In this document: positions 1 through 37,337 of the stretch, in pieces | How the letters are laid out: every line of letters starts with the position of its first letter | Position numbering within the stretch: the first letter of the stretch is position 1 | Source of the DNA: a virus | DNA: 37,337 bases | Virus record (IMG/VR): IMGVR_UViG_3300049076_000010 | Span: 1 to 37,337 of that record | Reading direction: 5' to 3' (one strand) | Position numbers and translations under genes: made by a program | Notes under the pieces: generated by a model | Told to the model about the DNA's origin: nothing | Seen by the model: only the letters and a program-made list of their open reading frames with translations | Databases searched by the model: none

Positions 1-127
1 TGGTGTGGACACCGTTAAAACGCCTTTGGGTATGTTTGAGGACGAGCATATCGAAAACGACTTGTTAGCAGTCGATAAAGCTATCACAGAGTATTACGAC
101 ATTAAATAATTTAGGAGTTATAACATG
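1..127. repeat. Terminal overlap copy 1, identical to 37211-37337 (circularisation overlap)
   Basis: Read directly: bases 1-127 (tggtgtggacaccgtt...ggagttataacatg) recur exactly at 37211-37337. The repeat cuts through the 3' end of CDS 36660-37319 and ends on the ATG of CDS 125-766. Confidence 0.9.
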
Positions 128-766
128 GGTTTCAAAACAGACTTTAACGAGGCTAAGAATGCAGACAGAACCAATCAGTCTATCAAGACATCGGGTAAGT
201 ATATTGGCATAATTACACGCGCTGAAAAGTTACTGAGCAAGAAAGATACACAAGGCGTTGGATTCTCATTCAAAACAGACAATGGCGACACGGCTAATTA
301 TCTGGATATTTATACCATGAATGCTAAAGGTGAAAAATTACCTGGCTACGCATTAGTCAATGCTATTTTGTGTTGCGCTAAACTGCGCGAAGTGACTGAC
401 GGTATCATTGAGTTTGAAAAATGGGATAAAGACGCTAAAGCAATGGTTAAGGCAAAGGCAGAGGGCTACCCTGAATTAATGGGTAAGCGCATTGGCTTCT
501 TGTTACAGCAAGAATTGTCCACCAACATTGAAACTGGCGCTGATTCTGACCGTGTTAATGTGTATGGCGTATTTGAAGCCGATACAGGTTTTACTGCCTC
601 TGAGATTATAGATAAAGCCACAAAACCTGAAAAGCTAGAAAAAATGCTTACGGCGTTAATGGCGCGTCCTGTTTATGATCGCCGCGAGAAACCGTTAACT
701 GGCAATCAAGCTATGCCTTATTCAAGCTCTCCATCAGCTTTTGATGACGAAGAGGCACCTTTCTAA
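125..766 (+). CDS. ssDNA-binding-like protein (DUF669-style) with acidic C-terminal tail
   Basis: 213-aa ORF with a GGAG RBS (aggagttataacATG). The C-terminus ...DDEEAPF resembles SSB acidic tails. It lies directly after a P-loop ATPase, as in Sak4/AAA_24 + SSB pairs. Family recalled, not searched. Confidence 0.55.
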   Translation: MGFKTDFNEAKNADRTNQSIKTSGKYIGIITRAEKLLSKKDTQGVGFSFKTDNGDTANYLDIYTMNAKGEKLPGYALVNAILCCAKLREVTDGIIEFEKWDKDAKAMVKAKAEGYPELMGKRIGFLLQQELSTNIETGADSDRVNVYGVFEADTGFTASEIIDKATKPEKLEKMLTALMARPVYDRREKPLTGNQAMPYSSSPSAFDDEEAPF

Positions 767-1263
767 TGGCTACTTTATATCAACTCACAGGAGAGCGCCT
801 TGACTTGGAGAATAAGTTAAAGGCGCTGGATTTAGACGAACAAACCATCGAAGATACTTTGGAAGGGGAGGCATTAGCCATTGAAGCAAAGATTGAATCT
901 TACGGCTATGTGATTAAAAACCTACGTGCCCCTGCTGTTGCTATTGACGAAGAGATTAAGCGTCTCCAAGAGCGTAAAAAGGCCTTTGATAAGCAAGCCG
1001 ATCGTATTGAACACTGGCTATTTGAGAATATGGTTAAATCAGGTATCCATAAAGTTGAATGTCCGGCTTTCACGATTGCTTTGCAGAATAATCCTGCTTC
1101 GGTATTTGTGGCTGATGAATCCTTGATTCCAAAAGAGTATATGCGCCAAGCAGAAGCGCCACCACCAGCACCAGACAAGAAAGCCATTGCAGCGGCTATC
1201 AAAGAAGGTAAGGTTGTGGATGGGTGCGTGCTAAATCATACGCAAAGACTGGTAATTAAGTAA
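766..1263 (+). CDS. Gp157-like protein (Siphovirus Gp157 family style)
   Basis: 165-aa ORF. Its start overlaps the upstream stop (TAATG). The N-terminus MATLYQLTGERLDLENKL plus coiled coil is typical of Gp157-family proteins next to phage recombination genes. Confidence 0.5.
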   Translation: MATLYQLTGERLDLENKLKALDLDEQTIEDTLEGEALAIEAKIESYGYVIKNLRAPAVAIDEEIKRLQERKKAFDKQADRIEHWLFENMVKSGIHKVECPAFTIALQNNPASVFVADESLIPKEYMRQAEAPPPAPDKKAIAAAIKEGKVVDGCVLNHTQRLVIK

Positions 1264-1304
1264 ACCGCACTAGACGGTATCTAGTAACTATAGGGGTAAA
1301 AATA

Positions 1305-1913
1305 ATGAATAAGACGTTAATGGCTCTAGCTTTATTAAGTGTAATCAGTACGGCACATGCAGGGAATGACAATGCAAATCCTTGCGGTAATAACGGAAAT
1401 AATTGTAATACGGGAGGTGCTGGCGGTAATGGTACAGGCATCGGTATTGGCGTAGGTGTAGGCGGTCAGGGTGGCGCTGGTGGTCAAGGCGGTGATGCAG
1501 ATGCAACGGCTATCGGTTTGGGTGGAACAGCTAATGCTGGTGCAATTTCTGGCTCATCATCTAACGCAGGTGCTATCTCAGGTTCTGCTGCCAACAATTC
1601 CAATAACTCTAGCAATTCAACAACGACTAACGTAGCTGGTGACAAAGTAGAAGCGCCAAACATTCCTACTGCAAGTTCTATTGCGGTTAGTGGTAATGGC
1701 ACGGCTGGATGCTTGATTCATAAACAGTTAAGTTTTAATGCATTCTTCGTATCATTTGCTAATGGTGGTCATGAAGTAGAATTCATTTGTAAAGCAGAAG
1801 AACTTGGCTTGCATGAAGTCGCTGTGCAAATGTCATGCAATAAAGATTCAGGTTTTAAGAAAGCTTACAACCAGGTTGCAGAGCTTAATGGCACGCCTGC
1901 TTGTTTGGAATAA
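1305..1913 (+). CDS. Secreted Gly/Asn/Ser-rich low-complexity protein with Cys-containing C-terminal domain
   Basis: 202-aa ORF. Sec-type signal MNKTLMALALLSVISTAHA|G. Residues about 20-110 are G/N/S/A repeats (GGAGGNGTGIGIGVGVGGQGGAGGQGG; NAGAISGSS twice). The C-terminal roughly 70 aa are globular with 4 Cys. Confidence 0.75.
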   Translation: MNKTLMALALLSVISTAHAGNDNANPCGNNGNNCNTGGAGGNGTGIGIGVGVGGQGGAGGQGGDADATAIGLGGTANAGAISGSSSNAGAISGSAANNSNNSSNSTTTNVAGDKVEAPNIPTASSIAVSGNGTAGCLIHKQLSFNAFFVSFANGGHEVEFICKAEELGLHEVAVQMSCNKDSGFKKAYNQVAELNGTPACLE

Positions 1914-1965
1914 AAGAACCTCGTACGGGTAGTTAGGTAAAAGGCAGAGGGCGAATCCTCGAGGC

Positions 1966-2043
1966 AGTATCTAGCCTGTAGCACCATCCGAAAGGATTGA
2001 TTAGGCCAAGCTGAAACTTGGGGTGTTATGGAGTAGGTATTTA
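1966..2043 (+). repeat. Conserved non-coding element, copy A (partner at 33386-33459)
   Basis: Three colinear blocks are shared with copy B: AGTATCTAGCCTGTAGCAC (19/19), TTAGGCC (7/7) and GTGTTATGGAnTAnGTATTTA (19/21). It ends 10 nt before the ATG at 2054. Confidence 0.7.
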
Positions 2044-2053
2044 AAGGGAATTT

Positions 2054-2233
2054 ATGACTATTACAATGAATGAATTAAATAAGCTATATGCTGCAAAGCT
2101 ACTGGAAACAGGTTCACACGATAAAGCCATGTTACATGTATGGTGGGTAGCCTATAACACAGATAGACCGGAAGGATGGGCTAAGAAGCAATACCAATTA
2201 ACAATGGATCATTGGGAAGCTAAGTATGGTTAA
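2054..2233 (+). CDS. Hypothetical small protein (59 aa)
   Basis: Hand-translated: MTITMNELNKLYAAKLLETGSHDKAMLHVWWVAYNTDRPEGWAKKQYQLTMDHWEAKYG*. AAGGG lies 5 nt upstream. Below the ORF-track cutoff. Confidence 0.45.
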   Translation: MTITMNELNKLYAAKLLETGSHDKAMLHVWWVAYNTDRPEGWAKKQYQLTMDHWEAKYG

Positions 2234-2251
2234 CTACAAATGGGGGTTATT

Positions 2252-2395
2252 ATGTATTCTGATGATGACTGTTCTAAACGTGAGCGTTACTTACTTGAAA
2301 TGAAGAAGTCTGATGTAGATAGGATAGCAAGATGGGGATTTTGGGTTACAGTAACATTGTGGGTAGTGTTAGTGCTGTTTGTTTTGTTTTATTAG
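2252..2395 (+). CDS. Hypothetical small membrane protein (47 aa, C-terminal TM)
   Basis: Hand-translated: MYSDDDCSKRERYLLEMKKSDVDRIARWGFWVTVTLWVVLVLFVLFY*. GGGGG-rich RBS (aaatgggggttattATG). Confidence 0.4.
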   Translation: MYSDDDCSKRERYLLEMKKSDVDRIARWGFWVTVTLWVVLVLFVLFY

Positions 2396-2440
2396 GCTTA
2401 AGGTCTTGGCAGATAGTATGCCATAACAACTGGAGGTTGT

Positions 2441-2647
2441 ATGAGTGATTGTAGGATAGCTGGTGATTTATTAATTTCTCACCAATTAGAGAAAATGATG
2501 CGAAACGTAGAATGGCTAAAGCATCGTGAAGAACTCAGCGAGCATATTTCTGGACAGTTAAGGCTTTACCTAGACAGCCCAACCTCGTTAAAACTTCATG
2601 ACGACGACCGATTTTTCTTAGAAAATCTAACTAAGGTAATTCTATGA
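2441..2647 (+). CDS. Hypothetical protein (68 aa)
   Basis: ORF track. GGAGG RBS (ctggaggttgtATG). Confidence 0.55.
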   Translation: MSDCRIAGDLLISHQLEKMMRNVEWLKHREELSEHISGQLRLYLDSPTSLKLHDDDRFFLENLTKVIL

Positions 2648-2848
2648 GTGAATTGCGCCATGATTAACAAAATACCTTACTTATTACTATTCTTATGCGG
2701 CTTAATTGCTGGCGTATCTCTACATTCTTTCTATGAGTTTAATAAACCTAAACCACTATTACCCACTAAATGCACCATTACCCAAGGTAAGCATACCCAT
2801 CAGTTTGAATGCTCAATCGAAATGGATCATGGGAACATTAAATTATGA
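2648..2848 (+). CDS. Hypothetical membrane-anchored protein; start ambiguous (GTG 2648 or ATG 2660)
   Basis: ORF track. Hydrophobic N-terminal segment IPYLLLFLCGLIAGVSL. Last gene of the plus-strand operon. Its 3' end overlaps the convergent minus-strand gene by 6 nt. Confidence 0.45.
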   Translation: MNCAMINKIPYLLLFLCGLIAGVSLHSFYEFNKPKPLLPTKCTITQGKHTHQFECSIEMDHGNIKL

Positions 2849-3061
2849 TTTACCCTCTACCCGCTCCATTTTCATTTCTAAGCTTTCCAGTCTGCGCCTT
2901 ATCTCTGCACGTTGGTCTGCGGCATAATCAAAGTCTCTAGCGCTATTGGCTTGTAAGGTAGTTACGGTATCTTTAATCGTAAGTAAGGTAGATGAAAACC
3001 ATATCAATATACCAATGATAATGGCTTGCAGTATTTGCCCGATATTCAAGTTAAGCGGCAT
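2843..3061 (-). CDS. Small N-terminal-TM, coiled-coil protein at the end of the lysis cassette (possible lysis accessory or spanin-like)
   Basis: 72 aa. TM segment IGQILQAIIIGILIWFSSTLL is followed by a charged helical tail (RAEIRRRLESLEMKMERVEG). Start codon abuts the upstream stop. Function inferred from position only. Confidence 0.5.
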   Translation of the reverse strand: MPLNLNIGQILQAIIIGILIWFSSTLLTIKDTVTTLQANSARDFDYAADQRAEIRRRLESLEMKMERVEGKS

Positions 3062-3522
3062 TATACGAACCTACCGACTAATGGCGAATAATTAGTAATA
3101 GTTTCAGTTTCCAGCGGTTTAGGCGCACGTTTAACCACGTCTAAGCTGTGTTTAGGGATGCCGAATAGCTGTACCGCCTTATACCATGCAAATGCCCTAA
3201 AGCTCAATACACCATCTTTAATGAGCCTGTCATAAAACCACTTATCGGCATAGTCTTTATAGGTTGAAGGTAAAAGCCGTTGCCCCATGAGTTTATACAC
3301 GACATCATGGCCTAGCGCCGCACATACCGTATCAGGGGTGTCGATCGTTGGGCCGCTTGCCCCATCCCATGAGAATCCTGGAAACACCGTGACATTGCCT
3401 TTTTTATCAAACTCAATCGTTTCATAATCACCGGAATAGCCTGGGGCTGGTATCTGGAAAGTAAAGATAGAATGTAGTTTCTTGCTTGAGCCTACATCCG
3501 AATAAAACACGGTGTCTGTCAT
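3061..3522 (-). CDS. DUF1353-family protein
   Basis: 153 aa. The motifs FPGFSWDGASGP and ALGHDVVYKL match the DUF1353 signature (xDGaSiP ... HDxlY) as I recall it. Confidence 0.7.
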   Translation of the reverse strand: MTDTVFYSDVGSSKKLHSIFTFQIPAPGYSGDYETIEFDKKGNVTVFPGFSWDGASGPTIDTPDTVCAALGHDVVYKLMGQRLLPSTYKDYADKWFYDRLIKDGVLSFRAFAWYKAVQLFGIPKHSLDVVKRAPKPLETETITNYSPLVGRFV

Positions 3523-3566
3523 GCTTCCCCCTGAAATTATTTAGTTTTGTTTGGAAGTAATACGCC

Positions 3567-4046
3567 TCAAGCTTCGTTATTTGAGCTTTTGTCATCACTA
3601 TTGATCACAGGTAATTTATAGTTAGGCTTTAGATTGGACACAGGCCAGCGGTAGCCAGCTACGCGGTCTCTGTTAAATGGTGCGACTGAAACTTTGTCTT
3701 TTTGATTGCCACCAATGACCAATAAACGGCCTAATTGATCAACCCCTGTGACAAGCCCAACGTGACCACCACCAGCACGATTAAACACCACGATGCAGCC
3801 ATAAGCAGGGTTTTCTAAAGCTATCCCCCAATTGAGCCAGTCTTTAGCCCTGTACCAGTGTTTAGGCAAAGGATAGCCACCGAAGCAATGCGCCATGAAT
3901 GTGCCGCACCACGGGGTTAAGTCATCTTTCCACCATGCTTTAAGCTCTGTCAGCCATTTAACGATAGTCGGGTTATTCTCTTTTCCTGGAACCTCTGTTA
4001 AGCCTTCGTGTGCATATGCTTTGACTAGCCAGCTAGGTTTAATCAT
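3567..4046 (-). CDS. Putative endolysin, NlpC/P60-like cysteine peptidase (TIGR02594-type)
   Basis: 159 aa. Candidate catalytic Cys in TPWCGTFMAHC and His in GGGHVGLVTG. ATGA overlap with the upstream holin-like gene. Confidence 0.7.
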   Translation of the reverse strand: MIKPSWLVKAYAHEGLTEVPGKENNPTIVKWLTELKAWWKDDLTPWCGTFMAHCFGGYPLPKHWYRAKDWLNWGIALENPAYGCIVVFNRAGGGHVGLVTGVDQLGRLLVIGGNQKDKVSVAPFNRDRVAGYRWPVSNLKPNYKLPVINSDDKSSNNEA

Positions 4047-4288
4047 TGTTTCGCCTCTTTATCCGTACAACGTCTATTACGCGACTGACAGCCGTTTTTC
4101 ATAGCTACCCCTAGTGTTAGTATTACCCCAAGCATAAAAATGTCTTGGTGGCCCGTAGATGAAGCCGTAATGCATCCTAGGAATAGAATTCCGTGTGCAA
4201 TCTTGTCCAGAATGAATTTAGTGTTGATGCCATCGCAATATTCAATAGCCAGGACTAATAATGCGATTAAGAAGTAGTGAAGTATCAT
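4043..4288 (-). CDS. Holin-like small membrane protein
   Basis: 81 aa with 2-3 hydrophobic segments and a basic, charged C-terminus (SRNRRCTDKEAKQ). Immediately upstream of, and overlapping, the endolysin gene. Confidence 0.55.
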   Translation of the reverse strand: MILHYFLIALLVLAIEYCDGINTKFILDKIAHGILFLGCITASSTGHQDIFMLGVILTLGVAMKNGCQSRNRRCTDKEAKQ

Positions 4289-4635
4289 TTTAGAAATTTC
4301 TCTGCGAACTTATCTATAATTAATGAAGCTTTATCCGCTATCTGATTAATAAATAATGGGATTTTCTTGGTGATTTGAATTGATAGACCCATTCCCCAAA
4401 CGCCAATACCAAAATAGATAAGGCCTTGCATAGTCTGTGCATGAATATTTTGCCATTCTATAAAGGCTGAACCTGCAATAACGGAAATGGAGGCTCCATA
4501 AAAAAACCACCAAGCTTTGGCGGTTAATTTGTTTTCCGTATCGTCTATAAATACCGCTAATCCACTGCCAATTGCTGCTGGTATTATCCATTTAACTACC
4601 AGCCAAACTTGCAAAGCACCTTCGCCCATATCCAT
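4285..4635 (-). CDS. Membrane protein, second holin/antiholin candidate
   Basis: 116 aa with 3-4 predicted TM segments. Start-stop overlap with the next gene. First gene after the tail fibre genes. Confidence 0.5.
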   Translation of the reverse strand: MDMGEGALQVWLVVKWIIPAAIGSGLAVFIDDTENKLTAKAWWFFYGASISVIAGSAFIEWQNIHAQTMQGLIYFGIGVWGMGLSIQITKKIPLFINQIADKASLIIDKFAEKFLK

Positions 4636-4673
4636 TCCTTATTATTAATTGCGCGTTCTTTTAGGCGCTTAGG

Positions 4674-5081
4674 TTACAAAAAATCTTTAAATAGCGGCAT
4701 TTCAGCGATTAACTCTATTTCTGAGGGAATAGGCCTTTTATCAGCTTCAACATCAGCCTGGATAACAAGCGCTTTCTCCCATAATGCCGTTACCCATTTA
4801 GGGGCTGCTGCGGCTTCTGCTGCCCAAGTGGGATTAGTTGAGCTTAGATAAACCGCCATTCTCTCTAGGTTGTTATAGCCCATTGCTTTAACGATAGTCT
4901 GGATATGTGATTCGATAGCATTATCTAAACGGGAGATAGTCTGCTCTCCGGTTTCCACTGTTTTAGGCTGTGTTTCTTCTATAGAGATAACGTCGCCTTC
5001 TTTTAATGAAGGCTCGTAATTATCATCATTAGGCCCATAACAAACCAAAGTGCCATTGTTTCTAACAACTTTAAAACTCAT
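4674..5081 (-). CDS. Hypothetical protein, possible tail-fibre accessory/assembly factor
   Basis: 135 aa. ATGA-coupled to the 3' end of the tail fibre gene. Function by position only. Confidence 0.4.
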   Translation of the reverse strand: MSFKVVRNNGTLVCYGPNDDNYEPSLKEGDVISIEETQPKTVETGEQTISRLDNAIESHIQTIVKAMGYNNLERMAVYLSSTNPTWAAEAAAAPKWVTALWEKALVIQADVEADKRPIPSEIELIAEMPLFKDFL

Positions 5082-6442
5082 GGTAGATATTCCTTGATTG
5101 TGATTCTGGAAGCCATTACACCGCCGTATATTTGCACACCAGCACCGCCATTGAATGTGGTTGTGCCAGCCAGGTTGCCACCAGCCCTAACTCTAAAGGT
5201 CGTTGCAGATGTAGTGCCTGCGGTCATGATGTAGGTGAAATTAATGCAGGTATTACCGCCAGCGGTGGCAATCAATGATCCAGCAGCGGCTAATGCATTG
5301 GCAGTGGCATCCTGAAATAAGGCTGCGCCCATATTGTTAACAACCGATGATGCAACAATGATGGTGACGGCTATTTCTAAGGTGCTGGACGCATTCGTTG
5401 GAGTAATAGCAAGGCTTAAGTATTGGTCGCCTTCTGTGATCTGGGGAATGGTGTTATCAAAAGGGAGTAAGGTGGTTCCTGTAGCAACGGTGCCAGATTG
5501 TGAAGTAACGCTTTGCGCAAGTTTTTTACTCGTGTAATCAACCAAGGCAAGCCCACTATATTTCTTAGGGCGCAACCTAAACTGTGTCGTGGTAACTGCG
5601 GTGACTTCTACTTCATCACCTGCCGCACCTGTAAAGCTGACAACGCCATCAATCAGCATATTTGCGCCAGCCGTGAAACTTGCTGCGCCTGCAAGTATCA
5701 ATGTTCGTGTAACCCCTGCTTGTGGTGCTGCTGCAAATCCGGTTGCTGTAGTCGTGCCTGTGTAGTTGATATTGTTGGAAGTGTTAGTCCAGATGTCAGG
5801 GGTAGTAGCGGATGCGACTGTAGAGATGGATTCATTAATTGCATCGCCACTGCGTAGATTTAATTTGGGGATGCTGCTATTGGTCGGTGTTAAAATTCCG
5901 TATTGCACTGCTGATAAACCGCTATCTAATACGCTTGAACCATCCATAAATACAGTAACAGTTGTTAACGCGCCAAACACGCTAGCAGTGATTGTCCCGT
6001 ACACCGTCCCTGCCGTGACCGTGGCTTTAATCCTGCGGCCTACTTCAAATGCTGTGGTTTGATCGCCTGGCAGAGTGAATTGTGTGGCAGAAACATAGGT
6101 AGGCGTAACCCCTGAAACTAACCATTGGTCGATGGTTAAAGATGCGTCGTTAATGCCAGTGACGTTATCTATATCCCAAATAGGCGAGACAGGCGGGTCG
6201 CTATCGGTCGAAGCGGTAAACACAAACTTATAGCTTAAACCTTCCGTTAACCAGATAGGCTGAGTAGGTTCGCCACGGCTATCCAATATGATAGGGTTGG
6301 TTTGCGGTGTTAAGCCATCAGCCCCTGTATAGGTGGTTTGTTTTGTGCTTGAGCCTGCTGCATAGCTGAATAATTTAGCCCCGCTTGCAGGGATGCCGTT
6401 AATAAATTGGGCTGACAAAATAACTGGCGAAAGCTTAGCCAT
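5078..6442 (-). CDS. Tail fibre / receptor-binding protein
   Basis: 454 aa. The N-terminus (MAKLSPVILSAQFINGIPASGAKLFSYAAGSSTKQTTYTGADGL...NPIILDSRGEP) is the common phage fibre/spike N-terminal pattern. The rest is T/S/G/A-rich and beta-like. Last structural gene. Confidence 0.7.
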   Translation of the reverse strand: MAKLSPVILSAQFINGIPASGAKLFSYAAGSSTKQTTYTGADGLTPQTNPIILDSRGEPTQPIWLTEGLSYKFVFTASTDSDPPVSPIWDIDNVTGINDASLTIDQWLVSGVTPTYVSATQFTLPGDQTTAFEVGRRIKATVTAGTVYGTITASVFGALTTVTVFMDGSSVLDSGLSAVQYGILTPTNSSIPKLNLRSGDAINESISTVASATTPDIWTNTSNNINYTGTTTATGFAAAPQAGVTRTLILAGAASFTAGANMLIDGVVSFTGAAGDEVEVTAVTTTQFRLRPKKYSGLALVDYTSKKLAQSVTSQSGTVATGTTLLPFDNTIPQITEGDQYLSLAITPTNASSTLEIAVTIIVASSVVNNMGAALFQDATANALAAAGSLIATAGGNTCINFTYIMTAGTTSATTFRVRAGGNLAGTTTFNGGAGVQIYGGVMASRITIKEYLP

Positions 6443-6538
6443 AGGTTTTCCTTAATTTGACTTTATGTTTATTTGTGTTAATGTGCGGCTATGGAATTAC
6501 CATTTAACCCCATCGCTGTAGGCGCTGTGATTGTGTTT

Positions 6539-8722
6539 CTAATCGTCGCCTTCTTGAATCGCCGTTAGACCGTAAAGGCTGGCCATCGGTGAAGATTCGC
6601 CTTTTGGTTTGCGTTTAGCCAATAACTTCATTTGGTCTTGCGTGGCTTTACTGGCTTGCACGGCCTTCACCGTGCCGCCACCTACTGTTTTAATCGGCGG
6701 CCCGACAACTGGCACTTTTTCTATTGCATTGAATACTGAATTAGCCAGATTGACTAAACGTGAAGCCGTGGCGCTATTGGTAGCACTCCTAGGTTGCTGC
6801 TTGTTAATCAAATTCGCCGCTTTGACAAAATCATCTAGCTGCGTTTTAGCGGTTTTACCTAGCACTTCTTCCAAATTCTCTTTACCAATGCGGTTGTAGG
6901 CTTTTTCCAGTTGGGCAACACTCAAGCTTGATTTGCCATTTACATCGGTTAACGCTGCGTCTTTGATGTAGCTTAAAGTTTGTTTGCGTAGGTTCTCGAT
7001 CTGCTGCTGTCCGGCTTTGCGCTCTTCGCGGTTGCCTGTGTATAACAATCTCTTCACATTTCGGATGTCATCACGGTTGCCGTTAATGACTACCTTATTG
7101 AATACATCTTCTTGATTAATGGCTTGGTCTGTTGTACCTTTTTTAAGTCCTACCAAGTCACGCACGGATTTAGCTCCACTCTCAAACGTCACGCCTTGTT
7201 CACGCCGTAACTTCGCGGCATCACGGTATAAATCACCGCCGTAGGCTTCAAAGGTATCGTCTACCAAATTCTTAGCCTCGGCTAATGCACCGTTTTGCTG
7301 TGATTGTTGAGAAATAGTTTTTCTGAGTTCGTAGAAGTTACGCAAAGGCGCATCGCCAGCGATTAATTCGCCTTTGTCGTTTTTGGTTACAATGCCGAGC
7401 TTTTGCGCTTTGGTAATCAACCCGTCGACATCCTTAAAGCCCTGGTTGTAATCCAGCCATTGAATCAAATTATCGCTAGGTTTGCCGATATTACCGCCAG
7501 CCACTTCCTCGGCTTGCTTGTATGCGCCTTTGGTAGCTGTTTTGGCCTTGTTGTAGCGCTTTAAAGCCTCGCCCTGTAGTTGCGCCCCTGTTTCCTTAAT
7601 TGAAGCCGTCTGACCGCCTGTTTTGCCGATCATGGCATCAAGGTTCTGGCCTAGCTGTGTTTGCTGTTCTTCAAAGCGGTTTCTTAGCGGTTTACCAAAG
7701 AAAGTGTCGGCAAGCACGCGCTCGTTATCCTGTTGCAAGAAGTCCTGAGACAGCTGGCCTTTGGTGCCTTGCATGGGTACTGGTAAAGAACTCAGCACGC
7801 CTTGGTTAACTGCTGCGTTAGGTTGTTCGCCAACCTTCATGGCGTTATAGGCAAATTCACGTGCTTTCGCTTTGGCGGCATTGCTTAATTGGCTAATATC
7901 GACACCGCTTTTTGCCAGATAATCATCCACTTGCTGTATTTGGATGTCATCCACGGTTTTAGCTGCTTTTGCCGCCAATTCTGTAGGTTGTAAAATACCC
8001 GTGACGGCATTGACAGTTTTGTTAGCTGCACCAGCCAGACCGGCACTAGTTAAACCGCCTGCCACTGACATACCTAATTGGGCCATATCACCACCGCCAG
8101 CTTCTTTAGTGGCTTGACCGCCTACCCCTGCACCAGCAGCTCCAGCGATTTGCTGTTTAGGCGCTGCTGCGAGGAAATTGGCAATCTTTTGCGCGGCGGG
8201 GCTTAATACTTTAGCGGCCTTGTTTGCTGCGCTGATTAACCCGCCTGCTCCTGCTGCCATCTTCCCACCGGATGAGATGATGCGTTCCGAGGCCATTTTT
8301 GGCGCTGGCAATCCGATCAAGTCGGCAACATTACGCCCTGCACCACTGATAGCTTCTATACCTTGATTGATATAATCAGGTTCTTGCTGTGGCACTACTA
8401 AATCACTTAGTGTTGGTTTTGCAAATGATTCACGGATTTTCTGCCCAGCCATACCCGCTAAACCAGCAGGCATGAACTTATTAACCGTATTGGCTAAACT
8501 GGCGACACCGCCCACCATTTCTGGTATAGCTTCCAAACCAACACGCGCAGTCAATCCTACGGCACGAGGCACACGGACTAATGTCTCACTTACGCTACTA
8601 GGTAAGCTAACGCTAGGTTCTTCGGCTACAGGAGCTTGATAAGCTTCCCACGGCTTTCCTTCTGGTGCTGGTGTTTCATTGCTTGCGTATTGTTCCCAAG
8701 GCTTCATTATTTTTTCTTCCAT
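6539..8722 (-). CDS. Large internal virion / ejection-type protein (P22 gp16 positional analogue)
   Basis: 727 aa. Ala/Gly-rich N-terminal third and a helical remainder. It is the third of three consecutive genes between the gp10-like hub and the tail fibre, as with P22 gp7/gp20/gp16. Confidence 0.5.
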   Translation of the reverse strand: MEEKIMKPWEQYASNETPAPEGKPWEAYQAPVAEEPSVSLPSSVSETLVRVPRAVGLTARVGLEAIPEMVGGVASLANTVNKFMPAGLAGMAGQKIRESFAKPTLSDLVVPQQEPDYINQGIEAISGAGRNVADLIGLPAPKMASERIISSGGKMAAGAGGLISAANKAAKVLSPAAQKIANFLAAAPKQQIAGAAGAGVGGQATKEAGGGDMAQLGMSVAGGLTSAGLAGAANKTVNAVTGILQPTELAAKAAKTVDDIQIQQVDDYLAKSGVDISQLSNAAKAKAREFAYNAMKVGEQPNAAVNQGVLSSLPVPMQGTKGQLSQDFLQQDNERVLADTFFGKPLRNRFEEQQTQLGQNLDAMIGKTGGQTASIKETGAQLQGEALKRYNKAKTATKGAYKQAEEVAGGNIGKPSDNLIQWLDYNQGFKDVDGLITKAQKLGIVTKNDKGELIAGDAPLRNFYELRKTISQQSQQNGALAEAKNLVDDTFEAYGGDLYRDAAKLRREQGVTFESGAKSVRDLVGLKKGTTDQAINQEDVFNKVVINGNRDDIRNVKRLLYTGNREERKAGQQQIENLRKQTLSYIKDAALTDVNGKSSLSVAQLEKAYNRIGKENLEEVLGKTAKTQLDDFVKAANLINKQQPRSATNSATASRLVNLANSVFNAIEKVPVVGPPIKTVGGGTVKAVQASKATQDQMKLLAKRKPKGESSPMASLYGLTAIQEGDD

Positions 8723-9951
8723 GAAGTAGGTTTAGATGGGTCTCCACCTGTGTAGACATAGCCACTTTGTACTGCGCCAAGTTTTGGCTTGGCTGGCATT
8801 GGTGCGTTTTTAGGGATGATGTTTTGTGTATCGTTTTGCACTGGCGCTTGATAGGCTGCACCCGATGATTGAATTAGTCCATTAGTGGCCTCTAATCTTG
8901 CCAGACGCTTTTGCTCAATCGTTCCAGGGTCGTCACCGATCTGCGGAAAATAAGTAAGTATTTCGTTTTCCATTTCATCCTTGCCAATGGCTGCGCCCGA
9001 TTCTTTACGCAGCTTAGCCCTTACCCAATCACGCTGCGCTTGCAACGCTTGACGTCTAGCTGGTGAGCGTGAGGCATTGGAAGCTGTTTCACTGAATGCC
9101 AAACCTTTTTCTGATAGCGTTGGCTTTTGTTCTTCATTACCTTCCAGTAGTTTTTCAGAGGCAACCATACGTTGAGCGTACATGGCGTTATTGCGCATAC
9201 CCTCTGTGAGCTTTTCTGTTTTAGTTGTAGTGCCATTGGCTGCATTGACTGCTGCTGTACCGCCTGACCTGTCAAAGTTTAGGCGTTCATTAGCTCGTTC
9301 GTTAGCAAGGTTCTGGCCTCTTAGCGTAATATCCTGTCCACGTCTGGAATTAGCGGATGATATGTCCTGTCCGCGCATGGTGATTTCTTGTCCACGCATC
9401 GTTACATCGCGCCCTAATTGGCTTTCGATCTGTTTCAATCTTCCATCAGCCGTTAAAGTGATATTGTCACGCCACTTTGCATCAAAGCGTTCAGGCAATG
9501 GCATTTGTGGGGCAATTTTCTGCAACATAGGTTTTGCTGCTTCAAAACTTGCGTCATCGTAAATGCCTGCTGCAATATCCCGCGCCTGTTTAGTGCGCTC
9601 TGCCATATCCTCTAGCTCAAATTTTGCCTCTTCACGTTTAATCTTTGATTCTTCACCTTTACGCTTAGTGATGCCTTGTTGATACTCTAAAGCTTTTTCA
9701 GGTGCGTATCCGGCTAATCCCGTCACTACCTTTTTATCATCCAACACCATATTGCCATCAGCATCAATAGACGTAGCGCCACGATACACACCGCGTATGC
9801 CTTCTTCTTGTGCATCGGCGCGTTGCTGCCGTGCCATTTGGTTGCGCATAGCCTCTTGCTGCATACGCGCATTTTCCATTTGCATTTGATTGGCACGTGA
9901 TTGGTCAATCGCCCCGTATATCTCAGCTAAGTTTACATAGTTTCTAGCCAT
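8707..9951 (-). CDS. Internal virion / ejection-type protein with RGQxIT heptad repeats
   Basis: 414 aa. Q/R/M-rich N-terminus. Repeats GRDVTMRGQEITMRGQDIS..RRGQDITLRGQNL at aa 180-215. Confidence 0.5.
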   Translation of the reverse strand: MARNYVNLAEIYGAIDQSRANQMQMENARMQQEAMRNQMARQQRADAQEEGIRGVYRGATSIDADGNMVLDDKKVVTGLAGYAPEKALEYQQGITKRKGEESKIKREEAKFELEDMAERTKQARDIAAGIYDDASFEAAKPMLQKIAPQMPLPERFDAKWRDNITLTADGRLKQIESQLGRDVTMRGQEITMRGQDISSANSRRGQDITLRGQNLANERANERLNFDRSGGTAAVNAANGTTTKTEKLTEGMRNNAMYAQRMVASEKLLEGNEEQKPTLSEKGLAFSETASNASRSPARRQALQAQRDWVRAKLRKESGAAIGKDEMENEILTYFPQIGDDPGTIEQKRLARLEATNGLIQSSGAAYQAPVQNDTQNIIPKNAPMPAKPKLGAVQSGYVYTGGDPSKPTSWKKK

Positions 9952-9960
9952 TATTATTCC

Positions 9961-10899
9961 TTAAATATACCAAGATTGCTGACCAGTTGCATTTGTGGTG
10001 TTGCCGTAACCGCCGTCCTGCTTGCCAGTAACAGGTTTATTTTTCTCGTAAGCATAAATCCCGTTAGCAATTGCACTTTGGAATAGATTAGACTGGTTGT
10101 CGGCGTTGGCTTGGTACATATTAGATAGGTTATTGCCTAGGTTCTGCTGGATTTGACTATTCTGATTTGCTGCATTTTGCCCTGCATTTACGCCAGCGCC
10201 AGCCGCTTGCAAGCCTTGCCCTGCTGAACCTGATAGGAAGCTGAATGTTCTAGCTTTGTTGGCTGCATCACGGTTGAATGCATTGGTAAATTCATTTGAC
10301 GCATAATCTTGGTTGTAACGATCTAACGCTTTAAGGGCTGCGCCGGAATATAAACCACCTCTAGCCGCTGCGGAACGTTCTAAGGCTTTGTTACCTTCTT
10401 GTTGACGGAACTCATAGCCAGGGTCTTTTACAAAGTCCTCATTAGTGAAGGCTTTTAATAAATTACCACTGCCACCGGAATTAGGGTTGGCCGCTTCATA
10501 TTCTGCCTTGCCTGCTTCCCATTTCTTAAGTGCTTCGTTATACATTTGCTTGGCTTGAACAGTTTGCCCTGCAACGTTGGAATTACGCTGATAATCCTTG
10601 CCGTATTTCTGGAAGTGTTCATTGCGTAACTGATCTTCAAAGTCTTGCAACTCAGGGCGTTTTGCATATCCCTCAGGGTCTGCAACGCCTAATAGCTCGG
10701 ATAGTTTTCGTGATGAATTACGACCTAAGTCTGTATAAGGATCAAGCAGCTCTAAAGACTGTCTACGTGCTTGTTCTTGGGCAAACTGTGCTCTAGCTGC
10801 TGAATCTTTGGCTGCACGTTCTGCGGCTTTGGAACCGCCGCCCATCAATGCGCCGCCGACTACTGATACTGCTGCTCCACCTACTGCGCCCCAGGTCAC
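9961..10899 (-). CDS. Internal virion / ejection-type protein with Gly-rich hydrophobic N-terminus
   Basis: 312 aa. N-terminus MTWGAVGGAAVSVVGGALMGGG. Positional analogue of P22 gp7. Confidence 0.45.
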   Translation of the reverse strand: MTWGAVGGAAVSVVGGALMGGGSKAAERAAKDSAARAQFAQEQARRQSLELLDPYTDLGRNSSRKLSELLGVADPEGYAKRPELQDFEDQLRNEHFQKYGKDYQRNSNVAGQTVQAKQMYNEALKKWEAGKAEYEAANPNSGGSGNLLKAFTNEDFVKDPGYEFRQQEGNKALERSAAARGGLYSGAALKALDRYNQDYASNEFTNAFNRDAANKARTFSFLSGSAGQGLQAAGAGVNAGQNAANQNSQIQQNLGNNLSNMYQANADNQSNLFQSAIANGIYAYEKNKPVTGKQDGGYGNTTNATGQQSWYI

Positions 10900-11369
10900 G
10901 ATAATTCTCCTTTAATTAAATTTTGTGTTAGTGCCTCATAGCTAGGGGCGATGACTTCTTCTTCGATGTCCGGTAAATCGGCCTCGCTATTGCCTTTTGT
11001 GAGGTGTATCGTTGTCCAGATTGTTTCCTCTTCGGCTATCACTGCGCGTTTTAAACCAACTTCGCTAATGAAGGTGCATGGCGCTTCCAGATACTTAGTG
11101 CCGAATTCTGTGGCTACTGAAACCTTGCCTTTAGATATGATGTTTAAATGTTCGTGGCGGTGAATCTTGCCAATGATTAACGTCCCTTTGGGGATGGTCA
11201 TTTCACGGGCATAAGTGCAGCAGCCGTATTTCTCATCTATGGGCGTGAAGTAATGCTTCAATGTGCATTGGTCTAAGGTCGATTCAAGTTCACCATTGGC
11301 AATGGCCTCTTTCATCCCAGCTTCGACCTTTTGGATGCTTTCGCGGAACTGTTTAACTATGGCGTTCAT
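10896..11369 (-). CDS. Hypothetical protein, cupin-like by eye
   Basis: The ORF track gives 10896-11396. I prefer Met10 (11369) because it forms an ATGA overlap with the upstream stop (tcat at 11366-11369). Contains an HRHEH motif. Confidence 0.5.
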   Translation of the reverse strand: MNAIVKQFRESIQKVEAGMKEAIANGELESTLDQCTLKHYFTPIDEKYGCCTYAREMTIPKGTLIIGKIHRHEHLNIISKGKVSVATEFGTKYLEAPCTFISEVGLKRAVIAEEETIWTTIHLTKGNSEADLPDIEEEVIAPSYEALTQNLIKGELS

Positions 11370-11668
11370 ACCACCGCCCCCGCTCCGTTGTGCCAAACTG
11401 TAGGGTTAAGGCTGTGTATGTTTATCGAGTAACCTAATGTCGTGTCGTAATAAGGCATTCCGATATATAGCCGTTTAGTTGGCCTGTTAGCCGTTGTGCC
11501 GCTTTGTTGTAGTCCGGCAATGGCAAAGTATGCATCAGAGAAGAACTCAAGCCATTCAGGGTTTATCATGCCTTGGGCTGCTTCTACTTTGGCCTTCTCA
11601 AATGTCGATGCACTATTGATTTGCGTTTTGCTCATTGGCGAACGGGTTGGGGGCGGTCTAATACTCAT
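11366..11668 (-). CDS. Hypothetical virion-associated protein
   Basis: 100 aa. The motif SGTTANRPT..LYIGMPYYDTTLGY is common in tail fibre/spike-associated phage proteins. Overlaps the upstream stop. Confidence 0.45.
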   Translation of the reverse strand: MSIRPPPTRSPMSKTQINSASTFEKAKVEAAQGMINPEWLEFFSDAYFAIAGLQQSGTTANRPTKRLYIGMPYYDTTLGYSINIHSLNPTVWHNGAGAVV

Positions 11669-13074
11669 GTTCCACCTGACCGTAGATTAATTGATGCACC
11701 TAAAATGACACGCTTAATTGGATCGGTAATTCTCCATTTGAATGTCCAATCTCGTGAAATACCCAAACGCCTCCAGATAGCACGTTGCCTGAATTCTCCA
11801 ATCGCGCCCATGTCGCACCACTGCTCAGTTCCGTAGGTATGCCCACCATCTTTAGAGATACTTAGCATAACTTGCGGATTTGAGCCTTGACCTGATACCA
11901 CGCCTACGCCCGTTTCCATATCTAGCTGGACTTTATCCACGACTAATCGGCGGTCATCTTCTGATATATGGCGGCTGGTAATCTCAAAAGCGATTTCATC
12001 ACCGTTGTCGGTTACAGAATCAGGGTTGAGGCGGTATAAGTTGCCGTTCTCGAAGTCTGTCACCATGATTTTGTCGAGGTAATTCACACCCATCTCTGCA
12101 CGATGCCGGCCTATGTCTTTGCTTTGCACACGTGACCAGCAGTTTGTCAGTCCGTCATACAACCAGCTTGCATCAGCGGTAGGAAAGTTGACTTGCAGCA
12201 TTGGATGCCCGCCAAGCATATAGGCAATGGTCGAGCAGTCAGATACCGCGGCGTAGTTATTGATAATGTATTCAAGTTCAGGATTGGAAATACGTTGTGG
12301 CTGGTTGCCATTCATGCGAGCCACGATAACTTCGCCCATGCGGTTCTTAGCGAGGAAAGCTAATGTATTGTCGTATTTGCAGATTGAATTGATAGCCGCA
12401 CAACCCCATTCTGTCGATCCACCGGATATACGGTCATAGGGGAAGTCGGCATTGCCTGAATTACTCCAAAACTCGGTAGAAACTGAGCCGAACAGGTACA
12501 GTGTAGAATTGTCTGTCCATACCGCTACAATGTCGTCAGGGTTGGATTCGGCACTGGCAAAGTCCAATGCGTCCCATGCCATGCCATCCGCTAGCGCAGA
12601 TACGTAGAATTGTTGCGTATTGGGTTTATTAACAATGAAATAACCATCTTGCCACGTGATGGTTCTAGCGCCTGGATAATCTACATCTACAATTTGTGCA
12701 AATACGCCTGAGGCAAAAGTATAGATATAGCCTGCTGACCCATCAGTAAGCATGAGTTGTAAGCCGTTGTCCCACATATATACTTTACCGGAAGTCGTGC
12801 CGATCGTGCCTTTAGCGGTCTTAACAGCCGCGTTGTTAATCTCGTAGAACGTACCGCGATGCACAGCGTATAGATAGTCTGTGCGCTGATAAATACCACG
12901 GATAGGCGTGTCACCAAAGGATGTGAATAAATCCAGTCCTGGCGTGCCGTAGATAGCCACACGCGCCCTGTCATCACCAGGTTGCACCTCTAGGTAACAG
13001 TTAAGACGATCTTGGGCAGTGACGTTTAAACTTTTCCCTGTTTGGCTAATGCCGAATAAGCTGATCTCTGGCAT
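11665..13074 (-). CDS. P22 gp10-like tail hub ('packaged DNA stabilisation') protein
   Basis: 469 aa (P22 gp10 is 472 aa). LFGSVSTEFWSNSG matches P22 CFGSSTIEYFSLTG. The C-terminus SISKDGGHTYGTEQ...RAIWRRLGISRDWTFKWRITDP matches P22 SATTDGINYGREQ...RVLWKRVGRIRRLIGFKLRVITKSP. Confidence 0.8.
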   Translation of the reverse strand: MPEISLFGISQTGKSLNVTAQDRLNCYLEVQPGDDRARVAIYGTPGLDLFTSFGDTPIRGIYQRTDYLYAVHRGTFYEINNAAVKTAKGTIGTTSGKVYMWDNGLQLMLTDGSAGYIYTFASGVFAQIVDVDYPGARTITWQDGYFIVNKPNTQQFYVSALADGMAWDALDFASAESNPDDIVAVWTDNSTLYLFGSVSTEFWSNSGNADFPYDRISGGSTEWGCAAINSICKYDNTLAFLAKNRMGEVIVARMNGNQPQRISNPELEYIINNYAAVSDCSTIAYMLGGHPMLQVNFPTADASWLYDGLTNCWSRVQSKDIGRHRAEMGVNYLDKIMVTDFENGNLYRLNPDSVTDNGDEIAFEITSRHISEDDRRLVVDKVQLDMETGVGVVSGQGSNPQVMLSISKDGGHTYGTEQWCDMGAIGEFRQRAIWRRLGISRDWTFKWRITDPIKRVILGASINLRSGGT

Positions 13075-13520
13075 TAGAAGTTCACCTGTCCGTTTAACAT
13101 TAGGTTATAACCTTCTTTAGTTAGGTTGCCGTTAAGGTCTATAAACCCATTATCTAATAGCCTTTTGTACTGTAATCCTATGCTATTTCCTGCCTTGCCA
13201 TAATTACCGTAAATACCTGCCGTACTGTTCTGATTTAGTTTTTTCGTAAGGTTGGCGTAAGCGTTTTCTGGCGTTATCTCTAAATTTAAATTTTCGTTTT
13301 GATATTTATATTTAGGAGTATTAACTCCGCCTGATCTAGCTACATTAAGACTGTGGTTACCTACCCTTGCATTTGCCTCTTGATATTGCGGGTCATAATA
13401 GGCTGCTATGCCATAACTAGGCGTGGATAAATCGCCACCGTATGACTTTCTATCAGGCGTTCCGTATAGGTTATACAAAACATCTTTTATATCACCGGAT
13501 ATATTGAAATTATCAGCCAT
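13074..13520 (-). CDS. Hypothetical structural protein
   Basis: 148 aa, N/Y/G-rich. Start-stop coupled between the gp4-like and gp10-like genes. Confidence 0.45.
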   Translation of the reverse strand: MADNFNISGDIKDVLYNLYGTPDRKSYGGDLSTPSYGIAAYYDPQYQEANARVGNHSLNVARSGGVNTPKYKYQNENLNLEITPENAYANLTKKLNQNSTAGIYGNYGKAGNSIGLQYKRLLDNGFIDLNGNLTKEGYNLMLNGQVNF

Positions 13521-14209
13521 TACGTGCCTGCCTGAATGTTATAACGCAATGTAGACCCTACAGCATCCGGCATACGCATGGTTTTGATGCTAGTGTTAAT
13601 GATCTTAAGCGCACGTTTAGTCTGCTTGGCATACATTGACATGGCTGGTGTTGGTTGCAGGCCGTAGCTGTTACATAACATCATCGCTAGGTTCCAGCGT
13701 ATCGCGCCCTCATATTCAGGTGGCAACGTCACGGTATCGGTAATGTCAGTATAGATTGGCATGGGAATTCGCATGGTTAATACGATTGATCCAGTATTGG
13801 GGCTAGGCCAAACGAATAATTGACCTTGCGGAAAGTCTGGGCGGTAAAAGAATGCGCTGGCGGCCCCTTGTAAAACTTTCGTGCCTATATCTTGGTAATC
13901 CTCAAACGAATGTATAGGGACTAATGGCACAGAAACGCCGTTATCCAGCCAATATGCTGCGTCAATCGCATAAGGCCGTTCAATATTCAAGTTACCAGAC
14001 GGGCCTACCGTGTAAGACAATGCACCAGTAGCCGTTAGTGTTTCCTGTTTCTGGCAATAGACTGTTAATGACTGTGTACGCCACATGGCTATCATCTGGT
14101 TCAGTGTTGATAGCGCGTCTTGCGCCTCAGATGAAGTTGGCGTTTCATTCTGGCCTAATGCGCCGATGTCTTTAAGCGCCAGCTTTAATATGTCGTTTAT
14201 CACTGCCAT
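13520..14209 (-). CDS. P22 gp4-like head-to-tail adaptor
   Basis: 229 aa. INDILKLALKDIGALGQNETPTSSEAQDALSTLNQMIAMW parallels P22 gp4 [41 protein letters not shown]. Confidence 0.7.
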   Translation of the reverse strand: MAVINDILKLALKDIGALGQNETPTSSEAQDALSTLNQMIAMWRTQSLTVYCQKQETLTATGALSYTVGPSGNLNIERPYAIDAAYWLDNGVSVPLVPIHSFEDYQDIGTKVLQGAASAFFYRPDFPQGQLFVWPSPNTGSIVLTMRIPMPIYTDITDTVTLPPEYEGAIRWNLAMMLCNSYGLQPTPAMSMYAKQTKRALKIINTSIKTMRMPDAVGSTLRYNIQAGT

Positions 14210-14257
14210 GTTGAATGCCTTTGATGAGGTTTTTCTGTGCAGGCTCTAGGAACCTAC

Positions 14258-14280
14258 AAAGAGAAACCCCCTTGCGGGGG
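14258..14280 (-). terminator. Intrinsic terminator after the coat and 106-aa genes
   Basis: The minus strand reads CCCCCGCAAGGGGG followed by TTTCTCTTTG (plus-strand ccccc 14267-71, ggggg 14276-80). Confidence 0.7.
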
Positions 14281-14286
14281 TGTAAG

Positions 14287-14607
14287 TTATACGTTAAAGC
14301 CTGCTTGCGCAGATTCTAAGCGTAACAATTGGAAGTCATAAGACTGTGCGGCGGTTGGGGTGATGCCAGAGCCAGTATTATTGGAAAAAGTAATCCCAAC
14401 GGTACTGTCTGCGGATACACGCCAGCCCACAATGCCTAAGCCTGCCTGTGCGGTTGGTTTAGAGATACCCATTACTTTGTCCGAAGCGCGAACGCCTGGT
14501 ACGGTAAAGGTTTGTTCTGCGGTAGTATTTGCGGCAACAATTGCGGGGGAGAGCGTCACAGATACGACGCTCATGCTCTGCACATTGCCAGTGATGATTC
14601 CTGACAT
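14287..14607 (-). CDS. Small beta-rich capsid-associated protein (decoration candidate)
   Basis: 106 aa, immediately after the coat gene. T/S/V/G-rich. Function by position only. Confidence 0.4.
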   Translation of the reverse strand: MSGIITGNVQSMSVVSVTLSPAIVAANTTAEQTFTVPGVRASDKVMGISKPTAQAGLGIVGWRVSADSTVGITFSNNTGSGITPTAAQSYDFQLLRLESAQAGFNV

Positions 14608-14619
14608 TATGCTTACTCC

Positions 14620-15822
14620 TTAACTGTTAGAAAGAATACGTGTCGCTAGTTGCGCACGGATGGTTTTGTAGCCGTAAAGCACATCAATACGACAAGGAAT
14701 CGTATCAGTACCGATTGCATATTGGCGCGCAATACGCATTGATACACCGTCCATGACTTCACGCGCGCCCCATGCCCCGTATTTGCTTACATCTTCCAAG
14801 TCAGCAGATACGAAGGTGAATGCATCTTTATGATAAGCCAATGAAGGTTTATACACAGCAGAAGCACCGCCTACTTTGGTGATGGCTGCGCCGTTAGGTA
14901 AGCCGCCAGCAGTAACATTTTGACGACCGCCAGTAGTGTAGATAGGTGGGGCAAATGTCAAGCTGCCAGCACCGCCAGCATAGTCAGCCAATACAACGAA
15001 TTGTTGCACGTTTCCTGTATCTGCTTTTGATTCAGGATGTACACGGTTGCAGCCTGCTACCGTGAAAATATCACCTTTCTTGAAAGTGGTTGCACCGACT
15101 GCCACGGTTACTGCTGCTGATCCGTTGGTTGTTACTGCGCCGTTGACCGTGTAAGTCGTGGCCGATAATGCTGTGCCTGTGGTTTGTGATGGGATTAAAG
15201 TATTCTCGTAGATGTCACCGAAGCCAGCAGTCCGGCCTACCATACCTTCGCGGTATTGTTTAGCAATCTCGCTTGAGTCTTGGAATAAGCCTTTTAAGCC
15301 ATCAACCAAGTCTAGGTTATCTTGCGTATTCAACAATAATGCGCGGTTTGAGTTAGGTGCTAATGAATCAGTGAGTAGCTTACGCGCTGTTAACACTTTA
15401 TTCAGTGTGATGGCTGAACCTACGTTGTTTACTGCTTGGTAAACATCCAAGGCCATAGACAAAGCATCGGCTTCAATATTAGCAGCCAAAACCGCCATTG
15501 CAGGTTCCAAGATGCGGTCTGAAAAGTCTTGTAAGCTTAAAGTTAGTTCAGATGTCGTGAATGTTGTATCGACACCTTTTTGCGTAGCCACTGACAAAGT
15601 GGTGGAGATTTCTGATGTGGCTTGTGTTGAAAGTGTGGCCCCTGTACGCACTGTATATTCGTTAGGTAACCGAATTTTAAGGTCTGTACCGATTTTGGCA
15701 CCGTCTTTAGCAAAAGAGCTGTCATATTGACGGTTGATAGAGCCGATAAAGTTAAGTTTTTGGTGCAGGATACGCAAGGCTTCGCGTGTGACTGCGGTTG
15801 GGGTTAAGATTGTATTACTCAT
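14620..15822 (-). CDS. Major capsid protein, P22-coat-like
   Basis: 400 aa. Follows the scaffold gene. The N-terminus ILTPTAVTREALRILHQKLNFIGSINRQYDSSFAKDGAKIGTDLKIRLP is the pattern I associate with P22_CoatProtein-family members. Confidence 0.8.
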   Translation of the reverse strand: MSNTILTPTAVTREALRILHQKLNFIGSINRQYDSSFAKDGAKIGTDLKIRLPNEYTVRTGATLSTQATSEISTTLSVATQKGVDTTFTTSELTLSLQDFSDRILEPAMAVLAANIEADALSMALDVYQAVNNVGSAITLNKVLTARKLLTDSLAPNSNRALLLNTQDNLDLVDGLKGLFQDSSEIAKQYREGMVGRTAGFGDIYENTLIPSQTTGTALSATTYTVNGAVTTNGSAAVTVAVGATTFKKGDIFTVAGCNRVHPESKADTGNVQQFVVLADYAGGAGSLTFAPPIYTTGGRQNVTAGGLPNGAAITKVGGASAVYKPSLAYHKDAFTFVSADLEDVSKYGAWGAREVMDGVSMRIARQYAIGTDTIPCRIDVLYGYKTIRAQLATRILSNS

Positions 15823-15846
15823 GGTTTTATTTCCTTATAAAAGAGG

Positions 15847-16707
15847 TTAGCGGCCTCTGACTTGCTTGTTTCGTCGTGCCAGCCATTCTTCAATGGGGAG
15901 TTCGTCGTTTAAGCTGTCATTACTGGCCTTACCCGTTCCTACTGGGGTGATAGGCGCAGGGGCCTTGCTGATAGGTTTTTTAGGCGTAGCGTTGAGGAGC
16001 TTGTCCTCTAGCTTGCCAATTTCTTTTGCTTGACCGTAAGCGGGTAGTTTGGCGATGCGTTCCGCTTCGTCCGGATTGGTGTACAGGTAATGCACGATGT
16101 CGGCGGCGTTTTCGGTTTCAATCAATGTATCGACCATTGCGCTTTTAAATGCCAAGCCCTTCGTCTTTAAAAGGTCTGCCGTTTGTGCTGGCATATCCTC
16201 AAAGTCTGGGTACTTTTCATTGCCTTTCTCGGTTATTTCTGCAAACCGCTCATCCTTACGTTGCTGCTCGGATTGTTTACTGGCTTGGACCTTGGCCTGC
16301 GCTTCCATTTCACGCTCGGATTTAATCTCCCAGCGTGTCAGGTCACGGATATAGTCTGCATAGTTGTCGTAGTCCTCAACCTTCGGCTCACTGTCCGAAG
16401 CGTCTCTGGTTGCGACTTCCTGCATGACTTTAGCGCGGGTTTCTTGCTCAATCCTGGCCTTTTCTAGCTTACGTTCATACTTGTTTCTGATTTTTGCGGC
16501 CTCGGCATCTAACTGGGCTTTAAGTTCTTCCTCAGTGTAGGTCTTGGTAGCAACCGCCTCTTCTATCACTGGTTCATCCGTGGGCGTATCGGTGGACTCA
16601 GGCGCGACAATCGGCTCTGTCGTTGGAGTTTCTGCTGAGACATCACCATCTCCAAAGTGAAACTGATGCATGAATGGAAATAGCATGGCTTTTAATAACT
16701 GACTCAT
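15847..16707 (-). CDS. Scaffolding protein
   Basis: 286 aa, very E/K/A-rich and helical. Lies between the portal and coat genes. Confidence 0.65.
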   Translation of the reverse strand: MSQLLKAMLFPFMHQFHFGDGDVSAETPTTEPIVAPESTDTPTDEPVIEEAVATKTYTEEELKAQLDAEAAKIRNKYERKLEKARIEQETRAKVMQEVATRDASDSEPKVEDYDNYADYIRDLTRWEIKSEREMEAQAKVQASKQSEQQRKDERFAEITEKGNEKYPDFEDMPAQTADLLKTKGLAFKSAMVDTLIETENAADIVHYLYTNPDEAERIAKLPAYGQAKEIGKLEDKLLNATPKKPISKAPAPITPVGTGKASNDSLNDELPIEEWLARRNKQVRGR

Positions 16708-16750
16708 TTAATACTCCCTAAGGACTTAGTGAAGGCCCACTAATAGGCAA

Positions 16751-16775
16751 TAAAAAAGCCCACCGAAGTGAGCTT
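16751..16775 (-). terminator. Stem-loop plus U-tract between portal and scaffold genes
   Basis: The minus strand reads AAGCTCAC-TTCG-GTGGGCTT followed by TTTTATTG. The stem is 8 bp with one mismatch and a UUCG loop. Confidence 0.55.
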
Positions 16776-16792
16776 GGTTTTAATTCTGTTGG

Positions 16793-18898
16793 TTAAACTT
16801 CCAATGCTTCTAATTGTTCAGGTGACACAATGTCGATCAACTTGGCAACCGCATCCTTAAGCATCTCGACCTCATCCATATTGATGCTTTCCTGTGCTTG
16901 CATGGCGGTTAACTCCACTTGTAGGCGTTTAGTTTGTGCCTCGTAATCCTTGATTTCGATTTCACGCGCCTTGAGTGCCAGCTCACCTTCTTTGTCATTG
17001 GCAGCGGCTTGCATCTGTTTAGCCTCTTCGCTAGCATCTAACATAGCTTGCTCTGCGGCCTGCAATTGTGTTTGTAGCTGTTTAAGCATCTCATCAGCCT
17101 GTTTCTTAACTTGCATGACTTCCGGACTATCGCCATGCTCTTTATCCTGCAATTCAGGCGGTAATGTTTTAGCCAGGCGTTCTGCTAATTCCTCTGCCAT
17201 TGGGAAGTCAGCTGCTTTCATAATCAGATCACCTGCAACATCCATAAGTTTAGGATTGCGTGAAGCCAATTCATTCAATGCGTCAAAGGCTTCCTGTCTG
17301 CGTGTTGTATAAGATGGGCCAACGGCAACCGCAACATCATAACGACCTACCGATGGGTTATAAATCTCCTCAATACCGTTAGGCGTTTTGCGTTTCTCGT
17401 AAGAAGTCTCCATTTCAGGGTCAATCTGCACCATGCTGTCTGCGCCATCTTCACCAAGGATACGTACTACCCTTGCTGTGTCATACACTTTAGGAATAAG
17501 GTCAACCAGTATCTTGCCAGTGTATTTAATCGCCCTAGCCACGTTATCTATGAAGTGGAAGGTCGCAGTATCACCTTTGCGTTGTAGTGCGTTCAGGGCC
17601 TTTCCAGACTGTGCAGAAGGGTTGTTGCCAAACTGCGCATCATATTGACCGGAACTCATGTTCATTTCACGGCTTGCCACTTCCATGCCTTGCAGAAATA
17701 GCTGTGATGCTGCTGGTGGGTTCATGCGGTTAGGCTGCGGTATCGGGTTGCCTTCTTCGTCCTTGTGATTCCAAGGTATATAAGGTAGGTTCTCGGTGTT
17801 GGCACGATTCCAATAGGTTTCATAGCCTTCAATGGCTTCCGCAGCGGCAATGATTGGTGTTTTGGTCTGTAACGCACCGTATTCCACAGAGGCAGAGGAA
17901 TTGTAGTTATACATCCTTTGCGCATCTTTCATGGCTCGGGTATGGCCTTTACGGTCTAATTTACCGTCGATCTCTTTCTCTTCGCCTACTACTCGAACGA
18001 TAGGAATATATTTGCCTAACCAGTCTTTACGGTCTAATACTTTATTACCTGCGATTAAATACCATTTAACCTGCGCGCCTTTGATGTCACGTTTCTTGAC
18101 TTCACCGGATTTAACACGCAGTTCAAGCTCGGTAACAACGTCTTTCTCAAGATCACTTTTTTTGAGCGTTTCGCCATTGTCTAGCGCATACAGTACGTCT
18201 TTCTTGTCCTCGACGCGGAAATATTCAGCCACGCGGATTGAATCACCTTTAATCCAATTTGACCCTGTATTAATAGGCCAGTCAATCGGTTCGCAGTCAG
18301 GATAGTCACGCTCAAACTCATCCTTTGGAATGTCCTTAAAGATAAAGCCGCGTTTAGCGTCTGAACCGTCAGGTTTTTGAATACGTGAATCTAACAACAC
18401 ATTCAATGGGTTCTTGATCGGTTCAATGTAGATTTCCTGATCGAAGCTATCATCAGACGCATAGTCAGTAATAACACGCCAATATCCAATTCCAGCATCT
18501 ACCGCGAAGTCCCCAGCCATATCGTAGGCGGTCTCTGCATCGGAGTTGGTCTCAATATGGCGAATGATGCCGTTGAATATCTTGGCGGTCTCTTTGTCTG
18601 CCCCATTGTCTACCGGATAGACTCGGACTGATGGTTTGTTTTGGCGGGCTTCGTTGGTAATCTGCCTGTTGTGTATCTTGACCTTGTTAATCGTTAAACA
18701 TGGGCGTTTGTTTAGTTCGCGGTCTTTGGCGTAGGTTGCGTCCCACTGAAACTTGTTGTCAGGATCGCCATTAGCAAACTTTAAGTCGAGTTTCCACGCT
18801 TCACGGGAATTTGACTCATATTCATAGTCAGTCTCAAATTCTTTGTGAGCCTGCTCGATGAGCTTTTCATCTGCTGTGAGGTTGAGTTCTTTTGCCAT
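16793..18898 (-). CDS. Portal protein (P22-like, with long C-terminal coiled coil)
   Basis: 701 aa, directly downstream of TerL. The C-terminal roughly 100 aa are a continuous Q/E/A/K helix, like the P22 portal barrel. Confidence 0.8.
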   Translation of the reverse strand: MAKELNLTADEKLIEQAHKEFETDYEYESNSREAWKLDLKFANGDPDNKFQWDATYAKDRELNKRPCLTINKVKIHNRQITNEARQNKPSVRVYPVDNGADKETAKIFNGIIRHIETNSDAETAYDMAGDFAVDAGIGYWRVITDYASDDSFDQEIYIEPIKNPLNVLLDSRIQKPDGSDAKRGFIFKDIPKDEFERDYPDCEPIDWPINTGSNWIKGDSIRVAEYFRVEDKKDVLYALDNGETLKKSDLEKDVVTELELRVKSGEVKKRDIKGAQVKWYLIAGNKVLDRKDWLGKYIPIVRVVGEEKEIDGKLDRKGHTRAMKDAQRMYNYNSSASVEYGALQTKTPIIAAAEAIEGYETYWNRANTENLPYIPWNHKDEEGNPIPQPNRMNPPAASQLFLQGMEVASREMNMSSGQYDAQFGNNPSAQSGKALNALQRKGDTATFHFIDNVARAIKYTGKILVDLIPKVYDTARVVRILGEDGADSMVQIDPEMETSYEKRKTPNGIEEIYNPSVGRYDVAVAVGPSYTTRRQEAFDALNELASRNPKLMDVAGDLIMKAADFPMAEELAERLAKTLPPELQDKEHGDSPEVMQVKKQADEMLKQLQTQLQAAEQAMLDASEEAKQMQAAANDKEGELALKAREIEIKDYEAQTKRLQVELTAMQAQESINMDEVEMLKDAVAKLIDIVSPEQLEALEV

Positions 18899-18906
18899 GT
18901 GGTGTC

Positions 18907-20151
18907 CTACCCCATCCAGGCGTTGCTGGAATTAAGGTCATAATTAAGTCTACGTGTGGGTTCGGTAGTAGTTGGTTTCTTCTTCTGTGCGCGTCTTGCG
19001 CCTTCACAGGCATAGCGTAAAGCATCAATCACATGATTATCTTTGTCGCTCAATATTGGCATGACCAGATTAGTTAATGGGTCTATTTTGTAGCTGTAAA
19101 GTGTGAGCTCATCAATTGTGTGTTTGCAGCGTGGATGTACAATTATGTCAAAGCTTTTTAGAAATTCCACGCCCTCTTCTAATGACTTCGGCCCCTTAAC
19201 TGCTGCCATAATTTTAGGGAATCCATTCTTCTGCATGTGGCTAATCGTTTCAGGTCTTGCAGAATCCGCTGTAATAGGCCAACTCTCGCTATCTGGTACG
19301 GTCATAAACAATGACGGAGTGTCGGTGATCTCACAGCCAACGCGGTAAGCCTCATATGGCACGTACAACTTACGGCCTACAATGTAACACTGAACTAACA
19401 CAGTAGGGTCTATAGCAAATCCCCAGTCAGCGCCTTGTCTTACAATGGCGTTAGGGTCTATGTCAAACTCTTCGATTGTCCAGTTCTTGAATACTCTAGA
19501 TTCGCTATTACTTTGATACTTGCCTAGCCATACATGAGTGTATTTATCAAAGTCTCGTTCACGGTCATACACCATTTCATCGTAAAGCTCTTTGGGCAAA
19601 AATGGATTGTCCATGTAATTAGCCTCTACCACTATCGCGCCTGGAGGTGGATTCTCACATCGAAGCAACTTCTCTATGGGGTCAGTCTCAAGGTTTGGAT
19701 TCCAGCTAAACCATAACTCACTGCCTGGTTTACGAATCGTTGGCCTTAATAGCGTTAAGCTTTTCTCGCTGGCGTTCTGCGCTTCCTCAAACCATGACCT
19801 ATCAAAACCCTCTAAAGACTTGATTGATTCACTAGTGTGGTTCTGCATGCCTTCAAAGATGGTCACGCCGCCATTCTTGGACATAATGCGTCTATCTTGT
19901 ACAGTGAAGTAATAACCCGCGTTGTATTGCTCTATCTTAGATTCAAGTAGCTTCTTTACTGAGAACTCTAATGACTTAAGTGTTTCCCTTAAGCATACGA
20001 AGTCTAACTTCTCTCTGATGCTTTCGTCTATCCAGTTATCAGCAAAGTTATGTGACTTGCCTGAACCCCTACCACCCCACGCCCCTTTATACCTTGCTGG
20101 TTGTAGTAGTGGTAAATAGACCTCAGGAGTTTGTATTTGTAGGTTTGACAA
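18907..20151 (-). CDS. terL: Terminase large subunit (PBSX/TIGR01547-like)
   Basis: 414 aa. Walker A in AWGGRGSGKSH. The N-terminus ...YLPLLQPARYKGAWGGRGSGKS is typical of PBSX-type TerL. Followed by the portal gene. Confidence 0.85.
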   Translation of the reverse strand: MSNLQIQTPEVYLPLLQPARYKGAWGGRGSGKSHNFADNWIDESIREKLDFVCLRETLKSLEFSVKKLLESKIEQYNAGYYFTVQDRRIMSKNGGVTIFEGMQNHTSESIKSLEGFDRSWFEEAQNASEKSLTLLRPTIRKPGSELWFSWNPNLETDPIEKLLRCENPPPGAIVVEANYMDNPFLPKELYDEMVYDRERDFDKYTHVWLGKYQSNSESRVFKNWTIEEFDIDPNAIVRQGADWGFAIDPTVLVQCYIVGRKLYVPYEAYRVGCEITDTPSLFMTVPDSESWPITADSARPETISHMQKNGFPKIMAAVKGPKSLEEGVEFLKSFDIIVHPRCKHTIDELTLYSYKIDPLTNLVMPILSDKDNHVIDALRYACEGARRAQKKKPTTTEPTRRLNYDLNSSNAWMG

Positions 20152-20389
20152 TTACGCGCTCTATGGCTGTAATGGCTATAGGATTATCTTCATCGCCTGT
20201 TATCTCAACGCTCTGTAAGTCTGGTAAAGCTTTGTTTAGTAACAGTTTGATTGCATTCAATCTATTTGAGCTAACGTCCTCGTCTGCAAGCTCTCCCATT
20301 GCGTAAGCTTGGACTCTATTGATTAGCTCTGTAGTTTTAATCTTTAACCGCACATCGTCTTGATGTGTCTTACGTAATCTTGCTGCCAT
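20123..20389 (-). CDS. Small terminase subunit candidate
   Basis: 88 aa. Overlaps the TerL start by 29 nt. Helical, with LLLNKALPDLQSVE resembling short TerS-like proteins of podoviruses. Mostly positional. Confidence 0.4.
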   Translation of the reverse strand: MAARLRKTHQDDVRLKIKTTELINRVQAYAMGELADEDVSSNRLNAIKLLLNKALPDLQSVEITGDEDNPIAITAIERVIVKPTNTNS

Positions 20390-20421
20390 ATTGCTTCCTT
20401 TCGGAACTAAGTGATAAGCAC

Positions 20422-20772
20422 TTATACTTTGGTTAGTTTGATTGCTTTGATAGTAACTGAATCAGTTACCGGTTGTGGGAATCTTGCCATTAATAACGGT
20501 TCTTCTTGTATCTGCTCATAGCCGAATTTTGCATACATAGCAATGAGTTCACTTAATTTGATCTCATCGCTTTTAGGGTTTAGCAGTATAGCGAATTGCT
20601 CAGCATCAGCTTTAGCGCCTAAATGTGTTAATAGCTGTCTTGCGTAGCCTTGCTGTCTATAGTTTTTACTGGTGTAAAGGTTGGTCAACATCATGACGCG
20701 GCCTTTGGTTTGTTCGTCTAGCTCTAGCGGTTCAAGATTACATGATGCATAGCCTAATGCGATTTCACTCAT
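20422..20772 (-). CDS. GNAT-family N-acetyltransferase
   Basis: 116 aa. The acetyl-CoA motif-A-like YRQQGYARQLL follows a beta strand (VMMLTNLYT). Confidence 0.55.
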   Translation of the reverse strand: MSEIALGYASCNLEPLELDEQTKGRVMMLTNLYTSKNYRQQGYARQLLTHLGAKADAEQFAILLNPKSDEIKLSELIAMYAKFGYEQIQEEPLLMARFPQPVTDSVTIKAIKLTKV

Positions 20773-21032
20773 AGTTGCGTAACCGTAACTGCTGGCGGTG
20801 TGACTACAAAGCTTATTCTCATCTTTTGAGTTGGGAATAACAGAAATATACCTGCTATTGCTACCTGTAATACAAATCCTAATCCTACATCAATTTCAAT
20901 AGTGACTAATGCACCATTGCTTACCGTCATGACCTGTAAACTGGCACTAGTGTTCTCGTATGTCCAAGGCGAAGAGCCTAATACTTGGCTTACCGGATTG
21001 CCTTGGGTGCGTTTAAAGAAAAGCTGGTTCAT
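20769..21032 (-). CDS. Hypothetical protein
   Basis: 87 aa in the ORF track. Start and stop are coupled to both neighbours. Confidence 0.5.
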   Translation of the reverse strand: MNQLFFKRTQGNPVSQVLGSSPWTYENTSASLQVMTVSNGALVTIEIDVGLGFVLQVAIAGIFLLFPTQKMRISFVVTPPAVTVTQL

Positions 21033-21310
21033 TACAGATATGAAACGGTAAAACTCACTGTGCCACCAATCACAATATTCACGCCACTTTTAAAGCTGAA
21101 TGGCAATGGATACCAGGTAGAGGCTACAGGTGTGAAAGTATCCACGACTTTAGTTGTCGTACCTGTGCCAGCATCATCATAGATTGTGATTGTAGGTGTT
21201 GCGGATGCCGCTGTGACAAATATACCAAGCATATCACGCGGCGCTTGGGCGATATTACCGGAAGCCGATGCTTGGCGATAACCGCCTACTGCTACTACGT
21301 TTGCTGTCAT
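21032..21310 (-). CDS. Hypothetical beta-rich protein, first gene of the late operon
   Basis: 92 aa. GAGG RBS (actgaggtatatcATG). Confidence 0.55.
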   Translation of the reverse strand: MTANVVAVGGYRQASASGNIAQAPRDMLGIFVTAASATPTITIYDDAGTGTTTKVVDTFTPVASTWYPLPFSFKSGVNIVIGGTVSFTVSYL

Positions 21311-21408
21311 GATATACCTCAGTTCTTAATAGGGTGACTATCTAAAAGCACATTAACCGATGAGAGAGATTAGGTTCGTGGGTTCGTCAGTTAGATAGTC
21401 ATAAACGT

Positions 21409-21437
21409 AAAAAACCCTATGAGGATTAGTCATAGGG
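21409..21437 (-). terminator. Strong intrinsic terminator in the late leader (tR'-like)
   Basis: The minus strand reads CCCTATGA-CTAATCC-TCATAGGG followed by TTTTTT. The stem is a perfect 8 bp. It lies about 300 nt downstream of the Q-like gene and 100 nt upstream of the first late gene. Confidence 0.75.
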
Positions 21438-21685
21438 TTGTAGTCATCTAGTACGCCGTCCAGCGTCCGAGAAAGTTAGCTTTTATACTAACAAGAAATA
21501 GTTATTGGCCTTTTATCGCTCGCCTCAAAGGTTAGGCCGACTTGTATACAAATCTTTGTTCGCAATAACTATTGCTTCTTAATACATAAATTTAGGGGGC
21601 AACTATCCTATCGTGGATTCCGCAGCCCTGTTTTTTGTCTAATGTAGATACGGTGATGTAAGTATGCGCCTACTTTTTAATAAGC

Positions 21686-21713
21686 ACAATACCTACAGAC
21701 AATATATTTTCAA
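21686..21713 (-). promoter_or_regulatory. Candidate late promoter (PR'-like)
   Basis: The minus strand reads TTGAAA-16 nt-TATTGT just downstream of the Q-like stop. A weak call in AT-rich sequence. Confidence 0.3.
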
Positions 21714-21735
21714 TTAATTATTCTAGTGAGTTTTG

Positions 21736-22245
21736 CTATCTTTCCATCTTCTGCTTAACCGTATGTAAGCCATTGCGTTGCTCATTAGTGAATATAGATT
21801 GTACTTCCATTAACCTACGCTCCCAGAATTTAAGATAGATTTCCAGCGATACGCCTATGGCCTTGGCACGTTGCATGTCTGTGTGTCTGTGTAATCCAGT
21901 TCCATTACAGGTTTCACAGCGGATTAGTTTCTTCTCTATCAATGCTTCTTTACGTCCGTTACAAGTCTTGCAGAAGTTGAATGCTGATTCATATATCACT
22001 TGGTTACATACTCTTAACAGGATTTGTTTGTCGCATTTGATCTTGCGTCCTGCTTGGCGTGCGAGTGCATAGGTTAATTCTTTGTGGGCGGTTGCTTGTA
22101 ATCCGTCTATAAATCTTACTGCTGCCATGCCGATAGGGGAACTGATACCTGCTATACCCATCGCACCGATTAGGTCGATGCTGGTGTGTGATTCTTTCTG
22201 CTGTAGGCTCTTTGAGTGGATTGCGGTTGCAAGGATTTGTCTCAT
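21736..22245 (-). CDS. Q: Lambda-type Q late-gene antiterminator
   Basis: 169 aa. IGAMGIAGISSPIGMAAVRF parallels lambda Q MAAMGMAQSQAGFGMAAF. Paired zinc motifs CKTCNGRK...CETCNGTG parallel lambda Q CRDCHGTG...CGRCKGVG. Followed by a leader containing a terminator. Confidence 0.75.
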   Translation of the reverse strand: MRQILATAIHSKSLQQKESHTSIDLIGAMGIAGISSPIGMAAVRFIDGLQATAHKELTYALARQAGRKIKCDKQILLRVCNQVIYESAFNFCKTCNGRKEALIEKKLIRCETCNGTGLHRHTDMQRAKAIGVSLEIYLKFWERRLMEVQSIFTNEQRNGLHTVKQKMER

Positions 22246-22246
22246 T

Positions 22247-22435
22247 TCACATCCCCATTAATGATTCTAAATATTTTTCATATGATTTCCATTCTAATTT
22301 TGGATACAGAATAACCGAATCTATATTACCTTTTGTATATCCATCTTTATCTATGGCGATAAACTCAGCATCATGCTTTAACGCCGCTTCCATTAATAGT
22401 TCGGCATGTGGGTGGCGCATTATTTTTTCTCCCAA
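22247..22435 (-). CDS. Hypothetical protein (62 aa)
   Basis: ORF track. Tightly packed with its neighbours. Confidence 0.5.
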   Translation of the reverse strand: MGEKIMRHPHAELLMEAALKHDAEFIAIDKDGYTKGNIDSVILYPKLEWKSYEKYLESLMGM

Positions 22436-22656
22436 TATATTCCGTCAACTTTACATCTGTATTGCTCAAGCCTTAATGCATCCTCACGTTCTGTAGCACA
22501 TCTTGGTACATTTTCACTGATTACCACGCCGTTTACTGGGCTTCTCTTTGCTAGTCTGGTGCAAATGTCAATATGATAATATCCACTTCCAAATATCCCA
22601 AAACTGGTGTATTCGCTTTTTTTCGCATGATGCTTGCAATCAATACACAGCTTCAT
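22420..22656 (-). CDS. Hypothetical Cys-rich protein
   Basis: The ORF track starts at GTG 22665. I prefer ATG 22656 (MKLCIDCKHH...), which sits 1 nt after the upstream stop. Has a CxxC motif plus distal Cys residues. Confidence 0.5.
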   Translation of the reverse strand: MKLCIDCKHHAKKSEYTSFGIFGSGYYHIDICTRLAKRSPVNGVVISENVPRCATEREDALRLEQYRCKVDGIYWEKK

Positions 22657-22657
22657 A

Positions 22658-22816
22658 TTAACCACCCCTTTTGATTGCTCTTACTTTGTAACCAAGTAGC
22701 CATAAATATTGCCATTTAGTATCATGTTCTTTGGCAAAATCATTTCGAGCAATATCCCTTGTTGGCCTTATGCTGTCCGATATTAAATGACCGTTAGGGC
22801 CATATATTCCAATCAT
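22658..22816 (-). CDS. Hypothetical small protein (52 aa)
   Basis: Hand-translated: MIGIYGPNGHLISDSIRPTRDIARNDFAKEHDTKWQYLWLLGYKVRAIKRGG*. RBS aagggggaattATG. Confidence 0.4.
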   Translation of the reverse strand: MIGIYGPNGHLISDSIRPTRDIARNDFAKEHDTKWQYLWLLGYKVRAIKRGG

Positions 22817-22878
22817 AATTCCCCCTTATTTATAGAACTTCATCATTTTGTATAGTATGGCTATAACTAGCATGGTGT

Positions 22879-23274
22879 TCATAGGTACATGCCGCCTTCC
22901 GGTCTTGCCCATGCGCTGTGTGTGCGTCTTTCGCGTCTGGTTGGCTGGTAATCGTTTGAACTTACCTTGGTAATGTAGTGGGGTAGTTTTTCTTCAATCT
23001 TAGGCTCGATTATTTTCTCGCTAGGCATCTCAGGGTTATATGATTTGCCAGTAGTTTTATATAGCTGCAACCAGCGGTTGTTATGGTCTTGCTTCTTACC
23101 TGCAAATTCAATATGTCCACCTTCCATTAAGGTGCTCATGGAATATCTTAACAGGCTTTTACTGTAGCCAAATTTAAGCTCCATTTCACTTAAGCTCTGT
23201 GGTGTAACACATTCAGCAAGGATCATCTTACGTTTGTTGATGGTTTCAATAGAAGTCGTGTAGCTAGTTGGCAT
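22879..23274 (-). CDS. Hypothetical protein, possible winged-helix DNA-binding
   Basis: 131 aa. The N-terminal half looks wHTH-like (LSEMELKFGYSKSLLRYSMSTLMEGGHIEF). Weak call. Confidence 0.45.
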   Translation of the reverse strand: MPTSYTTSIETINKRKMILAECVTPQSLSEMELKFGYSKSLLRYSMSTLMEGGHIEFAGKKQDHNNRWLQLYKTTGKSYNPEMPSEKIIEPKIEEKLPHYITKVSSNDYQPTRRERRTHSAWARPEGGMYL

Positions 23275-23842
23275 TTTTTAATTCTTTCGTTAGTTGTTTG
23301 TATTTAAGTTTTATTGCTATTAATTCGTCTTTTGTCCACTTATGGATTTCGTTGTTATTTTCCAAGGCTTCCACACGCCCCAACCCAATCCTTTTAATCA
23401 TGCCTAGCCTCATACCGATCGGATTCCCATCACGGTACATATTGCAATACTTTCTTTGTCCGTGGGCGTTATCTTCGTTGAATCTCAGATGTGGGGCCGC
23501 CCCTCTACTACGCCAATGACCACAATCAAAATCACCACCTAGGTTATTCGTGCCATATGGTTTATCACAACAAATGCATAACTGGTCTTTGTCTCTTAAT
23601 CGAATAAATGCATTAAACGCGATTTGAGCCTCTTTCGTTAGCTCGTTGATACCTTTCATGCTATTTATCTTTTTCTTGCGTTCTGCGCGCTCCCTGATAG
23701 CTTTCTGGGCATTTTCACGTGATTTTAAGATGTTGTTATGGGCAATTGCGCAATTTGGGCCGCAACATGCTTGTAGTGGTCGCATCTTTTGAAACAACTC
23801 TTTGCAATGTTTGCATTTACGCTTGTTTAGTTTAGCGACCAT
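23264..23842 (-). CDS. ninG: NinG/Rap-family recombination endonuclease
   Basis: 192 aa. N-terminal CKHCKELF...ACCGPNCA, plus the central CICCDKP...CGHWRSRG and the H-N-H-like NEDNAHGQRKYCN, match the lambda NinG family pattern. Confidence 0.8.
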   Translation of the reverse strand: MVAKLNKRKCKHCKELFQKMRPLQACCGPNCAIAHNNILKSRENAQKAIRERAERKKKINSMKGINELTKEAQIAFNAFIRLRDKDQLCICCDKPYGTNNLGGDFDCGHWRSRGAAPHLRFNEDNAHGQRKYCNMYRDGNPIGMRLGMIKRIGLGRVEALENNNEIHKWTKDELIAIKLKYKQLTKELKNAN

Positions 23843-23936
23843 AATGCAGAATCCCCATTACCAGTATGCCGATATTTATTCCAATCGCTAAAGTGAACCA
23901 GAATTGATAGCTTAAGAATATTTGTGGCATGTCCAT
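23832..23936 (-). CDS. Hydrophobic micro-protein (34 aa)
   Basis: Hand-translated: MDMPQIFLSYQFWFTLAIGINIGILVMGILHYGR*. Its ATG directly abuts the NinB stop, and its 3' end overlaps the NinG start. Confidence 0.35.
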   Translation of the reverse strand: MDMPQIFLSYQFWFTLAIGINIGILVMGILHYGR

Positions 23937-24380
23937 TTATCGTGGCCTTTCGCTGAATAAAACGCCCATACTTGCACCATCTGCATGGATTTGGTCTAGG
24001 TATTGTGAGAATCCATATTTGGTTAAATCTGTCGTACTGGCTACTAGGATAAGATTGCCTGCCGGGTCTGTGTTCCATTTCTTGTATGATTCTGGATGTT
24101 TCACTAGCTCAAACAGATACGGGTCGTTTTCTTCTGGCAGATACAAGGCTTTAAAATGCTCATGCCATACTTTGTCAATGAACTGACGGCCTTCAACGTA
24201 AGCCTGCTCTGCAATATCCTTCAATGGCCCAGCCCACATCAAGTCATTGGCGCTTTGTGAGCGCGCTTTAACTGGTTCACGCAAGACCACTTCAATGTTA
24301 TCTGGTGCATTGTCGATAGCCGCTTTCGCGGTATCACGTTGGAGTTGGCCTGTTAGTTTGATGATGCGTTGTTTAAACAT
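23937..24380 (-). CDS. ninB: NinB (lambda Orf-like) recombination mediator
   Basis: 147 aa (lambda NinB is 146 aa). RSQSANDLMWAGPLKDIAEQ parallels lambda RSLDQNRKLWACLGDVSRQ. Confidence 0.65.
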   Translation of the reverse strand: MFKQRIIKLTGQLQRDTAKAAIDNAPDNIEVVLREPVKARSQSANDLMWAGPLKDIAEQAYVEGRQFIDKVWHEHFKALYLPEENDPYLFELVKHPESYKKWNTDPAGNLILVASTTDLTKYGFSQYLDQIHADGASMGVLFSERPR

Positions 24381-25629
24381 CTTGAACCTCTAAGTTTTTG
24401 ATTTTCCAGTCTGTGCGGCGGCGTTTCATTAAATCAACGTATTTTTGGTATGCGCTAGACTTGGTTGGACTGAACCCCAAACCTTTGCACCAGTAATCGT
24501 TTTTAAGAATCGTCTTAACAACCTTACGCCATGATGGGACTTTGCCTAATGATTCAATCTTACGATCTGCTTTATCTGGTATACCGTCCGGATAACCACG
24601 CTTACTCCACCAGTTTAAATACACCGCTAGTTTGTTTTTGTAGTGTTCTCCTGTCGCGTTAGGCATGGTGTTTAATAAATGCATGGCGAAAGATTCAAAC
24701 GTATGGCCTGCTGGCAAATCAATCGAGTAGTTGCCCATGACCGCGCCTTTGTCGTTGGCATATAGCGCTCCTGTATTCGCACCAGCTACCCTTAAACAGA
24801 CTTTCGCCCACATCTGCGGCTCTACGACTTGGTATAACCACAAACCTTTCCTAGCTTCATCCCCGAATGGCTCACAGATACGCATTTGGCTTAACTTGAT
24901 TCCAGCCTGATGCATACGGTCATACAAAGCGTTGTATGGTTTGTTAAACTTACCCAAATAAGTCCAGATGTCCTTAGTTGCCATGTCGTAGATTGGATAT
25001 ACATTCCAGCAATCGTCAATGACTTTGGTTGTCCATGCTTTTTCTTGGAACTTGTCTTTCTCTCTCGCTACCGTGCGGAATCGGTTTAGGCTTTCATCTG
25101 CTCTTATGCCAACAAAGCAAGCACAGGGTTTACCATCGGCATACCATTGCCCGAACAACGGCACGAATTCTTCAAACGGCATACCTTCGTAATAAAATGG
25201 GAAGTAAGCCATATCCGTGATAGACATTGCATCCGGCTGACGTACCCATAGCTCTTGTTTCTGACTATCCCAGGAAGTCCACTCCGGCTCAATCTGGCTG
25301 CAAGCATTCCAGGTTTTAATTGGTAAGGCTATCCAGTAAGGTTCAATCCATTCTGCATATTCCTCAAACATCTGCTTGGTAAAATCTATCGTCAAACCAA
25401 TCTGGCATTCCCAGTCTAAAAACATACAGCCAATTTTACGGTTGCGTTTTTTGGCTTCTTCCATGACTAAGTGCAACATGACAGTGGAATCTTTACCGCC
25501 AGAAAAACTTATGTATATTTTTTTAAAGTTATCAAATGTAAATTCAATGCGCTGTTGCGCTGCGGTTAAAGTATCAATTCCCAATTTAATTTTTGGCATA
25601 GTTATTTTTCCAATGTTCTTTGGCTTCAT
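24373..25629 (-). CDS. PAPS-reductase-family PP-loop protein, IbrA-like
   Basis: 418 aa. PP-loop SFSGGKDST. Long C-terminal extension, as in IbrA/DUF3440-type proteins. Start may be Met11 (25599). Confidence 0.75.
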   Translation of the reverse strand: MKPKNIGKITMPKIKLGIDTLTAAQQRIEFTFDNFKKIYISFSGGKDSTVMLHLVMEEAKKRNRKIGCMFLDWECQIGLTIDFTKQMFEEYAEWIEPYWIALPIKTWNACSQIEPEWTSWDSQKQELWVRQPDAMSITDMAYFPFYYEGMPFEEFVPLFGQWYADGKPCACFVGIRADESLNRFRTVAREKDKFQEKAWTTKVIDDCWNVYPIYDMATKDIWTYLGKFNKPYNALYDRMHQAGIKLSQMRICEPFGDEARKGLWLYQVVEPQMWAKVCLRVAGANTGALYANDKGAVMGNYSIDLPAGHTFESFAMHLLNTMPNATGEHYKNKLAVYLNWWSKRGYPDGIPDKADRKIESLGKVPSWRKVVKTILKNDYWCKGLGFSPTKSSAYQKYVDLMKRRRTDWKIKNLEVQDV

Positions 25630-26044
25630 CTGCCGCTTGGTTTGCTAATGCTTGTTGCTGCTCATTTAGCATGGCCCATGCCAGTCTGGTTAAATCCTCT
25701 GGAGCATCATGATTTACCGCGCAACCTGCATGCCCTAGCCACGCCTGATGATTGATAACTGATGCACTTAAGTTAACATCTGATGAATTAGGCCAAGTAT
25801 CTACAGCTTTAATCATTGCCGCTTTAAACGCTGGAATATTCAACATTAAATCTCTGGATTGAATAATCTTTTCCCGCCTTTGCTTAACTGGGATTTGCTT
25901 CCACATATTGCCTTGATATTCTTCCATGTTGGTGAAGTGGTGATAGACGCGCTTAATCTTCAATGTCGCCCACCATTTCAATATCTGCGTAAGATTCGGC
26001 TTCCCATGCTTCGGTGAATTCTTCATTGTTGAATAACGAGGCAA
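25586..26044 (-). CDS. Hypothetical protein between the ParB-like and PAPS-reductase-like genes; start uncertain
   Basis: 152-aa ORF overlapping the ParB-like gene by 92 nt, so an internal Met (for example 25927) is likely. The motif NHQAWLGHAGCAVN is reminiscent of the N4 gp49 / Sf6 gp66 family. Low certainty. Confidence 0.45.
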   Translation of the reverse strand: MPRYSTMKNSPKHGKPNLTQILKWWATLKIKRVYHHFTNMEEYQGNMWKQIPVKQRREKIIQSRDLMLNIPAFKAAMIKAVDTWPNSSDVNLSASVINHQAWLGHAGCAVNHDAPEDLTRLAWAMLNEQQQALANQAADEAKEHWKNNYAKN

Positions 26045-26612
26045 GGCCAGTAATCTGCTGTAGCCTTAACACTTCATCAGCTTCCATGCCTAACTGTTTA
26101 GCTATTTTTTCATCAGACCAAAAGCGGCGTTTAAGCTCTACTACAATCTCGCTCATTGAATCGACTTTGTGCTTACCTCTTGCTCGATTGTGGCGAATGG
26201 TAGAGGCCATGCGGTCGCCTTTATCTTCCTGGCTTTGGCGAATCTGCACCAATGGTAAATAGCCGTGAATCCTTGCTTGAATATCTGCACATTCCTTGCC
26301 TACGCGGTGGCGGTGAAATCCATCAACCACTTCGTACTTATCCTCACTTGGCATGGATACGATCGGCTGCGTATACCCGTCAGCATCAATTGATACTCTT
26401 AGTAATTCCATTTCTACCGGAGCTACAGAGTTAGGGTTATAGTCATTAGAAAATACCGTATCGTTTTTTACCCATTTTACAAAATCTACTGGCTCTGTTT
26501 TGAACGGGCTTAAATCGTGAATAACTTGGCGTAATGTGTTGATTAAATCAACTTTGCTATCAAGCGTTTCTGATGATTCTATAGCTCGTTTAATTTGTTC
26601 TTGTAAGCTCAT
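25953..26612 (-). CDS. ParB/sulfiredoxin-domain protein, IbrB-like
   Basis: 219 aa. ParB-box-like VVDGFHRHRV and downstream STIRHNRARGKH. Confidence 0.7.
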   Translation of the reverse strand: MSLQEQIKRAIESSETLDSKVDLINTLRQVIHDLSPFKTEPVDFVKWVKNDTVFSNDYNPNSVAPVEMELLRVSIDADGYTQPIVSMPSEDKYEVVDGFHRHRVGKECADIQARIHGYLPLVQIRQSQEDKGDRMASTIRHNRARGKHKVDSMSEIVVELKRRFWSDEKIAKQLGMEADEVLRLQQITGLASLFNNEEFTEAWEAESYADIEMVGDIED

Positions 26613-26742
26613 ATTGTTCTTTCAGTTTTTGTCTTATCCACTTAGCGCGGCCCAGTTTGGTTAATTGCTTCCACTCATCATCATTGAAGCGCATGGCCCT
26701 TACTTTGGCTTTGCTGGCTATTTTTGGTCTACCTCTGTTCAT
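26590..26742 (-). CDS. Small basic ribbon-helix-helix-like protein (50 aa)
   Basis: Hand-translated: MNRGRPKIASKAKVRAMRFNDDEWKQLTKLGRAKWIRQKLKEQYELTRTN*. Beta-strand then helix pattern (VRAMRFNDDEWKQL). No SD sequence. The ATG lies 7 nt after a TATAAT box. Confidence 0.45.
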   Translation of the reverse strand: MNRGRPKIASKAKVRAMRFNDDEWKQLTKLGRAKWIRQKLKEQYELTRTN

Positions 26743-26749
26743 GTGGATA

Positions 26750-26777
26750 ATTATACCGATATTTTATTAAATGTAAA
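26750..26777 (-). promoter_or_regulatory. Candidate internal sigma70 promoter driving a leaderless transcript
   Basis: The minus strand reads TTTACA-16 nt-TATAAT-tatccac-ATG (plus-strand tgtaaa 26772-77, attata 26750-55). Confidence 0.45.
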
Positions 26778-26782
26778 TACAT

Positions 26783-26965
26783 TTATTGCTTATGCGGAAT
26801 TGATAAATAATGTACACAGTCGGTGTCTGCTAGTTTCCAGAATTCTTTAAATTGCCGCTCGTCAGGCTCTGCCTTGAATCTTAAACAGGTCTCACGATAA
26901 GCACAGACATTCCCACCCTCTGGGTTCTGGCCTTTGCATTTGCTGTTGTCTGCTGGTATTTTCAT
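26783..26965 (-). CDS. Hypothetical Cys-containing protein (60 aa)
   Basis: ORF track. Follows the helicase stop after 3 nt. Confidence 0.5.
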   Translation of the reverse strand: MKIPADNSKCKGQNPEGGNVCAYRETCLRFKAEPDERQFKEFWKLADTDCVHYLSIPHKQ

Positions 26966-26968
26966 TTT

Positions 26969-27859
26969 TTATTCTCCTTTGAATTTTTCCGTGAACATCA
27001 ATGTGCTAGGCTCAAAATCCAACATGAGCTTGCCTTCCCATTCGCCCTCGCGCTGTTTATCGCATTTCAGGATTACATCTGGCATTTCTTTAATCTTTTC
27101 CTTGTTACTCCATACCACTAAGCTGTTATGCACGTTGTCGGATATACCGCCAGAACCTTTAGCGTCATAACGACCGCTAGGCTCTGTCTCTTTACCCTTT
27201 TTGGTATGGTGTACGATGTGAATGTGTATCTTGGTTTTAATGGCTATCTCACAGATTTTCACAATGAAATCTTTTTGGGCGTTGTGATCGTCCTCACCAG
27301 GAATAACGCGCATTAAACTATCAACAATGAAATGTTTAACGCCTAAGTTCATGGCAGCGTAATAGATAACCCCATAAAGCCGTTCTGCACTCATGCCGCC
27401 CTGTTTATCAAAGATGAAGAAGTTAGCGTTGGCAAACTGTAAGAAGTCCGTATACTCGTCATAACCAATATCATGCGTGTGGGCGAATTGCTTAACCATT
27501 CGATTGATGGTTGATAGCGGTTTCATTTCAAAGCTGGCGATACATACGGTTTTTTGCTGCCTGATGAAGTTCAGCGCGAAATATCCAAGCATCATTGATT
27601 TCTTATGCCCGTTGTATCCTGACCATAAAGTCACTTCACCTTCACGGAATCTAAATAGATCGTGCATTTTAGGGAATGGCATTGTGTCGCCAGTTAATAT
27701 ATGCCCGTTTTGAATAAAATCTTCAATGTCATCGTAATACTCAATAAGGCGTTTGATTTTTTGGTTGTCCTCTTCGTTTTCACGATAGAACTTCTCAAAA
27801 TCTATATCAGGGATGCCAGCTTGTTCTAGTTTTTTTGCTAATTCATCTAACCTACTCAT
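26969..27859 (-). CDS. DnaB/T7-gp4-like replicative helicase (RecA-fold) with deviant P-loop
   Basis: 296 aa. P-loop-like SGYNGHKKS (Lys where the conserved Gly is expected). Walker B HFIVDSLM. HIVHHTKKG motif. Confidence 0.7.
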   Translation of the reverse strand: MSRLDELAKKLEQAGIPDIDFEKFYRENEEDNQKIKRLIEYYDDIEDFIQNGHILTGDTMPFPKMHDLFRFREGEVTLWSGYNGHKKSMMLGYFALNFIRQQKTVCIASFEMKPLSTINRMVKQFAHTHDIGYDEYTDFLQFANANFFIFDKQGGMSAERLYGVIYYAAMNLGVKHFIVDSLMRVIPGEDDHNAQKDFIVKICEIAIKTKIHIHIVHHTKKGKETEPSGRYDAKGSGGISDNVHNSLVVWSNKEKIKEMPDVILKCDKQREGEWEGKLMLDFEPSTLMFTEKFKGE

Positions 27860-28293
27860 TCGCCAGCCCCTTGGATTGCTTTATTGATTAATTGGTATGC
27901 TTTGTCTAGACGTTCATTTTCTTCTACGGTTAATGTCTTGCCCTTTCGTATGTCATAAGCACATAACATGACAATACGGCATTCGTGTTTGATGATTTTT
28001 AATGCATCAGTGGAATAGATTATTTGGTCAATCTTTTTGACATTGTGCGCTACTGTCTTTTCAGGGAATACATCTTCCCAATCTAAACCGATTGATGAAA
28101 GTATTGAATACGTATCACAGCCCGCAAAACAGTTAATCAGGATTCGACCGTCTGATTCTTCACGTATGGTTAAGCTGGCTGTTTTATCTGCATGGGCAGG
28201 ACAACACGCCATGTATTTGTTATCGCCGCTACGTTTAATCTTTTGTAGCCTCGATAGGATAGGCTGCAATCTCATATTGCACCTTCCAGACAT
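27856..28293 (-). CDS. Primase-type zinc-finger protein without a TOPRIM domain
   Basis: 145 aa. CCPAHADKTASLTI...ILINCFAGCD is the CHC2/P4-type primase zinc-binding pattern. ATGA-type overlap with the helicase gene. Confidence 0.6.
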   Translation of the reverse strand: MSGRCNMRLQPILSRLQKIKRSGDNKYMACCPAHADKTASLTIREESDGRILINCFAGCDTYSILSSIGLDWEDVFPEKTVAHNVKKIDQIIYSTDALKIIKHECRIVMLCAYDIRKGKTLTVEENERLDKAYQLINKAIQGAGE

Positions 28294-28955
28294 TTAGGCG
28301 TTGATTCTTCTTGCTGTAGGCCTTCAAGCCACTTAACGTTAAAGCCAGCCCAAGATTGTTCGCAACATATCTTTATAGCATTGTTCATAGTGAAGCCGTG
28401 TTTCTCAGCATGCGCTTTAATCTTATCTAACGCTGGTTGGGTTATAGCTTGTTTCTTTTCTTTCCTGACACGAATCCATGCAGAAGCGTATTGCTCTTCG
28501 ACATCCATAGCCGAGAGCAAAGCGAAAGGCGTAATGTTTTTAGGTTTTATTGGTTCTTGGTTAATGGTTAATGGTTTATGGTTAGCATTGCCTTCGGTAT
28601 GCGAACGCATTGCGATCACATTATCAGGCACGTTCTTCTTGGCCCAACGGGCTTTTGCACTATCACTAGCAGACTTAGATTTGGCATGATATGCCTCTAT
28701 TTCTATATCACAACGCTTATGAATGTATCCGTTTTCGGTCTTTAAAAAGAAGTCTTGCAATACGTTTCTAACTGCTTGCATATCATCCGCAATGCGAACG
28801 CATAGCGAACGCATAACTTTATCTTCCTCTAATGGGATGGGTAATTCAGTTAGGTAGTATTGGTCTAGTAGCTGACGATAAGCATAATGCTCTATCGGTG
28901 TTAGGTGGATTGTATCTTTGCGATAATCTGCAATGTTAAATTGGTAATAATGCAT
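28272..28955 (-). CDS. DUF1376-family replication initiation-like protein
   Basis: 227 aa. The N-terminus MHYYQFNIADYRKDTIHLTPIEHYAYRQLLDQYY matches the DUF1376 pattern (YYxfxxxDYxxDTxxLsxxExGaYxxLL). Confidence 0.65.
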   Translation of the reverse strand: MHYYQFNIADYRKDTIHLTPIEHYAYRQLLDQYYLTELPIPLEEDKVMRSLCVRIADDMQAVRNVLQDFFLKTENGYIHKRCDIEIEAYHAKSKSASDSAKARWAKKNVPDNVIAMRSHTEGNANHKPLTINQEPIKPKNITPFALLSAMDVEEQYASAWIRVRKEKKQAITQPALDKIKAHAEKHGFTMNNAIKICCEQSWAGFNVKWLEGLQQEESTPKCLEGAI

Positions 28956-29208
28956 TTGATAATCCCGATTGATTGTTGTTGTTTGTGGGTGAGTTCCAAA
29001 TCGGTGGAACAGGGTCAGCTAAACCTTGTCCCCACAACTCGTATGCTACACGAATTCCTACAAAAAGATAGGAATTAGTCCGACAGAACTACATATTTAT
29101 TTGCATTATTATGAAATAATTGGCACACTTTATGCCGTGAATATACAGCTGTTTAAGTCTCGTCGTTAATGTTGATTCTTCAACTACCTAGTATAAATAA
29201 CAGGTAGG

Positions 29209-29355
29209 TTAGGAGTTCTCTTTTAGCATCACTTTAATGAGGTGAATAAGCTTGTGTACGGCTTCTTTTTTCTCAGGTGTACGTTTACCTAGGGGAATTA
29301 GTTTTGATTGGTGTAAGGCGGCTTTGTAGCTGTCTGACTGCATAGTTTTATTCAC
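29209..29355 (-). CDS. Possible small protein (48 aa from GTG)
   Basis: Hand-translated: (V)NKTMQSDSYKAALHQSKLIPLGKRTPEKKEAVHKLIHLIKVMLKENS*. GGAG lies 6 nt before the GTG. Confidence 0.3.
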   Translation of the reverse strand: MNKTMQSDSYKAALHQSKLIPLGKRTPEKKEAVHKLIHLIKVMLKENS

Positions 29356-29419
29356 TTGTTACTCCTTTGGCACGATTTATGATTAGACCTTGAATCTTTT
29401 AATCCAAGGTGTTGAAGGG

Positions 29420-29674
29420 TTAGGTTAGTAGATGTTTAATTGCGTAAAGCTTGGTGCCATCTTGTAATTGATTAATTATTGGATGGGTTATTATTCCAGG
29501 CACTTTGCCGTAAAAGTTTATTTCAGCCACTGGCTCTCCGGCTCTTTGTGAGATAACTTCGTTGATTAGGGATTCGAGTTGAGTGCCAGTGATTTCTAGC
29601 AACTTGTCGCCTTTGCAATTTACGGCTAAAGCTATAGCGCCTTTTTCTATTGCTAGTTCCTGTAATGTTTTCAT
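29420..29674 (-). CDS. Hypothetical protein (84 aa)
   Basis: ORF track. RBS agaggtaatcaATG. Confidence 0.55.
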   Translation of the reverse strand: MKTLQELAIEKGAIALAVNCKGDKLLEITGTQLESLINEVISQRAGEPVAEINFYGKVPGIITHPIINQLQDGTKLYAIKHLLT

Positions 29675-29712
29675 TGATTACCTCTATTAAATACAAAAAT
29701 CTTTATTGTTCA

Positions 29713-29883
29713 TTAGGTGTTTAGGCTTGGCGTTGCATCCTGCGGACTCTTAAGACTTCCTGTATGACTTCTCAATAAATCATCTAAGTAACCATTTGGT
29801 TTCCCTTGCTTATAAAGAGATATTTGCAGTTCACGTAAACCGTCATATAAGTCTTTTTTATGCACTACATTTAATTCATCCAT
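29713..29883 (-). CDS. Hypothetical small protein (56 aa)
   Basis: Hand-translated: MDELNVVHKKDLYDGLRELQISLYKQGKPNGYLDDLLRSHTGSLKSPQDATPSLNT*. RBS ggagaaataaATG. Confidence 0.45.
   Translation of the reverse strand: MDELNVVHKKDLYDGLRELQISLYKQGKPNGYLDDLLRSHTGSLKSPQDATPSLNT
29720..29750 (-). repeat. Same-sense conserved element, copy Y (partner at 35664-35695 on plus)
   Basis: The minus strand reads AGAGTCCGCAG-gat-GCAACGCCAA-g-CCTAAA. Three colinear exact blocks (11+10+6 nt) are shared with the plus-strand copy. Confidence 0.65.
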
Positions 29884-30013
29884 TTATTTCTCCATATCCA
29901 ACAACATAATTAATCCAACCTAACTCAATAAACCATGCGCCTTCATAGTCATAGCCAAAAGCCAGTGTCGGCAATATAAAAAATATTCTGTGATTCTCTC
30001 TCGCGTAGATCAT
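29879..30013 (-). CDS. Hypothetical small protein (44 aa)
   Basis: Hand-translated: MIYARENHRIFFILPTLAFGYDYEGAWFIELGWINYVVGYGEING*. RBS gaggtagcgaATG. Its stop overlaps the next start. Confidence 0.4.
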
Positions 30014-30017
30014 TCGC

Positions 30018-30034
30018 TACCTCGCGTATCAGTG
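30018..30034 (-). repeat. 17-nt repeated leader element, copy 1
   Basis: The minus strand reads CACTGATACGCGAGGTA 4 nt before the ATG at 30013. Identical to 32582-32598. Confidence 0.7.
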
Positions 30035-30106
30035 CTACTTAATTTCAATGTCAAAATTACCCAAAATGTTTTGGGGTTTAATGAACCTTATTAACCTATA
30101 AAGGGT

Positions 30107-30334
30107 TTAATCATCTTGTTGATCTGTGCTAAATGAATATTCAACATTCGTGCTAATTAAAAATTCACTTTCACATGATGGACATTCTTTTGTATGCTCA
30201 CCTTCTTCGTACAAATTCCACCATTCGTTTTCAGAAATAGTACACTCTTTGCCACAATGAGGGCATTTAGGTTCATCATTGCGCCAGAATTCCAGCGGCT
30301 CTTTTGATTTAAGTAATGCTTCATTTTTCAGCAT
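30107..30334 (-). CDS. Zinc-ribbon protein (75 aa)
   Basis: ORF track. CPHCGKEC ... CPSCESEF. Confidence 0.6.
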   Translation of the reverse strand: MLKNEALLKSKEPLEFWRNDEPKCPHCGKECTISENEWWNLYEEGEHTKECPSCESEFLISTNVEYSFSTDQQDD

Positions 30335-30337
30335 GGT

Positions 30338-30697
30338 TTACTTCCCTTCTATTAATGGGCTGGCTGCTACCATTGCTTTGTCAATGGCATCATCAAGTGT
30401 AAGCCCTCGCATAACAAAGCTACTGCTATGCAATCTCCAGTAATGATTGCCGCCCATATCTAATATATTTCTTGTGCAATTTTGTTTAATCCACCGATAC
30501 TTTTCAGCATCACTCTCTGTCTCTATAGGTACCACTTTGTAACCAGCAGGTATTTGCTTGCGTAGGCGTGTTATTTCTTCTGCGGCTTCATCTATCAAAA
30601 GAGCTTCTTCTAGCGGGTCAGCTTTAGCCGAAAGAATCCTTAATCTGTGAATAATATCCATGTTACTTATCCTCTTTGTTAGTAATGGCTTGGTCAA
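30338..30697 (-). CDS. Hypothetical protein (119 aa)
   Basis: ORF track. Coupled to the upstream gene. Confidence 0.55.
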   Translation of the reverse strand: MTKPLLTKRISNMDIIHRLRILSAKADPLEEALLIDEAAEEITRLRKQIPAGYKVVPIETESDAEKYRWIKQNCTRNILDMGGNHYWRLHSSSFVMRGLTLDDAIDKAMVAASPLIEGK

Positions 30698-31179
30698 TCT
30701 ATTAATCCACTCTTCTTAGACGATGCCGCTATCCAATCAGGGCCACGAACTTCTTCTAGGCCGCCAATTAAGTCTGATTCTTCTGGAAATCGCATTCCAT
30801 CATTGGCGCTAGATGGTTGCCATGTGCCATCTAATCTATCCCCATCAGGTGTAGGTGCGGCGGCAGCAGTTAGTAGCGCGAGTAGTTCTTCTAGCGAATT
30901 AGTGCTTTCGCCTTCTTCGTCGTTATATGTGGCTGTTTCGCGTAGGCATTCGATAACATGTTTCAATTCGGCTACGCCTCTATGCTTCACCACAACTGCA
31001 TAGCCATCACTATTAGGTAGCTGAGTATCCCCTTTTACATTTTCAGCAAAAGCTATAACACTAGGTAATAAGCACTCAAGCCTGTAAGCGTAATCGCCCA
31101 TGTTCTCGCTTTTGGCGTTGTGTATCTCGTCTTTGAATACATTGCTAACCGCTTCGATAATCCGTTGTTTAATACTCAT
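30694..31179 (-). CDS. Hypothetical protein (161 aa)
   Basis: ORF track. Confidence 0.55.
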   Translation of the reverse strand: MSIKQRIIEAVSNVFKDEIHNAKSENMGDYAYRLECLLPSVIAFAENVKGDTQLPNSDGYAVVVKHRGVAELKHVIECLRETATYNDEEGESTNSLEELLALLTAAAAPTPDGDRLDGTWQPSSANDGMRFPEESDLIGGLEEVRGPDWIAASSKKSGLID

Positions 31180-31185
31180 GATTGT

Positions 31186-31428
31186 TTATCCCTTAAATTC
31201 AATTGATTTTATGCGCTCAATGGCTTCATCTATATCCATACGGTGCCATTCCCTGTTTTCAATATTGGCGACAATTTCTGTAGGGTCTAATCCACCGCGC
31301 CTGTTTAACATTTCAAGAGACTGATAATGGTTTTTCTGCGCCCATTCTTCGTTAAGCGCATCCCAATTAATAAACTTCGGACAATTTTTATAATTTCTAT
31401 TATTTAGAACTCTAAACGCGACGCTCAT
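31186..31428 (-). CDS. Hypothetical protein (80 aa)
   Basis: ORF track. Confidence 0.55.
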   Translation of the reverse strand: MSVAFRVLNNRNYKNCPKFINWDALNEEWAQKNHYQSLEMLNRRGGLDPTEIVANIENREWHRMDIDEAIERIKSIEFKG

Positions 31429-31431
31429 TGT

Positions 31432-31896
31432 TTATCCCTTAGTAATGGCTTGGTCGATGATTTCCCTAGCTGGCGAGGATGGGTAGAAGTAAACGCCGTG
31501 GTTAGTTGTTAACTCAACATAACCATTATGCTTATCAAGCCAATCTAGCCGCTTAGTGTCCGCATCCTGCTCTGCTTTAGAGTGAGAGGCGCGGTATTGC
31601 CATGCTTCCCAAGCAGTTATTTTGCGTTCGGTCATATAGTCTTCTGCCCAAAATTCTTCAATCCTTCTGGCTTTGAATTGTTCTGGCACGTCTTTCAACC
31701 AATAATCCATAAACGCTTTACGTTCATCCACTGGCTCTGCATCGCTATTGGTTAGCAGTTCAGCGAATTTGAATATTGCTTCAAGAATGTCGTTGTCGTG
31801 CCGGTTTCTTACTCTAACAATGGGCTTTCCCGTAATTTCATAAAGTAATCCCGCCTCTTTAGCGGCTGCTATTACTTTGTCTTGTGTTAGGTTCAT
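31432..31896 (-). CDS. Hypothetical protein (154 aa)
   Basis: ORF track. ATGA overlap with the upstream gene. Confidence 0.55.
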   Translation of the reverse strand: MNLTQDKVIAAAKEAGLLYEITGKPIVRVRNRHDNDILEAIFKFAELLTNSDAEPVDERKAFMDYWLKDVPEQFKARRIEEFWAEDYMTERKITAWEAWQYRASHSKAEQDADTKRLDWLDKHNGYVELTTNHGVYFYPSSPAREIIDQAITKG

Positions 31897-32267
31897 GATG
31901 TAGCCTTTGCGATGGCTTGCTCAGTTATGTCGTCTATTGCGCCTATGATTGTTTCAAAGCTAATTTCATCTTTTCTTACCCATTGCTGAATATCTTTAAT
32001 TACTTGTAGCAATTCCGCATTCCGTTGTTTTAGTTCTTCGTAAGTTTGGCTAGGATTTTCAATAGCGTTAATGCCTTCCAGATGGCCTGTAGCGATTCCA
32101 GCGCAGGCATTTACACATGCCACAATGCGTTTAGCGTTGGCAGCTCCAATCCCATCATAAGCATCAGTATGGTTGCAATAAGCAATTGGAGTATGGCCTT
32201 CGGTGATAACGTAATGGCTATCAGCTATCCAAGGTTCTTTTGTATGTTCTTCTTTAGTAGGTTGCAT
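31893..32267 (-). CDS. Hypothetical protein (124 aa)
   Basis: ORF track. The motif ANAKRIVACVNACAGI is common in small lambdoid early proteins. Confidence 0.55.
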   Translation of the reverse strand: MQPTKEEHTKEPWIADSHYVITEGHTPIAYCNHTDAYDGIGAANAKRIVACVNACAGIATGHLEGINAIENPSQTYEELKQRNAELLQVIKDIQQWVRKDEISFETIIGAIDDITEQAIAKATS

Positions 32268-32331
32268 AGTTAGTATCCTTTAGTAATATATTGGGTTATC
32301 AAAACCTATTTGGTTAATCTTGTTTTTAGGC

Positions 32332-32577
32332 TTAACGTTGCACTCTGCCATATTCACCGACAGCAGGTCTTTCCCCGCTATATAATGAATACTCAAAATA
32401 ATTACCTTCTGCATCATGCCAACTAGCCAAGCATTCCTGGTGCATTTTGCTGGTTGTGCAAACGTCATCAAATGAAGCCCACCTTGCATATTCTTCGCCA
32501 ATTAAAATAGGCTCACCACAGCTATGGCATCTATGTTGTTTGCGTGCTTTTCTAGTAATTGCTGTCGTGCTATACAT
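32332..32577 (-). CDS. Hypothetical zinc-binding protein with basic N-terminus
   Basis: 81 aa. TRKARKQHRCHSCGEP ... HQEC. RBS gcgaggtaatttATG. Confidence 0.55.
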   Translation of the reverse strand: MYSTTAITRKARKQHRCHSCGEPILIGEEYARWASFDDVCTTSKMHQECLASWHDAEGNYFEYSLYSGERPAVGEYGRVQR

Positions 32578-32581
32578 AAAT

Positions 32582-32598
32582 TACCTCGCGTATCAGTG
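32582..32598 (-). repeat. 17-nt repeated leader element, copy 2
   Basis: The minus strand reads CACTGATACGCGAGGTA 4 nt before the ATG at 32577. It is preceded by the hairpin GTGGC-actgaata-GCCAC. Confidence 0.7.
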
Positions 32599-32683
32599 GC
32601 TATTCAGTGCCACAATCTAATTATCCAAAATTGGTTTAGCAATCTCTCACTCTATTAAACTGCCTACTAACCTTATTCACTAG

Positions 32684-32863
32684 CTATTCACCAAGCTTTC
32701 TAAAATGATTAGCTAACTTTTCAATCAAGCTTGCTTTTCCATCACCAGTATTAATGATGTTGTAAAGATTCTGCTTGCTCGTACCTATTGCGCTTGCTAC
32801 TGCTGGCACATTTATTTGCTCGTCTTTAAGCTTGCGCAGCACATATTCTAATAGCGTTTCCAT
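32684..32863 (-). CDS. Cro-like small helix-turn-helix regulator (59 aa)
   Basis: Hand-translated: METLLEYVLRKLKDEQINVPAVASAIGTSKQNLYNIINTGDGKASLIEKLANHFRKLGE*. HTH at VPAVASAIGTSKQNLYNIIN. RBS ggagaagcaATG. First gene after the divergent promoter region. Confidence 0.6.
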   Translation of the reverse strand: METLLEYVLRKLKDEQINVPAVASAIGTSKQNLYNIINTGDGKASLIEKLANHFRKLGE

Positions 32864-32887
32864 TGCTTCTCCTTAACATTTAACCAA

Positions 32888-32916
32888 AGTATAATTGACT
32901 ATCGGTAAAAGCGCAA
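32888..32916 (-). promoter_or_regulatory. Early promoter for the minus-strand operon
   Basis: The minus strand reads TTGCGC-17 nt-TATACT, about 25 nt upstream of the Cro-like ATG. Confidence 0.5.
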
Positions 32917-32950
32917 GCGGTTTATGTTAAAACTTTCTTGTCTTAGGGTA

Positions 32951-32978
32951 TTGACATTAAGTTAAATATCGTTAAACT
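32951..32978 (+). promoter_or_regulatory. Early promoter for the plus-strand operon
   Basis: The plus strand reads TTGACA (32951-56), a 16-nt spacer, then TAAACT (32973-78). Divergent from the Cro-like promoter. Confidence 0.55.
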
Positions 32979-33059
32979 GGGAACCACTGAGACGCAACTC
33001 GTAAGATGAAATAAGCGTCAGCTAAGTAATCAGGACGGTTGTTTCTCAGTGTTTTATAG

Positions 33060-33222
33060 AATCTGTATTAAGTAGGTGTAATACGTAGGCGATACGGTGG
33101 AATTTGTATTGAACATGAATTTCTCATGTCTCCATCAAAGGCCCGATGGGTGAAATTAATAATGCTACACAGTTAAAGGCAACAAGCTAGGTTCGCATCT
33201 AGCCACCTACTTAATACAGATT
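33060..33222 (+). ncRNA. Candidate structured RNA domain (or MITE/inverton-like DNA element) closed by a perfect 19-bp inverted repeat
   Basis: aatctgtattaagtaggtg (33060-78) is the exact reverse complement of cacctacttaatacagatt (33204-22). The 125 nt between them contain four local hairpins (33084-96, 33114-28, 33132-49, 33186-203). No ORF. Confidence 0.35.
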
Positions 33223-33385
33223 TGCTAATCATTTAAAACAGGTGGATATAACTATCATTAAGGGGATAGATAGTAATTTCCAAAGGTTACTTTTATATGT
33301 CCACCGCTTTTAGATGATTAGAAAGAATCCTTGCAAGGTAGTTAGAAATTATAGCGGTTTAATCCGTACGTGACGATTTCACGTG

Positions 33386-33459
33386 AGTATCTAGCCTGTA
33401 GCACATGGAGGTAAGCCGAGAGGTTAGGCCGTAGAAGTGTGTTATGGACTATGTATTTA
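33386..33459 (+). repeat. Conserved non-coding element, copy B (partner at 1966-2043)
   Basis: Carries the same three colinear blocks as copy A. It ends 20 nt before the ATG at 33480. Confidence 0.7.
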
Positions 33460-33479
33460 GATGATTTAATAGGAGAGAG

Positions 33480-33662
33480 ATGATGGCAAAAACCAAGATA
33501 GAGAATTTTACTTATTTGGCAATAGATTTGGATGGGTACACAGGGCTTGGTGAAACAGTTAAAGACGCATGCCATGCCCTTGAAGAAAGAAGCGAAGGTT
33601 ATGTTCGTGACTTTACTTTTTACAGATTAACTAGAATCAATGTTGAATTGATAGAGGTTTAA
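33480..33662 (+). CDS. Hypothetical protein (60 aa), first gene of the plus-strand early operon
   Basis: ORF track. RBS aggagagagATG. Confidence 0.5.
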   Translation: MMAKTKIENFTYLAIDLDGYTGLGETVKDACHALEERSEGYVRDFTFYRLTRINVELIEV

Positions 33663-33664
33663 TC

Positions 33665-33829
33665 ATGAACTTTTACGACTTAACCGATGAAGAATGGCAA
33701 GCAATGGCAAAGTATTTAAAGGCAGATAATAAAGCTGTTTACTGTAAGCCAGAAAGCCTTAAAACCTTTCATGTTCATACGAGTGTGGAAACGAATAAAC
33801 ATGATGCCATAACCGAGATTGTAAAATGA
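33665..33829 (+). CDS. Hypothetical small protein (54 aa)
   Basis: Hand-translated: MNFYDLTDEEWQAMAKYLKADNKAVYCKPESLKTFHVHTSVETNKHDAITEIVK*. ATGA overlap with the next gene. Confidence 0.45.
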   Translation: MNFYDLTDEEWQAMAKYLKADNKAVYCKPESLKTFHVHTSVETNKHDAITEIVK

Positions 33830-34287
33830 AAACGATTGAATCAGAAGAGTTTTACAACGTTTGCCAAGCCTACCGCCATGCTAAAGATTACGGCGAAAAT
33901 AGCGCATCTCTACGTTATCAAGAATTGATTGACTACATTGATGCATACGCAATACAAAATAACGAATTTAATGAAAAAGGATTAATCATGCCAATAGAAA
34001 CCATGCACGAAGAGTGTTTAGAGCGCCATAGAGACACTTTAAACGATAAGGTTGGTGACTATCTCGATTCTAACGATGCGTTGACTGTATCGCGTGAAAT
34101 TGATGAATATGCCGATAGTGAAGCGTTATGGTCAGCACAGCGTAGTTTACTAATAGCTTATCGTGAATTTGAAAACTCTAGCACTTTGTATTCAGCAATT
34201 AAGACTAAGCAAGAGTTTGAAGTATTTGCTGCCAGTTATTGCAAGCTAATGAATGAAGCTATTGAAAGAAAGTTACAACAAGATTAG
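33826..34287 (+). CDS. Acidic hypothetical protein (153 aa)
   Basis: ORF track. By my count 31 D+E versus 16 K+R. Confidence 0.6.
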   Translation: MKTIESEEFYNVCQAYRHAKDYGENSASLRYQELIDYIDAYAIQNNEFNEKGLIMPIETMHEECLERHRDTLNDKVGDYLDSNDALTVSREIDEYADSEALWSAQRSLLIAYREFENSSTLYSAIKTKQEFEVFAASYCKLMNEAIERKLQQD

Positions 34288-34338
34288 GTTAATCAGTGCA
34301 GTGATCTTAATTAGATCGTGCCGATTTGAAAGGGCGTT

Positions 34339-34689
34339 ATGAAATTATATAGATATAGGGATAGAGTTTCCGCTAATTACGATTATGAAAGTGGAAGAAT
34401 TACAAATCAACATATAGTCATAATTTGCGACGAATTTGAAGTAATAAAAGAAACGCAGTGTGGTGTTTGGATTGACGTTGGTAGAAAAAGATTTGTTAAA
34501 TCAAACACTACAAAAAAGTTTGCACATGTAAACAAGGATGATGCAATGACAAGCTTCATTAAAAGAAAAGAAAAACAGATTTCTATCCTTGCAAATCAAC
34601 TTGATAAGGCTAAAGAGGCTCACAAACTTGCTATTAACGGCCTTAGTGTAAGCACGCTGCCAATGTATTGGAATTTTCCAGAATCTTAA
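34339..34689 (+). CDS. Hypothetical protein (116 aa)
   Basis: ORF track. RBS gaaagggcgttATG. Confidence 0.6.
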   Translation: MKLYRYRDRVSANYDYESGRITNQHIVIICDEFEVIKETQCGVWIDVGRKRFVKSNTTKKFAHVNKDDAMTSFIKRKEKQISILANQLDKAKEAHKLAINGLSVSTLPMYWNFPES

Positions 34690-34742
34690 TTACGGCAGAA
34701 TGATTGCCAAGACCTGAAACAAGATTAACAAGAAAGGGTTAT

Positions 34743-34970
34743 ATGTACAAATCTACAGAATCAGTAAAACAGCAATATGAAGCAGCTAGATCAAAGCTTA
34801 ACACTAAAACCTTACGGGATGAGTTTGCAATGACTGCTATGAACGCTTACATCGACCCTTACTTTTTAAAGTCAGCAATGACCGAAGAAGAGGCTGAGTT
34901 ATTGTTCGAGAATTGTGCGAATTTTTCTTATCGAATGGCTGATGCAATGTTAAAGGCTAGGGAATCATGA
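34743..34970 (+). CDS. Hypothetical protein (75 aa from ATG)
   Basis: The ORF track starts at a non-ATG codon at 34704. ATG 34743 has RBS aagaaagggttatATG. Confidence 0.5.
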   Translation: MYKSTESVKQQYEAARSKLNTKTLRDEFAMTAMNAYIDPYFLKSAMTEEEAELLFENCANFSYRMADAMLKARES

Positions 34971-35113
34971 GCTACACAGGACTGTTCTTTGGTGGCGTGT
35001 TCTTAGGGTTTGGGGTTAGTGGTTTTTACTTCCCAGAATACATAACCCCGATAACTCACTTCTTCGGCTGGCTTAACGCAGCAATTTATTTCTCATTGGT
35101 GACTAAAAAATGA
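34967..35113 (+). CDS. Small membrane protein (48 aa)
   Basis: Hand-translated: MSYTGLFFGGVFLGFGVSGFYFPEYITPITHFFGWLNAAIYFSLVTKK*. ATGA overlaps at both ends. Confidence 0.4.
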   Translation: MSYTGLFFGGVFLGFGVSGFYFPEYITPITHFFGWLNAAIYFSLVTKK

Positions 35114-35274
35114 ATGATATATACGTAGGTATGGTATTAGGGGCTTTGGTGTGGCATGGGGTGATTAAGATATTACAGTTTATCAAAGAGTATGATAAAC
35201 AAACTTGTTGTACTTTTAGTAGAAAGAAAGCATTGACTAGGGCGTTTAAGAGCTTAAACCCTTTAGATGTTTAA
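35110..35274 (+). CDS. Small membrane protein (54 aa)
   Basis: Hand-translated: MNDIYVGMVLGALVWHGVIKILQFIKEYDKQTCCTFSRKKALTRAFKSLNPLDV*. ATGA-coupled. Confidence 0.4.
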   Translation: MNDIYVGMVLGALVWHGVIKILQFIKEYDKQTCCTFSRKKALTRAFKSLNPLDV

Positions 35275-35327
35275 TTAGATTGCAGGTCTTGACGGTACAT
35301 GATGCCGTAACAAAGTGAGGGTTATAT

Positions 35328-35663
35328 ATGTTTTTTTTATTCAATCAGAATAATTCTGGCGGTTCGTTTCATCTTGATAAGTCCACAGGGATTACCTGCT
35401 ATGTAATTGTTGAGGCAAGCAATGCAGATGAAGCAAATAGAATTGCCGAATCATTAGGTATTTACTTTGACGGTTGTGATACAGGTCAGGATTGTGAATG
35501 CTGTGGTGATCGTTGGTATCCTGTTGATTCAGGAGATTATAAAGATTCCCCCGAGATTTACGGTAAAAGCGTTTTTGATGAAGATAATAAATTTCATAGA
35601 ATAGAAGAGGATGGCTTTAATGTAGCCGTTCACTATAAAGACGGTTCAATTAAATGGGCTTAA
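35328..35663 (+). CDS. Hypothetical protein with CECCGDRW motif (111 aa)
   Basis: ORF track. RBS gtgagggttatatATG. The FNQNNSGGSF and CxCCGDRW motifs recur in uncharacterised phage proteins. Confidence 0.6.
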   Translation: MFFLFNQNNSGGSFHLDKSTGITCYVIVEASNADEANRIAESLGIYFDGCDTGQDCECCGDRWYPVDSGDYKDSPEIYGKSVFDEDNKFHRIEEDGFNVAVHYKDGSIKWA

Positions 35664-35695
35664 AGAGTCCGCAGAAACGCAACGCCAAACCTAAA
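35664..35695 (+). repeat. Same-sense conserved element, copy X (partner at 29720-29750 on minus)
   Basis: The plus strand reads AGAGTCCGCAG-aaac-GCAACGCCAA-a-CCTAAA, starting 1 nt after the stop of CDS 35328-35663. Confidence 0.65.
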
Positions 35696-35723
35696 TAACG
35701 TATGAACATGAAAGGGTTTTAAC

Positions 35724-35999
35724 ATGAAAAGTTTACTATTAATTGCACTACTACTTCCCATTACTGGCCAGGCTCAATGCTATGCGAATAATGGCGGTAT
35801 TTACTGTACCCCTGATTACCGCAATGACTATAACAGCCCTAAGATATACACACCTGATGGGGAGTATCGGGGTAACTTAAATGGCAATAAATACGATAGC
35901 AATTCTATCAGTAATCCTTACGGGCGCTATGGTTCCAAGTATTCAACCGAATCCATTAACAACCCGTATAACATTGATAATGGCTTTCAGGTTCGCTAG
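35724..35999 (+). CDS. Small secreted protein with NPY/YG repeats
   Basis: 91 aa. Signal MKSLLLIALLLPITGQA|QC. Repeated SISNPYGRYGSKYS / SINNPYN motifs. Confidence 0.6.
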   Translation: MKSLLLIALLLPITGQAQCYANNGGIYCTPDYRNDYNSPKIYTPDGEYRGNLNGNKYDSNSISNPYGRYGSKYSTESINNPYNIDNGFQVR

Positions 36000-36121
36000 T
36001 TGAAATAATATCCAATGTATGGCACTATTGACTTGTGGTCTCATGGAGATGAGCGCAAGTTGAAGGTGCTAACTCACTGGATAGCCACACTACTCAATCA
36101 CTGTTAGTTAGGACACACAAA

Positions 36122-36415
36122 ATGCAAACTATCAAACTAGTTGGAACAATATATTTCAACTCCACCACTTCTTGGCAGCCTTTTGGATTCATTGAAATTG
36201 ATCCGGATAATGAGATGTGGGATAAAGGCGAACCAAGATATATCAAAGTTGCGCCATATACTATTGAAATCGAAATGCCTGAAGGCTTTGACCCTGTAAA
36301 AGAAACATTAAAGGGCCTACAAGTACAACGCAAACTTATCTTGGCAGAAAACGAACAACGCTTGAATGTGATTGATGGCAAGATACAAGAACTTTTAGCA
36401 ATCGAGCATAAATAA
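36122..36415 (+). CDS. Hypothetical protein (97 aa)
   Basis: ORF track. Preferred over the antisense ORF 36094-36420, which is Cys/Ser/Ile-rich. Confidence 0.55.
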   Translation: MQTIKLVGTIYFNSTTSWQPFGFIEIDPDNEMWDKGEPRYIKVAPYTIEIEMPEGFDPVKETLKGLQVQRKLILAENEQRLNVIDGKIQELLAIEHK

Positions 36416-36612
36416 TGCAAGAACCTATCAGCAAGTTACAGGAAGAAGAGCATCAGCAAGAATTGCTAACTAGAAAATCTTTTGATGATTGGGTCAATAA
36501 ACTTCCACAGGACAAATTTGATAAGCTGTGGCTTGAAGAAAATGAAAATAGTTTTGTTGACTGCTATATAAAAGAACACGGCTTAGACTTAGATTCAGTA
36601 TTCACTGATTAA
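36415..36612 (+). CDS. Hypothetical protein (65 aa)
   Basis: ORF track. TAATG overlap with the upstream gene. Confidence 0.5.
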   Translation: MQEPISKLQEEEHQQELLTRKSFDDWVNKLPQDKFDKLWLEENENSFVDCYIKEHGLDLDSVFTD

Positions 36613-36659
36613 TGTTATACTTTAAACAGACTTAAGAATTTATAGAATTGGAGAATTAA

Positions 36660-37319
36660 ATGAGTATCGCTACCATGATATTAGGACAATCAGGCACAGG
36701 TAAATCTACCAGCCTACGCAATATGCAACCCGAACAAACTTTACTGATTCAGGCAGTCAAAAAACCATTACCTTTCCGCGCTAAAGAATGGGCTTATTAC
36801 GACAAAGAAACCACGCCTAAAGGCAATCTATTTGTCACTGATAACTCAGCACAGATCATTAAAATAATGCAAGCCACGCAGCGCCCCATCATTATCATTG
36901 ATGACTTCCAGTATATTCTGGCAAATGAATTTATGCGCCGTGTTTTAGATAAAGAAACAGGCAATGCTGCTTTTGCAAAATACAATGAGATTGCCCGTAA
37001 TGCCTGGGATATTCTTATGGCAGCGTCAAACCTTGAAGGCAATAAGCGCGTGTATATCTTAGGCCATACGCAGGAAGATGACAATGGCAAGATTAAGGCT
37101 AAAACTATCGGCAAACTATTGGATGAAAAGATTACCGTAGAAGGCTTGGTAACGCTTGTATTACGCACGCACGTAATTAATGGGGCCTACATATTCAGCA
37201 CTAAAAATAATGGTGTGGACACCGTTAAAACGCCTTTGGGTATGTTTGAGGACGAGCATATCGAAAACGACTTGTTAGCAGTCGATAAAGCTATCACAGA
37301 GTATTACGACATTAAATAA
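36660..37319 (+). CDS. P-loop ATPase, Sak4/AAA_24-like recombination protein
   Basis: 219 aa. Walker A GQSGTGKST. Walker B IIIIDDFQ. GGAG RBS. Followed across the circular junction by the SSB-like and Gp157-like genes. Confidence 0.55.
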   Translation: MSIATMILGQSGTGKSTSLRNMQPEQTLLIQAVKKPLPFRAKEWAYYDKETTPKGNLFVTDNSAQIIKIMQATQRPIIIIDDFQYILANEFMRRVLDKETGNAAFAKYNEIARNAWDILMAASNLEGNKRVYILGHTQEDDNGKIKAKTIGKLLDEKITVEGLVTLVLRTHVINGAYIFSTKNNGVDTVKTPLGMFEDEHIENDLLAVDKAITEYYDIK

Positions 37320-37337
37320 TTTAGGAGTTATAACATG
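37211..37337. repeat. Terminal overlap copy 2, identical to 1-127
   Basis: See the first feature. Confidence 0.9.

Follow-up and report, generated by a model that had tools for sequence, protein, structure and literature searches.

The window, i.e. the whole stretch of 37,337 nucleotides analysed here (IMG/VR record IMGVR_UViG_3300049076_000010), is a circularly closed phage contig whose bases 1-127 recur at 37211-37337. It has a G+C content of 43% and the gene layout of a lambdoid, P22-like phage. The early run of the - strand starts with a cro-like gene (32684-32863) and continues with O-like, primase, helicase, ParB, PAPS-reductase-like, NinB and NinG genes up to a Q-like antiterminator gene (21736-22245), past which the same strand carries a leader with a canonical terminator and then the P22-like structural genes. 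The early operon of the + strand extends from 33480 across the contig junction to ~2927. It is the equivalent of the PL operon and contains small unknown genes together with those of Sak4, SSB, Gam and a 202-amino-acid secreted Gly-rich protein. No N-like protein was recognised in the window, and no near relative of the phage was found among 50,697 GenBank phage records (megablast, 8 kb query).

Two segments of this + strand early region had been described in the initial annotation as copies of a non-coding element of ~75 nt, made of three colinear blocks separated by variable spacers. Both copies are present in the same orientation: the 19-mer AGTATCTAGCCTGTAGCAC occurs exactly twice, at 1966 and 33386 on the + strand, with 0 chance copies expected in shuffled sequences even when 3 mismatches are allowed, and the third block, GTGTTATGGA, is found at 2023 and 33439 and nowhere else. 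The spacers measure 16/19 and 15/8 nt, as first described. The size of the element was underestimated, the unit being about twice as long and comprising an upstream hairpin and motif besides: 38-49 nt 5' of each of the copies originally delimited there is another conserved block, which consists of GAAyCC, a short hairpin and GGTAGTTAG, in this order. Hairpin and upstream motif form one unit, since every locus found via the upstream motif had the long hairpin downstream; at locus L024 the contig ends before the long hairpin could be seen. The repeats are copies of a previously undescribed structured RNA cassette of ~140 bases, located between early genes of uncultured freshwater phages.

Four parts make up the cassette. 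A short hairpin (SL1) is followed by the motif GGUAGUUAGAUAU and then by a variable spacer, and last comes a long hairpin (SL2) whose base (AGUAUCUAGCC / GGAGUAGGUAUU) is near-invariant and whose top varies freely. From the 5' to the 3' end, the order is (A)GAAyCC - SL1 - GGUAGUUAGAUAU - spacer - AGUAUCUAGCC - variable stem and apex - GGAGUAGGUAUU(UAAA). The two window copies are 136-143 nt long and units across the homologues 107-198 nt; the spacer between SL1 and SL2, usually with a hairpin of its own, accounts for 3-81 nt, and the variable stem and apex for 29-86 nt. A covariance model (R1) built from 44 copies retrieves both window copies and no third one anywhere in the window, including the early operon of the - strand.

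Copy A (1912-2047, + strand; R1 score 82.6 bits, E 1.5e-17) follows the gene of the 202-residue secreted protein within the + operon, as had been noted: the unit starts just past the TAA stop of that gene (1911-1913) and ends 7 nt before the ATG at 2054. SL1, predicted by RNAalifold, is CCUCGUACGGG (1919-1929), a variant of the common CCUUGCAAGG. It is followed by the 3' half of the upstream motif, GUUAGGUAA (1932-1940), a competitor strand complementary to 1967-1975 with 8 of 9 pairs. Block 1, AGUAUCUAGCC (1966-1976), is invariant in 42 of the 44 aligned homologues and provides the 5' strand of the lower stem (1966-1973), two bases of the internal loop (G1974 and C1975) and the first base of the upper stem (C1976). 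The variable part of SL2 (1977-2029) is taken from the minimum-free-energy (MFE) fold, the upper stem of which, 1976-1985 with 2022-2031, covaries; its apex comprises two small hairpins, includes TTAGGCC at 2001-2007 and resembles that of locus L038 only. In block 3, GGAGUAGGUAUU (2030-2041), roles can be assigned from the fold and the pair counts: GG closes the upper stem, AG lies in the internal loop and the lower stem takes its 3' strand from UAGGUAUU (2034-2041). Further 3' come UAAAG, a Shine-Dalgarno (SD) sequence (AAGGGA) and the ATG at 2054.

Copy B (33321-33463, + strand; R1 score 96.8 bits, E 7e-21) stands at the 3' end of a structured + strand leader of ~340 nt, in keeping with the earlier remark that it closes a long early leader, and the ATG at 33480 is 17 nt further on. 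Its SL1, CCUUGCAAGG (33329-33338), has the consensus form, and its competitor strand, GUUAGAAAU (33341-33349), is complementary to 33387-33395, again with 8 of 9 pairs. The variable spacer (33350-33385) is predicted to fold into two small hairpins, in the GCGGUUUAAUCCGU and CACGUGACGAUUUCACGUG region. Block 1 (33386-33396) is again AGUAUCUAGCC, and block 3 (33446-33457) reads GGACUAUGUAUU. The variable part of SL2 between them (33397-33445) is 86% identical to the corresponding segment of locus L059, while the spacers and flanks of these two units are unrelated despite their alike tops. An 11-nt direct repeat, TTTAGATGATT, flanks copy B at 33309-33319 and 33456-33466, its downstream copy overlapping the last two bases of block 3. 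Together, copies A and B bracket the entire Sak4-SSB-Gam module.

Further copies, which the initial annotation had proposed to look for in phage and metagenome sequences, were obtained by scanning IMG/VR for exact matches to block 1, to block 3 or to the upstream motif, and each of these three patterns brought back the entire arrangement. One metagenome scan yielded 43 further loci. After removal of duplicates, 51 distinct copies are available from freshwater viral and metagenome contigs with a G+C content of 32-47%; the set is called freshwater because a Trout Bog Lake sample appears in the name of at least one contig. According to the covariance model, a related locus carries about one unit, with tandem pairs in L032 and L044. 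No known family accounts for the element: Rfam 15 returned no match at gathering thresholds over the whole window, sensitive scans of both copies gave noise only (E 0.16-5.8) and tRNAs were the sole matches in 15 related loci. Among cultured phages, a blastn search of 50,697 phage records with the whole unit retrieved only chance 19-23-mers in genes of Bacteroides phages, and a literature search by sequence string returned unrelated primers only. The commonest 18-mer, GTATCTAGCCTGTAGCAC, which spans variable stem bases, has one chance match in 185,579 species genomes, within a coding gene of Lederbergia whose product we take to be MarR-like.

In both window copies, blocks 1 and 3 pair to form a single long hairpin, GUAUCUA with UAGGUAU and CCUGUAGCAC with GUGUUAUGG; the z-scores of these folds against shuffled sequences are -3.7 and -3.1. 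The pairing of CCUGUAGCAC with GUGUUAUGG, proposed from the two copies alone, is real and corresponds to the lower part of the SL2 upper stem. The blocks lengthen it by 8 more bp (GUAUCUA / UAGGUAU), and among 44-51 homologues it shows changes from G.U to A-U to G-C as well as full compensatory changes; the pair first proposed as G.U is A-U in 20 sequences, G.U in 10 and G-C in 9. The two hairpins pointed out in copy A, ATCC-GAAA-GGAT and CCAAG-CTGAAA-CTTGG, are both part of its MFE fold. As for the middle block, TTAGGCC does occur in both copies, but it is found 8 times in the window and is not conserved among the relatives. It is part of one lineage of interchangeable SL2 tops, at the variable apex, and is common only to particular lineages such as the L038-like and L059-like tops.

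Covariation strongly supports SL2. Over the 44-sequence alignment, 91.4% of the cells of SL1 and SL2 are paired, and 13 pairs display compensatory changes on both sides, amounting to 105 cells; none of 500 shuffles reaches the observed pairing and covariation values. Pairing falls to 33-52% when the partner strand is slid. RNAalifold, run without a given structure, recovers both of these hairpins, SL1 and SL2, and 10 of its pairs carry double changes. Conserved G.U pairs and substitutions of the R-opposite-U and Y-opposite-G type indicate that the SL2 fold is specific to the transcribed strand. The initial interpretation, partly supported as a whole, was right in favouring an RNA-level element over a simple promoter.

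The near-invariant part of SL2 consists of the lowest 8 bp, the 2x2 internal loop above them (GC/AG) and the C-G pair that closes it; higher up, only the pairing is conserved. The continuous main stem measures 17-33 bp (median 23) and its 5' strand at least 20 nt in 51/51 copies, including the shortest one (52 nt). The top of SL2 is variable yet, in the predicted folds, always keeps at least about two helical turns. The hairpin potential of SL1 is preserved across the variants CCUUGCAAGG, CCUGCGCAGG, CCUCGUACGGG (that of copy A), CCCGUAAGGG, CCCUGCAGGG and CCCUGUGCAGGG. Two other pairings were considered and rejected. A helix closing the 5' and 3' ends, GAAUCCUUGC with GUAGGUAUU, appears in the MFE fold of L002 and is broken by the A/G variation at alignment column 186 and by the SL1 variants, all of which are compatible with SL1 and the lower stem of SL2. 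Pseudoknots joining the spacer to the 3' tail, to the 5' end or to SL1 perform no better than shuffled spacers.

A second conformation of the base is available. The motif GUUAGAUAU, directly 3' of SL1, is complementary to GUAUCUAGC, which is the 5' strand of the SL2 base, and this alternative helix is 91% paired over the 44 sequences. Most of its columns are invariant, so that covariation support for it is weak by itself, and the case for the helix comes mainly from conservation together with two divergent copies. Where variation does occur it keeps the pairing, with U to C opposite G and A to G opposite U. In the divergent copies L017 and L052b, all the changes in block 1 are compatible with both helices: in L017, A to U at position 101 is matched in both partners, a three-way concerted change, and in L052b the changes C to U, G to A and A to G in block 1 still pair with the unchanged upstream motif. 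When each state is forced, the median difference between them is 3.2 kcal/mol over 48 copies; the two states lie within 3 kcal/mol of each other in 22/48 copies and the alternative is favoured in 9/48. In units with a short spacer, the MFE structure combines the alternative helix with the upper stem. As both pairings survive in two divergent copies and are predicted to be nearly isoenergetic, the cassette RNA is probably bistable, with two mutually exclusive states.

The genomic position of the unit follows transcription: all 51 copies are co-directional with the flanking early genes. The description of the element as lying just upstream of a small ORF applies to both window copies and about half of the others, in which an SD and an ATG are found 12-35 nt 3' of the unit, but it is no general rule. 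More consistently, a gene ends just 5' of the unit: its stop codon lies 3-6 nt from SL1 in ~18 of the first 30 copies. Homologues of the 202-residue secreted protein of the window are encoded directly 5' of the unit in several loci. On the 3' side, a strong sigma-70 promoter follows the unit in 2/51 cases (L008 and L012), operator-like palindromes follow it in L014, L023, L029 and L030, and in L017 a tRNA-Met gene begins 11 nt downstream. A partner gene does not emerge from these neighbourhoods: no ORF family is present in more than 13 of 73 loci, and Pfam and PHROGs searches with the small proteins of the window gave nothing relevant. The initial annotation had also related copy B to an 11-mer at 21529-21539, in the late leader. 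The match is exact, but similarity does not extend beyond it, and the link is attributed to chance since ~0.6-1 such coincidence is expected over all 64 11-mers of the element.

Known transcription signals do not describe the cassette. Neither window copy was called in a terminator scan, the SL2 base is rich in A-U and G.U pairs, and its tail is UAUU(U)AAA. No canonical terminator was found within 400 nt of 50/51 units or in the + operon of the window; such terminators are used elsewhere by cassette-bearing phages, as in L026 and in the late leader of the window. A sigma-70 promoter reading of the upstream motif was discarded, as TTGCAA is not conserved and no -10 element lies at a fixed distance; the TTGCAA of SL1, part of the covarying hairpin, is replaced in variants by CTGCGC, TCGTAC or CCGTAA. 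A sigma-54 promoter was discarded too, the GG element 5' of TTGCA being missing. Inspection of the conserved blocks reveals no boxA (GCUCUUUA-like), and the early operon of the - strand has no copy of the unit, two observations that do not fit a lambda-type nut site, of which each early operon has one, made of boxA and, after it, a short boxB hairpin.

The cassette is also a place where genomes are joined. Four segments, the upstream flank, the spacer, the SL2 top and the downstream flank, were compared pairwise, and many pairs of loci are at least 85% identical in only one of the four. L001 and L009 have both flanks alike and different interiors; L007/L034, L014/L026/L029 and copy B/L059 share only the SL2 top, and L001/L013, L016/L073 and L057/L059 only the spacer. 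Between loci, most of the proteins encoded on either side of the unit show no homology. This segment-wise sharing identifies the conserved blocks as recombination breakpoints, and this recombination is real whichever RNA function applies. The initial annotation had set a mobile gene-boundary sequence lacking structural covariation against a role at the RNA level. The boundary behaviour is present, but it comes with strong covariation and does not refute an RNA function for that reason.

Direct repeats abut the unit exactly in 2/51 copies, 11 nt in copy B and 18 nt in L021. No empty, uninserted site was found among the fetched loci, and the 21-mer predicted for such a site has chance matches only. 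The ORF starting at 33480 has no relatives in IMG/VR, being encoded by the window's own contig alone. A MITE or IS-derived repeat, expected to have terminal inverted repeats, a target-site duplication of fixed length and interiors of common descent, was rejected, given that flanking repeats are restricted to these two copies, with lengths of 11 and 18 nt, and that the interiors are unrelated between lineages.

Our best guess, a tentative one, is that the cassette is a gated intercistronic signal for RNA processing, or "punctuation", of the RNase III type, that doubles as a recombination linker. It would be transcribed within the early (PL-like) operon as a composite cis-acting RNA, the full-length SL2 being the target of a double-strand-specific host factor, most likely RNase III. 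By cleaving SL2, this factor would divide the polycistronic early RNA where cistrons or modules meet, leaving a protective hairpin on the upstream message and freeing the downstream RNA, which may bear a ribosome-binding site, a tRNA or the next regulatory region. During transcription, the competitor strand would pair first and thereby delay or gate formation of the cleavable two-turn helix. As the same ~45 conserved nt would be present in many co-infecting phages, the conserved patches could serve homologous recombination, by which flanking genes and sub-segments would be swapped. An endonuclease site fits best because of the two or more helical turns with an internal loop, the intercistronic or leader positions, the tRNA neighbour and the absence of terminators. 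The lengths of the SL2 stem agree with the ~20 bp or more of coaxial double-stranded RNA expected of an RNase III site, and the unit lies in intercistronic or leader positions on the gene strand of the early transcript. RNase III does not normally need a conserved sequence, so that it does not by itself account for the near-invariant lower stem and loop; this conservation suggests a partner more specific than RNase III and is the main weakness of the model. Furthermore, SL1 and the spacer hairpins play no part in it, and the units located directly before promoters fit a terminator or an insulator equally well.

The latter point leads to a self-contained transcription attenuator or insulator, in which the full SL2 followed by UAUUU would end or reduce transcription and the upstream strand, possibly controlled by a phage or host factor bound at SL1, would serve as an internal anti-terminator. 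The two mutually exclusive helices reproduce the classic 1:2 / 2:3 layout, copy B is located between the early promoter region and the first gene, and several units are the sole structured element from the end of an operon to a strong sigma-70 promoter/operator region, with no canonical terminator nearby. With no N-like protein recognised in the window, such a device would provide the step from immediate-early to delayed-early expression in an N-less lambdoid phage. SL2 lacks terminator features, however, with its A-U/G.U-rich base and a tail that is just UAUU(U)AAA; the same phages use textbook terminators with a GC stem and a U-run, and the genes after copy A have no promoter of their own. 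Attenuation is considered unlikely. A protein platform shares with it the position of copy B downstream of the early promoter region: the cassette would be read by a specific protein, either a regulator of translation or RNA stability recognising the lower stem and loop, or RNA polymerase as with the put RNA of HK022. The near-invariant imperfect duplex with its conserved 2x2 loop exceeds generic double-stranded RNA needs, and the cassette offers two stem-loops in early operons. No candidate partner gene was found, though, terminators that could be read through are missing from the + operon and from the surroundings of 50/51 copies, some units lie 5' of promoters and not 3', and the SL1-SL2 spacing of 3-81 nt departs from the compact, V-shaped put of ~70 nt (PMC9378689), so that this reading is given a rather small chance. 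A new self-cleaving ribozyme, with a core formed by the conserved single-stranded and junction nucleotides and with variable peripheral helices, is highly improbable. It would explain the freely variable helices (spacer hairpin, SL2 top) around a conserved core and the location between phage genes, sometimes in tandem, as for many small ribozymes; conversely, no Rfam ribozyme family was matched even at E values up to 10, no tertiary pairing was found, the spacer-tail pseudoknot being no better than shuffles, and sequence variation contradicts the 5'-3' closing helix.

Mosaicism raises the question of an element acting primarily at the DNA level, either as a linker for recombination or as an insertion cassette of the non-autonomous kind, along the lines of T4 PeSLs, integron attC sites or REP/MITE sequences. 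Its ends would be kept for exchange or insertion, and its hairpin would have no role except, at most, that of a folded single strand. The mosaic breakpoints at the conserved blocks, a conservation far higher than that of the flanking genes, the direct repeats that abut copy B and the L021 unit, the tandem units of L032 and L044 and the bracketing of the Sak4-SSB-Gam module by the window copies all speak for it. Flanking repeats are nevertheless limited to two copies and unequal in length, no empty site was found, the window encodes no recognisable transposase, integrase, reverse transcriptase or HUH protein, and no gene is common to most loci. The orientation strictly follows transcription, and the G.U pairs and wobble-tolerant substitutions point to selection on RNA. 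Moreover, homologous recombination at any conserved sequence yields the same mosaic as a by-product. A primarily DNA-level role is also considered unlikely. Less plausible still, a bolder form of the idea sees in the cassette a new mobile, structure-defined phage element that would insert between genes via a single-stranded or RNA intermediate and carry the RNA punctuation signal with it. Such an intermediate would explain flanking duplications of variable length (11 and 18 nt), and the folded bistable base would be recognised rather than the sequence. If true, this would be the phage counterpart of integron attC sites or REP, driving module exchange among freshwater lambdoid phages.

The cassette adds a new, well-supported structured RNA, documented by 51 copies and by strong covariation, to the short list of conserved non-coding elements of phage early regions, and does so from uncultured freshwater phages, in which gene regulation is almost wholly uncharted. 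Rarely is it so plain that a single short sequence is a structurally selected RNA and at the same time a physical seam of genome mosaicism, with sub-segments exchanged like parts. If its two-state design gates RNA processing or read-through, it would represent a compact and portable regulatory part; if the cassette is itself mobile, it would define a new class of phage genetic element.

The processing signal that we tentatively favour has its closest counterparts in the RNase III hairpins of phage early operons, namely the T7 early-region sites (R1.1) and the site in the lambda N leader. Like the cassette, these hairpins span about two helical turns, contain an internal loop and lie in leaders or between cistrons, with several related copies per early operon just 5' of ribosome-binding sites, and the lambda N-leader site and copy B both lie in the leader of the leftward early operon. 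The sequences are unrelated, and cleavage of the cassette by RNase III is putative. Unlike the T7 and lambda sites, the cassette possesses an extra upstream hairpin and a competitor strand giving a second conformation, and its base is near-invariant across unrelated phages.

REP/BIME, ERIC and Correia elements are transcribed palindromic repeats of bacterial chromosomes, REP being present in many copies per host chromosome and mobilised by a RAYT transposase. With these and with attC sites the cassette shares an imperfect palindrome at the 3' ends of genes that is transcribed as an mRNA hairpin; as in attC, the ends are conserved and the centre is variable, and as in REP, the ends contain GTAG. 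Some Correia elements are cut by RNase III. Unlike REP and attC, the cassette was found in phage genomes, in 1-2 copies, with no associated transposase or integrase. An assignment to integron attC sites was rejected, the base AGUAUCUAGCC / GGAGUAGGUAUU differing from the RYYYAAC/GTTRRRY cores and no integrase being found among the window proteins scanned.

The put RNA of phage HK022 resembles the cassette as a cis-acting element of early transcripts, formed of two stem-loops and present in two copies per lambdoid genome (PMC9378689). It binds the zinc-binding domain of the RNA polymerase beta-prime subunit and suppresses pausing and termination (PMC9378689). Put is compact, at ~70 nt, with one copy per early operon and terminators downstream (PMC9378689). 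The cassette was not assigned to it: units are 107-198 nt long with 3-81 nt between the hairpins, both window copies belong to one operon, and no terminators were found in that operon or near 50/51 units. The start-associated sequences (SAS) and extended SAS of Cluster K mycobacteriophages are, like the cassette, conserved phage-specific motifs located where genes start, within the non-structural genome half (PMC3203893). In both, imperfect inverted repeats enclose a variable spacer, copies in the host genome appear to be lacking, and there is no known function. Neither the sequences nor the hosts are related. SAS is found 11-19 times per genome and overlaps the ribosome-binding site (PMC3203893), whereas the ~140-nt cassette is present in 1-2 copies per genome and leaves the SD outside.

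The PeSLs of T4-type phages, finally, combine a strong sigma-70 early promoter with a G/C-rich terminator hairpin (PMC2839356, PMC4122927). They have in common with the cassette a stem-loop, small accessory genes nearby and homologous exchange that shuffles the flanking genes (PMC2839356, PMC4122927); indeed, the segment-wise mosaic observed here is what is expected of an intergenic cassette with flanking-gene exchange. Unlike a PeSL, the cassette holds no -35/-10 pair at fixed spacing in its conserved blocks and is followed by a promoter in only 2/51 cases. Its hairpin is not terminator-like, and its RNA structure covaries.

The copies of the structured RNA cassette (51 distinct copies) differ in the arrangement of their parts. 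The small module GCCGAGAGGUUAGGCCGUAG, a GNRA-loop hairpin, occupies positions 33410-33436 of the window. Its position varies from unit to unit: in some, such as that of locus L059, it is located in the top of SL2, the long hairpin of the cassette, while in that of locus L047 it lies in the spacer, the variable stretch preceding SL2. On comparison of these sequences, sub-modules therefore appear to move between positions inside the cassette.

An exact 11-nt direct repeat, TTTAGATGATT, is found at each end of copy B, the second cassette of the window (33309-33319 and 33456-33466), and the cassette of locus L021 has an 18-nt counterpart. These flanking repeats look like a target duplication or the scar of a single-crossover insertion, but only two of the 51 copies possess one. 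The gene directly 5' of copy A, the first cassette of the window, lies at 1305-1913 on the plus strand; its 202-aa product carries a signal peptide and contains Gly-rich repeats. Several unrelated contigs (L033, L055, and L071) also have a gene for a homologue of this protein immediately 5' of the cassette, so the two may move as a pair. The downstream side is occupied differently at other loci. At L017, which carries one of the two most divergent copies, a tRNA-Met gene (5388-5462 of that locus, minus strand) starts 11 nt past the cassette end. At four loci (L014, L023, L029, and L030), the palindromes GTTCACGTnACnTGAAC and the repeat GTTGAAC are located just 3' of the cassette and resemble operators at which a repressor would act in an immunity or regulatory region.

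Upstream of copy B, the early leader (32985-33320, plus strand) is predicted to be exceptionally structured, with an MFE of -114.3 kcal/mol vs -72.6 for shuffles (z = -7.6) and three large domains in the predicted fold. Its last hairpin builds its outer stem with the upstream 11-nt repeat flanking copy B. No homologue of this leader was found among the fetched cassette loci.

Since both ends of the window carry the same 127-nt sequence (1-127 and 37211-37337), the contig is, by this identity, circularly closed at 37,210 bp, and the plus-strand operon crosses the junction. The scan of genes, which also took in the 600-nt divergent control region (32863-33480), yielded no recognisable cI-like repressor or integrase; the phage may be virulent, or lysogeny genes may be present yet unrecognised. 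The early-right operon (minus strand) contains a PAPS-reductase-like and a ParB-like gene (24373-26612), a pair frequently linked in phages to DNA modification or anti-defence. The late leader, 3' of the Q-like gene (21736-22245), holds a canonical intrinsic terminator (21413-21439, minus strand) composed of a 10-bp stem followed by UUUU. A terminator in the late leader after a Q-like gene is the usual lambdoid layout, that of Q-dependent late transcription.

Follow-up and report, generated by a model that had tools for sequence, protein, structure and literature searches.

The sole experimental phenotype attached to IbrAB is the trans-activation of prophage eib genes, reportedly the subject of the 2002 paper by Sandt et al., to judge by its title. 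In E. coli K-12, the paralogues ybdNM lie on the chromosome, under repression by a LysR regulator (PMC9068703). In related phages, the genes are annotated "Co-activator of prophage gene expression IbrA/IbrB", and the same co-activator wording is the name of a SEED subsystem (PMC5874904). Among other described systems, the ParB-family protein DndB is the partner of the PP-loop enzyme DndC, whose hallmarks are a three-Cys 4Fe-4S site and a Cys dyad (PMC10853773), and DpdB is the ParB-family partner of DpdA (PMC12839542). In keeping with the initial annotation of the present locus, no functional study of the IbrB/IbrA family was found in the literature searched, and the relatives found in the PDB are generic PAPS-reductase-fold proteins only, with no solved structure of the family itself among them. 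The pair is a widespread, already-known puzzle, and the phage copy described here is a good example of it, not a new type of system. What this copy adds is a third subunit, conserved but without a name until now, and a small putative regulator that is specific to the lineage and has a promoter-like site.

The window, i.e., the whole analysed stretch of 37,337 nucleotides (IMG/VR record IMGVR_UViG_3300049076_000010), almost certainly carries a phage-borne IbrA/IbrB system in a three-component form, IbrB-MID-IbrA, MID being the unnamed third protein. Four overlapping co-directional genes are present on the minus strand, flanked by a DnaB-like helicase and NinB/NinG, just as the initial annotation had placed them between the replication and nin modules; the motifs it singled out (VVDGFHRHRV, NHQAWLGHAGC and SFSGGKDST) are all located in their ORFs. 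The successive overlaps along this strand are 23, 11, 14 and 8 nt, the last one with NinB. Family profile searches identified a primosomal/O-like protein, a primase Zn-finger and the DnaB-like helicase upstream of the module, and NinB, NinG, a Q-like protein and TerL downstream. The surrounding operon is the one for early replication/recombination in a phage of lambdoid type. NinB (23937..24380, minus strand), an Orf-type recombination mediator, belongs to this context and lies outside the module (Pfam NinB 26.8 bits, GA 23.8; phrog_72 5e-18). The NinB start and the IbrA stop share 8 nt, so that the cassette lacks a separate 3' boundary; a sequence scan found no terminator-like sites inside the cassette or just past it, and at this end the unit is not autonomous. 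The related loci show the module within an early replication/recombination operon in many phages, which makes its description as a moron unlikely; the placement from helicase to NinB is found here and in locus L039.

Compared with the E. coli IbrA/IbrB proteins (ECOR-9 island, K-12 YbdN/YbdM and PhiR5_2), the proteins of the window have the same PAPS_reduct+DUF3440 and ParB-like+HTH architectures, at 46-48% identity; against phage IbrA/IbrB proteins, the identity is 46-76%. The E. coli genes are likewise adjacent and co-directional. However, the order is reversed here, with IbrB before IbrA, and MID lies between the two, whereas it is missing from the E. coli-type loci, even when searched for with a broad profile. 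Moreover, the window copy is located inside a lytic early operon and is accompanied by the extra small putative regulator and its promoter-like site. The pairing recognized at the outset is real: of the 36 related loci fetched first, all 35 with enough flanking sequence have IbrA and IbrB next to each other (the 36th ends shortly after IbrA), and an IbrB-type partner is found next to IbrA in the window and in all the MID loci with enough flank. In the neighbour clusters of related loci, SNF2/DEAD helicases, SSB, an exonuclease and NinG recur, as do nucleases judged VRR-NUC-like by visual inspection of their sequences. Genes for sulfur donors (cysteine desulfurase, rhodanese or ThiS) were not recurrent in these clusters.

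The IbrA-like enzyme was initially given as a protein of 418 aa. That ORF exists (24373-25629, minus strand, from ATG 25629), but the likely true start is ATG 25599, because the homologues are 402-410 aa long and open with MPK.GLGID, which gives 408 aa (24373..25599). The N-terminal part is a PP-loop (SGGKDS) domain of the PAPS-reductase/CysD/FMNAT fold, and the C-terminal part is the helical DUF3440. Both predicted Pfam families were recovered above threshold and in this order, PF01507 PAPS_reduct with 64.1 bits (GA 22.5; 2e-17) and PF11922/DUF3440 with 128.9 bits (GA 25; 2e-37), together with phrog_2302 (1e-88). The identity is 48.5% to PhiR5_2 IbrA over 96% of the query and 41% to a Streptococcus phage IbrA, in line with the first assignment as an IbrA-type PP-loop protein, and the homologues form at least 8000 clusters. 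In the 418-aa numbering, S43, G45, K46, D47 and S48 of the PP-loop are at least 90% conserved, and so are Cys252, Cys381, His309 and His329. As these are the only two conserved cysteines, the protein has no DndC-like 4Fe-4S site. A Foldseek search with the AF2 model, in which the DUF3440 part is of modest confidence (pLDDT 45-84), returned CysH (6vpu, 1e-7) as the best match, followed by FAD synthase, FMNAT and CysD; with these top matches, the predicted fold appears nearest to that of adenine-nucleotide enzymes.

None of the NCBIfam cut-offs for CysH, DndC and CysD is reached by IbrA. For CysH, TIGR02057 scored 29.2 bits against a cut-off of 254.2 and NF002537 32.3 against 154, and the sequence has no ECGLH motif. 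For DndC, TIGR03183 gave 27.6 bits against 290.4, with only Cys252 and Cys381 conserved. The PADLOC match to BrxP of BREX type 4 (24.1 bits) covers only residues 33-93, i.e., the PP-loop, whereas BrxP joins a PAPS reductase to DUF4007 and further domains. IbrA is thus distinct from CysH, DndC and BrxP.

The IbrB-like protein (25953..26612, minus strand, 219 aa) consists of a probable ParB/Srx-type N-terminal domain, with the motifs NDYNPN, VVDGFHR and RHNRARGKH, and a C-terminal helix-turn-helix (LGMEADEVLRLQQITGLA) that is conserved in the family. A match to PF02195 had been predicted; Pfam ParB_N reached 22.4 bits, below the GA of 26.3, whereas phrog_2159 "ParB-like" matched at 2e-68. Together with 46% identity to PhiR5_2 IbrB, the latter supports the assignment as an IbrB-type, ParB-like protein. 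Two phage ParB-like partners, from phages CV-1-33 and Amjad_SA, are 59-67% identical. A profile matched the ParB/Noc structures 4umk (7.5e-4, with the NPxxPR and GxxRxR regions aligned) and 7ol9, and IbrB carries DGFHRHR where ParB has GERRxR. With the GERRxRA box II replaced in this way and a TIGR00180 score of 19.3 bits (cut-off 58.45), a canonical ParB partition/CTPase was rejected. A further match of the ParB-like domain is to the ParB-methyltransferase proteins of phages (phrog_498).

MID (25586..25963, minus strand; WPNS..NLSASVINHQAWLGHAGCAVNHDAPEDLTRLAW) is an all-alpha protein of an unnamed family. The NHQAWLGHAGC-containing protein had been described as an unknown one of roughly 110-150 aa; it is present and measures 125 aa from TTG 25963, the best supported start, as the homologues open with M/L-KIKRVYHH (the JGI call is 113 aa). 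The family comprises 108 clusters in one search and about 764 representatives at 50% identity in another, and searches of Pfam, PHROG, NCBIfam and PADLOC gave no matching family. The AF2 model is of very high confidence (pLDDT 96.8), with seven helices, and has no fold match in the PDB (best E 4.8). Wherever the flank of a MID locus is long enough (65 related loci), the gene immediately before IbrA is MID. Fusions of MID are known with IbrA, in one locus (L005), and with a GNAT, in one protein (P0233). GNAT insertions occur in 15 MID loci and in 11 MID-less loci, and about a quarter of the loci carry a GNAT; that of L004 is above the Pfam GA. The conserved evolutionary unit is formed by three genes, IbrB-MID-IbrA, sometimes with a GNAT, and not by the self-contained four-gene cassette first described. 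The adjacency of IbrA and IbrB, the synteny of MID and IbrA, the MID-IbrA and MID-GNAT fusions and the GNAT insertions all argue for an obligate partnership.

The fourth gene is a 50-aa basic ORF (26590..26742, minus strand; MNRGRPK...VRAMRFNDDEWKQLTKLGRAKWIRQKL), a putative small DNA-binding regulator. Among 5.8 billion proteins, a single close homologue was found, P0110 in locus L038, with 78% identity. The 10 synonymous and 11 nonsynonymous codon changes between the window and L038 suggest that the ORF is coding. Weak relatives are present in L067 (two copies, one immediately 3' of IbrA) and perhaps in L043. The protein had been labelled RHH-like, a label left without profile or structural backing: no Pfam, PHROG, NCBIfam or PDB match was obtained, and even at E<=10 neither any Pfam family nor an RHH (CopG/Arc/MetJ) chain in the PDB was detected. 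The likeness consists of a beta-strand/helix/helix sequence pattern, common to the small ORFs of L038 and L067. In other loci, IbrB is preceded by an unrelated gene, which often runs into its start and lacks a dedicated promoter. Judged from these comparisons, the ORF and its putative promoter are a lineage-specific add-on, the ORF being the first gene of the unit in this lineage.

Direct reading confirmed the promoter-like site of sigma-70 type (26750..26777, minus strand) noted initially: a -35 hexamer TTTACA (26777-26772), a 16-nt spacer and a -10 hexamer TATAAT (26755-26750), followed by 7 nt (TATCCAC) and the ATG of the 50-aa ORF at 26742, with no Shine-Dalgarno sequence. This geometry is of the leaderless type (-10 hexamer 5-9 nt before the start codon, no Shine-Dalgarno sequence) and is kept in L038. 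In a promoter scan, the site was the best sigma-70 match within 20-34 kb (11/12); dinucleotide shuffles yield 1.3 such sites per window on both strands, and the match by itself is within chance expectation. The weight of the site comes from its position in the sole intergenic gap there, of 40 nt, on the coding strand, and from its conservation in L038, the single close relative: the two hexamers are the same there, as is the 7-nt stretch before the ATG, in contrast to a diverged spacer and upstream flank. At the same place, L039 has an analogous TTGACA-16-TATAAT-6-ATG. The only inverted repeat that covers the -35 hexamer is not shared by L038, which leaves the proposed autoregulation as a suggestion from sequence pattern. 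The lambda cI transcript from PRM is leaderless. As in that case, the -10 hexamer lies 6-7 nt before the ATG, there is no Shine-Dalgarno sequence, and the site precedes the gene of a small putative DNA-binding regulator in a lambdoid phage; unlike PRM, it is situated inside the early-right operon, not in the immunity region, and the downstream genes are polycistronic. If active, this promoter would feed the nin genes too.

Beyond the observed family assignments, three-gene synteny and fusions, operon structure and promoter conservation, we infer substrate, chemistry and biological role. Tentatively, at a likelihood that we put somewhat below even, IbrB-MID-IbrA may be an early-expressed, ATP/adenylation-dependent module for DNA or nucleotide modification. 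The 50-aa DNA-binding-type protein would be made from the internal near-consensus promoter as a leaderless message. IbrB, as a ParB/Srx-fold nucleotide-binding protein with an HTH, would bind phage DNA and bring in the enzyme; the PP-loop of IbrA would bind ATP and adenylate the target, most likely a DNA position or a nucleotide precursor, and a nucleophile, possibly an amine or else sulfur borne by the two conserved cysteines, would displace AMP. In GNAT-bearing loci, the installed group may be acylated further. MID might act as a non-catalytic adaptor or specificity subunit on IbrA, a guess, as its invariant residues (W, A, G, L) are mostly structural. Replicating phage DNA would be marked by the product or shielded by it from the defences of the host, and the anti-defence/DNA-modification role proposed initially is a plausible candidate. 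The link to DNA is suggested by the ParB-like N-domain and HTH of IbrB, its phrog_498 match, the DNA-replication/recombination neighbours, the helicase-NinB placement and the DndB and DpdB precedents. Other observations speak against the proposal: the sole attached phenotype is eib trans-activation, sulfur-donor genes are not recurrent, IbrA has two conserved cysteines only, the role of MID is guessed and the DUF3440 model is modest. Chromosomal, LysR-repressed ybdNM also do not obviously fit an anti-restriction role (PMC9068703).

The DndB/DndC couple resembles the module in joining a ParB-superfamily protein to a PP-loop ATP-pyrophosphatase of the PAPS-reductase clan and offers a plausible working analogy for adenylation-based chemistry on DNA. 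However, IbrA has neither the 4Fe-4S cysteines nor the Cys dyad of DndC; DUF3440 and MID are found instead, and the DndA, DndD and DndE partners are missing. A prophage-carried defence of the Dnd or BREX type 4 kind, with phosphorothioation by a DndC/BrxP-like enzyme under a DndB-like regulator, is accordingly very improbable. Its basis is this parallel pairing (PMC10853773), weak PADLOC matches of IbrA to DndC (2e-8) and BrxP (2e-6) and the TIGR03183 score, which is far below its cut-off; the genes are located in a lytic early operon, and the families that recur in the neighbour clusters include none of DndA/D/E-like or restriction type, in a survey not aimed specifically at PglZ or BrxC. In DpdA/DpdB and in phage ParB-methyltransferase fusions, a ParB-like NTPase domain likewise partners or targets a DNA-modifying enzyme (PMC12839542; phrog_498), but the catalytic partner there is a TGT or a methyltransferase, here a PP-loop enzyme, and the homology is confined to the ParB domain. 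A true assimilatory PAPS reductase, an auxiliary metabolic gene boosting host sulfur assimilation, is hardly credible: the common database name "phosphoadenosine phosphosulfate reductase" and the nearest solved fold, CysH, point that way, but the scores (29-32 bits, where the CysH equivalog models require 154-254), the missing C-terminal ECGLH catalytic motif, the true ATP-type PP-loop, the extra DUF3440 and the obligate ParB-like and MID partners do not.

More weight, while still unlikely, is given to a transcriptional (co-)activator, in which the IbrB HTH would alter promoter activity or silencing in a ParB/KorB-like manner and IbrA, with MID, would supply or consume a nucleotide ligand switching IbrB; the module would then tune phage or prophage gene expression instead of modifying DNA. 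The eib phenotype in the title of Sandt et al. is consistent with this, as are the conserved C-terminal HTH of IbrB and the position of the cassette upstream of the Q-like antiterminator. The annotation of the related phage genes and the SEED subsystem name (PMC5874904) point the same way, and DndB has been reported as an ATP-modulated transcriptional regulator (PMC10853773). On the contrary, the strict conservation of the PP-loop and Cys/His residues of IbrA and the recurrent GNAT point to chemistry, not to regulation alone, members of the family occur in many phyla and types of phage whose regulatory circuits are unrelated, and the eib activation could be indirect. Equally improbable is an enzyme of RNA/tRNA or of the small-molecule/nucleotide pool, IbrA acting on a tRNA base, a cofactor or a signalling nucleotide like TilS, the MnmA/TtuA/NcsA thiolases, FMN adenylyltransferase or CysD, with IbrB as an NTPase partner; such an activity might reprogramme translation or blunt nucleotide-based host defence. 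Foldseek and profile matches to FAD synthase/FMNAT, CysD, the tRNA thiolases NcsA and TtuA and LarE, as well as weak TilS/LarE NCBIfam matches on the PP-loop, fit this possibility, and in conflict systems, ParB/Srx proteins have been described as NTPases or as effectors that degrade nucleotides (PMC10853773, PMC12839542). Yet the obligate partner IbrB combines an HTH of DNA type with a ParB-like N-domain, helicases and genes for DNA replication/recombination make up the neighbourhood, and Pfam detected no domain of an RNA-binding kind such as THUMP or PUA.

Within the preferred reading of a DNA or nucleotide modification module, a more specific version, possible but doubtful, is that IbrB-MID-IbrA, with or without the GNAT, forms a phage nucleic-acid hypermodification pathway, with a ParB-like loader that would bring the adenylating PP-loop enzyme, together with MID as a specificity subunit of new fold, to replicating DNA, and with a thio-, amino- or acyl-type adduct that would defeat host restriction. 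If this were true, the two-decades-old statement that IbrAB activates prophage genes would describe a consequence of DNA modification.

The cassette is composed of four overlapping ORFs, all running in one direction on the minus strand. The first gene encodes a basic 50-aa protein (26590-26742) and the second an IbrB-like, ParB-like protein of 219 aa (25953-26612). The starts of the other two were placed by homologue alignment. MID, the middle-gene product, most likely begins at the TTG at 25963 (125 aa), as K-R-V-Y-H-H, conserved in the family, lies upstream of the ATG used by JGI. The IbrA-like, PAPS-reductase-like protein most likely extends from the ATG at 25599 to 24373 (408 aa), as its relatives are 402-410 aa long and begin with MPK.GLGID. 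Consecutive genes overlap by 23, 11 and 14 nt, and the IbrA stop runs 8 nt into the start of NinB. The initial annotation described the cassette accurately: the four ORFs are found, with every quoted peptide motif, and their location in the early-right operon is borne out by the flanking replication and nin genes. Upstream lie a primosomal/O-like protein, a primase zinc-finger protein and a DnaB-like helicase; downstream, NinB, NinG, a Q-like antiterminator and the large terminase. Hence, the window is a contig of a lambdoid-type phage (JGI metagenome, 37,337 nt). The Q-like antiterminator gene (phrog_127) occupies 21736-22245 on the minus strand, and ~300 nt downstream of it comes the region's strongest terminator-like hairpin (21439-21413, a 10-bp stem and a T-run), in a layout resembling lambda PR'-tR'.

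No megablast match to the cassette was found among isolated phages; hence, relatives were sought at the protein level. IbrA and IbrB share 76% and 67% identity with genes of the Pseudomonas phage Amjad_SA that carry no annotation, and 48% and 46% with the annotated IbrA and IbrB of the E. coli phage PhiR5_2. IbrA relatives form at least 8000 clusters at 90% identity, and the hosts of IbrA-type phages belong to the Proteobacteria, Firmicutes, Actinobacteria, Bacteroidota and Cyanobacteria. In a set of 37 loci taken from phages and genomes, the two genes neighbour each other wherever the flank is long enough to tell.

As anticipated initially, Pfam places both PF01507 (64 bits) and PF11922/DUF3440 (129 bits) in the window IbrA, which is the IbrA architecture. 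Across 37 diverse sequences of the family, the PP-loop S-G-G-K-D-S is kept, along with two histidines (His309 and His329) and only two cysteines. Cys252 is located just past the PAPS-reductase domain, beside a low-confidence linker of the AlphaFold model, and Cys381 within the invariant LKNDYWCKGL motif. The model (pLDDT 76) has high confidence in its N-terminal domain and modest confidence in DUF3440. At full length, its Foldseek matches are confined to the PAPS-reductase-fold domain (~230 aligned columns), with none to DUF3440. The ParB family proposed for the 219-aa protein is supported by PHROGs ('ParB-like', 2e-68), but the protein falls just under the Pfam ParB_N threshold. IbrB conserves NDYNPN, VVDGFHR, RHNxARGxH and a C-terminal HTH, and through its ParB domain it is also similar to phage ParB-methyltransferase proteins (phrog_498). 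In alignments to ParB/Noc structures, DGFHRHR stands in place of the CTPase motif GERRxRA, a replacement on which a canonical partition ParB was rejected.

The main new result of the analysis is MID, an all-alpha protein for which no family was found in Pfam, PHROGs, NCBIfam or PADLOC. Its own family numbers 108 clusters when grouped at 90% identity, and 764 representatives at 50%. The AlphaFold model, a very confident one (pLDDT 96.8), consists of seven helices, and the PDB offers no match to it at E<1 (best E 4.8); the single match in the viral library BFVD is a MID homologue. Profile-profile comparison revealed no relationship with IbrA or with IbrB; hence, MID is not a duplicated part of either protein.

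In the 60 IMG/VR loci retrieved with the MID profile, as in the earlier loci, MID is directly upstream of IbrA wherever the flank reaches far enough. IbrB adjoins them, in the order IbrB-MID-IbrA in most loci and MID-IbrA-IbrB in four; mycobacteriophage Gaia and Pseudoalteromonas phage XCL1123 show the order IbrA-ParB-(x)-MID. MID and IbrA share one reading frame in a Coxiellaceae MAG contig (L005, 417-1991). Screening of the longer MID-family proteins for informative fusions yielded only a 251-aa fusion with a GNAT acetyltransferase (P0233) and an odd chimera of MID with the C-terminal half of DUF3440 (P0365). As a small gene of its own, GNAT is present in 15 MID loci, lying between MID and IbrA in 12 of them and at another place in the cluster in the other three; 11 MID-less loci carry one between IbrA and IbrB. 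The GNAT of locus L004 passes the Pfam thresholds. Taken together, the synteny, the fusions and the GNAT insertions identify IbrB-MID-IbrA as the conserved unit, with GNAT as an optional member. The window, where no GNAT is found at E<=1e-3, holds the GNAT-less form. Even with a broad profile, MID is absent from the classic IbrA-IbrB loci, those of E. coli included. The invariant MID residues are mostly structural, and MID is interpreted as a subunit of IbrA that serves as an adaptor or confers specificity.

All adjoining ORFs were clustered across ~95 loci. Recurrent neighbours are SNF2/DEAD-type helicases (12 and 8 loci), an SSB (nine), a VRR-NUC-like nuclease (seven; labelled by reading the sequence, not by profile), an exonuclease, NinG, replication initiators and a MazG-like protein. 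None of the recurrent clusters is a sulfur-donor family (cysteine desulfurase, rhodanese, ThiS-like) or a methyltransferase. Large genes of the SNF2/DEAD type adjoin IbrA in ~20 of the ~95 loci, Amjad_SA included (for example, L001 6212-8185, L025 3377-4933 and L065 5521-7551), and the helicase may be a further functional partner. Upstream of IbrB, no partner is shared across loci: the genes there are unrelated and often overlap the IbrB start, which makes a dedicated regulator with its own promoter exceptional.

Such an arrangement is nevertheless predicted in the window. Read on the minus strand, the sequence is ...TAA ATGTA TTTACA-(16 nt)-TATAAT-TATCCAC-ATG, exactly the promoter annotated initially, with the ATG 7 nt on. 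In the promoter scan, this site is the best sigma-70 match of the 20-34 kb stretch (11/12). In dinucleotide shuffles, 1.3 sites of 11/12 occur by chance per window on both strands; a match of this quality is thus not rare by itself, and the weight of the candidate lies in its position and conservation. The site, which is on the coding strand, takes up the sole 40-nt intergenic gap. In the one close relative, a 5-kb contig (L038, JGI sample 3300068074), neither hexamer nor any of the seven bases before the ATG has changed; 7 of the 16 spacer positions differ, and the upstream flank has diverged as well. In a second related phage from this sample (L039, 4711-5380), a perfect TTGACA-16-TATAAT-6 nt-ATG lies in the same genomic place, and a NUMOD4/HNH homing-endonuclease gene takes the place of the 50-aa ORF, which suggests a swappable, promoter-bearing first gene ahead of IbrB. 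Given the position in the gap, the conservation in L038 and the counterpart in L039, the predicted promoter and leaderless first gene before IbrB look like a real trait of a small lineage.

The cassette had been proposed to be a self-contained, possibly autoregulated moron, a reading that is only partly supported. A perfect 8+8 inverted repeat (26768-26785, TAAATGTA-2 nt-TACATTTA) overlies the -35 hexamer together with the stop codon upstream. It was the sole inverted repeat in an operator search at the promoter; not being kept in L038, it is doubtful as an operator and was left out as support for autoregulation. Immediately upstream of the promoter, a 60-aa ORF with four cysteines (26783-26965, minus strand) shares 58% identity with an L038 ORF at the same place. 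It has no Pfam family and a weak match to phrog_20586, of unknown function (E 8e-4); its cysteine-rich sequence may represent a small zinc-binding protein.

The 50-aa ORF is probably a real gene, judging by its codons: 10 synonymous and 11 nonsynonymous changes separate the window from L038. Among 5.8 billion proteins, it has one close homologue. Its initial label as a ribbon-helix-helix (RHH) protein finds no backing in database searches: there is no match in Pfam or the PDB at E<=10, and nothing meaningful in PHROGs (E<=0.01), NCBIfam or PADLOC (E<=0.1). When the fetched loci were searched iteratively, two weak relatives, both small and basic, turned up in L067 (5874-6077 and 7452-7730), one of them straight after IbrA. 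They share with the 50-aa ORF the pattern R-x-I/M-R-(M/L)-x-D-(D/E)-E-W...L-G-x-x-(E/K)-W-(I/L)-R, which is compatible with an RHH protein, an identity offered as a guess. A basic 52-aa ORF of marginal similarity directly precedes IbrB in L043 (2426-2584), opening the operon after a divergent intergenic region. Divergent from this operon, L043 encodes a long pentapeptide-repeat protein (1279-2055, minus strand; ADLRGAYLRG... repeats).

IbrA and IbrB, with or without MID, make up a system of two or three obligate partners that is transcribed together with the phage genes for replication and recombination. IbrB has a ParB/Srx fold and bears a DNA-type HTH; IbrA is an enzyme of the PP-loop, ATP-binding kind that conserves two cysteines. 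The mechanism proposed for this system has its logic supported by two precedents in which a DNA-modifying enzyme has a ParB-family partner: DndC, a PP-loop enzyme, with DndB (PMC10853773), and DpdA with DpdB (PMC12839542). IbrB would bind DNA and bring in IbrA-MID, IbrA would adenylate a position on the DNA or on a nucleotide precursor, and the AMP would then be displaced by a nucleophile. Where encoded, GNAT would acylate the product, and the phage DNA would end up protected or marked. This mechanism is put forward tentatively, at somewhat short of an even chance.

A role as transcriptional co-activator, as annotated, is unlikely, and chemistry on tRNA, a cofactor or the nucleotide pool is about equally so; by fold, the IbrA model matches CysH, FAD synthase/FMN adenylyltransferase and CysD, and tRNA thiolases more weakly. 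A defence system of the Dnd/BREX type is far less probable than either. DndC is marked by a three-cysteine Fe-S site and a Cys dyad (PMC10853773); IbrA was rejected as a DndC (27.6 bits vs. 290), being without this site, the dyad and the DndA/D/E partners, and also as BrxP, with a 24-bit match to the PP-loop only. That IbrA is a true PAPS reductase is the most improbable of these explanations: it scores 29-32 bits as CysH against cut-offs of 154-254 and has no ECGLH motif.

In the literature, mentions of IbrA/IbrB, DUF3440 and ybdNM are almost all at the level of annotation, with no biochemical activity found, and no solved IbrA/IbrB structure was found past generic fold relatives. Of the E. 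coli K-12 paralogues ybdNM, no more is known than that they form an operon repressed by a LysR regulator (PMC9068703). The pair is thus a named system whose mechanism is unexplained, and the window is a further member, of the MID-containing form, with a lineage-specific leaderless-type predicted promoter and a putative small regulator. Beyond giving a clean instance of the system, with an internal promoter that is a candidate for leaderless expression, it adds little. Pairs of this type are very common in phages and prophages, where they are usually mislabelled as sulfur-metabolism AMGs ('PAPS reductase') and 'ParB partition proteins'. Cultured phages for testing can now be named: Amjad_SA, Gaia, XCL1123 and PhiR5_2. 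The module is carried in early replication/recombination operons beside helicases; this setting, the obligate third subunit in a large subclass and the true ATP-type PP-loop of IbrA, with just two conserved cysteines, restrict the candidate explanations to a multi-subunit enzyme at work in the context of DNA replication.

Follow-up and report, generated by a model that had tools for sequence, protein, structure and literature searches.

In model phages, structured leaders and intercistronic RNA signals time the expression of early genes, as in the lambda N leader, HK022 put and the RNase III sites of T7. The lambda PL leader upstream of gene N carries nutL plus an RNase III-sensitive hairpin, and the early region of T7 contains the RNase III processing sites R0.3, R0.5, R1.1 and others. 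The ompA 5' UTR is an example of an mRNA stabiliser formed by a 5'-terminal stem-loop, and the immunity RNAs P4 CI and P1 c4 (the latter presumably Rfam family RF01695) provide a further point of comparison. To our knowledge, almost nothing comparable has been described for uncultured environmental phages.

The put RNA of phage HK022 acts in cis: it binds RNA polymerase at the zinc-binding domain of the beta' subunit and in this way suppresses terminators (PMC9378689). Read from NC_002166, putL and putR are GC-rich, about 70 nt long and made of two stems, with one element behind each early promoter. Here we describe a leader RNA of about 500 nt and compare it to these systems. The window analysed is a stretch of 37,337 nucleotides of viral DNA (IMG/VR record IMGVR_UViG_3300049076_000010, positions 1 to 37,337), and all coordinates refer to it.

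The leader and its genomic setting

The phage contig, which derives from JGI metagenome 3300071358, is circularly assembled, with a terminal overlap of 127 nt, and its lambdoid layout, proposed in the first-pass annotation, was borne out by the finding of a Cro-like HTH protein, NinB, NinG and a Q-like protein. The leader lies in an intergenic region of 616 nt, and no other non-coding stretch of the genome is as long. The leader is made up of four modules, D1, D2, D3 and D4. The features of the region and of the two operons are as follows.

32684-32863, - strand: Cro-like HTH gene, start of the - strand operon
On the - strand, after the Cro-like HTH gene: O-like initiator, primase zinc-ribbon protein, DnaB-like helicase, ParB, PAPS-reductase-like protein
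On the - strand, further on: NinB, NinG, Q-like protein, terminase, structural genes
32951-32978, + strand: sigma-70-type early promoter TTGACA-16-TAAACT (promoter scan, 10/12 matches)
32985-33051, + strand: D1, hairpin at the transcript 5' end (inverted repeat, pair probability 0.8-1.0)
33059-33223, + strand: D2, multi-hairpin module of 165 nt (100% complementary arms)
33224-33322, + strand: D3, Y-shaped, with two apical hairpins above stems of 14 bp (lower) and 10 bp (upper, 33241-50/33296-305)
33323-33463, + strand: D4, copy A of the three-box motif (covariance model, 93.4 bits)
33456-33485, + strand: pre-ribosome-binding-site segment UUUAGAUGAUU (a repeat of 33309-19), Shine-Dalgarno sequence AGGAGAGAG and first-gene ATG (33480/33483) (direct and inverted repeat)
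+ strand operon: leader, then orphan genes, Sak4, SSB, Gam-like protein, secreted Gly-rich protein, more small genes
1914-2047, + strand: copy B of the three-box motif (self-BLAST, alignment, covariance model, 99.4 bits)

Because the leader stands at the head of a + strand operon with this gene content, we regard that operon as the equivalent of the lambda PL operon. Our preferred reading, which we put forward tentatively, is that this is the untranslated 5' leader of a lambda PL-like early operon and that it controls mRNA stability, processing or translation in cis. As in lambda PL, a long untranslated and structured leader heads an early operon with recombination genes, the folded part separates the promoter from the first ribosome-binding site, and there are long duplexes that suit RNase III. 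In contrast to the lambda PL leader, this one has roughly double the length and lacks a boxA/boxB nut site, and its modules have no lambda sequence similarity. A lambda-type nut site (boxA CGCUCUUA plus a boxB with a GNRA-like pentaloop) was considered and rejected, there being no boxB-like hairpin and no Arg-rich N-like ORF; the only boxA-like sequence is a 7/8 match, CGCTTTTA at 33305, which lies inside a helix and for which the chance expectation is estimated at ~0.2. No N-like protein was found, and the + operon contains no Arg-rich small ORF. The first gene after the leader (60 aa) is an orphan, and the second retrieved no match in IMG/VR when used as a query. The tRNA and tmRNA scan of the window yielded neither. 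A retron, intron or guide RNA was rejected, as neither a reverse transcriptase nor a nuclease partner is among the ~30 annotated ORFs and Rfam gave no match, and a replication origin was also rejected, as there are no iterons and the GC skew only mirrors the transcription strand switch.

The promoter, which the first-pass annotation had placed at 32951-32978, was confirmed both by the promoter scan and by its conservation in relatives, with a predicted transcript start at ~32983-32986. Its -35 region (GGTATTGACA) is kept in three related contigs that share the neighbouring HTH gene (L004, L012 and L013), and the whole promoter is kept in a fourth contig, L041. The claim that the region is free of ORFs held in that no credible ORF precedes 33480; the longest ATG ORF was, however, understated, being 19 aa (33314-33373, without a Shine-Dalgarno sequence) and not 12. 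The longest ORF of any start type encodes 23 aa from a GTG (33242-33313) and spans D3.

The leader folds at -158.8 kcal/mol on the + strand (z -7.7, with 0 of 100 shuffles as good) and at -124.8 kcal/mol on the - strand (z -5.9). The comparison with shuffled sequence thus supports the earlier description of a highly structured, modular leader read on the + strand, and all three long-range helices that had been claimed are present, are longer than first stated and have pair probabilities of 0.8-1.0 in the fold of the full leader. The description of these helices as three successive domains fared less well: the three helices exist, but the second closes a module that is missing from the only relative, L041, and three successive domains are therefore not the conserved architecture. 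We conclude that 32985-33479 is very probably a genuine structured leader RNA. It is an RNA element of the transcribed strand with helices under selection, although for D1 and D2 the two strands fold equally well and folding alone does not settle the strand.

As had been suspected, the leader does not belong to a known Rfam family: no Rfam match was retrieved in the whole window at gathering thresholds, and permissive thresholds over 32850-33600 gave only chance-level matches (E >= 0.17). A blastn search of the leader against phage and plasmid collections also returned no match. The single related leader that was found is that of L041, a mosaic relative reached through a homologue of the third gene, in which the same promoter is followed by a leader of ~280 nt. 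D1 and D3 therefore have one homologue each, in L041, and D2 has none. The segment that holds the Shine-Dalgarno sequence and start codon (33462-33485, 24 nt) is 96% identical to L041 5404-5427, and the ORFs downstream of it are unrelated. Nine lineages with the same HTH gene have divergent intergenic regions of 64-275 nt that lack the leader except for the promoter and the first ~20 nt; since these lineages manage without it, the long leader is dispensable for basic operon function.

Modules D1, D2 and D3

The helix claimed at 32985-92/33044-51 is real and extends to 17-nt arms. The resulting D1 hairpin comprises an outer helix (CACUGAGA/UCUCAGUG), an inner helix (GCAAC/GUUGU) and two middle segments, CUCGUAAG and CAGGACGGUU, which are invariant between the window and L041. 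Folding of the D1 segment (32982-33054) gave a z of -3.9 on both strands, with one G.U pair on the + strand. Across 15 aligned pairs, the comparison with L041 found five compensatory and two one-sided changes and no disruptive ones; D1 is thus kept in L041 through compensatory changes. Exact and pattern scans for D1 in viral and genome collections retrieved no match. The TTTTAT run that had been noted after the first helix was confirmed; it is, however, not among the calls of the terminator scan, and L041, which reads AAUGCAGG at this position, does not have it. An intrinsic terminator or attenuator formed by this helix and TTTTAT was therefore rejected, the hairpin being branched, 67 nt long and followed by only four U.

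D1 begins ~0-3 nt from the predicted transcript start and has the same placement in L041, and in this position it resembles ompA-type stabilisers. Under our preferred reading of a cis-acting leader, D1 would shield the mRNA from 5'-end-dependent decay. Unlike the ompA-type stabilisers, D1 branches, spans 67 nt and has conserved segments in its interior, an elaboration beyond what 5'-end protection needs.

For D2, the claimed helix 33060-78/33204-22 was found as a perfect 19-bp helix, to which a G.U pair at 33059/33223 adds a twentieth, and its pair probability is 0.91-1.0. The z of D2 is -6.0 on the + strand (with seven G.U pairs) and -6.7 on the - strand, and hence strand-symmetric. In L041 the module is missing and D1 runs almost straight into D3 at a clean junction; judging from this alignment, D2 is specific to the lineage and was either gained here by insertion or lost from L041. 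This raises the alternative that D2 acts at the level of DNA, as an inserted mobile or palindromic element, a protein-binding site or a replication site, and is not a selected RNA domain. A closing helix that is perfectly Watson-Crick, equal folding of both strands and the clean junction in L041 all fit such an element, and of the features of a MITE, D2 has perfect 19-bp terminal inverted repeats, 125 bp apart, and an apparent empty site in L041. However, no target-site duplication is evident at the junction as read in the window against L041, and no second copy of D2 was found in the window or in any collection searched (viral and genome collections). There is also no iteron array, the GC skew reflects nothing but the switch in transcription strand, and a role in DNA is inapplicable to D3 and D4 because both need G.U pairs. 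We regard a DNA-level role for D2 as an unlikely explanation.

D3 contains the third claimed helix, 33241-50/33296-305, which was recovered as 10 bp with one G.U pair and sits inside 29-nt arms (33222-50/33296-324). The domain folds at -36.1 kcal/mol on the + strand (four G.U pairs, z -7.2) versus -25.2 kcal/mol on the - strand. It is 86.7% identical to L041 5214-5318, including a 44-nt identical block, and the same fold is predicted in L041. We would like to note that patches of 93-97% identity are common between the window phage and L041, and the conservation of D3 is therefore not exceptional. Exact and pattern scans for D3 in viral and genome collections gave two genome-contig matches, both attributable to chance and located inside coding regions.

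The GTG-initiated ORF spanning D3 suggests that the domain could hide a small coding sequence, with a leader peptide of 23-25 aa from GTG 33242 whose translation remodels the leader. The frame is open in both phages, a 6-nt length difference keeping it (VDITIIKGIDSNFQRLLLYVHRF, 23 aa, versus VDIAIFKGDSKGSDFQRLLLYVHRF in L041, 25 aa), and of the four point changes in the aligned 5' part, a codon-by-codon comparison with L041 showed two to be synonymous. Nevertheless, the start codon is a GTG without a Shine-Dalgarno sequence inside a stable 10-bp helix, the chance that the frame is kept and stop-free over ~10 variable codons is, by a rough estimate, about 0.2, and the C-terminal part of the peptide is identical because the underlying 44 nt are identical. 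We consider a coding function for D3 very improbable.

A different possibility is that the leader is processed to one or more stable trans-acting small RNAs, similar to P4 CI or P1 c4 or acting as an anti-defence decoy, with D2 or D3 as the mature species. The leader is indeed divided into discrete domains closed by long helices, and the 44-nt block of D3 is shared without change by L041. Similar to P4 CI and P1 c4, this is an untranslated leader with internal complementary repeats: a short repeat at 33309-19 and 33456-66 has its complementary partner at 33227-37, all within the leader. Unlike those RNAs, the leader has no Rfam match and no convincing antisense target sites were found, the search for an antisense target elsewhere in the genome having yielded nothing significant (best 13 nt, E 0.27). 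Membership in the P1 c4 family, one of the examples offered in the first-pass annotation, is accordingly not supported, as no Rfam family was matched (c4 included, provided that RF01695 is that family). A mature D2 species would also be missing from the only relative, and the conservation of D3 is unexceptional among the patches of 93-97% identity. A trans-acting product therefore seems to us quite unlikely, and the cis-acting leader remains our preferred reading.

The three-box motif

The element at 33386-33459, which had been singled out as conserved, is conserved, but its true extent is larger (33323-33463) and corresponds to D4, or copy A of the three-box motif. Copy B sits between the stop of the gene at 1305-1913 and the start of the gene at 2054, in the same + operon and ~6 kb downstream. 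Run over the whole window with filters off, a covariance model built from 11 sequences that include both window copies detected these two copies only; they share one operon on the + strand, and the - strand (Cro-replication-Q) operon has no copy. D1 to D3 were considered as degenerate copies and rejected, as the same model with filters off found none there. The elements of D4 are listed below.

33329-31/33336-38, + strand: helix P1
33341-48/33388-95, + strand: helix P2
33396-33406/33437-47, + strand: helix P3
33448-59, + strand: tail
33386-94 with 33449-57, + strand: alternative helix P2'

The motif is AU-rich and 105-167 nt long, and its parts follow in the order P1, GUAGUUAG, P2 around an insert that varies, box 2 (AGUAUCUAGCCUGUAGCAC), P3 ending in a tip that also varies, and box 3 (GUGUUAUGGAGUAGGUAUUU). 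The P1 hairpin takes the forms CCUUGCAAGG, CCCGUACGGG, CCCUUAGGGG and UCCCCCUGGGA; P2 pairs GUUAGAUAU with GUAUCUAGC and encloses an insert of 0-45 nt; P3, which directly abuts P2, pairs CUGUAGCAC with GUGUUAUGG; and the tail reads AGUAGGUAUUU. At the position of D4, L041 has a shorter sequence in which nothing but AGCCUGUA...AUGGAG, on either side of a hairpin, is retained. D4 folds at -38.1 kcal/mol on the + strand, with 11 G.U pairs, versus -21.2 kcal/mol on the - strand, and its structure is not formed under DNA energy parameters. As the strand asymmetry of both D3 and D4 depends on G.U pairs, these modules make sense only as + strand RNA. This asymmetry and the covariation in D1 and D4 back a function at the level of RNA.

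Pattern scans of IMG/VR and metagenome contigs recovered 12 distinct variants of the motif, including the two window copies; the other ten are in phage contigs from freshwater (lakes) and groundwater. In the alignment of the 12 sequences, for which the search patterns had dictated most of the P3 core, 94% of cells are paired versus ~40% when partners are slid, and seven pairs carry a compensatory change. This covariation supports the three helices P1, P2 and P3. One of the compensatory changes is in L040, whose P3 core is GCCC/GGGC instead of GCAC/GUGU. The pattern that led to this contig specified no more of P3 than the initial five bases of the 5' strand and nothing of the 3' strand, and thus left the four changed bases free. 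The three-box motif is absent from Rfam 15 and recurs in early operons across otherwise unrelated freshwater and groundwater phages. Additionally, the box sequences had no match in a full-text literature search. A reading of the motif as a sigma-70 promoter was rejected, as box spacing varies by 35 nt and copy B lacks the TTGCAA hexamer of box 1.

The tail can displace the 5' strand of P2, yielding a long P2'+P3 hairpin in place of P2+P3. In copy A the two states differ by 0.3 kcal/mol; across variants the difference is -3.2 to +1.6 kcal/mol in 7 of 11 and -8.7 to +1.6 kcal/mol overall. In the L024/L037 lineage P2' is impossible and P2 covaries, and a two-state behaviour is therefore not universal. 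Neither the P2 nor the P2' state clearly sequesters the ribosome-binding site.

The motif is always in sense orientation and inside operons. In ~7 lineages its start coincides with the upstream gene's stop codon or comes right behind it; in L023, L029 and L040 this codon is a UAG inside box 1. In most lineages the next start codon follows within 7-55 nt of the motif. Among the carrier contigs, which are mostly partial, no protein family is common to three or more lineages, and this points to host machinery as the partner of the motif.

With two mutually exclusive helices of similar energy, formed by near-identical competitor strands (GUUAGAUAU and GUAGGUAUU), the motif could be a ligand- or protein-sensing switch, that is, a riboswitch or translational operator. 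Either the binding of a factor or the termination of ribosomes at the box 1 UAG codons would then drive the exchange between P2 and P2' and couple expression of the downstream gene to that of the upstream gene. The upstream ORF stopping in or at box 1 in ~7 lineages, and the next ribosome-binding site often lying directly after the tail, fit such coupling. However, the downstream genes are unrelated orphans and so offer no metabolic logic, a binding pocket would normally be formed by the very regions that vary here, P2' has been lost in L024/L037, and no ribosome-binding site is visibly sequestered in one state or the other. A sensing switch is, on balance, doubtful.

Alternatively, the motif or the whole leader could be a protein-independent processive antiterminator, similar to HK022 put, whose nascent RNA binds RNA polymerase and makes it resist Rho-dependent or intrinsic terminators downstream. 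Like put, the leader is a cis-acting structured RNA that follows an early promoter; the lambdoid genome around it yielded no N-like protein, and the motif contains two directly adjacent stem-loops, P2 and P3, whose invariant helix sequences loosely recall the two stems of put. The sense orientation in operons of unrelated phages without a common neighbour protein would also be expected if the partner belonged to the host machinery. Unlike put, which is GC-rich and occurs once per early promoter, the motif is AU-rich, has three helices and a tail, and occurs twice in one operon. No leader module shares sequence with the put signature (GAACGGC...GUCGGG...GGAUGA...CAAUG), and the three-box covariance model found nothing in the HK022 immunity region. 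The suggestion that the leader might belong to a put-like family did not hold up, given the lack of likeness to putL/putR in sequence or size and the confinement of both copies to one operon. The same two points count against antitermination more generally, with no copy in the Cro-replication-Q operon, and most carriers have the motif mid-operon and not near a promoter. Intrinsic terminators were not detected near the motif copies or in the + operon by a scan of the kind that does detect a strong late terminator. We judge a put-like antiterminator improbable, if marginally less so than a sensing switch.

Proposed function and significance

We return to the preferred reading, in which the four RNA modules would act in cis on their own transcript. 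The leader is poor in C (15%; 75 C versus 115 G), and this low C content (G>C) together with the dense structure may keep 500 nt of untranslated RNA from Rho loading. The 19-20-bp duplex of D2 and the long hairpins of D3 and D4 are likely candidates for RNase III-type processing sites, for which the sites of this type in the lambda N leader and the T7 early genes serve as the model. RNase III needs ~20 bp or more of near-continuous double-stranded RNA, a structural prerequisite only, and suitable duplexes are found in D2 (19 bp plus a G.U pair), D3 (14 + 10 bp) and the P2'+P3 state of D4 (~9 + 11 bp with a 2x2 loop). The three-box motif would toggle between P2+P3 and P2'+P3 and thereby set the processing, stability or translation of the following cistron.

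Similar to the T7 sites, the three-box motif provides repeated similar hairpins with an internal loop between early cistrons, just upstream of the next ribosome-binding site, and its P2'+P3 state is a T7-like hairpin of ~20 bp with a 2x2 internal loop. In contrast to the T7 sites, which recur within one genome, the motif is conserved across unrelated phages and has the additional covarying helices P1 and P2. As RNase III has little sequence specificity, it does not by itself explain the invariant 19-nt box 2.

RNA-based early control is a reasonable idea for this phage, and a functional analogy to put or to the P4 and P1 immunity RNAs is possible. A structured cis-acting leader of a phage early operon is a known kind of element; the motif family that it contains is new to Rfam 15. 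What is new is thus a covariation-supported RNA motif with 12 variants, together with one genome that has the motif inside a four-module leader. A more far-reaching reading, which we think rather unlikely though less so than the alternatives discussed above, is that the three-box element (present twice here and in at least ten other phage lineages) is a new class of regulatory RNA aimed at host machinery, and that the leader is a composite RNA control centre replacing N/nut in a lambdoid lineage. Such a class might comprise protein-independent antiterminators, or blockers of Rho, that have no relation to put; alternatively, its members might switch between two states and so link the translation or processing of adjacent cistrons. 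Should the motif indeed act on RNA polymerase, ribosomes or RNases of the host, it would count as a new portable regulatory part and also as a new case of early phage transcription or translation under the control of RNA alone.

Circular closure and a second copy of the three-box motif

The first and last 127 nt of the window (1-127 and 37211-37337) form an identical terminal overlap, and the window is therefore a circularly closed assembly, in which the plus strand operon consequently runs on past 37337 into 1-2848. The three-box RNA motif occurs a second time, at the following position:

1914-2047, plus strand: three-box RNA motif, second copy, 99 bits

This copy and the leader share one common operon. 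On one side it is bordered by the gene for a secreted Gly-rich protein of 202 aa, and on the other by a run of small genes that are partly of membrane type. In another motif-bearing lineage (contigs L021, L028, and L035), a gene encoding a 178 aa protein lies approximately 1.4 kb upstream of the motif in the same orientation. Judged by eye, this protein looks like a member of the sigma-70 family; no counterpart to it was recognised in the window.

Internal repeats and a small ORF in the leader

The leader contains a 36-nt direct repeat (33048-33083 versus 33436-33471, 75% identity). Its first unit spans the end of domain D1 and the left arm of domain D2 and is similar to the three-box motif's box 3. 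The sequence ATCTAGCC occurs again at 33197 and 33389. Together, these recurrences hint that D2 may have originated as a rearranged three-box copy; the three-box covariance model detected no such copy at D2. Domain D3 contains a small GTG-initiated ORF of 23 aa (33242-33313, plus strand) lacking a Shine-Dalgarno sequence. Its counterpart in the mosaic relative L041 (5232-5309) is 25 aa long, and the frame is kept and open in both phages.

The minus strand operon and related contigs

Directly 3' of the Q-like gene is a gap with an RNA fold z of -3.6, which looks like a late leader of the lambda PR'/qut/tR' type:

21311-21735, minus strand: non-coding gap, 425 nt
21713-21686, minus strand: promoter-like site TTGAAA-16-TATTGT, within the gap
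21439-21413, minus strand: strong intrinsic terminator within the gap, with TTTTACGTTT following a 10-bp stem

Two further loci were noted:

28956-29208: 253-nt stretch 5' of the O-like replication gene, in which the minus strand has no ORF of at least 45 aa
24373-26612, minus strand: PAPS-reductase-like protein (418 aa) adjoining a ParB-like protein, nin region

The 253-nt stretch is partly kept in L041 (72% identity across 28994-29354). Contig L016, which has the Cro-like HTH in common with the window, carries an IS605 OrfB/TnpB-type gene with a Cas12f-like TNB domain (3120-3606) just behind its replication module. The PAPS-reductase-like and ParB-like proteins of the window may constitute a DNA-modification or anti-defence pair.

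Follow-up and report, generated by a model that had tools for sequence, protein, structure and literature searches.

The 37,337-nt stretch of DNA analyzed here, referred to as the window, is the circularly permuted genome (~37 kb) of a phage with P22-like structural genes, which encode a portal protein, a coat protein, a gp10-like protein, and a terminase. No close relative of the window phage was found among cultured phages: BLASTN of the 616-nt region described below against INPHARED returned nothing, and megablast of 23 kb returned nothing useful. The inverted repeat under study sits in a 616-nt gene-free region that separates two divergent genes (Table 1). One of them is the regulator gene that opens the leftward operon. 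Homologues of this regulator show 53-83% identity, and each is encoded beside a divergent intergenic region. The other is the first gene of the rightward operon, for whose product we found no relative among 5.8 billion proteins; a search of IMG/VR with the flanking small proteins did not reveal relatives either.

The rightward early transcript probably starts near 32985, downstream of a putative promoter whose -35 block, GGTATTGAC(A), is shared by the majority of the loci related to the regulator locus in alignment A4. The untranslated leader of the rightward early operon comprises ~495 nt and contains the element on the + strand. In the predicted fold, the + strand RNA from ~32985 onwards forms four consecutive closed domains, the second of which, D2 (33059-33223), is the element. 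The leader folds with -159.8 kcal/mol (z = -7.2) on the + strand compared to -125.9 kcal/mol on the - strand; the + strand fold is the stronger one because G.U pairs exist on this strand only.

In every contig fetched, the intergenic region beside the regulator homologues measures roughly 60-330 nt, mostly ~150 nt, compared to 616 nt here, and homology to these relatives runs through the regulator gene and the -35 block and ends near 32960-33000. About 460 nt of the leader are therefore additional in the window phage. Relatives reached via the helicase and AAA_24 genes (L003-L089) have no leader sequence in common with it. Homologues of D4 occupy different intergenic positions in L091 and L112, and L111 has the 27-nt box of D4 by itself. 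The D4 hairpin is maintained despite seven one-sided changes, all of them wobble-compatible.

Table 1 Features of the divergent intergenic region and its flanking genes in the window. D1, D3, and D4 are leader domains; P1, P2, and P4 are helices of the element.
Feature	Position	Strand	Basis or remark
Cro/repressor-like regulator, 59 aa, first gene of the leftward operon	32684..32863	-	ORF; weak PHROG match to transcriptional repressor
Putative sigma-70-type promoter of the rightward early operon, TTGACA-16-TAAACT	32951..32978	+	10/12 consensus match
D1, closed hairpin domain	32985..33054	+	Predicted fold; also in L113, with other stem sequence that still pairs
P1 5' strand (G + left arm)	33059..33078	+	Aligned to family P1
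Junction J1/2, UAAUA (family AAU + R)	33079..33083	+	Alignments A9 and A10
Hairpin P2, CGUA-GGCGA-UACG	33084..33096	+	Loop GCGA (33089-33092), predicted partner of the P4 loop
Variable centre, local hairpins 33113-33129 and 33131-33150	33097..33185	+	Length and sequence not conserved in the family
Hairpin P4, GCUAG-GUUCGCAU-CUAGC	33186..33203	+	Loop UCGC (33193-33196), predicted partner of the P2 loop
P1 3' strand (right arm + U)	33204..33223	+	
D3, 14+10-bp closing stem with G.U pairs on the + strand only	33225..33322	+	Predicted fold; near-identical in L113
D4, invariant 27-nt box (33323-33349, containing the palindrome CCTTGCAAGG) and long hairpin (~33384-33460)	33323..33460	+	
First gene of the rightward operon, 60-aa orphan	33480..33662	+	Ribosome-binding site AGGAGAGAG upstream

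The arms of the repeat, AATCTGTATTAAGTAGGTG (33060-33078) and CACCTACTTAATACAGATT (33204-33222), are 100% complementary and lie 125 nt apart, which bears out the exact reverse complementarity noted in a preliminary description of this DNA. The same description held that such a pair is not expected by chance, and we came to the same result: the longest perfect inverted repeat in 200 block-shuffled windows was 10-15 bp compared to the 19 bp observed. The pair at 33060/33222 is the sole perfect inverted repeat of at least 13 nt with a loop of at most 400 nt in the whole window. When up to three mismatches are allowed, the 19-mer matches at two places only in the window, and two matches occurred in 0 of 100 dinucleotide shuffles. 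In the + strand RNA, one extra G.U pair (33059/33223) brings the helix to 20 bp; with its 19 Watson-Crick pairs and one G.U pair in an uninterrupted row, it reaches the length of a two-turn dsRNA. The 163-nt segment has a folding energy of -55.0 kcal/mol (z = -5.7). All four short hairpins that had been proposed between the arms are present. The first (cgta-ggcga-tacg, 33084-33096) and the last (gctag-gttcgcat-ctagc, 33186-33203) correspond to P2 and P4, respectively, and are both family-defining, and the two middle ones lie within the variable centre of the element. The minimum-free-energy fold of the single sequence prefers another first hairpin, but the comparative data favour the version proposed earlier.

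As envisaged in the preliminary description, phages with and without the segment can be compared. The homologous leader of L113, a 38-kb phage that was reached through the only homologue of a 153-aa downstream ORF, contains D1 and a near-identical D3. Because D1 joins D3 directly in this leader, D2 is absent from L113. The conservation of D1 was read by eye; the MAFFT global alignment of the window and L113 is wrong for this domain. A diverged copy of the element was found in L109, a small contig on which the regulator is 76% identical. The single-sequence covariance model R1, built from D2 alone, matches L109:195-378(-) with 27.2 bits and an E-value of 2.5e-6, which is rough owing to the shortened calibration. 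The same model gave no match in 88 loci of distant relatives, among them L003-L089. The L109 copy lies in sense orientation between two small genes of the equivalent operon. Eight of the 20 P1 pairs differ between the window and L109, and these comprise four double compensatory changes, three one-sided changes that preserve pairing, and one mismatch; two of the three one-sided changes yield G.U pairs on the sense strand only. P2 and P4 are kept as well, each with a compensatory change, and the centre is not alignable. The element thus behaves as a cassette that is present in the window phage, absent from the homologous L113 leader, and located at another intergenic site in L109.

A second covariance model, R2, was built from the window and L109 copies, with the variable centre masked with N because MAFFT misaligned the two. 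R2 scores 114 bits on the + strand of the window compared to 39.7 bits on the - strand, and it finds more copies in L036, L038, and L040. A pattern of the conserved 5' block matches at least 120 IMG/VR contigs, and among the 80 loci returned by the 5'-motif pattern, R2 confirms 63 full elements. All 63 have the 3' block GCCGGAGAUCAGCACCGGCCACC, which was not part of the search pattern. The members were ascertained via the 5' motif, and the family alignment A10 is model-fitted; the conservation of P2 is partly by construction because members were retrieved through this motif. The sole match of a first extended pattern (TAAGYAGGTG...) was 21 nt long, lay at the extreme end of a contig, and was not followed by an element.

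The conserved blocks also occur in 146 records of cultured phages, with no RNA annotation among the matches listed. The carriers include Klebsiella, Escherichia (among them Stx2-converting and mEp460-like), Pseudomonas, Salmonella, and Erwinia phages. Among the 5,426 complete E. coli genomes, 818 (~15%) carry the mEp460-type copy, which occupies 953 places, 237 of them on plasmids, and no annotated feature underlies any of the 12 matches listed. The module belongs to a large RNA family, found in hundreds of phages as well as in prophages, that appears to be unannotated; its motif may figure among the 8,495 anonymous IMG/VR candidates reported previously (PMC10690425). This large phage RNA family, in which the closing helix is usually 7-9 bp long, lay outside the view of the preliminary description.

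The family fold runs from P1 through an AAU junction to P2, continues with the variable centre and an A-rich junction, and ends with P4, which abuts the 3' strand of P1. The consensus hairpins are GCGYA-GGCUGA-URCGC for P2 and GCCGG-AGAUCAGCA-CCGGC for P4. In the window, P4 is followed directly by the CACC of the P1 3' strand; the P4 block was unused for retrieval and is conserved nonetheless. The inner GGUG/CACC pairing of P1 (33075-33078 with 33204-33207) corresponds to alignment columns 23-26/247-250, which are identical in 59-64 of 65 sequences. P2 is kept in the 63 members and shows covariation from U-A to C-G. On the model-fitted alignment, 97.1% of the cells are paired, compared to 80.2% after shuffling and 33-47% in slid controls. 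Double changes occur in 23 of 29 pairs family-wide and in 17 of the 20 pairs of P1. A model-independent analysis with MAFFT and RNAalifold recovered P1, P2, and P4, with nine of 17 pairs compensated.

The loops of P2 and P4 can pair as GCUGA:UCAGC in 41 members. Three members (window, L038, and L152) have a GGCGA loop in P2, and all three have UCGC in P4, compared to 0 of 51 others. The loop variants thus co-vary, with a concerted loss of one base pair, which supports a tertiary contact between kissing loops. The complementary P2 and P4 loops probably kiss and form the equivalent of a tRNA elbow. The core measures 78-168 nt (median ~120 nt), and compact members of 84-90 nt fold as a plain cloverleaf. 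Polarity is fixed across the family, with P2 always at the 5' side and P4 always at the 3' side. Judged by this covariation, the helices are features of the RNA on the + strand, and the alignments place the window element within the family. We are highly confident that the inverted repeat is P1 of a conserved + strand RNA family. With regard to structure, the first of three readings offered in the preliminary description, that of a multi-helix RNA junction closed by a two-turn duplex, was correct: the RNA fold is conserved, and the closing helix covaries with that of its relatives.

The length of P1 in the window is unusual. P1 comprises 7-9 bp in most unique members, and 20 contiguous base pairs are found only in the window and in L179; in L109 and about eight others, a mismatch, bulge, or internal loop separates P1 from a further helix of ~10 bp. 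Since P1 is usually 7-9 bp long, the perfect 19-mer represents an extended form of a short closing stem and not a family trait. Its perfection probably reflects a young or homogenised extension that is not required by the family. Stalks cleaved by RNase III are found in rRNA precursor stems, the lambda N leader, and T7 R1.1, and the sites that occur naturally in phages are local hairpins that contain internal loops. Similarly to such stalks, the window P1 is an uninterrupted duplex of ~20 bp that flanks a structured RNA inside a longer transcript. In contrast, most P1s of the family, with 7-9 bp, could not be RNase III substrates. The 20-bp P1 would offer a two-turn duplex as an RNase III-type processing stalk, as in rRNA precursors, and we predict such processing tentatively, with more doubt than conviction. 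Alternatively, the 20-bp P1 might act as a clamp or insulator that lets D2 fold independently of D1 and D3.

Known RNA families did not account for the element. Rfam 15, searched at gathering and permissive thresholds with the window and nine other member loci, returned no family. The Rfam tRNA model did not match the 183-nt query even at E-values up to 10, the tmRNA model likewise gave no match, and ARAGORN detected neither a tRNA nor a tmRNA at any element. P1 is not followed by CCA, and there is no anticodon arm with a 7-nt loop. We therefore use the term "tRNA-shaped" strictly for the topology, given the lack of a tRNA-detector match, an anticodon-type arm, and CCA. Like tRNA, the element folds into a four-way junction, and a stem of 7-9 bp pairs the 5' end of family members with the 3' end. 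The 5-bp hairpin at the 3' side abuts P1 without a spacer, as the T arm does on the acceptor stem, the hairpin at the 5' side resembles the D arm in being preceded by a junction of 3 nt, and the loops of the two hairpins interact in the manner of the D/T elbow. Unlike in tRNA, the loop contact is of the Watson-Crick type (GCUGA:UCAGC) and not of the G18/G19-psi55/C56 type, the centre is hypervariable, and the acceptor-like stem measures 20 bp in the window. We abandoned the idea that the P4 loop is a strict T-loop, since position "54" is A in most members.

Phage tRNA clusters offer a natural comparison. The T4 "species 1" and "species 2" RNAs are reportedly tRNA-like stable RNAs encoded in such clusters. 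The compact members of the family (84-90 nt) resemble the tRNAs of phage clusters, and some members of the family immediately precede tRNA genes of the same strand. Such same-strand tRNA genes directly downstream were identified for seven of 59 unique members (12%), all seven being co-oriented.

Another system with related features is YrlA, a Y RNA-like tRNA mimic bound by Ro60/Rsr (PMC4201824). Similarly to our family, YrlA is non-coding and combines D-like and T-like arms with a long terminal stem (PMC4201824). Phages, too, carry YrlA RNAs, and some YrlA RNAs are substrates of RNase P (PMC4201824). YrlA ends in the Ro-binding stem, has its T arm before the D arm, and forms its acceptor-like stem as a capped stem-loop (PMC4201824). 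The strand topology of the family described here is different, and in contrast to the YrlA gene, which adjoins that of Ro60, it has no recurrent protein neighbour. Clustering of the neighbouring genes revealed no obligate protein partner; eight loci have an S24 repressor ~0.4 kb upstream, and ten of the 14 top clusters are annotated, none of them as TROVE. YrlA and Y RNA were rejected on account of the missing Rfam match, the lack of TROVE among the annotated neighbour clusters, and the different topology.

Taken together, we propose with moderate confidence that the repeat is P1 of a tRNA-shaped stable phage RNA, with the extended P1 serving as an RNase III-type processing or insulating stalk. 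The module would be a stable tRNA-shaped RNA that is either cut from a longer transcript or insulated within it. Members with a P1 of 7-9 bp, some of which lie in tRNA arrays, would be handled like tRNA precursors. As the partner of the mature RNA, our best guess is a host factor that recognises the tRNA shape. A function as a tRNA mimic is possible on the basis of this modelled shape, and we regard it as rather unlikely. More speculative still is the notion that the family as a whole consists of undescribed free-standing tRNA mimics, which RNase III or RNase P would free from the leaders of operons or from arrays of tRNA genes and which would bind or decoy a host tRNA-recognising factor to the advantage of the phage or prophage. 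Candidate targets would include defence nucleases directed against tRNA, enzymes that modify or repair tRNA, and RNase P itself.

The main rival is an effect in cis on transcription elongation or termination. Here, the module would act on RNA polymerase as a processive antiterminator or anti-pausing leader RNA, similar to HK022 put and without an N-like protein, so that terminators would no longer halt early or late transcription. The genomic positions of several copies fit this possibility. The window copy lies ~75 nt downstream of the early promoter. The mEp460 copy is found where the leader of a lambdoid pL would be, ~400 nt past a cI-like repressor and within a 720-nt stretch without a + strand gene. 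A lysozyme gene follows at a median distance of 0.7 kb downstream at ten loci, on the same strand in nine of 11 copies. For the copies in early-operon leaders (window and mEp460) and those ~0.7 kb before lysis genes, a cis-acting transcriptional role fits equally well. In addition, a strong intrinsic terminator lies ~40 nt past the L036 element. Across the family, however, intrinsic terminators are only weakly enriched downstream (11/57 compared to 6/57 upstream). Many members are located outside leaders; copies that lie within tRNA arrays, at the end of an operon, or between small genes, as in L109, do not readily qualify as leader elements, and L113 uses the same leader without the element.

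The put RNAs themselves, putL and putR of HK022, measure ~70 nt, act independently of protein just after the early promoters, and fold into two stems arranged in a V shape with a triplex (PMC9378689). The window and mEp460 copies resemble put in that they are structured RNAs encoded in cis by the phage shortly after early promoters. The four-way junction of the family differs from the two-stem put fold, and R2 found no match in HK022 24000-32000, a segment chosen so as to cover the immunity region and with it the expected sites of putL and putR. An HK022-type put was therefore rejected, and we rate a cis-acting antiterminator of whatever type as unlikely.

Riboswitches of the purine type are built from a P1 and hairpins with kissing loops. 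Similarly, the family combines P1, hairpins paired through their loops, and conserved junction nucleotides (AAU, A-rich), and terminators or genes follow some members, which could point to a ligand-sensing aptamer. Unlike in purine riboswitches, the family has a four-way junction with a variable arm and no conserved expression platform. The 20-bp P1 of the window is so stable that it could hardly switch, and the centre is hypervariable in length (cores of 78-168 nt). Moreover, the genes downstream of family members are unrelated to one another, and some copies lie in tRNA arrays. We thus consider an aptamer improbable.

The second reading in the preliminary description was that of a 163-bp miniature inverted-repeat transposable element (MITE) inserted into the leader, with the arms as terminal inverted repeats bound by a transposase. 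The perfection of the 19-bp repeats, the indel relative to L113, and the differing intergenic sites of related elements in different phages are all in line with this idea. The flanks in the window, ...TTTTATAG and TGCTAATC..., however, do not form a target-site duplication, and none is seen at L109 either. The 19-mer of the arm was found neither in 185,579 species genomes nor in IMG/VR (0 copies each), a relaxed two-ended pattern of 13+13 nt likewise gave 0 copies, and the sole match in metagenomes consists of one arm that stands alone within a coding sequence, at its beginning. The window itself contains a single copy. In the family, the arms vary and yet stay complementary, form G.U pairs on the sense strand, and are mostly 7-9 bp long, and the conserved parts (P2 and P4) are internal and directional. 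Dispersed copies of an element defined by its arm sequence were thus not found, and the MITE reading is very improbable.

Least probable of all is the third earlier reading, an inverton whose 125-bp core is flipped by a host recombinase at the 19-bp repeats: a perfect inverted repeat does flank a short segment, and the flipped core would present a weak terminator-like hairpin with a T-tract to the operon (~1.2 such sites are expected by chance), but an independent assembly of the same phage has the same orientation, the 63 members have a conserved polarity with a far better model match on one strand, 125 bp is short for recombinase-mediated looping, and a scan of 30 ORFs detected no integrase or invertase domain, in agreement with the earlier remark that the phage has no visible recombinase. 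Overall, we reject the MITE and the inverton because dispersed copies, a target-site duplication, and a recombinase were not found. Other candidates were dismissed more briefly. A retron msr/msd would call for a reverse transcriptase, which is missing; the CUGAUG that recalls a hammerhead ribozyme lies in the covarying loop and is absent from the window copy; and the Pas sRNAs are of the Hfq and terminator type. A group I intron, a replication origin, and a pac site were each considered and rejected.

Our results portray the 616-nt "promoter region" as a mosaic built from four or more exchangeable RNA modules. The family to which one of them belongs merits an Rfam entry, which would end spurious ORF calls across the element. 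Since the family is carried by cultured phages and E. coli genomes, it is directly testable in laboratory lysogens. Should the module prove to be a tRNA mimic or an RNA-only transcription element, it would represent a new player in phage-host RNA biology. If its members do act as tRNA mimics, their presence in ~15% of complete E. coli genomes, including those with Stx-converting phages, would make them an abundant and overlooked regulator.

The cloverleaf-shaped RNA family is represented twice in some phages, with the copies either in tandem (locus L155, where a tRNA-Met gene follows about 10 nt after the second copy) or on opposite strands (L115). Directly 5' of P1, we found a recurrent GCTCTTTCCG-like motif in many members, for example in L147, L163, L188, L141, and L133, which could be a piece of a larger structure or else a processing or promoter signal. 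At the very start of an IMG/VR contig (L114:1-21), an exact 21-nt match to the P1/P2 5' motif is followed by unrelated coding sequence; this match is possibly an artefact of the contig end. In L133, the stretch L133:958-1061, which lies about 190 nt 5' of a compact member, weakly matched the Rfam models for permuted tmRNA (E = 0.08) and beta-tmRNA (E = 0.22) and resembles a tmRNA tag frame (GCAAACGAUGAUGUUGUUCUGAUGGCGGCGUAAUAG); ARAGORN did not call a tmRNA there.

Coordinates of the features described in the window and in other phages (L-numbers denote their loci or contigs)
Feature	Location	Strand or remark
Family copies in L155	3130-3261 and 3573-3689	tandem
Family copies in L115	4588-4711 and 6434-6580	opposite strands
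Two annotated 'hypothetical proteins'	NC_019716.1 (mEp460) 30855-31408	opposite strand to family element
IS605 OrfB/TnpB (Cas12f-like) gene	L102:3120-4352	
IS605 OrfB/TnpB (Cas12f-like) gene	L103:3105-4337	
Second large gene-free gap	window 21311-21735	425 nt; flanking genes on - strand
PAPS-reductase/DUF3440 protein and nearby ParB_N-domain match	window 24373-25629 and 25953-26612	
D1	window 32985-33054	counterpart within L113:7128-7320
D3	window 33225-33322	counterpart within L113:7128-7320
Leader module D4	window 33323-33460	27-nt box, then hairpin
D4 homologue	L091:1069-1229	(-)
D4 homologue	L112:8696-8844	(-)
D4 box alone	L111:5575-5601	(-)

In the search of E. coli genomes, 237 of the 953 copies of the mEp460-type element were plasmid-borne, and the plasmids concerned are perhaps phage-plasmids. 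In mEp460 itself, the family element and its leader are overlapped by both annotated 'hypothetical proteins', which are probably spurious calls across a non-coding RNA region.

Two relatives of the locus encoding the Cro/repressor-like regulator have an IS605 OrfB/TnpB gene inserted within the replication module; sister contigs do not have this gene. Elsewhere in the window, the second gene-free gap contains a 27-nt inverted repeat (81%, arms 21481-21507 and 21563-21589) and a palindrome (21539-21554). The PAPS-reductase/DUF3440 protein and its neighbour, whose ParB_N match is weak and sub-threshold, look like a DNA-modification module.

Within the early operon leader, domains D1 and D3 of the window recur in phage L113. 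The two versions of D3 are almost the same; the D1 stem differs in sequence with its pairing kept. The last domain, D4, combines an invariant 27-nt box (AGAATCCTTGCAAGGTAGTTAGAAATT), which includes the palindrome CCTTGCAAGG, with a long G.U-rich hairpin 3' of it. In other phages, D4 was found again at unrelated intergenic places, where it starts near the stop codon of the preceding gene. One of these phages (L111) has only the box in common with D4, and a tRNA-Met gene lies downstream of it. D4 may represent a second mobile module, either RNA or regulatory.
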